NCBI GenBank assembly: GCA_044892525.1
Contig: CM097885.1
Coordinates: 25,794,001 to 25,858,000 of the forward strand
Direction: 5' to 3'
Length of the DNA: 64,000 bases
Source: Schmidtea polychroa
Lineage: Eukaryota
Positions 1 through 64,000 of this stretch are shown one piece after another. Position 1 is the first letter of the stretch, and every line of letters starts with the position of its first letter. The position numbers were made by a program, and so were the translations under genes. The notes under the pieces were generated by a model. That model ran no database searches. It was not told the DNA's origin and saw nothing but the letters and a program-made list of their open reading frames with translations.

Positions 1-297
1 GATATTTTGTTATATGATTGATTGAGGAATGAAAATTTGCGTGTGAGGGTTTGGGAAAACAATTTTGATAAGGGACCTGAGGAAATCGGACACAAACCTT
101 CTAACGGTAGTCCGTGGACCCATAAAGTACTCGACAATTATAGTGCCTCGGGCGCTCACTTTTTGCGGGTACTCAACCCCTTGGTACAGTACCAACGTTG
201 ATTACTCAACGGGTGCCAAGCGGAAAACAACCTTGTATTTTGGGTTACGCTGGTAACAGCACTAAATGAAAAACACTCGACCACCAGTAACCCACCA
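1..297 (+). mobile_element. 3' end of a copy of the giant-LTR-like family (related to 22038-26444), cut by the window edge
   Basis: Closely matches the reverse complement of ~22038-22300 (e.g. TTTGGGAAAACAATTTTGATAAGGGACCTGAG, CAGTACCAACGTTGATTACTCAACGGGT, TTTTGGGTTACGCTGGTAACAGCACT). Homology stops exactly at the terminal AACCCACCA (297). Confidence 0.85.
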
Positions 298-1267
298 TTT
301 CGTTGAAATAATATTAATTTAACGTCACATAGTTTCAATAAAAATCTATGAATCGTTTATAACAATTAGGTAGACCCTAATTATTGTTTAATACTTTTTG
401 AATTTTCTTCGGCTGTTCTGGCAAAACATATTGAATTACCTTCCTTTTGTGGGTGTATCCCCATAAATAATTTCGCATTAGTGCGATTTTCTGAAGCAAA
501 TTAAATTATTATTTTATTGATTGTTCAGGCTTTTGCCTAATCAAATTTGGGTTCATATGACTTTCCACGCTTATCACCTTGGGAATTCTTATCAATTTAA
601 AATTATCAAATATGTATTCCTTACCTCATTTACTACCCTTCATACCTTTCCCCCGAGAAATATTGATTTTTCAGTTTTTCACAATTTTAATTAATTATTA
701 TAAGAATTTTTTTTCCAATTTCACCACTGATTTCTTTTTAATAAAATTAATTAATTAATTTTTTTAATTTTAAGTTTTAATAGTTGCCGACACAATTTTC
801 TTACTGTGAGGTGTTTTCAGCTGAGAGTTAAATATTTCAAAAAATTATTGAGATAATTTTAAATGATAAATAATTGACTATTTAAAAATAACTTTGAAAA
901 TAATTTTTAAACTGAAATTTTTAAATTAAACAAGCTTTTTAACCGAATCATTTTTAAATAAATATATTTAAAATATCGAAATTTTAATAAATGGTTTTTT
1001 TGGAATATTTTATTCAACGTTGAACATTTGTTTGGAAATTATACAATATTTCATTAAAAAAAAACTTGGAATTATGTCGTTAACTTTTGAACCTGATTTA
1101 AAAAATAATTCAGAAGATGTGTTAGCAGCTTCTAATACTTACAATTAACCTTTTAGTCCTCATCACTCTTTACAACTCAAACATTTTATGCCAAATAATA
1201 ACAAAAAAAATTGTCGACGATACATTTGTTCTTTAATTATATAAATTTTTTATAGTTACAATATTTA

Positions 1268-1438
1268 ATGGCGAGCTCAGAAGGAGAAGAGGGGCACTCA
1301 ACTAAGATAAAGGAAAATGAAAAGGACGCTCCAAAGAAAAGTGCAGTGGAAGATAGACGTCAATTTTACGAATTTAATGGCCGAGATTTTCTTTCTAAAA
1401 ATCCGACAACTTCAAAAACCGAATTCAAGTTGCGCCGA
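1268..1438 (+). other. possible first exon of an unidentified gene or gene fragment
   Basis: ATG-initiated charged ORF (MASSEGEEGHSTKIKENEKD...KLRR) with raised GC, ending at a GT at 1439; no recognisable family; a hAT relic lies just downstream. Confidence 0.25.
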
Positions 1439-1769
1439 GTTAAATATATATTCTTAATTTCAATGAAATTTTCAAGTTTTAAATAAATTATTAAGTTTAC
1501 ACTATTAAAACAAATGAAGTATTATTAATCTATACAACTCCAGTAGCACTCATACTGTTGGAAGCAATTTGTGCTGGTAATCCATGTATTATGGTCACAG
1601 AAAATGTGTATATAATTTTTAGGATATTTTCACAATCATCAGCAAGTATGTTTGGCAGCCCAGTATACTTTAAATTTTAAACTAAAAGCCATTTATAACA
1701 TTTTTCTAGTATATTCAAATTCAAGTAATTAAGAAAACTATTTTAAAACTGTGTATTTATATGGGCAGC

Positions 1770-2480
1770 TACAAGAGCTTCGATATTAATATCAATTTTG
1801 GATAAAGAAGTTCTCAAAATGTTTTGTAGGCCATTGAATTTCTATATATAGATTTGATATATTTCATGTCAGAAAAAGCTCATTCACAAATATATGTACT
1901 ACCAAACATAGAAAAAAATTTTAAGCCCAAATCGCGCTTTTTTGGATATTTTTCTATTTAAACAATTTCGAAACATTTTGAATAAATTTACCCCAGTATC
2001 CTGCCTTTATTTAAAAAAATTCATCTGCTTGCAATTCATTCACATAGTTCAATTTGATATTTAATATCGGTTTCTTCAACTTCGACAGTGAACGGATTAT
2101 TAAATAATTTTAAATCGGGTTTAATATCGTCAAAAACAGCAAATTGAGCATCAAAATCTTCAATCAATTTGCCCAGCACCGGTACAAAATTTTTCAAGTT
2201 TAATTGATGACCGATTTCCTGTGTTTTGTGATCAAGTTTATTGCAACACTCGAAGTGCACCAAGTTGTTATTGATCGAATGCGACCGAAACTAATTTAGC
2301 TTATTAACTTATGTTTTGGTCTTTGCCTTTCAAGGTTTTATTCAAAATATTCGGTAATATCGGCTAAAAATTCTATTGAAATTAAAAATGTTTTTTCATT
2401 AAAACGAGCAATTAATGACGAATCCAATTCTGTTTTCATAAGATAAGTTTAATTTATTTACGAAGTTGAACAAACCTTTT
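1770..2480 (-). pseudogene. degenerate hAT transposase C-terminal fragment (GTF2IRD2/SPIN-like)
   Basis: Minus strand gives LFNNPFTVEVEE...YQIELCE*LQAD and KIFSMFGSTYICE*AFSDMKYIKS, the hAT dimerisation motif (FGSTYxCExxFS), with stops. Confidence 0.8.
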
Positions 2481-3259
2481 AAGACAAAGATTTAAAAACA
2501 AAGAAAGTTTTTTTTGTAATTTTCCAGCACAGAAATTTTTAAATTGTTAACGGGCAACAGAATATGATTCGATGGGCCACAGTTGTACAGTACTACTTCA
2601 CATTATATATTAGGATTTCTAGGTTTGTCAAAGAATACGATCAAGTTATTGTTATTTTTGTGGAATCGCTTAACCTGCTCTTACTTTTATTCAAGATTAA
2701 CACTCATATATAATATTTTTTAAATGTACACAACGTAGGTGTTACTCAGTTTTCCAACTATTTTCTGTCTATAGGCTTCTTTGTGCCCGAGAGCCTTTTG
2801 TGATCCCTACAATTTACCAAAATTTTAGATTTTCTCATCCCATAGTGTTACTAGAGGCGTAGGCAGAGAGAACTGAGCGCCATATTACTCAATATTGATG
2901 TAAAAGGTCATAATTCATATTTAAGAAAATACATATTATTAATAATCACATTTATTATGAAAAATGTGTTAAACTCTTAATACGTAATATAATAAGATTA
3001 AGTAACCATAGTTTTAAGGATTTATTAATGAAAAGATCGATGATATGATCTGGGGACTCAGACAATCAAGATAATCTATCAAACATGCAGGCATTTATAT
3101 ACATTAATTATAAAGGTTTACATAACATAATACAGGTGAATAAAATTCACACATTCCAATACAATTACATCACAATATTACACGTAAGTGAATTTTATTT
3201 CATAATCTTTAGTCAATTTTCTCGTCCTTTTTTCGTGTATATTATTAAATTAAGTAAAC

Positions 3260-3262
<3 letters not shown>

Positions 3263-3318
<56 letters not shown>
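3263..3318. repeat. (TA)n microsatellite
   Basis: Uninterrupted TA run of 56 bp. Confidence 0.98.
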
Positions 3319-3323
<5 letters not shown>

Positions 3324-4481
3324 CATAATATAGGTATTGAACTTTGATTATTTAAAATTTTTGGGGCCTCTGGCTGAAAAAGCCTTATGTAGATAATTGT
3401 TCAATATGCATAATTGTCAAACATAATCAAATTAAAATAAAATTTATTAAGCGAATGCTTAACACTATTAAATTTCAAGGTTAAACTAATAGATGAAAAC
3501 CGTATATACTTAGTAAGCAAGATTTTCATTAAAAACTATTAATAGTCACACTTCTATAGTAACAAAAACAATTCATATAAACAACTAAGCCTTGCCACTC
3601 AAAACCGATGAAAGAATTGCTTCTAATAAATTGAAATTTTGTAACTTTCTAACGAGTAAAAATTTGCTTTGGTCACTTTGTGAGGTGTTCTAAAATATAA
3701 ATTAAGTTATTTTTGTATGTTGCCTGTATGTTGAAATCCTTACTTATGCATTAATTATTTTTATAGAAATTCCTCAAACATATTATGATTTGTTTAAATA
3801 TTATTGTTATTAAATAATGAAAATGTTGTATTCGAAATCTTGATTTTAAATGGATTCAATTGATACTAGAAGTTCTGTGATATAGAAGTTCCTTCGACGC
3901 CAAAATATATATTTTTACTAATTTCCTAAACCTATCTGTTAACTTTATACTAATTAGATAATGTTAAAAAAGAGGCGAATTTAATTAAAAATTAATTATT
4001 ATCAAATTATTTTTCATTATTAATTACATAATAAAATCATTTTTTCTCACATTTGACCTGTTTTAATTTTTTTTACATTCTTTTTATTTGATCAAAATTC
4101 ACTTGAAAAGGGCGGTTCCGAAAATTCGTGAATATCAAAAACATCGATATATTTACTGATTCATAGTCAAGCTTTTTAATAAATACAATGGAAAAGAAAT
4201 CAGTGGTGAAATTTGAAAAAAGTTCTTGCAATATATTTTTATTATCATTACAACTAAAAATTTTGTTTTGTAACACTTCAGAGAAAATAAATTGATCCAT
4301 AGTTGTTATGAAAAAAAATTAAGTAAAAATATTTTTTAAAAAATTAATAATTCATTACTAATTTATCATTATTAACCATTATTATTTAATTTATTATTTA
4401 TTTTACACATAAAAATTTTCATTGATAACTTTTCAAAATGAAATTCAAAAAATATTTAAATTACAATTAAATTTGTGATTT

Positions 4482-5249
4482 TCAAAAACATTCATCAAAA
4501 TTCACTACCCCCTTCTTGTGGGGGCTGTTGCTCTGAAATGATGCCAGTGAACTCACGTTATTGCTGCTTAATGACATTTGGTTGTACGTTTCTGATGACT
4601 GTTTACGTTGTATTCTCATTTCAATTTTCGACAGAGGTCGCTCAGTTAATGGTCGTTTGATTGGTGTCGGAATTTTTGATGACAAAGCCGAGCTGGATCG
4701 GAATTTCTTGGATGAATCAAAATTGAAAGAGTTTTCGTTGATTTTACTGATCTCGTTATCATACTCACAGTCGCAATCGTCATCACATTCAATGGAACCG
4801 TTGATCCTTTTTTGATGAGTTTGATATTGGGTGTTCTCGAAGGTTTTCAGTTGTTCTGTCATTATGCGCTTCAGTTTTTTGAGATCGATCTCTGTTGGTT
4901 CAAAATATATTGGAAAGATTCGGTTAAAATTTGCAACGCTCCTTTGAAAGTTTTTAAAATTTGAATGTAATTTTATTTGATCGAAGGTGTCACTTGGTAG
5001 TCCGATATGAGTGAGAGTTATTGTATATTTGTTACTGTATATTTGTTGGTAATTGTTTTCCTTGTTTTTCTTGGATTTCGACACTTCATGAACAAATGGC
5101 ACACTTTCCGATCTTCCAAACTTCGTATTCTTAACTAGACCTGAGAAAGATTTAATGAACCGTGTGCATAAATTGAAATGAAATAACGAACCTTTTAAAA
5201 TGTTTTGAGATTTTCTCGTTTCAGAGCTCATCTTACCTGCGTTAATCAA
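4482..5249 (-). CDS. hypothetical protein, probably 3' exon(s) of a spliced gene or pseudogene
   Basis: 255-codon stop-free frame in very AT-rich DNA, Ser-rich C-terminus, no ATG at its start; a probable in-frame 45-bp intron (GTAAGATG...TTAAAAG) near its 5' end; no family recognised. Confidence 0.5.
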   Translation of the reverse strand: MINAGKMSSETRKSQNILKGSLFHFNLCTRFIKSFSGLVKNTKFGRSESVPFVHEVSKSKKNKENNYQQIYSNKYTITLTHIGLPSDTFDQIKLHSNFKNFQRSVANFNRIFPIYFEPTEIDLKKLKRIMTEQLKTFENTQYQTHQKRINGSIECDDDCDCEYDNEISKINENSFNFDSSKKFRSSSALSSKIPTPIKRPLTERPLSKIEMRIQRKQSSETYNQMSLSSNNVSSLASFQSNSPHKKGVVNFDECF

Positions 5250-6009
5250 TATCTTATCAATATTAGTGTGCTGTTTCTAAAGCACACTTTGTAAAATATG
5301 TTTTAATTAAAGTAATTGCTGTTTACCAAGATGACTGGCCTAATAATCTATGTGAATCACATTTTTACATATGCTTCAATTAATACTCATTGCATAGAAA
5401 TGGTTTCAAAACTGACATAATTAAAATTACAAAAGGGTTTTGTTTAAATGGCATGGCACAGTGAAATAGTTAATGATTGCAACTGCAAAGTGTCTAGTTT
5501 ATTTAAAACACTTGAGAAACATTTTTTTCAATTGTACATAATTTCATCCATCATTGAATCTCACTTGGATTTCTAATAAATTATATCCTATATATATATG
5601 TACCCCATGCTATCTCTTCTCAAATTTTTTGATTTTGTTTTTATTTTTGCAATTCCTTTCCTTTATCAACAAAGTTATAAATGAAATTTGGATTTTTCTA
5701 ATAAACTTTGTCTAATGTAATATTTTCAAGCTGTCGGCACTTCTAACAGCATTAATACAGTCAGGTCAGGCTATCCAGTGTGAATATTTGCATTTAAAAT
5801 ATCATGAGTATATTTGTAATTGATAACGAACGTTTTAAGAACATTTCCTTTCTTTAAGGGATATTTAGGGGATTTTGAACCCCATCGAGTAAAATCATAA
5901 ATAAAAAACATTTGGTTGTTTAGAGCTGACTGAATTCTTAATGTGTCGGAAATTATTATATGGAATTTCACAATTTCTTGGATTTTGGAAATTTATGATG
6001 GTCAATAAA

Positions 6010-6790
6010 GGGCCGTCCATAAATGACGTCACGCACTTAGGGGGAGGGGGTCAGACATTTGTGACGATGTGTGACGAAGGGGACGGGGTTTGAGAAATGT
6101 GACGTCACATTAAAAAAAAAGATTATGATTATTATTTAAACATGTCAAATTAAACAAATTATTTATTCAAATATTCAAGATTGGTACTTAAATTGTAGTA
6201 AAACGTTTTCCCCATTTAACACGGATATAAAATAACTTACATGACGTGAAGAGAGGACAAACCATTTTTTGCATGTGAAATAATAATTAGTTACCGTCTA
6301 TTATTATGTAGGTAGCCCTTTACTCATTTGGCAAGCGTGCAAATTAATTGCCAATGCGTCTTCCATAAAGAAGTCAATATTTTTGCATTAAAAATTGTAT
6401 AATAAAAATTAATATTTATACAATATAACAATTTATAGATTTCAAATTATTTTTTTAGATCAAATTATTAGTCACGATGGACAAAAATAAAATGTTCCAG
6501 TGTCTTTTTGACGCGTACGTATTGGCATATCCTACAAAGAGCAAACAGATTTGCCAAGAAGAACTGGTTAAAAAGTGGAATAAAATAAAAAATTATACAG
6601 ATTTACAAGTTAAAGTTGATTACTGGCTGCAAGAATTAAAGGCGATTTGGTCGAGAGAAAAATTGCACCACTTAGTAAGGAACTTACTGGACTGATATTG
6701 CCACATGACCACTACGGTAGTCATTTGAACGAAAGCGACAATACCATCGACTCTGAATTAGAAAAGACAAATTTTAAGTTTGTAGGAGAA
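6010..6790 (+). mobile_element. internally deleted DNA transposon (left end plus transposase fragments), superfamily unresolved
   Basis: Starts with a GC-rich terminal motif GGGCCGTCCATAAATGACGTCACG plus GTGACG repeats. N-terminal ORF 6477-6645 is fused by deletion to VERKIAPLSKELTGLILPHDHYGSHL, which I recognise from invertebrate transposase-like proteins. Confidence 0.6.
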
Positions 6791-7898
6791 AGTTTTTATT
6801 ATTATTTTGGTTATTATTATTTTTATTATTATTATTTTTATTATTAATAATTATTTTAAGTTATTTTATTTATTAAAAAGAGTTTGGATACTATAAATCA
6901 GTAATATATCGATATTTTTAGATATTCACGAATTTTCGGCACTACCCTTTTCAAGTGCAGGAGCAATATAATGTACTCCATCAGATATAGATAAAGCCAA
7001 GATTCAATACTGGATTCCTAATCTTCCGCTAGTGGAACTGGCCAATGTGATTCCAACACCGAATCAACCTGGACTAAAATCCCTTCATCGAATGTCCATC
7101 TTTCACGATTTCTCCTTCAATGATCATCTCCACAACATTTTATATTTTGTCTTCTACTCCGCAGTTATCGACCTATGTGCAGCGACCACGTCTTCACGTA
7201 CCAACTTGGCCGTCTCAATTAAATACGGATGTTAGTTTCAATAGTCATGTGATCGTCAGACAACGAATCACTTCTGATTTCGCCTTAGACATATATATTT
7301 TTAGCCTATCTGATTCTCATCATTTATCCATGCCATTTCCCCAGCAATATTCCATAGTAGCCCGACACATTTCCATTGATAAATTTATTTCAATCAAAAT
7401 TAAAGATTGTCCTTGCTCTTTCAAATTTTGAGTTAATTTATAAAATTAAAAATTTCAAACATAAGAAAAAATAAGAAACAAAAAAAGGCTTTATTCGGAA
7501 TATATTTTTAACAAAGTGTTTATACTTAATTTCAAACATTAAAATTTATGTAATTTATACTAAAACCCAAAAAATTAACATTTTATGCTCTATTTAAATC
7601 ATTTTAATTTGATCATTGTTGTATATTTATGATAATTTGGAAATTATGAATAATTTTTAAAAGATATTTATTACCTTTTTACATATTTTAATTGCATATA
7701 TTATGTCAGCTAATTTAATGTCTATTTAAATCATATTTAAAGTTTGATATTAAATGGAATTAGAAATAAGAAATTTTTATTTAATAAAACCTGAAACATT
7801 TAAAAAAATAAAATCTCTATTTTAATAGCCGATAATTTTGTTTAAATATTTCCTATAAAATTTTAGCGTGACTTCATTAATTAATTAATAATATTAAA

Positions 7899-8924
7899 AT
7901 GGGATTTGGAGGTATATTTTTTATAACTTTTGATTTTTTCTTTTAATGTGAAATAATCAAGATTCAAGAGGTGGTGGTCGTGGTGGTCGAGGAGGCGGTG
8001 ATAGAGGAGGATTCAGAGGTGGAAGCCGTGGAGGTGGGTCATTCCGAGGTGGTCGTGGTGGCCGAGGAGGTGCAAGAGGCGGTAAACAAATCGTTGAACA
8101 TCGTCACCCAGGAGTTTTCTATGTTCAAGGAAAAGATGAAACTTTGCTCACTAAAAATTTGGTACCAGGAGTTTCAGTATATGGTGAGAAACGCATAGCC
8201 ATAGGAGTATTGATAAATTTTTTTATCTATTTTATTTTAAATAATGAATTTAGACAGGTGATGATAAAGTTGAATACAGATCATGGAATCCTTACAGATC
8301 TAAGTTAGCTGCATCAATTCTCAACGGTATTGATGATATCCATATACCAATTGGGGCTAAAGTTCTATATCTGGGAGCATCAACTGGAACCAGTGTGTCT
8401 CACGTCAGTGACATTGTCGGACCAACCGGAGTTGTGTACGCGGTCGAATTTGCGGAAAGAGTTGGTAGAGAAATGTTGAATGTTGCTAAGAAACGAACAA
8501 ATATCGTTCCTATTGTTGAAGATGCCAGACATCCGTATAAATACAGAATGATGATCAGTAATGCTAATTAACAACTGTAAACCAGATCAATAACAGCATT
8601 TAGATCAAGTCGACACAATTTTCGCCGATGTTGCTCAACCAGATCAGTCAAGAATTGTAGCTGTCAATGCTGATTTCTTCTTGAAACCAGGAGGATACGC
8701 AGTCATCTCATTAAAGGCCTCATGTATCGATTCAACAGCAGAACCGGAAAATGCATTTTTAAGTGAAAAGGATGTCATTTCCAAATTAAAGTTCAAACCG
8801 AAATCCTGGCTGTCAATGGAACCATATGAAAGGGATCATAAGGTTTTGGTTGCTCAGTATTTGTAAGATTATTTTTTTTGGGATTTTTTAATTAATTTTT
8901 CCCATTAGACCGTACGAATCTTGA
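7899..8924 (+). CDS. FBL: fibrillarin (box C/D snoRNP rRNA 2'-O-methyltransferase), 5 exons: 7899-7911, 7962-8206, 8254-8557, 8604-8862, 8909-8924
   Basis: N-terminal GAR (RGG) domain, then [85 protein letters not shown]. Four GT-AG introns (50, 47, 46, 46 bp) give a continuous frame. Confidence 0.97.
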
Positions 8925-9337
8925 TGAGGAGGAATTTGTAATTAGTAATAAAGATCATTAACAGACTTAATTTTTTATGAATTATTAATTAGGTCAAATT
9001 GTTGCTAGGTTGCTGTGCATTTTATTGGTTGTTTTTGATAATGGTTTTTATGGTAATTAATACGATATTTCATGTGTATGACAAATGTTTATTTATTTAT
9101 CTTTTGTATTGGGCGTTAAAAAATAAGAAAAATGTCCTTTCTATGATGTTTAGTAATTTGTTCCATGTTGCTCATAATCATTTCTTGATAAACGAAATCG
9201 ACAAATTTAGAGTTGCAAGCCTTGATTTGATTATGTGTTACAATTATGTTACATTACAAACAATTGGGGGTGGTTTTAAAGTGGTTGACGAATAAAAAGT
9301 AATTTGTGTGAAACGAGAGGTGTTTGCGTCTAGTAAT

Positions 9338-10050
9338 TGGTGAGGATATCAATAATAATTACAGATAACCACAATTATTCCCCGTTATGGGGTTTACTGC
9401 GTAACCCAGAAAGTGTTATTTGAGCACATGAGCCGTTAAGTGTACTTTAATCGTCAAATATTCAATCGCATTCCTCCACTACCATTGTCTGACTTCAGTC
9501 CCATCAAATTTTCCCTGTTGGATAACGCTCCAAAGCGCTCATCATAATTCTCGACATAAATTCAATACCCGTCTACTTGTTGTATTGTAGAAATAATATA
9601 CATCATTTGAACAGAAATATAACAGTAAATTCCATGCGATATTGCAACACCGATGTCAATTAGTTTTTCAAGGTCGAATCCGGCAATCACAGAGACTCCT
9701 GAACACGGCCACGAGCTTCATATTCTTGTGCCCACTATTGATTTGACAGATGGAGTAGCCCCCCGTCGGTACTTGGTAAAGTCCAGTTCAATTCATTTCC
9801 ATTTTTAGTATAGCGGACGTCAACTCTCCATCGTCCAAACCGATAAAAGTGGTGCTTGACATTCCTGGTGCATTCACATCCAACCCCTTGTCCCAGGGAG
9901 TAGATGGAAACTTCACCCAAATCCGGCATTTGAATGTCAAATTTGCGTGGCAATTTTCCGTCAGCTGAAATTAAAACTATATAAGATAAAAAGTAACCAT
10001 GTTCAATCATATCTATCACTAATTTCCCCGTCCTCTTCTAATCTCCATAA
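9338..10050 (-). mobile_element. diverged relic related to the giant-LTR-like family, with degenerate ORF (9735-10019)
   Basis: ACTGCGTAACCCAGAA (9396-9411) resembles CCAGCGTAACCCAAAA near the family 3' end; candidate terminus TGGTGAG at 9338; ORF shares motifs with 31921-32130. Confidence 0.45.
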
Positions 10051-10559
10051 TTTGGCCTAGTTTGTCGGTCAGATTATCGAATTATTATTTTTAATGAACT
10101 AGTCTATTGTAGCTAAACATTTGATTTCTTTTTCCAGTTTAAATAATCCTATAAATAATATTATAGGGCACGCATTAGGTCCTCGAGAGCCAAATACAGG
10201 TTTTTCCTGCATTACAAAGAGTCAGATCTCAGCTCATCAAAGAGCCGCGCTTGCCCACTCCTGTTATAGATGTTATTATTCCATGAAAGCAGGTGCATCA
10301 AATAAGTAATATTGCTCAATCAGTAATTAACGCTAGTTTTCTAGCTACATTTTGGCCTTTCGCATAAAAATATGTAACTTGGAAAATCCTTAGATCAATT
10401 AAGTGAAAAATTTTATTAATTAAAATAAAATTTTTATTAGAAATTTATTTTCCATGACGTATCAAACTTTAAATTGGGATATGTATTCAAATCTTAGTTT
10501 TTATTGTTATTTGATCCAAAATTTCATTGAATTTTAATTAATAATATAAATTGATTATA

Positions 10560-10976
10560 ATGTCTATTCCACGGCCATTCTTACAACAAACTCATATCCC
10601 AAATATTTATAAAATAAAGTCTAGCCGTGTATTCCCTAATCAAGTTACCTATTTCAAAGCGCATAATTTAAATTCATATCGTTGGAATGATGATAGGATT
10701 GCATTCGAAAACGCAAAGCTCCTAGTGAAAGAGGAGTGGATTAAGGATACGCAAGCTTTTCAAAGATTTCAAGCGCAGAATATGCGCATTCTATATGCCG
10801 ACGCTGCTGCAAGAGATAAAGCCGCTAATTCAACCGTGAGTGATTTCAATATAGGTCATTATGCTTTTATGTTAAGAAGAAAATCTCTTATGAGGCATTT
10901 GGTATACTATGAAGGTAGAAATCTTCAGAGGGAATTAGCGGAAAAAAATATGTCGATTTATCAAGAAAGAATTTGA
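10560..10976 (+). CDS. small intronless protein (138 aa); C-terminus resembles ciliary CFAP141/C1orf189-like proteins
   Basis: Clean ATG-to-TGA ORF in AT-rich flanks; ends FMLRRKSLMRHLVYYEGRNLQRELAEKNMSIYQERI, similar by eye to the ...EL.....(F/I)Y.ER end of that family. Assignment tentative. Confidence 0.55.
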   Translation: MSIPRPFLQQTHIPNIYKIKSSRVFPNQVTYFKAHNLNSYRWNDDRIAFENAKLLVKEEWIKDTQAFQRFQAQNMRILYADAAARDKAANSTVSDFNIGHYAFMLRRKSLMRHLVYYEGRNLQRELAEKNMSIYQERI

Positions 10977-11750
10977 AATAATTTTGATTTAATGAATGAT
11001 TTTTCAGATAAAATTTTTATGATAATAAACGAAAATTGATTGGATTCTGTTATTTATTGTATTCCAGGACCCCATGAACTTCCTAACTATAAATCTTTAG
11101 GTAATCTCTAAAATCCCTGTTGTAATACTTTTGGGCTTGAGGAGGACAAGTGCTTATGTTAATATGGCCTAAGTTGTCTTTATTAAAAGTACACACAATA
11201 TGCGTCCAATTCTATCCAATTTAGTAATCATGTTTGCAAGATGATACTGCAGTTATTAATGGCGAGGTGACCCTGTGAAATAATTCCCTCCAGGTTCGTT
11301 AACGCTGATAAGAGGTTTTCATTTATACTGGCGTGATAAGAACAACTCTATCCACCAAAAAAAGATTTTTATTGGTTTCTAATACAAGGAAAATCAGCAA
11401 GTCTTTGTCCTATATTTAAAAATAACTGCACAAAGAAGGCAAATTTTCAATTCAAGATGTTCCTATTAAGTATTGTCACCATCTATAATTATAATGAATT
11501 TTATGCAATAGTGACCATTTTAGAAAACTTTAAAATATGGGTTCAGTCTTTTTAATTCGATTTTCTCCATATTTAGATTTTATTGCACTACCTTAAATTT
11601 CAGTACATTTTATTCTGTTTAATTAGACTTTTTAAATGAGTGTTATTTCTCCATTAGGATTTTTTTTTAAATAAAAAGATCAATATTCATTTTGATTAAG
11701 TATCATATTTAAATCAAAATTAACTTTTTAAAGTAAAATAAAGTTCAAAA

Positions 11751-11988
11751 GATGGAAACTTTATGCGGAAAATTTAAAAGTTTAATTTTAAAAGAAAAAC
11801 TAAAGGCGATTAAGGATGCCTAGAAAGGAGAAAAAATCAAGGATGTGGCTGCAAAGTTTGGGATTAAACCAAACAATTTACAAAAATAAAGAAAATCTAA
11901 AGAAGCAATCAGTTGAAACACCTAATGCAATGAAATGCGGAAGAATGAGGCAAGGTAAAAACCAAGATTTTGAAACAGCGTGCTATTA
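11751..11988 (+). pseudogene. Tigger/pogo (CENP-B-like HTH) transposase N-terminal fragment
   Basis: KSLILKEKLKAIKDA*KGEKIKDVAAKFGIKP, then after a frameshift TIYKNKENLKK...RMRQGKNQDFETACY, a psq/CENP-B N-terminal HTH pattern. Confidence 0.75.
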
Positions 11989-11989
11989 C

Positions 11990-12257
11990 GGTACATTTAT
12001 TTGTGTTTCCAGTTCGATTGTGTTGAATTCCATCGGGTCAACAACGATCCCAGGAGTTGTTTCAGTGTGCATAATGTAAAGGGACCTAACTGAAGTCGGA
12101 CACAAGCCTTCTATTGACAGCGAACCCATTAGAATATTCGAAGATTATAGTGTATAGAGGTTCACTAACTTCTTACGAATATTCACCCATACGATACATT
12201 ACCAACGCTGATCCCTCGGCACGAACGAGTAAAATGTGATTTATCTGCAACCCACCA
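11990..12257 (+). mobile_element. diverged 3' end of the giant-LTR-like family
   Basis: AAGGGACCT...GTCGGACACAAGCCTTCTA...ATTATAGTG...TACCAACG aligns with 70-200; ends in AACCCACCA at 12257. Confidence 0.75.
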
Positions 12258-12452
12258 AAATTATAGTCGAGTTGTACAAAGTTCTTTGTTGAAATAATAA
12301 TTTCATATTGGTAGATTTCAGTAATTTTACATAAGGAGACAAGGAAACTCTTTATAAACTCAACAAATTGATCCCAATTTACTCAAAATTGGTGGAGAGT
12401 TAATAAAATCATTTGGTTACAGTTGTTGGGTTTTATACCTAGTTTTGGTTGT

Positions 12453-15029
12453 CAGGGCCGGGACTGACCGGCGTTCATTACGTGCGCCGCACGCAGGCGA
12501 CCAAATTAAAAGGAGGCCTGACGACCAGAAAAACAAAAAAAAATTAAAAAGCAAAATAACAATGTTAATATATAGTCATAGTCATATATATAAGAATATT
12601 TTGCTATGCGTATAGAACTAAATGATCCAGCTTGCTGGCCTTTAACACTTACCAATAAAATGCTGGATATTTTAATTGAAAAAGGCCCTATTCAAAATAT
12701 ACAATCTACATATCCACTAAATGAATTTGGAAGATCATTTTCAAAGGTTTATTTCTATAGAAAACTGCTAAATGGTAAAAAATTTAATCGCGAGTGGTTA
12801 ATCTACTCTCCAAAAAATGATGCCACATTTTGCTTCTGTTGTAAATTATTTGGCAAACAAGAAATAAAATTAGTTAATGAAGGCTTCAACGATTGGCAAC
12901 ACATATCTGACAACTTATCTCGTCACGAAAAAACATCGCTGCATATCGAAAATTGCACCTGTTGGAAAAAATTGGAATTAAATTTAAAAAGAAAAACTAC
13001 AATTGATAAGAATATGCAACGGTATTATGACGCCGAGAAAAAACGATGGTGTCAAATTGTCAGGCGCATGATATCTGTGGTACAATTTCTAGCAGGACAG
13101 TGTTTAGCTTTTAGAGGTTCTTCCAGCAAATTGTACGAAAAAAATAATGGAAATTTTCTGAAAGCAATTGAAATGATAGGAAAATTTGATGATATAATGG
13201 CAGACCACATAAAACGCGTACAAGAACCAATCGCTTTAAAGAACCCATTGCCACATTACCTGGGAAATCGCTTTCAAAATGAAATAATCACTATCCTTGC
13301 AACCCAAATTCAAAAATATATATTAACATCAATAAAAGAGGCAAAATATTTTTCAGTCATTTTGGACTGTACGCCGGACACTGGACATGTCGAGCAAATT
13401 ACAATGATTATTAGGTATGTACATATTAAAAATTATGAAGTTGAAGTAAGAGAAAATTTCATTGGCTTTTATCAAGCTGAAAAATGTACTGAAGAATCTT
13501 TTTACGACTTCTTAATTCAAAAGTTAAACTATCTTGAATTAAATATTAACGATATGAGGGGCCAAGGATACGATAATGGGTCTAATATGTCCGGAAGGAT
13601 TGAAATAAAAGAATTTTGGACAATTATCCACGAGCTCTGTTTATACCTTGCAACGCGCATACATTAAATTTGGCCATTAATGATGCAGCTAAAGTTTCGT
13701 TTTCAACGGTGGATTTTTTCAGTAATGTATCTGCAATATACAACTTTTTCAGTGGATCACCATTCAGATGGCAAGTTTTAAAGAAAAATGTAAATTCTTT
13801 AACATTGAAACAAGTTAGTGAAACTCGATGGGAAGCAAGAATTAAAGCGATTAGACCACTGCGAAATGAATTAGGTGAAATTTATGACAGCCTTATAGAA
13901 ATAGCTGAGGAATCTTCAATGCCAACAGTTCGACATGAAGCTGAATGTTTGGCAATGAAACCTAAATCTTATAAATTTATTTCTTCAATAATAATATGGT
14001 AGGAAATCTTGGAAAAGGTAGATTTTATTAGCAAAATGATGCAGAAAGTTTCTTGGAATATCAGTTCGTGTGCTGAATCAATTAAGGAAGTTTTGAAATT
14101 TTTCAAAAGCATTAGAAATGACGAAAGTTTCGAAATTTATTTGCAGATTTCTAATGAACTTTGTAAAGCACTTGAAACAGAACCGGATTTTCCTGCTGAA
14201 ATTAGTGTACGTCGCCGACATCACCGAAAACAATTTAGCTATGAAGGAGATGAAGATATTCAATTTACTCCAAAAGAACATTTTCAAATTAATTTTTTCT
14301 ATGTAATACTAGATACAGCTATTTCATCTCTTACCACCCGTTTTGAAACTTTGTCAAATTTCGAACAATGTTTTGGATTTCTATACAAATTTATTGATAT
14401 GGAACATGAGGAAATAAAAAAAAGTTGTTTCGATCTCCATAATAAATTTAAAGATGGTGAATCTTGTGATATCAGTGGTGTAGAATTATATCAAGAGTTA
14501 ATTTCTCTAAAAATTATCATAAAAGACAGAAAGCAGCCCGAAGAACTCATAAAGCTTTTATACAAATACAACTTGGAGACTTCTTTTCCAAATTTCGCCA
14601 CAAGTTTAAAACTTTTACTGACAGTCCCAGTATCTGTTGCATCTGGAGAGCGAAGTTTTTCAAAATTAAAAATATTCAAAAACCACCTGAGAACTTCAAT
14701 GACTCAAGAACGTCTCAGTAATATACCAATTATTGCAATTGAAAGTGAAATTGCTGATTCCTTAAATATTGAAGGGGCGATTGAAGAATTTGCCTCTAAA
14801 AAATCGCGTAGAGTAAATTTTTGATTGTAATATCATAGACTTATAGATGTGCCAAAACATATTAAAGTTTTATATTCAATGGTAATATGTACATGTACAT
14901 TAGATGTATAAGTATAATAATAAACATTAAGAATGAAAATTTGATTTTTTTTCTTTGATTTTGATGTGATCTCAAAGGGCGGCCATGCATACTAGCACGC
15001 AGGCGGCCATATACCCAGACACGGCCCTG
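12453..15029 (+). mobile_element. hAT DNA transposon, 2577 bp, non-functional
   Basis: TIRs CAGGGCCGGGACTG / CAGACACGGCCCTG; perfect 8-bp TSD TTGGTTGT (12445-12452, 15030-15037); empty site present in the other duplication arm. Confidence 0.97.
12606..14824 (+). pseudogene. ZMYM1-like hAT transposase pseudogene
   Basis: TTF-type zinc finger (WLIYS...FCFCCKLF), LAFRG, DCTPD, GQGYDNGSNM, CNAH, TRW, ASGERSFSKLK; frameshift near 13600 and TAG at 14000-14002. Confidence 0.95.
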
Positions 15030-15653
15030 TTGGTTGTATACTTTTATTTGATCAATGTCGAATAGCGACTACGTTTCATTCCTTTTGCAGTCCCAAATAG
15101 TTGATTATCGAATAAGTTTCATATCTGTAAGTATGTAATCATTCGAGACATCAAATACGGGATGGGAAGGAAACACAAAGGAGACATTTTGATCGAATTT
15201 CAGTGGTGATCTTCTCAATTTGTATAATCCAAAGACTTGGCCTTGACAGTAGTGTGTGAGATATTGCCATATACAGTTAGATAGACAGATCGAATTTATT
15301 GAATTTCCCATATCAGGTGTTGGCAAAGATTTGACTCTCACAACTGAAACCAAATCAATATCTTCTATAACTCTATCATGCCACATCTCAGAGTTTTTGA
15401 ATTTGTATCATCAAATAAAAATTAATTTCAACTTTAAGTGGTATTAAATCCAACATTTCGTTACTTATATCAATTAATAACTCACGACTAAACATTTCTA
15501 TGACCATTCACTTATCACGAAAAACAATTATCTACTTTCATTTGAGAAAAGCATTTTAGTAAAATTTCAACCAAATATTATATGATAAATCAAGCAATAA
15601 ATATAAAGAAAAGGTACAAAATTATATTAAAATTTATTTAACAAATCATTAAT

Positions 15654-16015
15654 TTAAAATTCTTTTTCCATGAGTATATGCGGCATTACATATTTTGATT
15701 CACCTGTAATATAATAAAAATTTGATCGCAACATAACAAATTAAACTTACAATGAATATGACGTGGAGCTTCAAACTCAAGATTCTCATTAAGAATATCA
15801 AAAGCTAAATTAAATGACCATTGTCCTGGAAGTCGATCAGTGTGATTTTTGAATGTTTTGCGTTCCATTTTATACATCAAAGCTGGGCCCAAACCAAAAC
15901 CTTTAACCATATGCTTAACAAATATATCTTCATTTTTTCCATTAGTTAACAAATATTGAAGTTTTTTATCTATAGTTTGACTTTTTTTAGTAAAAGTTGA
16001 TTCAGCAAAGCTCAT
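15654..16015 (-). CDS. POMP: proteasome maturation factor POMP/UMP1-like protein, copy 1 (exons 16015-15751, 15703-15654; 104 aa)
   Basis: Removing a 47-bp GTAAGT...TTACAG intron gives FGLGPALMYKMERK...RLPGQWSFNLAFDIL...PHILMEKEF*, matching the UMP1 motif order GLxxPLxLxME / RLPxxxSxNLxLDVL / PHxxxE. The N-terminal HPLE motif is not evident. Confidence 0.65.
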
Positions 16016-16428
16016 TTCAAAATATTTTTAAAAAACTAGAATAATTAATAATATTTAAATATTTAAACAAGGTTGATTTTTATTTATTACAATGTCAATA
16101 ATGATCATTTCAATTATATTTTTATTACATTTTTTTCTATCAACCTTAGATTATGACAGAAACTTTTTGACGAGTTTTTGTCGACATGCACTAGCGCCTA
16201 AAATTTCGGATATAATGTTATTGAAAATAAAATCAGTTAGAAGTTTAGCTAGGTTTCTGAAAATCCTTGGTAAAGAATAGTAGTACTTGACAAAAAGAAA
16301 TACTGCGCTGATTCTTTTGTAATAGTTGCTGAAATTGCTGACAAATAATTCCGTCGGCAAATTGTTTTATGAAATATCAATAGCGATTAAAGCATTAATT
16401 TAAATTTACTCGATGACATGGCCACAGA

Positions 16429-17280
16429 AGTTAGAAATACATATCGTCGGACTACATTAATGTATGGAGTTGTTGTGCCTATTCTAGTTTTATATCCTAG
16501 ATATCCATTGTGTGTAAATAGTTGCTATGACTCGAATTTTCACAGTGATGTTCAGTAATTAATGTTTATTAATTATAGTTGTTTTAATAATAGAACAGAC
16601 ACGTTGGATTATTTTAAATATTTAAATATGCTTTATTTGTTAATTGTTATTTGTTATTATGATTTGTAAAGAAATTGTAACTGGCGACCACGCCGAGAAA
16701 ATAGAGCCTATTCCAGTAGTGACAAGAAATCAGCATAGAAAGATTGTTATGGAATCTTTTCCTGAGCAGGCAAAATATATTTTAAATTTTAATATCAGAA
16801 GATTCGAAGGCCGAAGCACGATAGAAGCAGAAAAATGGCTCAAGGATATTGAACATTGGATGATCCTTAATGATCTAAATTTAGTAAGTATTTTTGATTT
16901 GTTATTGTTTGAAGAGGCATCTATTCTCTGGAAGGAATTTAAAGACATCTTCACAACAAATGAAAAAGCTCGTGAATGCTTTAATGACACATTTACACAT
17001 TTCCAATTATGGATAAGATTTGTGACCTATCATCAGTGAAACAAAATCATGATGAAAGATTAGTTACATTCGTGATATGAGTGAAGAAATTCGTTGACGA
17101 GGTTTTCGACTGTAGAATTTCAAAAGAGAACATTGTCGAAATGATTTTGTGCAACAGAGTTCGAAATGAACGTTTGACAGAAAACATAAAAGCATACATA
17201 ACAACAATTGGAGCGAAACTCAAACCCATCCAAAAACCAAATAAACACTTAAACAGAATTTACATGACATCAAAATAAGA
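16429..17280 (+). mobile_element. Ty3/gypsy 5' fragment: LTR (16429-16682), PBS, degenerate gag
   Basis: 254-bp LTR AGTTA...TAACT followed (1-nt overlap) by TGGCGACCACG, consistent with a tRNA-Arg primer site; then gag-like IRRFEGRSTIEAEKWLKDIEHW with frameshifts. Confidence 0.75.
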
Positions 17281-17639
17281 AACCACAAAAGTAAATAAAA
17301 ATGAGACAGAAGAAAGAAGTATTACATAAAATTAACTCAAACACAACATATATATACAACAACAATAAGCAAATTTGAATTAAATGCCGATGAGAAGGGA
17401 TATGAACAGAAATTAGAGTTCCACGAATAACATTGAAAAATAATTGATAAATAACAATTACAGCTTAAAAATAAAATAAAATTAGTAAAAATGGCAAAAT
17501 CCATCATTTACGTATTCGAAGTGATGCAACAAAATTGACAAAAAATCAACATTCAATAATTAAATTTAACAAAAAGTAAAAAGAAATAACATAAGAATTA
17601 AAAGAAAATAAGAATTAGGCACAATATCGACGAAAATAA

Positions 17640-18375
17640 CAGAAAATGCCCATATCCATCATGGCGGCAAATTTAATGAAAATAAATAAAATATAAAAAT
17701 CAGAAAATAAAATTAATTATAACTCACAAGAAATCTCCATTAAAATTAATAAAAATAGAAATTCGAAATTAAGTAGAATAAAAATAATTCAAATTTGTTT
17801 TAGTCAATCAATGCACGCACACATACTTGCACACCAAAATTAGAATATATATACCGACGCTTTTCAGTCACAAAAACTACCTTATGCAACTTGTGCTATC
17901 TATGCCAATTTTGTAGTAACTTATTACCAAGATAGTAAGGAATTTTTATTTGTTTTTGTAATTTTTGAAGTAATATCTTGATGAATAGATTTTAGCTTTT
18001 TGATGTTACGGAATCGTTTCTCCCATAATTACTCAATGTATATAATGATATTCTTTTCGGGTCCACAGCCACCTACATACAAGATAGTAAAATGATCGAT
18101 AACCCGAAGGGTTGGTGTTACTGCGTCGTATGTACTTCGTGGTGACCGATGTAGACAATGGGCATGATTGACATTGTCTACATATGGTGTAAATTATTTA
18201 AATAAAATTTACTGAGGTTACGGCGAGCCTTTAGTTCGTCCGTAGCTCCGAGATCCCCACACAATATTAAGGATTCACCGCACCGAATCCAGTGGGCCGA
18301 TGCGATGATCAGTTTTCTTTATTAATTAATTACTCATATTAGAAGTTGACCACACATTCAAACTCAACACTCAAT
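17640..18375 (+). mobile_element. diverged copy of the promoter/leader part of the giant-LTR-like family
   Basis: Collinear blocks shared with the reverse complement of 25260-25975: ATCCATCATGG, TTTGTTTTA, TATATATAC..TTTCAGTCA, CTGCGTCGT, CACACAA..TAAGG, CAGTGGG, AAACTCAACACT. Confidence 0.7.
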
Positions 18376-18639
18376 CTACTATCTATGTCATTGTTGTCCA
18401 AAATGTGTGACAAGATGTGTAAAAATTTAAAATTACTAAGGTTTTAGAGTTGTATATAAAAATAAATCTATAACTTGTTTTTTTTCTTCACGATGGTAGC
18501 TAGAAATGTATTTAAATCGAACATTTCTAATAAGAGTTTGCCTATAATAATATAAGAATTTGAAAATTATAATTATTACTTAAAAACTTTTTATAAATGG
18601 AATTTTACAACGAAATTCTTTTGATTATAATTGCAATTT

Positions 18640-19213
18640 TTAAACCGCATTAGTAATTAAAGTAAAATTTTGAAAATCTTCAAGAATCTTTTTTGAAATA
18701 CTTTCCATCCATTGATATACGAAATTATGTGGGTTCAGAATCCATTTGTTGTTCGTGATATTTCTAATTTGTCGATATTTGAGCAGGAACAATTGCTTGA
18801 TATAGTCCACAAAAATGAATTTGTTGAAAAAGAGACTTCAGCTTTTTGGATGACACTATGAACCGAATTTCCTCAACTGACAAATCATGCAGTTCATTTG
18901 TTGCTGCCATTCGGATCATCATACCTCTGAGAACTAGGATTTTCTACCCTTACAGAAATAAAATCAAAAAAACGTGAAAGATTAAAGATGATTGACAGCG
19001 AATTAAGAGTATGTCTATCATGCACGAGTCGCATTTTGAGCTTATATGCGCAAAACAAAACGCTCAAGTATCTCATTAACAAATATTCAATATGAACGAT
19101 TTTTCAAGTGTGTTGTTTTTTCTTATAAAATATTGTAGGTTTTTTCGAAAGCGCCATGAGTGATTTTATGTTTACTTAGTGTGCCGTGCGCGATTTCCAG
19201 TTGGACAACACTG
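18640..19213 (+). pseudogene. hAT (Buster/Charlie, ZBED5-like) transposase 3' fragment with right end
   Basis: WVQNPF...EQEQLLDI...[39 protein letters not shown]; ends in a hAT-like terminus GTTGGACAACACTG. Confidence 0.8.
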
Positions 19214-19767
19214 ATCTATGTGTTGGATGACGAGGCTAAATCAATCACCACATTCACCCTCAATAAATATTATAAGACGGGCCTAGAGAGTACAGAATTA
19301 ATATATGTGTCGAAGACAAGCAATAGCTTGGATCGTTCAGTAACATCTATTCAAAAAAGATCCAGACAATATTCATGCAATTCCGAAGCAATCAAATGTA
19401 TCCTGTGTGTATTTAATCAACAAGTAACTATCCTTTGTGTTATTAATTGATTAAATGTTATGATTATTGGTGTATATTTTAATTATTTTTATCTTATGTA
19501 GAATAGAACTTTATTTTATCGTACGAATAAGAAAACTTTGTATATATTATTGAGTAGCTTGTCAGATTTTTTTTAATATACGGTTTAGGATATATCTTTC
19601 CTTATACATATTTAATATTTTAACAGCAATAATTTAAGGCACAGTTTTGATGAATTACAACTGAAGAAATATCTACTGAGTAAATCTGAGGAAGTGGAAT
19701 AAAGTGAAAAGTTATCGAAATTGAAGCTGGGAAACGGGAGAGGACCTGAAGTCGTTATTTCAGCAAA

Positions 19768-21037
19768 CGACAAAAACTCGTCAAAAAGTTTCTGTCATAA
19801 TCTAAGGTTGATAGAAAAAAATGTAATAAAAATATAATTGAAATGATCATTATTGACATTGTAATAAATAAAAATCAACCTTGTTTAAATATTTAAATAT
19901 TATTAATTATTCTAGTTTTTTAAAAATATTTTGAAATGAGCTTTGCTGAATCAACTTTTACTAAAAAAAGTCAAACTATAGATAAAAAACTTCAATATTT
20001 GTTAACTAATGGAAAAAATGAAGATATATTTGTTAAGCATATGGTTAAAGGTTTTGGTTTGGGCCCAGCTTTGATGTATAAAATGGAACGCAAAACATTC
20101 AAAAATCACACTGATCGACTTCCAGGACAATGGTCATTTAATTTAGCTTTTGATATTCTTAATGAGAATCTTGAGTTTGAAGCTCCACGTCATATTCATT
20201 GTAAGTTTAATTTGTTATGTTGCGATCAAATTTTTATTATATTACAGGTGAATCAAAATATGTAATGCCGCATATACTCATGGAAAAAGAATTTTAAATT
20301 AATGATTTGTTAAATAAATTTTAATATAATTTTGTACCTTTTCTTTATATTTATTGCTTGATTTATCATATAATATTTGGTTGAAATTTTACTAAAATGC
20401 TTTTCTCAAATGAAAGTAGATAATTGTTTTTCGTGATAAGTGAATGGTCATAGAAATGTTTAGTCGTGAGTTATTAATTGATATAAGTAACGAAATGTTG
20501 GATTTAATACCACTTAAAAGTTGAAATTAATTTTTATTTGATGATACAAATTCAAAAACTCTGAGATGTGGCATGATAGAGTTATAGAAGATATTGATTT
20601 GGTTTCAGTTGTGAGAGTCAAATCTTTGCCAACACCTGATATGGGAAATTCAATAAATTCGATCTGTCTATCTAACTGTATATGGCAATATCTCACACAC
20701 TACTGTCAAGGCCAAGTCTTTGGATTATACAAATTGAGAAGTTACATACTTACAGATATGAAACTGATTCGATAATCAACTATTTGGGACTGCAAAAGGA
20801 ATGCAACGTAGTCGCTATTCGACATTGATCAAATAAAAGTATACAACCAAAACTAGGTATAAAACACAACAACTGTAACCAAATGATTTTATTAACTCTC
20901 CATCAATTTTGAGTAAATTGGGATCACTTTGTTGAGTTTATAAAGAGTTTCCTTGTCTCCTTATGTAAAATTACTGAAATCTACTAAATTGAAATTATTA
21001 TTTCTACAAAGAACTTTGTACAACTCGACTATAATTT
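19768..21037. repeat. right arm of inverted duplication
   Basis: Reverse complement of 12258-12452 plus 15038-16183; has an in-frame 72-bp deletion relative to the left arm and the empty hAT site. Confidence 0.95.
19936..20297 (+). CDS. POMP: proteasome maturation factor POMP/UMP1-like protein, copy 2 (exons 19936-20200, 20248-20297; 104 aa)
   Basis: Same protein and same 47-bp intron (20201-20247) as copy 1. Confidence 0.65.
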
Positions 21038-21048
21038 AATGAGATTGA

Positions 21049-21288
21049 AGTTACACAAAATAATGATTACAAGTTTCAAAATATGTATGTTTTTTGAAAA
21101 TCTTGATTCTAATCCAACTGGGAGATAATTACATAAGTTAAATCCATCTTTAGATCCATCTTTAAATTTCACAGAAAAATCTTGAAACTAACAATATATA
21201 TTTATTCAAAGAATTTATAAATAACAAGTTTTAATTAATTCACTAAAACCGCCAATTCCAAATTATTTAAACAAAAAGATATCTAACT
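21049..21288 (-). repeat. 3' LTR (240 bp) of the gypsy element, AGTTA...TAACT termini
   Basis: Begins immediately after the polypurine tract (21289-21297) that follows the integrase stop; 5-bp terminal inverted repeat; TATAAA and AATAAA on the minus strand. Confidence 0.65.
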
Positions 21289-22427
21289 CTCCCCTTCTTA
21301 AGACTTTTTCCACTTCTTCAGCCACTCGATTCTTCTTTCTTTCGTTCCTTCTTGTGAATGTAGTTCGAATCGATGAGGTGATAGAAATCTGGCGATTTTA
21401 TATGGGCTATCGTATTGCATACCATCCTTGTGCCTTTTCTGCGGCTCTTTACGTACGAGTACCTCCTCCCCCACCTCGAAAACACGAGTGCCCCTCTTTG
21501 TCTTATCCATAGCTCTCATAGTGTCTGCGGCTTTACTCGAGTTAAATCTCGAGTCTTCGATTCTTTCGCTTCTTGATATCTCGGCTTGTTTCAGATTAGA
21601 GTGTAGGTTAACACTCCGTCCATAAATTATCTCAAATGGTGAAAAATCTGTAGCACTTTGTCGACTGCTATTTATAGTGACCTCTATTCTGGGTAGAAGT
21701 TCGTGCCAGTTTCTCTCTTCACATCCGCCTGCCAATGTTGCTGTAATAAGATCTCTTATTGTTCGTATGGCTCTTTCGGCTAAACCATTTGATTGGTGCT
21801 GTTAAGGTGAGCTGAATTCCTGTTTGATTCCAGGTTTCTGTAGCTTCTGTCTTAGGAAATTACCTTCAAAATTTCGGCCTCTATCTGTTAAAATACTCAG
21901 GTTTTCCAAATTGATAGATCAAACTATTAAGTATTGTTTTGAAAATGGTACCTTCGTCTTGCTTTGTGATTGCAGTTAAAGAAATCAGTTTGCTAACACG
22001 GTCCACCATTACTACCATATATATATTTTTACCGTTTTGGTGGGTTAATGGTGGTTGAATGATTAAGTGCTGTTACCAGCGTAACCCAAAATACAACATT
22101 AGAGTTTCCGCTTGGTACCCGTTGAGTAATCAACGTTGGTACTGTACCAAGGGTTGAGTACTCGCAAAAAGTGAGCGCATCATGGCACTATAATTGTCGA
22201 GTATTCCATGGGTTCACGGACTACCGATAGAAGGTGTGTGTCCGATTTCTCAGGTCCCTTATCAAAATTGTTTTCCCAAAATCTCAACTCGCTAATTCTC
22301 AATCACTCGATATTTGCGGACAATACACCTTATACAACACTTGTTAACTAAATTGTATTTACACCATAACAATAAACAACCAAAAATTCAATGCGTATAG
22401 TCCAGATGACTGTTCGTATTGCTGGGA

Positions 22428-22859
22428 TTACGTGGGCGTCGCCCTTTCTTGTCGTTCATACTCGGCTAATCTGGCCTTCTTTAGCTTTTCCCGGATGTTT
22501 CGTCCTAGCCGCTTCCTTTTGGGCTTATCTTTCGCTGCCGGAGGGTAAATTGCTGCCAACTCCACGGTCAACGGCCGGATTTGACTTATTGTGGCTCCGT
22601 GAACCGCTTGTTCATTGCGTTCGGTTTCTAACGCGCGGAGTTGGAGCTTCAAGGCCCGGATCTCCATCTGATCCTGTGTGGCTTGGGTCTGCAGTTGGAG
22701 GACCTGCGCCACCTTCTTTTTCATATCCTGGGGACTAAACCAGGTGCTTTCTAGTTCCCGGCACCGTCCCTTGAGTCTGTCCACTCGGACTCGGAGATCC
22801 TCGGCCTTTTTTTGTGCTTCTTCCCTGTCCTTCCGTAGGGTCTCCAATAGTTTGAACAC
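22428..22859 (-). CDS. element-borne coiled-coil/basic protein (ORF B), probably a spliced exon
   Basis: 143 open codons, heptad-like helical stretches and a basic KPKRKR...KLKKAR tail; begins at a TTTCTTTTAG acceptor (22859) rather than an ATG. Confidence 0.6.
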   Translation of the reverse strand: MFKLLETLRKDREEAQKKAEDLRVRVDRLKGRCRELESTWFSPQDMKKKVAQVLQLQTQATQDQMEIRALKLQLRALETERNEQAVHGATISQIRPLTVELAAIYPPAAKDKPKRKRLGRNIREKLKKARLAEYERQERATPT

Positions 22860-23096
22860 TAAAAGAAATATTCTTAGATTATGTTATTACACCATGATAT
22901 TCGCTTGATAAGATCGGTACTGGTTACAAAGACATTTTATCATTATTGAAGACCAACCCATTTTTACGATAATTTATTAAAGAAGAAACTCATTCAAAGT
23001 AAAGTTCATCATCAGATCAAATCTTATTAATTCATTACAGAGGAGATTTATTCAGAGTAAAGTTCATGTCTATCGCGAGTTAGAATTGAGGACGAG

Positions 23097-23462
23097 TTAG
23101 GCCGGGTACTTGCGAGGCCTCCCCCTTTTCCGCGGGGTCGCCTCGGCCTCCTCCAGGTCCTCCAGAGTCTTTCCTTCTCGGATTGCCCGGATTTGCATGT
23201 CGAGTTTCTTCAGTCGCATCTGGGCCGCGTCCACCTCGACGGCCGCTCGGTCGCGGGCCTTCTGTAAAAGGTCGTTTCCCGGCTCCTCCTTCACCCACGC
23301 CGGGGCATCTACTTCGGGGCCCTTCCGGATCACTCGATCTGTGTAGTTCAGGTCCCGTCCCTGACTCCACCGATGGATGTGGTACCAAATGTACCGGGTC
23401 CGGAGTCGGGTGATCGTCTGCCGATCGGCTTCTTCGATGCTGCTGCTGTCAGAGTAGGACAT
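23097..23462 (-). CDS. element-borne AT-hook protein (ORF A, 121 aa)
   Basis: Intact ATG-TAA ORF, GC-rich, short coiled-coil, C-terminal RKRGRPRKY AT-hook; TTTGCAG acceptor 2 nt before the ATG and AATAAA ~45 nt after the stop. Confidence 0.7.
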   Translation of the reverse strand: MSYSDSSSIEEADRQTITRLRTRYIWYHIHRWSQGRDLNYTDRVIRKGPEVDAPAWVKEEPGNDLLQKARDRAAVEVDAAQMRLKKLDMQIRAIREGKTLEDLEEAEATPRKRGRPRKYPA

Positions 23463-23989
23463 TTCTGCAAAGTAACAATCAGGTCACTTTATACAGATTA
23501 TGTTACGAAGTTAAACACGGGATTTTGTTAATCCCTTTTCCCCCTTTTTTAAAAATTCAACGTTAACGAAAAAGAAAATTCTTTATTTTCCAGCTAACAC
23601 ATATGAGCCTAAGAACAATAGATTAAAATCACATTCATTATCAACTAGATTAAAAGGAATTTCGTCGAAAATCCGTTTGTTTAAATTAATCATTTACATT
23701 CCAGAATTTGTTTACCACTAAATGGTAATTTTAATTGCTATTTATAAATTTTAGTTTATACTTGATTAAAATGTAAAGTTTTTGGATCATCATTTTTAGG
23801 CCACTAAATTCGGGCACGCTGGGGCGACAGGTGCTAGCAACGAACTAAGCTCTTCGTCTGCTTACCTTTCCTTCGGTTGTGCTCGTTATGAGTGGTTTGC
23901 TCTGCATACAAGTAATTTATTTAATTTGCTAATTTCTAAATTTCCAGGTGATCGATATCGGATTGGGATATCGATTTTTTGTAGTTAAA

Positions 23990-24138
23990 TGTAATAATAA
24001 TACCAATAATAATAACAATGAAATAACGATACTAATAATAATGATAATAACGATAATAATAATATTAATAATAATAATAGCAATGATAGTAATAATAATA
24101 AGAATAATAATAAATTTTAACAATGGTAATGATAATGG

Positions 24139-24171
<33 letters not shown>

Positions 24172-24267
24172 CAAGAATAATAATAAATTTTAATAATGGT
24201 ACTGATAATGATGATAATAATAATAATGCTTATTATGATATTCATAATAATGATAATAATAATAATA

Positions 24268-24344
<77 letters not shown>

Positions 24345-24420
24345 GTAATGATAATGTTGATACTGTTAATAGTAATAACAAGGGAAATGATCCGGATTAT
24401 GATAACTATAATTTTATAAT
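23990..24420. repeat. degenerate (AAT)n microsatellite inside the 4.4-kb element
   Basis: Long AAT/GAT/AAC array with a perfect core around 24273-24343. Confidence 0.95.
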
Positions 24421-26928
24421 CCCATGTTTTAGAATTATAAATTTATGTTTTATAATTTGTACTTTGATAATTTTCGATTTATAATTTTAAATTTTTCAAT
24501 TTAGGGATTTACAATCTTGTAATTTATAATTATAATTTCATATTTTGAAATTTATACATTCATATTTTATAAGTTATAATTGCTTAACTTATAATTTATA
24601 AGTTTATAATCTAAAATTTATACTTTTGTATTTTGTAATTCGCATTTTCATACTTTATAATTTGAAATTTTTAGTCGACGGAATATACTTCTTACAACTT
24701 CCTTTCTATGATCAACATTGTTTTCCGCAGTACTTACAGATTTCCTGGTCCTATTTGTGGATTAAACTTCAGAGTTCTAGCGCGTCTATCGCCTATCTGT
24801 AACCAATCCTAAGTTGATTTTTATACGAAAAATTGTTTACTCTCTCTGATCAGACTTTCTCCATTAACAATTTACATTTTCAGGATCGACGTGATTTGTA
24901 CCTAGCTATCGTAATTATTTATAACTTATAGTTTTATAGTTAACAACAAGAATATTACAACTAAGAGCCTACACATTTACAAACATTTTAAAGTGGGAAC
25001 TAGATTTAAAATGTCTATCTTTACTCGGAATCAGCATATCTAGATCAAGTTATACCTGTACGTATGCCGAATATCTCTCTTATTTCTATTACTTTATCAA
25101 AGATCCTTACTACAAAATCTAGTTCGGCATATGTCTAAGTATAATTGAAATTACCATTATGGATCAACTAGTTACATTAATGTGAGTGTAGAATTGTGTA
25201 ATTTTAGGTACGAGCTCTACTCAAATTAGAACCTTAGTGTAGAGTTATTGTTCAGGATTTTAAGTGTTGAGTTTAATTGTATATTACGCAATGAGTCGGG
25301 AAGAATATTGCTTCCATGGCCCCACTGTGACCACTTCCACAAACCTTAGTGTTGTGTGCTAAGTCAACCATTTACGGCTGACCTTAAATAAATACGAAGA
25401 GTCAGACGGAGGGTTTCCTCGACCTAACTCCATGGCAGGACCATGAAGTAGTTCGACCTCCAGCTGACCCGAACAAAAGAACCATATAATAAGAGATTAA
25501 TATAATATAAATAATGCATGTTTGCATGTACTATGAGGATTTTAACAAATTGGATGCAGGACTGAACAACGACGCAGGAATACCAGTACGCCGTTGAACA
25601 TTCGTACATCAAAAAATTAAAAAAAAAAAAACATCAAATATGGAATTACTTTAATCTTAAATAAATCATAACTACATGATAATAATAAAAAATTCAATCA
25701 TATATACTCACTATGTAGATTGGAAAAGTTTTTGTTCAAAATTTGGCATAAAATAATGATTGATTCTGACTGAAACGTGTCAGTATATATACCTATTTTG
25801 TACACGTGTATGTATTGATGCATTAAAACAAACTCGAATTCTTTTTATTCCAGAATTTTCTATTTTGCGATTTTGATATTTTTAATGGCAATTTTTGTGC
25901 CATAATTTTTGTTTTTATTTTTAAATTTTTATTTTTTAATTATTTTTCGTTAATTTGACGTCCATGATGGATTTGGAACGGTTCCAGAACATTCTATTTT
26001 ACTTTTAATTTAATTTTTATTCTAACTGGTGTTTTATGACTTTCTTTTTAAGATTTATTATTTTTAATACTAATTTATTTATTTTCTCTAACTTTTATTG
26101 TTCTAGCTGGCTTTTGTGATGGTAATCGCCATTTTAATGGAATGTTCTGGGTTTTTCTGGATTTTTTTCGGTTTTTATCGTCTTTTAAGTTATTCGAGTC
26201 TGTTTTATGTTTATCTGTGTTTATTTGGTTATTTTCGAGTTCTATTTTGCATAACCTCTTGCTTTTGGTATAATTTTATTTAATTTCTGTGTTTAGGTTT
26301 TTGTTGTTTTTTCCTTTAATTACTATTGTTTATTTGGTGTAGTTTTTAATATTTAACTATACTTTTTGCTTTTTACATGCTGTGTACTTACACATTTCAG
26401 TCACAATTAGAAATTTGGGTCTAGAAGTCAGTTCTAGCCCAACAGTTTATTTCCATGTAAGCCACATCTATAACAATCTGTTCTAGGAATTCAGAGCAAT
26501 ATCTAAGAATAAATGTTTCCTTGGTTCTTGTCTGATCGATCTTTCTCTTAGCGCAGATCTCGCAACATCGTAAACAGAGTTGGATTGTTTCTTGCATTTT
26601 CGGCCAATAAAATATCTATAAAATATCCATATAATGAAATAATTTCTTAAATCCAATGTGACATAGTTCTTCATGTAGCGTTGTTGTTAACAGGCCTGCA
26701 AATGTTTCTGGGACTAACATTAAGATATTTTTGTTCTTTTCTACTGTTATTAATCCTCCATCAATTAGTGTATTTTTTACGTTAAAAGGAAAACAATTCT
26801 TTTTCTCCCGTGTACATCCATTTTCCAATATCTCTCGCAGCTCTCGAAACCGAATGTCCTTTTGTTGTTGTTCCCATACTTTTTCCATAGCTTCTGTTCT
26901 TTGGATAGTATATATATATATATATATA

Positions 26929-27711
26929 TGTTGAGTTTTTATTTGTAAGTCGGTCCTGTCTCTGACTCCTCGTGTTCTTATTTTACCAAATCAATGAAAA
27001 CTCAACACAGAATAAATTTATTTGATTTTTATCACAATTACAATCTGTCACTGTTTGCACCTTTCTTTCAATTCAGATTTATTTTATGAGGTAAAAACCC
27101 AAGGGGCAATTACCTTTTCTTGTACTATTCTAGCTTCTTTATAATTCACAAATTTCCTCTTTTGACTTGTCCTTGCTGGATTTTCTGCTTAGCTTTTTCC
27201 TTTTCCTCTTCGACCAAATGGCGGCTTGCTCATTTCTAAGCTCTCCTTTTATACTGTGTCTAAGAGGCCAATTATCTAGCAAAATGAAATTAATTGTTTC
27301 CCCGGGCACCCTAAGTAAATTTTGAACGGTTCGACAATTATTTTAATTTATTTACCCTGCAATTATAATTCGAATTGTTATTCCCCTATCTGGTGTCTCG
27401 GGTCTCACTGCGCATCGGGTTTTCTTCAGTGCTCGGGTTCCTCATGGGCTCGGGCTTTCCATTACAGATTAATTAATTTTAATTAATTTGTTTTTCCTTA
27501 TTAACTTTTTCTATGATCACCCTATTACATTTTTATTATGCTTTCTAACCTCGTCTAACAATTTGGCATTCAACCATACCCGATACCCCCGTTCAATATT
27601 GACTTTTAATTTTTATTAAATTTTAATTAATTTTGTACTTATATTGATTTTACCAATTTTTGTTCTGCTTTCTGGTACCCTGTGAAATTTATTTTGTTTT
27701 TGCTCTAACCC

Positions 27712-27716
<5 letters not shown>
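26929..27716 (-). mobile_element. 788-bp solo LTR flanked by (TA)10 and (TA)30
   Basis: Termini TGTTG...CAACA; minus-strand TATAAAAG (27246-27253) followed by AATAAA signals; short CTCGGG repeats in the U3-like part; sits between RNase H and integrase of the host pol. Confidence 0.8.
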
Positions 27717-27778
<62 letters not shown>

Positions 27779-30249
27779 CCTTGATTTTCCTTCCTTAGTT
27801 TCTTCATGTCTTGCTTGACACTGGGTGCAAACCATACTTTTTAATCTTGATAGTCCATCTGCATTCGAGTGGTCTTCGCCTTTACGATATTTTAGTTCAA
27901 AATCATATTCCGACAGGTTAGCTAACCATGTTTGGAACTGCGGACTGATTGGCGTTTTTGTAGTGTTTATGAAAACCAATGCCTTGTGGTCAGTGCGAAT
28001 TATGAAATTTTTCCCGTACAGATATTCTCTAAAATGCATTACTTATTCATGCATGGCGAGCAGTTCTTTCCTGGTCACACAGTATCCCTTTTCATGTGAT
28101 GACATATGTCGCGAGCCATAAGCTATGACAGATTCTTCTCCATCTTCTGTAATTTGACTCAAAACTGCACCAATGGCTCCGAAACTAGCGTCTGTGTCTA
28201 AGATAAAAGTCCTATCTTCTCTTGGAAAATCAAGGATAGGTGCTTCGCACAACCGTCTCTTCAGAGTTTGGAAGCTCTCATTGCATTCTTTAGTCCAATT
28301 TATATCTTTATCACATCCAGATGTTGCAGCGTATAATGGTTCGGCGATTTTGGTATAGTCTTTGATGAATCTTCTATAGTAGTTCGTTAATCCGAGAAAC
28401 AATCTCAATTGTTTTGAACATTTTGGTACTTCTGCTTTCTTGATCTCTTCCACTTTCCTCCTGTTTGTCTGGATACTCATATCGTTAATTGTGTGACCAA
28501 GGAAACACAATTCTGTTTTATTGAATTTGCATTTTTTTGGATTTATCTTCAGTCCTGCCACTTGAATTCTTCTGAATATTTCCCTTAATAGCTCATCGTG
28601 GTCTTTTTGACTTTTACCATATACCAAGATATCATCTAGATAAACTACTACTCCCTTGAATAGCATTCCTTCTAGCACTGTGTGCATCAGTCTCTGGAAT
28701 GTCGCAGGAGCTGTTGCTAAGCCAAACGGTAGTCTATTGAAGCAAAATTGTCCTTCTCTTGTACTGAATGCAGCCATTTCTTGAATTTCTGGAGCCAACT
28801 CCACTTAATAATACGCCTGACCTAAATCGATTGACGAAAATATTTTTGCATTCGCGAGACAGTCTAGTAAGAATTTTGTGTTAAGCATAGGAAATGACTC
28901 TTTTTCTGTTATGGAATTTAATTCACGATAATCTACACACATCCTGATAGATCCATCTTTCTTTCCTACTATCACTAACGGTGCATTCCAAGGACTCTTG
29001 CAACACCGAATAACATTTGCTTTCATTAACTCTTTTATCAGTTCTTTAATCCTTTTCTCCATGTGCATCGGTTGACGTCGAAGATGTTGCATTATTGGGC
29101 CTCCTGTTATCCGTATCTCATGTCGAACTAGGTTTGTAAATCTCAGATCGAATTTCGATGCCATAAAAAGTCCGCCGTATTCCCTGATCATTCCTTCAAT
29201 ATCTTTATTATTCTCACCTGCCATCGCCACTAGTGCTTTATTTATTCTTTCTTCATCAGTGTAAAATTTGTTTGTCAATGACGTTTCTATATTATTGATT
29301 TTCATTAACTTTACTCCAAACTCTTTCATTGTATCAATGCCCCTATTAATTCTGGTTTGATCTCTTTTACCACTACTACTGTGATTATTTTGGTCTTCTG
29401 ATTCCATGTGGCCGATATAGTCATGTATCACATTGTTTCTTCACCTCCAGTTGAAAAAACTCCGTACAATAATATCATACTACGTTTAAGTTCTGGTTTG
29501 CCTATTTTCTCCCAAAAATTCTTGCTCATGACTGTTACTGATGCTCCAGAGTCCCATAACATCTCTGTTTCGGTTTAATTCAACATTATTTTACTCCAAT
29601 TTCTTCCATCTTTCGTCTGGTACATCACTTCTTCTGCCTCGTCTCTTTGTCGTTCATTTCTTATTTCACAATTTATTGTCTTGACTCCACCGACGAAATG
29701 AAACCCATGGAATCGCTGATGTTTTTTCCGTCTTCTCTCAATATAGTATATTTCTCAGGGACATTGTATCTATCTTCGATATTGCTGTGATCCATTCTGA
29801 AATCCTGGCTGTTCTCGGTGTAATCTCTTGTTTCTGATTTTGAATCTTCTTCTTCTATGCACGCTATTCTTTGATATCGGTGTGGAACATCTTTCCGTAA
29901 TGAAAAACAATCTCGGAACCCGTGTCCTTCCTTGCCACATATCAGGCATTTATTTCCCAGTGGACACTCATACCTTCTATGTCCCCTTTCGCCACAGCAA
30001 AAACAATCACCTACCGCTAATTTTGGGACCCATGCTTGTGGTAGTCATTTTTACTTTGGTGTGCATTGTTTATGCACCCCTTCTGTGTGTTCTACTATGC
30101 ATTTTTTTATTATTCTGTGTGTGTGCTTGAATGAGTTACAGTAATTGAAATTAATGAATTTTACTGGAATCGAATTGTTTTTTGTTTTATAAAGCTTATC
30201 AATTAACATTTTTCAATTTTCATCCCTGATTTTTCTTCAATTGACATTT

Positions 30250-30410
30250 TGTATTTATTAAAAATATACTATGAATCACTAAAGACACCGATGTTTTGTT
30301 GTTATTCACGAATTTTAGGCACAGTCTCACTTGAAAAAGCCTTTGTCGAAAATTCGTGAATATCAAAAAAGTCATCGGTGTCTTTACTGATTCATAATCA
30401 ATTTTTTCAA
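30250..30410. repeat. palindrome made of two opposed copies of the CACTTGAAAA TIR-family sequence
   Basis: TGAATCACTAAAGACACCGATG...TATTCACGAATTTT pairs with AAAATTCGTGAATA...CATCGGTGTCTTTACTGATTCA; homologous to 4100-4185 and 6866-6957. Confidence 0.85.
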
Positions 30411-31799
30411 ATAATATAATTTAAATTAATAAAAATAAAATTAACATTTCAAACAAAAAACTATATAATTATAAAACATATTTTCATTTATTTATAATTG
30501 TTTACTCAAAAATACTTATATTATTTTATCAATTTTATATGCATGCAGTTATCATTTTCTCATATGTTTTATTGCAAATTCATTAATAATTTCATCATAA
30601 TTTAAACTTGGCTAATTAAGACTTAACAAATTAAATGGCAAAAGAGCTTAAAAGTTTTATACTAATAGTCGATCTCAAAAATCAATTATAAAAATAATTT
30701 ATTAATAACATTTTATTTAAAAATGGGAACGAGGCCGGGCCTTACCAGCACAGGGCCTCGTGCAGTCACACAGCGATTCAATATCGTTAATGCTTCAAAC
30801 TTCCACACTTATACTTAAAAAAAAACTTTGTAGTTTGGTAATGGATGACTAGAAGAACAAAATCTTTTCTAATTGTTCCAGAGTTGGGTCTAAATTTGTA
30901 TAAATCGTTTTGAAATGTTTGTCAGCATTACCTTTCTCGGATATTGCGAAGTAAGCATTAAATAATTAACATATAAACCTACCTTTAAAATTAATAAAGC
31001 AATATTTCCCCTGCCAATTATCATAAAAATAATAAAGTCTTTTTCTTTTACATTTATTTATAATGGGTTTGAATAAAATAAAATGAATTTTTATTGCATT
31101 GAACTTACTTGAGGAAGTCGAAATCACAATCACAGGTGACCAAATGATGCTCCCTATGATAATAAAATTTAGAAGTGAATTATACTGTATGACAAAGAGT
31201 CCACCAACGAAATAAATACACTACCATATTTATGTATCCAGAAAAGGGAATCAAATCGCAAGTCTATAAAACTGTAACTAAATCATTGGTTCTGTAAGTA
31301 GTGGTCCGTGGATTATTACTATCATCAGTCTGTGGCAGAGTAACAAATTAATTTTTTTTCCACCCCTTTTATTTAATATACCAAATGGAGTACTGAAACA
31401 CAAAACAGAAGGCATTGTAAATTAAGAATTCTGTGATCATTAACAAATGTTTAGCGCTTGTCCATAACTTTAAGAACCATTGCAATAAATCACTTCAGCA
31501 GCGTAAATCTTTCTTCATAATTTTAAATAATAAAAATCCACCATCGTCTTTTTGACCACTGGCCTAAATATCATTATGTCTAAGTAGACGATGTATCAAT
31601 AAGTATGTGATTTTTTTCAAAGTTTGTATACCATCATTATCATACGATGAGTTTTCATATATTATTAACGAAAATTGCAATAAAAGAAAGTATTTAGAAA
31701 GTATTAGAAAGTATTAGAAAGTATTTTTTAAAATTTAAAAGAAAAGTCGACAATAAACATACCATCGCCATCAGTTTCTTTGCCGTGACAAACTGAAAA

Positions 31800-33412
31800 A
31801 CAATATTAACAAGAACTACAAAAGAAAGAGCAGAGGCTCCATTTTGATGACAAGTACATCACGGATAAGGTTGATGAGAAAGAGTTGAGCATCAGGTGAT
31901 ATTGATAAAAAATAAAGACCGAGATATCCGTATACACACCACAAAATTACGTGGGTGGTTTCGACTGTACACGAAAAAGAGAAATCGTGTGTTTTAGTAA
32001 GTCAACACATCGCCATCATGTAAGGTCACTATCACTCCGGTCGGTTTCCCGCAAAACATCCCCGTACTCAAACAATCGGTCTGGGATTTAATTTCTTATC
32101 TGAATTATTGTGGGAAAATTACGAATACTCATCTGGTAGCACATACCGGCATTCGTTAAAAATGGGTCATCAATTATTCAGCTCCCTATTTTCTTTATCA
32201 TCTTAATTATGCTCATCCAGAAATTGTACTAGGGGTAACAGGATATATCATAGTTCAGTAATATAATACCATTTTCCCTTGACGGCGAAGTAAAGAAGGG
32301 ATTGGGTGGGATTTGATCGAGACAAAGCCGACAAAATCGAAAATAAATAATAACTAATTTAATGATTTAGAATTTAAATTTCCTAATACTGTGGTGGCTT
32401 TTCGTTGCGCCACGAAAAGTGCTGAAAGCTGATTATATTGCTATTCAAATTCACTGTAAAGTTCTTAAGTACGGCTAGTAATACTGATACAATACCGTTA
32501 GAGTATTATTGGTGATTGAGTACATTGCTATGGATCGCTAATTGTGTGACGGGCATCTTAATGACGGGCATCGATAACTAATATGATAACCGCGGTGTGG
32601 CATTCTCCACTGGGAATAATGGTAGGTGTAATTATATGTGTCATCCATCATTCCTACTGTGGATAGTCATTCGTCCATCGGCATTTAATTTCGGATTTCG
32701 GTTAAAGTAATGACTGATTATATCATTGGCACTATAATGCTGATGATTTCTTATCTACAGTTGTCAATTTTCTCGTTATCTGGCCAAATGTGTTTACATG
32801 TCCCATCTCAGGAAAAGATAAGAATTTACGGATGTGTGGTAGAGATTCATGTTGGGAGAAATGTGTGCGCGGCATCATAGACATTGATGTACTGGTGGAT
32901 TTTATCACACTAATGGTAAATATTTATGTCTAATTGATGAAAATTTTGATTTTTATTTAGATTGTCGAGACATTATCTGTGACAAGATCAAGTCCAACTG
33001 AATTTTCTCATAGAATCAGATTTCACTGGTTTTCCGATAGACGTCGCATATAAGGGTGGCGTTATGCGCTAGCACAAAGTAGGTAAATTCGCATTTCGTG
33101 CGTAATGAATTTAATCGTTGATTTTCTCTATCAGACTGTGGAGCAGGGTACTCTAATAACTTCACTCTATCTCTTCGAGTTTGGATTTCCTATATGTGCT
33201 TAACCGAAAAAATGAAGCTGGAATTCTAAAAATTAGCAACGATGCTCAATTTGACGGCAATTTCGATTGTTCTAGTGGAATTTTTCAAATATGTATGTTC
33301 GATCGCAACTAAATGAAACCTCTGGATTTTTCTATTCGATCTCCTCATCTCGTCTCTGAGTTTCTCCACTCCTCACGACACACCCAAGAGTCACAGGTAT
33401 CGCTACCCACCA
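31800..33412 (+). mobile_element. diverged giant-LTR-family relic with degenerate ORFs
   Basis: Raised GC; EISVYTPQNYVGGFDCTR (31921-31974) and FLSELLWENYE resemble the 9.8-kb relic; ends in ACCCACCA at 33412. Left boundary approximate. Confidence 0.5.
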
Positions 33413-33429
33413 CTCTCGCATCATCGTGA

Positions 33430-33725
33430 GGGACAGTTCCACTCCACATAATTCAAATTCAAAAATAATAAATAAAAAAAAAAATAAATAAATAGTGGCT
33501 ACCTTATTTCCTATAATTATTCCTATTCTAATGATTTTTAATTTTTAATTATTCTTATTTTTCTTTTATTATTTATTTCGGTTTCTTCTAGTGGGTTTTC
33601 TTGGTTTTCTTGTTATGTTGCTTAGATTCGGTTGGGGTTACCTTACTTATTTATTTTATGTGGTTCCCTCTTTCATACTCGATTCAACTCCATCGAAATT
33701 TATACCTTTGAAATTTAACCCAACA
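33430..33725 (-). mobile_element. 5' end fragment of a TGTTGGG-type LTR
   Basis: Plus strand is T-rich like 25900-26400 and ends CCCAACA (33725), followed by TATATAT. Confidence 0.45.
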
Positions 33726-34342
33726 TATATATTACTGGGTAGCTTGTTAGTTTTTATTTAATATACGGTTTGTGATATATCCTTCTTTGTACATATTCAA
33801 TATTTTTACAAAGGAGTAAATTAATAATTACAGAAAAATAATTAATATTATAAAATAATTAAGTTAAATAAATTACAGAAAAATAATTAGTATAATATTA
33901 TAAAGTACTATAAATCTCGTCGTTGAAAGAAATAAATAATATTGCACGCAATTTATAATTAAAAAAATATTATTGTTAAAAAATAACATCTGCTATAAGT
34001 TAATATTATATAAGTATTTAGAATAAGGAAAAAACATCTGTAAAATATATTAAAAATATGTTGTTATTCCGTGCATATAGGCCGGAAATAAATTTTTTTT
34101 ATTAAAATTAGTTAGTATAAATACCTTAATAAAATTCAGTTCAATCGCCCAAAAATTTGCGTTTTAACAAACTATTCATAGGTAAATCTGGCGAATAACT
34201 TTAAATCAAGAGCAGACAGAAACGCTCTACATATTTTGAAAATTGCAGTAACTAAAACATAGCACGCGCAATATAACAGTTTAACAAAAACATATAAGTA
34301 CAAGCATCGAACGTTTAAAGAATTGAATTGATCAACCAAACG

Positions 34343-37300
34343 CAGCGCCGTACTATCGCAAGTGCAACAAGTGCAATCGCACTGGGCCCCCTATTTTTGA
34401 GGGGCCCAAATATTAAATACATTAGAAAAACTTCTCCAATACCATAAATTACTACGAATTGAAAGAAAAAAAAAATTTGAAAATTCAAAATTCGTTTAAC
34501 TTTCAAAAAAATCTAGTTGGCAACGATTTAATTTGAAACAAATATACCTAATAATTCAGTTGTTTTTTGCTTCAAATTGTTATCTTCTGTTTGTTTATTA
34601 TATCGTCTTATTAGTGAAAAGTAATATTATTTCAAAGTTATAAACAGAAATAAGTTTTATTTTAATTTTAGGTTTAACGATTCGTTTATATATTTAATAA
34701 ATTGTAATTTTCACTTTTCAAATTAAATTTGTGTTAACGAACATAGTTTGAAAACATATACATACATTCAAATTTATAGAAGAAATACATCAGGTAAACT
34801 GTTGTTTTTGTAAATTTTTTCACCTCAATTAGAAATGTCGAAAAGATGTTATGAAAGCGGCGCACAAAAAAGAGCAAAACAGGTCCGGAAATCATCAGAA
34901 TTAAATAGGCTTGCTGGATCATTAGATAAATTTTTTAAACGAGGCGAAAGTTCATCAATTTCGAACACTAATTTAATTGAAATATGTAATTCAAATAGTA
35001 TGTCTCAACTTGAAAACAATGTAGAAGAAAATGTCAATGAGCCACAACTTCAGAATATTGATGAGCGAGAATGTAGATGATGAATCAGGAACCAATTGCG
35101 TAAATATTGACGATATTTTATCTGATAATATTTCAGAAATTAGTAATAATCCACAAATAGAGAGCAGTACTTTATCTGCTAAATTTAAATATGATATATT
35201 AGATACTGCAACTTGGCCTGTTGAAATCGACAACAAACAACGGATGTTTTTGGTCTAGCAGTCACCAAAATGTATAGAAGGTATCTATTATAAAAGAAAT
35301 TCTCAAGGAAGATGTTTCAGTGACGCGTTTTTTTATCGGCAAATGAAAAATGGTGAAAAAGAATTAAGAAAATGGCTTCTATATTCTAACTCAACAGGAA
35401 ACATTTTCTGCTTTTGTTGCCGTTTGTTTTCATCGATAAAAATAAGCTTAACTTATGGCGGATTTTCTGACTATGCACACACAGGAAAACGGTTATCTGA
35501 ACATGAATCTTCAAAGGAACATCTTGAATCAGCGTATAAATGGCGAATTCTAGAATTTAATATTAAACGTAGAACAGGAATAGACCATCTCAATGAAGAT
35601 GTGTTCAATAAAGAAAAACGAAGGTGGCGAATAATTTTGAAATGTATAGTAAAAGCGGTATTGTTTTTAAGTGAACGAAATTTAGCTTTTAGAGGCAGCA
35701 ACGAAAACCTTTGTGAACCGAATAATGGTAATTTTTTGGGAGTAATTGAATTAATTTCTGATTTTGTTCCAGAACTAAAAATGCATTTAAAATCAATAAC
35801 TGAAACGGAAAAAAGAGTGACGTCATATTTTTCCGCTAAAATTCAAAACGAGATTATATTACAACTAGCTTCTAAAGTTTTACATATAATAGTAAATAAT
35901 ATTAAATCATCAAAGTACTTTTCAGTTATGATAGATTCAACACCGGATTTTCGCAAAAAAGATCAGTTGTCCATCATTATTCGGTATGTTAAAATAACGG
36001 ACCAAAAGCCAAGTATTCAAGAAAGTTTCTTAAGCTTTGTAAATATATTGTCCTCAACTGGCGAAAATTTAGCAAATGTCCTTATTGAGGAATTAAGAGT
36101 ATTGGGAATCAAAATTGCTGATTGCCGTGGTCAGTCGTATGACAACGCAAGCAATATGAAAGGAGAATATAAGGGAGTGAAAAGTCGAATTTTAGAAATC
36201 AACAATAAAGCATGGTATACACCGTGTGGTGGACACAACATCAATTTAGTAATAGGAGATAGTGTAAAAAACACTATTAAAAGTCAGAATTATTTCACTA
36301 CATTAAATAATATATATAAGATTTTTGCTGCATCGACAAAGCGATGGGCTATTCAAGTAAAATATTTAAAAATTAATCTGAAGGCGCCCAGCGATACTCG
36401 ATGGGAATATCGCTTTAAAAGTATAAAATTCGTGAAATACCAGATTAAAGAAATTAGTCTTGCGCTAGATGAACTTAAAAATACCTACCCAGATTGTAAA
36501 ACTCTTGCTGCATCTTTAATAAAACAAATAAATTCTTATGAATTTATTGTATTAACAACAATTTGGTATCACTTGTTATCAAAGCTTCACATTTTTAGCC
36601 AATTGCTTCAGCGAAAAGATATGGCAATTAATATTGCATTACAACATACAAGTGCTATGCTGTTATCGCTTGATGATTTTAAAAAAAATTTCGAAGAAAT
36701 TATAAAAGAAGCCCGGGAGTCATCGGTTGCAATAAATGCAATAGCACAGTTCACAGAACGGCCTCGTGATACGCAAATATTAACAAGTAGAAACAATGAA
36801 TGTCTTGATAAATCACCAGAACCTAGTTTACCATTACCAAAACGGAGAGTACGTAATCTCAAAAGATTGGCTGACTACTGTTATTATACAGACCATAAAA
36901 ATAAAGCAGATGATAAATATAACTATGGCGATGTTATTAGTACAGATGATATACCAGATAATGAAATTGAACCGTCAGAAGAAGAAATTGAACCAATTGA
37001 ATGCTGTGAAGATATTGATATATATGATCTCATTCCTGAAATTGATGATGAGTGTAATCATCTAACTATAACTGCTGAAGATAAATTTAAACACTCTTAT
37101 TTTTATAAATTAATCGATATTGTAAAAGATTCATTGCAAGAACGATTTGAATCGTATAATTCTTTAAATGAAAATTTCGGTTTTCTTTTCGATAATAAGA
37201 AGCTAAAAACTATGAATACAAATGAATTCAATGCTAATTGTACAAATCTGGTCAAGCACTTAGAAGGCGATATTGAAGAAGTGGAATTTAAAAATGAACT

Positions 37301-37731
37301 TTCTATTTTAAAATATATTTTAGAAGATAATTATACTATTATGCAGAATTTTCAATTCATTTTAGAAAGGAATTTGGAAGAATTATTTCCAAATGTATGT
37401 ATCGTATATCGAATAATTTTAACAATACCCATTACAGTTGCTCATTGTTAACGATCTTTTTCAAAATTAAAATTAATTGAAAATTATCTACGGTCTGCTA
37501 TGTCGCAGGAAAGACTTTCTGGATTAGCAATACTGTCAATTGAAAATGCAACAGCCAGAACAATTGATTACAATGACATAATTGATGAATTTGCCAGCAA
37601 AAGAGCTAGAAAAATTACTTTATAATTGCTATTATTTTTTTAAATACAATCAATAAAAAATTAATTCAAATTTAAAAAAAAAAATTTTTTAGTTTCTGCA
37701 CAGGGCCCCCAAAAGTTACAGCACGGCGCTG
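34343..37731 (+). mobile_element. hAT DNA transposon, 3389 bp, full-length but inactivated
   Basis: TIRs CAGCGCCGTACT / AGCACGGCGCTG; perfect 8-bp TSD ACCAAACG (34335-34342, 37732-37739); subterminal GCACWGGGCCCC at both ends. Confidence 0.97.
34835..37625 (+). pseudogene. ZMYM1-like hAT transposase pseudogene
   Basis: MSKRCYESGAQKR start, FCFCCRLF, LAFRG, DSTPD, GQSYDNASNM, CGGH, DTRW. Frameshift near 35060, TAG at 35256-35258, and TAA at 37449-37451 replacing the Glu of C(E)RSFSKLK. Confidence 0.95.
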
Positions 37732-40058
37732 ACCAAACGTACATTTACACGTGCCTGAAGCAACTGTACATTTTTGATTGGTAAATTTTATTATTAAATA
37801 AGCTTTAATAATTAGACTTATCTTTATTTATTTATATAAGAACCAGTAAAGTTGAGCATCTCAAATACTGAGACAACACAAAACTTGACCAAAGAATGTT
37901 TGATGCGTGTGAATTCGTCGTAAAGTGGAGCTTTTGGTTCAGAGACCAGAAATATGAGCCTAGTTCATATGAAATGCTGATTGGTATTTGTAAAAAGTAC
38001 AATAAAGCAAAAAAATCAGTTATAAACTTTTGAAGTCAAATACCGTCATCAATAGACACACCTCGATCCAACATATATGCCAAGAGGGCAATGTGCCACA
38101 GGATATGAAGGACATCTGTAAATCTGAAAGAACATTAAATTTAAGGTTTCTATTATCAAATATTAGGTGACCTTAATGTATTTAAAATTAAATAATAGTA
38201 TTTTATGTCGTTTTTTTATTTCTTTATCAGATATATTTTAAATTCTTAATGGAGGGTGACCTTTTTTTAAAATATAGAGAAATGATTGCCATTTTAGGGC
38301 ATTTTACACAAATACTCATCGCAAAATCATAGTGGTACAATACATTTCAATTTTTTTGAAATCACACATTGTATCAGCTAAGAATTCATATCGAAAGAAC
38401 TTTAGATTTCCATGAATCATATAGAATCATATATTATAGAGAGTACAGACGTTTAGAAACGACCCGAAAACGGATTATTCAAATCTAATAGTAATTTTTA
38501 TACTAATGTGAAAAGTTTTTATAATATTTGTACTTTTGTTTTTTCATAACACGTTTTAATTACTTTTTTGTGTTACCACGTTATTTTAAATCGACTTGAT
38601 GCGTGTATACGTGCAGACATAAAAACAAAAGTCCCATAAATTCCAGGGTTTTTTTTTAAATCACAGCGACAAAAATTGTAGTTAAAAAAACATGGATCTA
38701 TAGTCAAAAGCAAATAAAGATTAAAGAATATGTAAATAAAATATTTTCAAGATAAAAACGATAAACAATTAAGTCACTCTAACAAAACAGAGCATTTATC
38801 TTACAAGAGATTTCGTAGCATGAGAGAAATTATTTACCATAAAATATATTTTAGTGAGATTAATAACATTTTCAAAGAAGTGGAGGACCACGCTAGCTCA
38901 GAAAGACGAAATACTTTCATTTAAAGTTATCGATCAATAGGACCTGTTGATTAGCAGATTCATGATAACTCACCATTGAATTATATTTTATTCAACTTAT
39001 ACATTACTAATGATGCTCATAATAGTTTAAATTTAGTTAACTTTTATTACAATTGAAGCCTTTTAAGATGAAGATTTTTGAAGTTGGATGAGTACATTTC
39101 CAAGGATGTATGAGACCTGATTCAAAAGAATGATTGGGATATGTGCCCTCAGAAGAAAGTATACAAAAGAAATAATTTTTGGCTGTAACTCGTGTAAATG
39201 CATAAATAATCTACTATTCAAACAGCGTATATTTCTCTAATCGCTGAAAAACCTACCTCAATCTACCTATTTTTAAAGTAATATGAGTTTTTCTGTGTTC
39301 AGCATTATAAAATTTTTCAATAGATCACAAAGATGCATTAACAAACATTTTTTCAATGTTGAAATATACGGAAATAGGTCGAGTTTCAAAAAGACTGTGG
39401 CATCATGGTCCTAAAAGACCAGTAAAAAGGTTTACATTAAATTAGCCTGTTAGAGAGAAGATATTTGAACCCAGCAAGAATTGATATTGCATTGCCAACA
39501 TTAAGATTGTTCATTATGTCATTCGTAAATTTATAATGAGTTTTTTAGAATAAACTGTGTCAAAAAGATGTGTTGTCTTGGTTACCATTGAATTTAAATA
39601 CACAATCAGAAAGACCCATTCAAAATCTTCAATTTAAACAGTTGACTTTTATCTTTAAAAATCGATATTCAGAAACCAATTGAAAAATCAAAACTATTTA
39701 CACATGAATTCCTACTGTTGCTAATTACACCATAAGTAATTATTTACTTTCATATTATCATTTAAAAATTTTTTCAAAATTTTTTTTTATTAATTCTTAA
39801 AAGCAAGTTTTTTACCTAGTACTCAATACCTAAATACTTCCGCTGGACAATTCGAAGTCAGATAAAAAATAATATTTATTGAAAATACAATATTAAATCT
39901 AAAAATACGTTGTTTATATATATAGCTAATGACCTCTACAAACACTGCATATTAAAGTTTTGTAAACAATTTTAAAAAATTTAATATTCTAAGATTTTTA
40001 ATAGAATATCTATAAATATTTTTTCAAATTCTATATTTTTCTTTAGCGATATTTTAAG

Positions 40059-60943
<20,885 letters not shown>

Positions 60944-63544
60944 GTAGGGGTTTTATTTATCTTTATTATTTGTGTAATTAATTTTCATTAAATTTTTCAA
61001 AAATCTTTCTTGTTTAAGTTTTACATAACTTAAGTTTTGAAAGAAAGAGGCAAATTGGGTATTTTATTGCACAATAATAAATTGAATAAGATATTTTCAC
61101 GTTTTTATACTGATTATGGTTTTTACACATTTATATTGAAATTTGATTAAACAATATGAAATTTATTTAATTTCTGCATTATTCATAATTTTATGATTTT
61201 TCAATTAATAATTCTGGTTTTGTTGCGCTTCCTTTGGAAAAATGAACTAGCGGTAGTTGGAGATTAGTCGAGAAATATTAAAGGTTGAAGGTGAAAACGT
61301 GGTAAAGGAATGGCTCTAAGTCTCTAGTTTTAGATTCTTGTTAAAATACTTAATTAAGGATGACTAAGGGTTATTTACCATGAAAGAAACCGATCAATAT
61401 CCAGTTTTGCACTCTAAAGTCCCAGGAAAGAATCGCTTTAATTGATTAAGCGTTTTCTTAAAGACAGATGAAGATTTGTCAATATCTGTTCAACAATATA
61501 TTTGACGCTCGTTTTCGGAAATAAATTAATACTGGTGATAGATCAATATTTATATAAAGCAAATTTCAACTTTGTATGAAAAAAATGGTCATTTTATAAC
61601 AACGTTCTTAACTTCACTGTTAATTTATGAAATTTAGGTAGAAATGCCTTAACATTTGAAGTAAAATTTTGCAAATTTAGTCAAATTTCTATATCTTTGT
61701 TACAAATTGTGACTATTTGAGGTAACATTTAACGAATTCATAGTTATATAAGTTAGTAAAGACATGATTATTTGAATATCATTTAGCAATTTAAGCCACT
61801 TAAGTATATTAGTTAGAAATACATGGTTATATAGGGTAACAATTCTTAGGTAATTTAGTGAGAAATAGATGCTCATTTGGGTAATATATCTTTGTCAGAA
61901 ATTCATGGATAATTTGGGTAATAGTTTAAAATAATATATGATGTTTGAGTAACTTTTACCAAATTCTTTAGTGAAATATGCATATTTTGAGTAACGTTTG
62001 GTTAATCTATGAATATTGGTTATCTTTGTCATTTGTTGTATCTAAGCAAATAAATAACTATATGTTTGGTATCGAAATACTTGTAATTTATTTAATATAA
62101 TGATATTTTTAAAAACATGATAACTCTAGCCAGTTTCTAAATATTTGTATACGTGGGTTCATGCTGATAAAATCATCTCTCATATTGTCCTATTCTACAA
62201 GTTCTATTGCCAGAAAAGAGATTATTACAAACAAAATGATCCCTCTGTAGGTTCTGTTACTATGGGTACTACTAATAAGGTTTTATTATGGGTTGAGAAA
62301 TATAGTTGATGAAATTGTAATAATTATCTTTAAAAGCGGGAACATTAAGACATTTGAAAAACATAATATAGTAAAGATTTATAATAAATAATTTATTTCT
62401 ATATATAAATGATATTCTTCAATATTTACATGGCAAGTACTAGAACAAATTATTATATGTCCACAAGGAATAAATTATTATATGTATACAGAGATAATGT
62501 GTTATTTGATTATGTAAGAAACTGTATTCCAATAGCATATAGATTTTTTATTCACATTAACCATGAAAGAATGAATAACATTCTCCAAGTCTGAAATTCA
62601 TACATGAATTAGTGAGCATTCTGTAGGATTAATATCATTTAGAATTATTATACAACTCAATATTTTTATCGGCGATTTATTGAATCCGAATAAATAAACG
62701 AATAATCGTTTAATTGATTTATCTAATTCGGTTAGAAATATGTAATCAAAGACTATTAATTAAGATTACATAATTCTCTAACCTTAAATGGCTAATTTAC
62801 ATAATAAAAATCTCTTTTAAATACATTTCTGAATACCTTAACTAATGGTATGAAAAACCAAGAAAAAAGAAACTTAAAATCCCCAAATCAGGCTGAGTTA
62901 AACAATAAATCCTTACAATTATCTTTCAAACTGTTATTTCTACGCAATTTCAAGAGAAGTTTTGAATGCTGGAATCACTAAAAGGAGGCTCAATAAGAAA
63001 TATAATGCCCAACTGACTTCAGAAAGTGCTGAAGCCAAGCAAGGATTTTGTCTCCATATATTAAAAATGCATTCTATGCAAAAATATTACCTCGAATAAT
63101 TGAGTTTTAATTTACACACTTCAAGACGATCAGATCAGTGTCTGAAACTATAATGAACTGTATCAATATTGGGAACATTCGGAACTTTAGATCTCGTTTA
63201 AATTACTACGATCATTTTTGGAATTTGATTTATGAAATTGATATTCGATGACTTGAATAAAATGAACTAGCGCAGCGTTTTAAGTTATAAGGCTTTCATT
63301 TCTAATTTAGGAAATATGACTCCAGAGGAGTCGAAAATATTTGATTTAATCATTTAGAAATATCTAATAAAAATATTCTTTAAATTTTCTACAACTACAT
63401 TTGTTAAAAATTTTACTTGAAGAGTGTTTTTGATTTTTTCAATATATTTTGCTAGGTGGGGTCGAATAATTTTTTTATTTAAAGAAGGGAGTCGCAGTCC
63501 AAAAAACTGATCTTTATAATCATTTTTTTTTCACTTGTGACATG

Positions 63545-63620
63545 TTAACCCTACACTGCATATTGTATCACTGGTGATACACAATTATCTTAGTAGAATA
63601 AAAACTGTCTCGCTCTTGTT
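63545..63620 (+). mobile_element. possible piggyBac-type left end
   Basis: TTAA followed by CCCTACACTGCAT and a small palindrome TGTATCACTGGTGATACA; the other end is not in the window. Confidence 0.35.
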
Positions 63621-64000
63621 CTCGGTAAATGTTCTCTCATATTACATTGTATTGGCTATATTTGCAATATAATACCCGTAATGTAATTCTCAATAGTTTT
63701 GTATTACCAAATCAATTTTTAAAACGTCTTACAGTTTAAGTGAAAGTGTACAAAGTACTTAGACAACAATATAAAAAGTCATGCAGTTAAGTAACCTCGA
63801 CATTGAATACAAATATGAACTTGTTAACATTCTCTCTAATCATCAGTATGCACAAATGTTTTCTTTAGATGTTAAATTGATTAAAATATTTCGAGAAATA
63901 TGTTTATTTCTTGGTGAAATCACGCGGTACTGTAGAAAGGTTCAAAAGAAATAGCTAGATTTAATTTTAACTATTAGAAAATTTTGTACAATGCCGAATG

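Follow-up and report, generated by a model that had tools for sequence, protein, structure and literature searches.

Two probable accessory genes inside the LTR of a Burro-type giant gypsy element in Schmidtea polychroa

The closest described systems are the giant gypsy elements Burro and GYPSM1 (Jurka 2007, Grohme 2018; reviewed in PMC6431247), which exceed 30 kb and carry a BIR-RING accessory gene and one polyprotein of about 4,800-4,900 aa, with CCHC gag, MATH, an in-frame fusion-glycoprotein env, PR-RT-RH-IN and ankyrin. The section of that review devoted to them names no LTR protein genes, leader-exon splicing or AT-hook protein, and a second-hand account (PMC13465017, in part) attributes the B-IAP of Burro1 to Lee et al. 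2026. Accessory coding sequence within an LTR, expressed from spliced RNA, is described for MMTV sag and HIV-1 nef in the available sections of PMC12789967. In the env gene of Drosophila gypsy the start codon is made by splicing, a short upstream exon giving part of the ATG (extracts of PMC2585583 and bioRxiv 2023.08.03.551782). The plant elements Ogre and Retrosat2 have multi-kb LTRs, many solo LTRs and extra ORFs of unknown function, but these ORFs lie internally or upstream of gag-pol in the accounts at hand (parts of PMC6431247 and PMC3485330) and not inside the LTR.

In the LTR analysed here, two whole genes appear to lie 2.3-3.3 kb downstream of a putative LTR promoter, with donor and acceptors in the same LTR. 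Unlike sag and nef, they belong to an invertebrate gypsy element, and no homology was found; unlike gypsy env, which splits its codon AT|G, the predicted split is A|TG and falls in an LTR-internal coiled-coil gene. The reading favoured below, at a probability of about 0.68, is that the LTR holds two selected accessory genes, A and B, and that a leader exon would be spliced to the acceptor of one or the other.

The window is a stretch of 64,000 nucleotides (contig CM097885.1, positions 25,794,001 to 25,858,000), in which a sequence-only reading had proposed a solo-LTR-like element cleanly inserted in a gypsy integrase. Its boundaries proved exact to the base, with termini TGTTGGG...CCCACCA on the minus strand (Table 1). 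The GTTT duplication that it reported was also confirmed: in 9/9 further copies of the host gypsy that were examined, the 4-mer occurs singly at the insertion site, and GTTT is therefore a true target duplication. The flanks of the LTR, scanned one by one, matched Integrase_H2C2 and rve. The insertion itself is clean, the integrase frame being in phase across the site, but the host integrase has further breaks on both sides. With TG...CA ends, a short target duplication of its own and no internal region, 22038-26444 is a solo LTR inside the integrase of another gypsy element. A Burro-type element thus entered that integrase, and a single LTR is left between the 4-bp duplication, for which LTR-LTR recombination would be the simplest route.

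Table 1. Features of the solo LTR and its insertion site (positions in the window)
Feature	Position	Strand	Remarks
Solo LTR, Burro-type giant gypsy element, TG...CA ends	22038..26444	-	4,407 bp
Target-site duplication GTTT, copy before LTR	26445..26448	.	
Target-site duplication GTTT, copy after LTR	22034..22037	.	
Host gypsy integrase, zinc-binding part, before insertion	26445..26615	-	Integrase_H2C2 match
Host gypsy integrase, start of core domain, after insertion	21884..22036	-	rve match
A-rich U3-like region, 52% A	25795..26444	-	
TATA box (25791) and initiator-like motifs, putative start site	25755..25791	-	kept in 12/12 aligned diverged LTRs
Putative leader exon	25712..25765	-	upstream ATG 25749, donor GT 25711
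Conserved hairpin-rich block in putative first intron	25165..25480	-	folds at z -2.89
AT-rich degenerate 15/22-bp repeats	24435..24670	.	
AAT microsatellite	23992..24355	.	
ORF A exon, YAG-nn-ATG acceptor (putative, 23465), 121 aa	23097..23466	-	
AATAAA hexamers after ORF A stop	22973..23052	-	
ORF B exon, YAG|TG acceptor (putative, 22859), 143 aa	22428..22860	-	
Conserved terminal block, adjoins primer site in full-length elements	22038..22279	-	

Related LTRs were found in 10 direct-repeat pairs around gag-pol, flanking elements of 32-34 kb (8 pairs at ~34 kb, one at ~32 kb and one internally deleted to ~13 kb). The closest pair, L034/L035, matches the distal part of the window LTR at 97-98% identity and encloses the same internal region, at 91-95%. 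A 4-bp duplication surrounds the whole element in 10/10 pairs, and each of the 18/18 unpaired complete LTRs has its own. Altogether 431 LTR-primer-site junctions were counted, and the primer site, 8 nt from the LTR end beyond CCCACCA, is complementary to tRNA-Pro(TGG). The polyprotein forms a single frame of ~4,790 codons (2,054 + 2,737 codons in adjacent pieces) ordered gag-MATH-env-PR-RT-RH-IN-ankyrin; the PR-RT-RH-IN order that marks Gypsy / Metaviridae was seen in a related full-length element, and BIR-RING accessory genes accompany it in full-length elements. The length above 30 kb, the multi-kb LTRs, the single polyprotein with CCHC gag, MATH, in-frame env and ankyrin, and the BIR (with RING) agree with the published Burro / GYPSM1 architecture, while BCL2-like, dUTPase-like and Ubi/SUMO-like motifs, which the review located partly by HHpred, are absent from the Pfam listing. 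These results support the assignment of the window LTR to the Burro-type giant gypsy elements, an element class already published, the match being one of architecture.

The proposal that this is the solo LTR of a giant retroelement was thus upheld, together with the direct-repeat pairs, primer site and short duplications expected of it. The polypurine tract expected before TGTTGGG was not found, since the sequence common to 12 3' LTRs at this place is not purine-rich; an atypical plus-strand primer is likely in these elements. From the window copy alone, which shows imperfect inverted ends and no transposase, one might imagine a non-autonomous DNA element whose GC-rich ORFs arose by chance. 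This explanation is refuted by the pairs around gag-pol, the 431 junctions, the tRNA-Pro complementarity and the frame-specific selection on the ORFs.

ORFs A and B were each found in at least 150 scored copies, and no copy of either was found in the internal pieces examined. Between subfamilies, dN/dS against the window copy was 0.16-0.48 for ORF A (37 comparisons) and 0.06-0.24 for ORF B (37 finite, 2 saturated), compared with 0.65-6.0 in shifted-frame controls; copies with 25 or fewer differences are omitted from these values, and the comparisons are non-independent, many copies being near-identical. An excess of third-position differences was seen against copy L011 (p 3e-4 for ORF A and 3e-8 for ORF B). 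Both ORFs are therefore real coding sequence under purifying selection between subfamilies. The sequence-only reading is supported in this, and a conserved acceptor lies ahead of each ORF.

The internal features described in the sequence-only reading were recovered, namely the A-rich U3-like part, the TATA motif, the hairpin-rich fold, the AAT array, the two GC-rich ORFs and the conserved 3' block. In the U3-like region the promoter-proximal CAC(G/A)TTTCAGTCA motif recurs in inverted form near 26403. Four of 45 pairs in the hairpin-rich block are changed on both sides among 12 copies, and no Rfam match to this block was found. The terminal block is 94-95% identical to that of the paired LTRs, against 84-87% elsewhere in the LTR, and folds weakly (z -1.70).

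The sequence-only reading named splice signals but gave them no coordinates. The donor after the TATA box and the two acceptors are conserved; the most textbook-looking donor, near 23866 (AAG|GTAAG) is not, being GC in L016 and missing in many of 16 copies, and was dropped. In 50/51 copies with a TATA motif a donor follows the TATA box at a distance of ~80 nt, although the search is partly circular, since it accepted the first GT[AG][AG]G at 45-150 nt past that motif. The last leader base is A in 48/50 copies with a donor, and the single copy ending in T lacks ORF B. Acceptor YAG is present in 56/57 copies for ORF A and 60/61 for ORF B, in 19 distinct upstream contexts each and against a background of 0.018 per base. 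ORF B has no ATG of its own at its start. As the leader ends in A and acceptor B is YAG followed by TG, splicing would give ORF B its start codon, A|TG, whereas acceptor A would lead to an ORF with its own ATG. Flatworm spliced leaders carry an AUG; as a source of the start it was rejected, since both ORFs would then be read out of frame.

On this proposal the LTR promoter would yield a leader exon of ~50 nt, to be joined by splicing to one of many acceptors further downstream; two of these, the nearest, lie within the LTR. An AG stands 0-3 nt ahead of the ATG of the RING, BIR-RING and other internal ORFs, and the internal accessory ORFs may share this acceptor-before-ATG design. Exact-pattern genome searches, which have low sensitivity, gave no instance of the leader directly joined to ORF A or ORF B. 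Among the 15 contig joints listed, of 20 in four runs, none matched the predicted acceptors; these runs covered 22038-23980 (the leader exon lies outside) and contigs of guessed or unknown kind, and the result is neutral as to splicing.

The genes could instead lie in U3, in the manner of MMTV sag, with genomic RNA starting near the terminal block and A and B made mainly from the 3' LTR through upstream donors or a secondary U3 promoter. The ~240-bp terminal block has the usual size and conservation of R-U5, a 3.7-kb R-U5 would probably demand an unusually long strong-stop DNA, and there is precedent in MMTV, which has the whole of sag within U3 and also possesses upstream U3 promoters (PMC12789967, available sections). 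This arrangement is nevertheless judged unlikely, because there is neither a TATA box nor conserved sequence just upstream of the terminal block and the TATA-leader-donor unit is kept in 12/12 diverged LTRs, among them an LTR that lacks A and B.

Relative to their ORFs the two acceptors are in phase 1, and most lineages have a leader ATG that reads in phase with these ORFs, so that N-terminal extensions are possible. A and B might thus be real exons joined to others, internal or not yet found, in longer proteins, the A|TG being coincidental. However, the stop that closes each ORF is at a conserved position, the ATG of ORF A is invariant in 14/14 aligned copies, and the final A of the leader is retained even though several lineages have a broken leader frame; this alternative is quite improbable. 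Two separate genes served by one leader remain the preferred reading. The window's own subfamily departs from most lineages in that its leader ATG and ORF B are in different phases, and translation of ORF B could be lower there as a result.

The sequence-only reading held that every solo LTR would leave an expressible cassette, which overstates the case. In the window's subfamily, 9 of 11 solo copies have ORF A open from end to end and 8 have ORF B so, with one more having an altered ORF B tail; the acceptor is lost in one copy for ORF A and in one for ORF B. Private substitutions in solo copies are synonymous in 9/33 cases (A) and 10/32 (B), near neutral (p 0.35 and 0.19, with low power). These copies are young (92-97% identical), which explains their open frames. 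Moreover, the lineage of L073, at 71% polyprotein identity, has neither ORF, so not every lineage requires them in cis. The solo copies decay roughly neutrally. They may instead have been domesticated, the host maintaining their cassettes as dispersed genes: most frames are still open, Burro is reported to be highly expressed in planarian stem cells (PMC6884822, in part), and the anti-apoptotic IAP of Burro1 reportedly helps the host, at second hand (PMC13465017, in part). Given the age of the copies and substitutions indistinguishable from neutral, this is very unlikely. The LTR encodes two accessory proteins that selection maintains through the replicating element, and solo LTRs would retain promoter, donor, acceptors and ORFs as passengers before decaying.

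The ORF A protein has an acidic N-terminus, two long predicted helices and a C-terminal PRKRGRPRK AT-hook-like motif whose core is invariant in 14/14 copies. AT-hook (PF02178) is the weak top Pfam match in 9/14 copies, at 12.9 bits against a curated cut-off of 17.4. HMGA proteins are small, with an RGRP core between basic flanks, three AT-hooks and an acidic C-terminal tail. ORF A resembles them in its size, core, flanks and acidic stretch; it differs in having a single C-terminal hook-like motif below the Pfam cut-off, an N-terminal acidic part and the helices, and no homology, three hooks or acidic C-terminal tail were found. AATAAA or ATTAAA occurs within 140 nt of its stop in 12/13 copies, a signal weakened by the AT-rich context. 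The ORF B product is a coiled coil with a basic KPKRKRLGR tail, and AATAAA is usually missing after it (present within 260 nt in just 3/14 copies).

No near-length homologue of either ORF was found. Searches with ORF A of longer proteins (as an alignment), 1.84-billion representatives, and metagenome and viral contigs gave no hits; the Atlas gave no usable match for ORF A and generic coiled-coil clusters only for ORF B. Neither PDB sequences nor fold searches gave a match at E 0.001, the best being a liprin-beta coiled coil (0.0024, ORF B) and a Z of 4.6 (ORF A) that is not meaningful. This absence falls short of proving novelty, as planarian proteins may be poorly covered. No account of Burro LTR ORFs was found in a literature search that lay outside Grohme 2018, Lee 2026, supplements and Repbase. 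The new part is the two selected genes inside the LTR; prior description is not excluded, and should both ORFs prove to be annotated in the Burro papers of 2018 or 2026, the novelty is the splice model only.

Should the two-gene model hold, its motifs tentatively suggest, at somewhat less than even odds, that ORF A encodes a nuclear AT-hook protein of small size, which binds the element's own AT-rich LTR and so promotes or protects its transcription, and that ORF B acts in the nucleus as a coiled-coil regulator, either of element RNA or of chromatin. A broader version is doubtful: that the LTR is a self-contained, undescribed, alternatively spliced two-gene unit that follows its own promoter and so belongs to R/U5 rather than U3, with one splice-made start codon, and that the many solo LTRs make an orphan chromatin protein with an AT-hook, together with a coiled-coil regulator, both acting in trans on all Burro copies, possibly also on AT-rich host chromatin.

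Solo LTRs are usually viewed as leftover promoters, and this leftover retains promoter and donor together with two acceptors and two ORFs under selection. If solo LTRs are expressed, as we infer, excision of the element would leave both genes unsilenced. As two further putative nuclear proteins made by the element, ORFs A and B would be direct and cheap knockdown targets, and a design of one leader and many acceptors would explain how a 34-kb gypsy element expresses some ten accessory genes.

The segment had been read from sequence alone as the solo LTR of a giant retroelement lying in the integrase of another gypsy element, and every feature listed within it was present when rechecked. The GTTT found on either side of it is single at the same position in all nine other copies of the host gypsy that were examined. 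The two host flanks were matched separately, one by an integrase zinc-binding model and the other by an integrase core model, and the host integrase has additional breaks on both sides of the insertion.

Features of the window LTR and its neighbourhood
Feature	Position	Strand	Remarks
Window LTR	22038-26444	-	4,407 bp, TGTTGGG...CCCACCA, GTTT on either side
Terminal block	22038-22279		
ORF B	22428-22860	-	143 aa
ORF A	23097-23466	-	121 aa
Hairpin block	25165-25480	-	in putative first intron
Putative splice donor (GT)	25711	-	
CAC(G/A)TTTCAGTCA motif	~25780		promoter-proximal
TATA box	25791		
AATAAA	~25849		~58 nt upstream of TATA box; kept in 11/12 aligned LTRs
Inverted CAC(G/A)TTTCAGTCA motif	26403		near LTR outer end; possible outward-facing promoter
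Fibrillarin-like exons	7952-8571		among repeats; apparently a host gene
Broken hAT transposase	12594-14824		adjoins the long inverted repeat
Long inverted repeat	15030-16183, 19768-20850		near-perfect arms, 98-100% over ~1.1 kb
Second hAT ORF	35259-37451		
Degenerate repeats	41000-43500		extremely AT-rich, ~8% GC

The window's own 781-Mb assembly was searched for copies, and 37 of 9,421 candidates were scored. Among these 37, copies of 92-97% identity were mostly single, and the predicted direct-repeat pairs tens of kilobases apart were found among those of 86-87% identity, spaced ~30 kb. In the set of 47 LTRs with both ends within the fetched loci, 17 were followed by the primer site, 12 were preceded by a shared internal junction, and the remaining 18 (18/18) each had their own 4-bp duplication. 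Where both LTRs of a pair were in hand, a 4-bp duplication enclosed the whole element (10/10 pairs); in nine of these pairs the LTRs differ by only 0-3 bases, so these nine elements are young. The window subfamily has ~30 copies, counted by one diagnostic motif, and L034/L035 is the only direct-repeat pair seen among them. The distal part of its LTR is 97-98% identical to the window LTR, and its interior, now decayed, matches the element whose interior domains were read at 91-95% identity.

The interior of one LTR pair holds a single frame of ~4,790 codons containing CCHC knuckles, MATH, a viral fusion glycoprotein, protease, RT, RNase H, integrase and ankyrin repeats, with accessory ORFs beside it (RING upstream; TRAF-MATH, BIR-RING and coiled-coil downstream). 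This agrees with the architecture described for the planarian elements Burro/GYPSM1 (PMC6431247) and points to a planarian as the host. The segment is assigned as the solo LTR of a Burro-type element, with a probability of about 0.97; this class of element and the formation of solo LTRs are already known.

The primer site, sought after CCCACCA, was present 8 nt past the LTR end, and its sequence complements a tRNA-Pro(TGG) gene of the same genome. LTR-primer junctions gave 431 matches at ≤1 mismatch against 0 in the reversed control. The expected polypurine tract failed to appear: the sequence preceding the 3' LTR is not purine-rich. In two loci (L011 5831-5860, L033 ~5630-5690) the terminal inverted repeat, itself imperfect, apparently reaches a few bases past TG...CA, and together with the primer offset and the missing tract this hints at unusual end processing. 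Genes for the same tRNA lie in a tandem array of 475-bp period (L096-L099, G000:C1:130.90-130.95 Mb), and its 3'-end pattern has 2,164 genome matches.

Two other observations were made on the copies. The LTRs of L034-L047 are mosaics in which U3, ORF A, ORF B and the terminal block each have a different identity to the window copy, which suggests that subfamilies have often recombined. A possible non-autonomous derivative is a 13-kb element (L016/L017/L100, G000:C3:123.56-123.58 Mb) that has an internal deletion, two identical LTRs and a duplication around the whole element.

ORF A and ORF B are very probably two real proteins encoded by the LTR. In ungapped comparisons with the window copy, each with >25 differences and not independent of one another, dN/dS was 0.16-0.48 for ORF A (37 comparisons; shifted frames 0.65-3.6) and 0.06-0.24 for ORF B (37 finite, 2 saturated; shifted frames 0.70-6.0), covering subfamilies down to 61-66% amino-acid identity. 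Each protein had at least 150 matches in the genome, and no stop was found in 145/150 (ORF A) and 146/150 (ORF B), shares that are biased upward because only the best scorers were counted. ORF A begins with an acidic stretch, is predicted to form two long helices (pLDDT 67.5) and ends in an invariant PRKRGRP; its top Pfam match, weak and under the cut-off, is the AT-hook. ORF B is predicted (pLDDT 83) to form one long coiled coil that ends in a basic tail. Homologue searches found none for either.

The TATA box, a short stretch with an ATG and, ~80 nt downstream, a putative donor are kept in 12 diverged LTRs, and the donor is present in 50/51 copies having the TATA motif. YAG-nn-ATG precedes ORF A in 56/57 copies, and ORF B starts at YAG|TG in 60/61, each over 19 distinct upstream contexts and against a background YAG frequency of 0.018 per base. 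The first 40 residues of ORF B are conserved, although no ATG opens it. The base preceding a splice donor is usually G; here it was A in 48 of 50 copies, G in one and T in one, the last being the copy without ORF B. This suggests selection for A|TG as the ORF B start codon, which would be completed when the leader ending in A is spliced to the ORF B acceptor. A similar splice-made start codon is that of Drosophila gypsy env (excerpts of PMC2585583 and bioRxiv 2023.08.03.551782).

Most internal accessory ORFs have AG 0-3 nt ahead of their ATG, and AATAAA follows the stop within ~100 nt in 5/7 examined, in an AT-rich context. This fits one leader exon spliced to many alternative exons, which would include ORF A, ORF B and the internal ORFs. 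AATAAA or ATTAAA lies within 140 nt past ORF A in 12/13 copies, and AATAAA within 260 nt past ORF B in only 3/14. Judged from these signals, a leader exon is probably spliced to the ORFs, giving ORF B its A|TG start. A further AATAAA stands upstream of the TATA box (table); in elements of the HTLV type, the signal lies in U3 and acts across a structured R (PMC12789967, excerpt).

AT-hooks bind AT-rich DNA in its minor groove, and in the window LTR the sequence near the promoter and the putative first intron includes tracts that are 74-87% AT. The likeliest role for ORF A, at somewhat less than even odds, is that of a nuclear factor on the element's own LTR, either an activator or a shield from silencing; a role in the integration complex seems unlikely, and one on host chromatin slightly more so. 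ORF B, basic and helical, would most likely be a nuclear regulator. Rev/Rex-like export of the unspliced 30-kb RNA via the hairpin block is improbable and is offered as a lead only.

Several results weigh against the strongest reading, in which solo LTRs yield both proteins. Private substitutions were counted in solo copies of the window subfamily (10/11 usable for ORF A, 9/11 for ORF B). Synonymous changes made up 9/33 and 10/32 respectively, neither different from neutral, and selection therefore appears, at low power, to act on the replicating lineage and not on solo copies. Within the window subfamily, the ATG upstream in the leader does not share the frame of ORF B. Expression from solo LTRs has a somewhat less than even chance.

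Coding sequence inside an LTR has retroviral parallels in MMTV sag, wholly in U3, and HIV nef, partly so (PMC12789967, excerpt). In long-LTR plant elements the extra ORFs lie outside the LTR (PMC3485330, excerpt; PMC6431247). Genes inside Burro LTRs were nowhere described in a literature search that included excerpts of PMC8532177, PMC11410931, PMC6884822 and PMC13465017; Grohme 2018, Lee 2026 and Repbase were beyond its reach, and an earlier annotation is somewhat less likely than not.

Further results against the strongest reading come from losses. Some copies have lost an ORF or an acceptor. One related lineage (L073/L103, G000:C1:19.48-19.50 Mb; 5.1-kb LTR, 71% polyprotein identity) agrees in its LTR ends, its promoter and its hairpin block, yet has neither ORF A nor ORF B, and provides a natural comparison for the role of the two genes.
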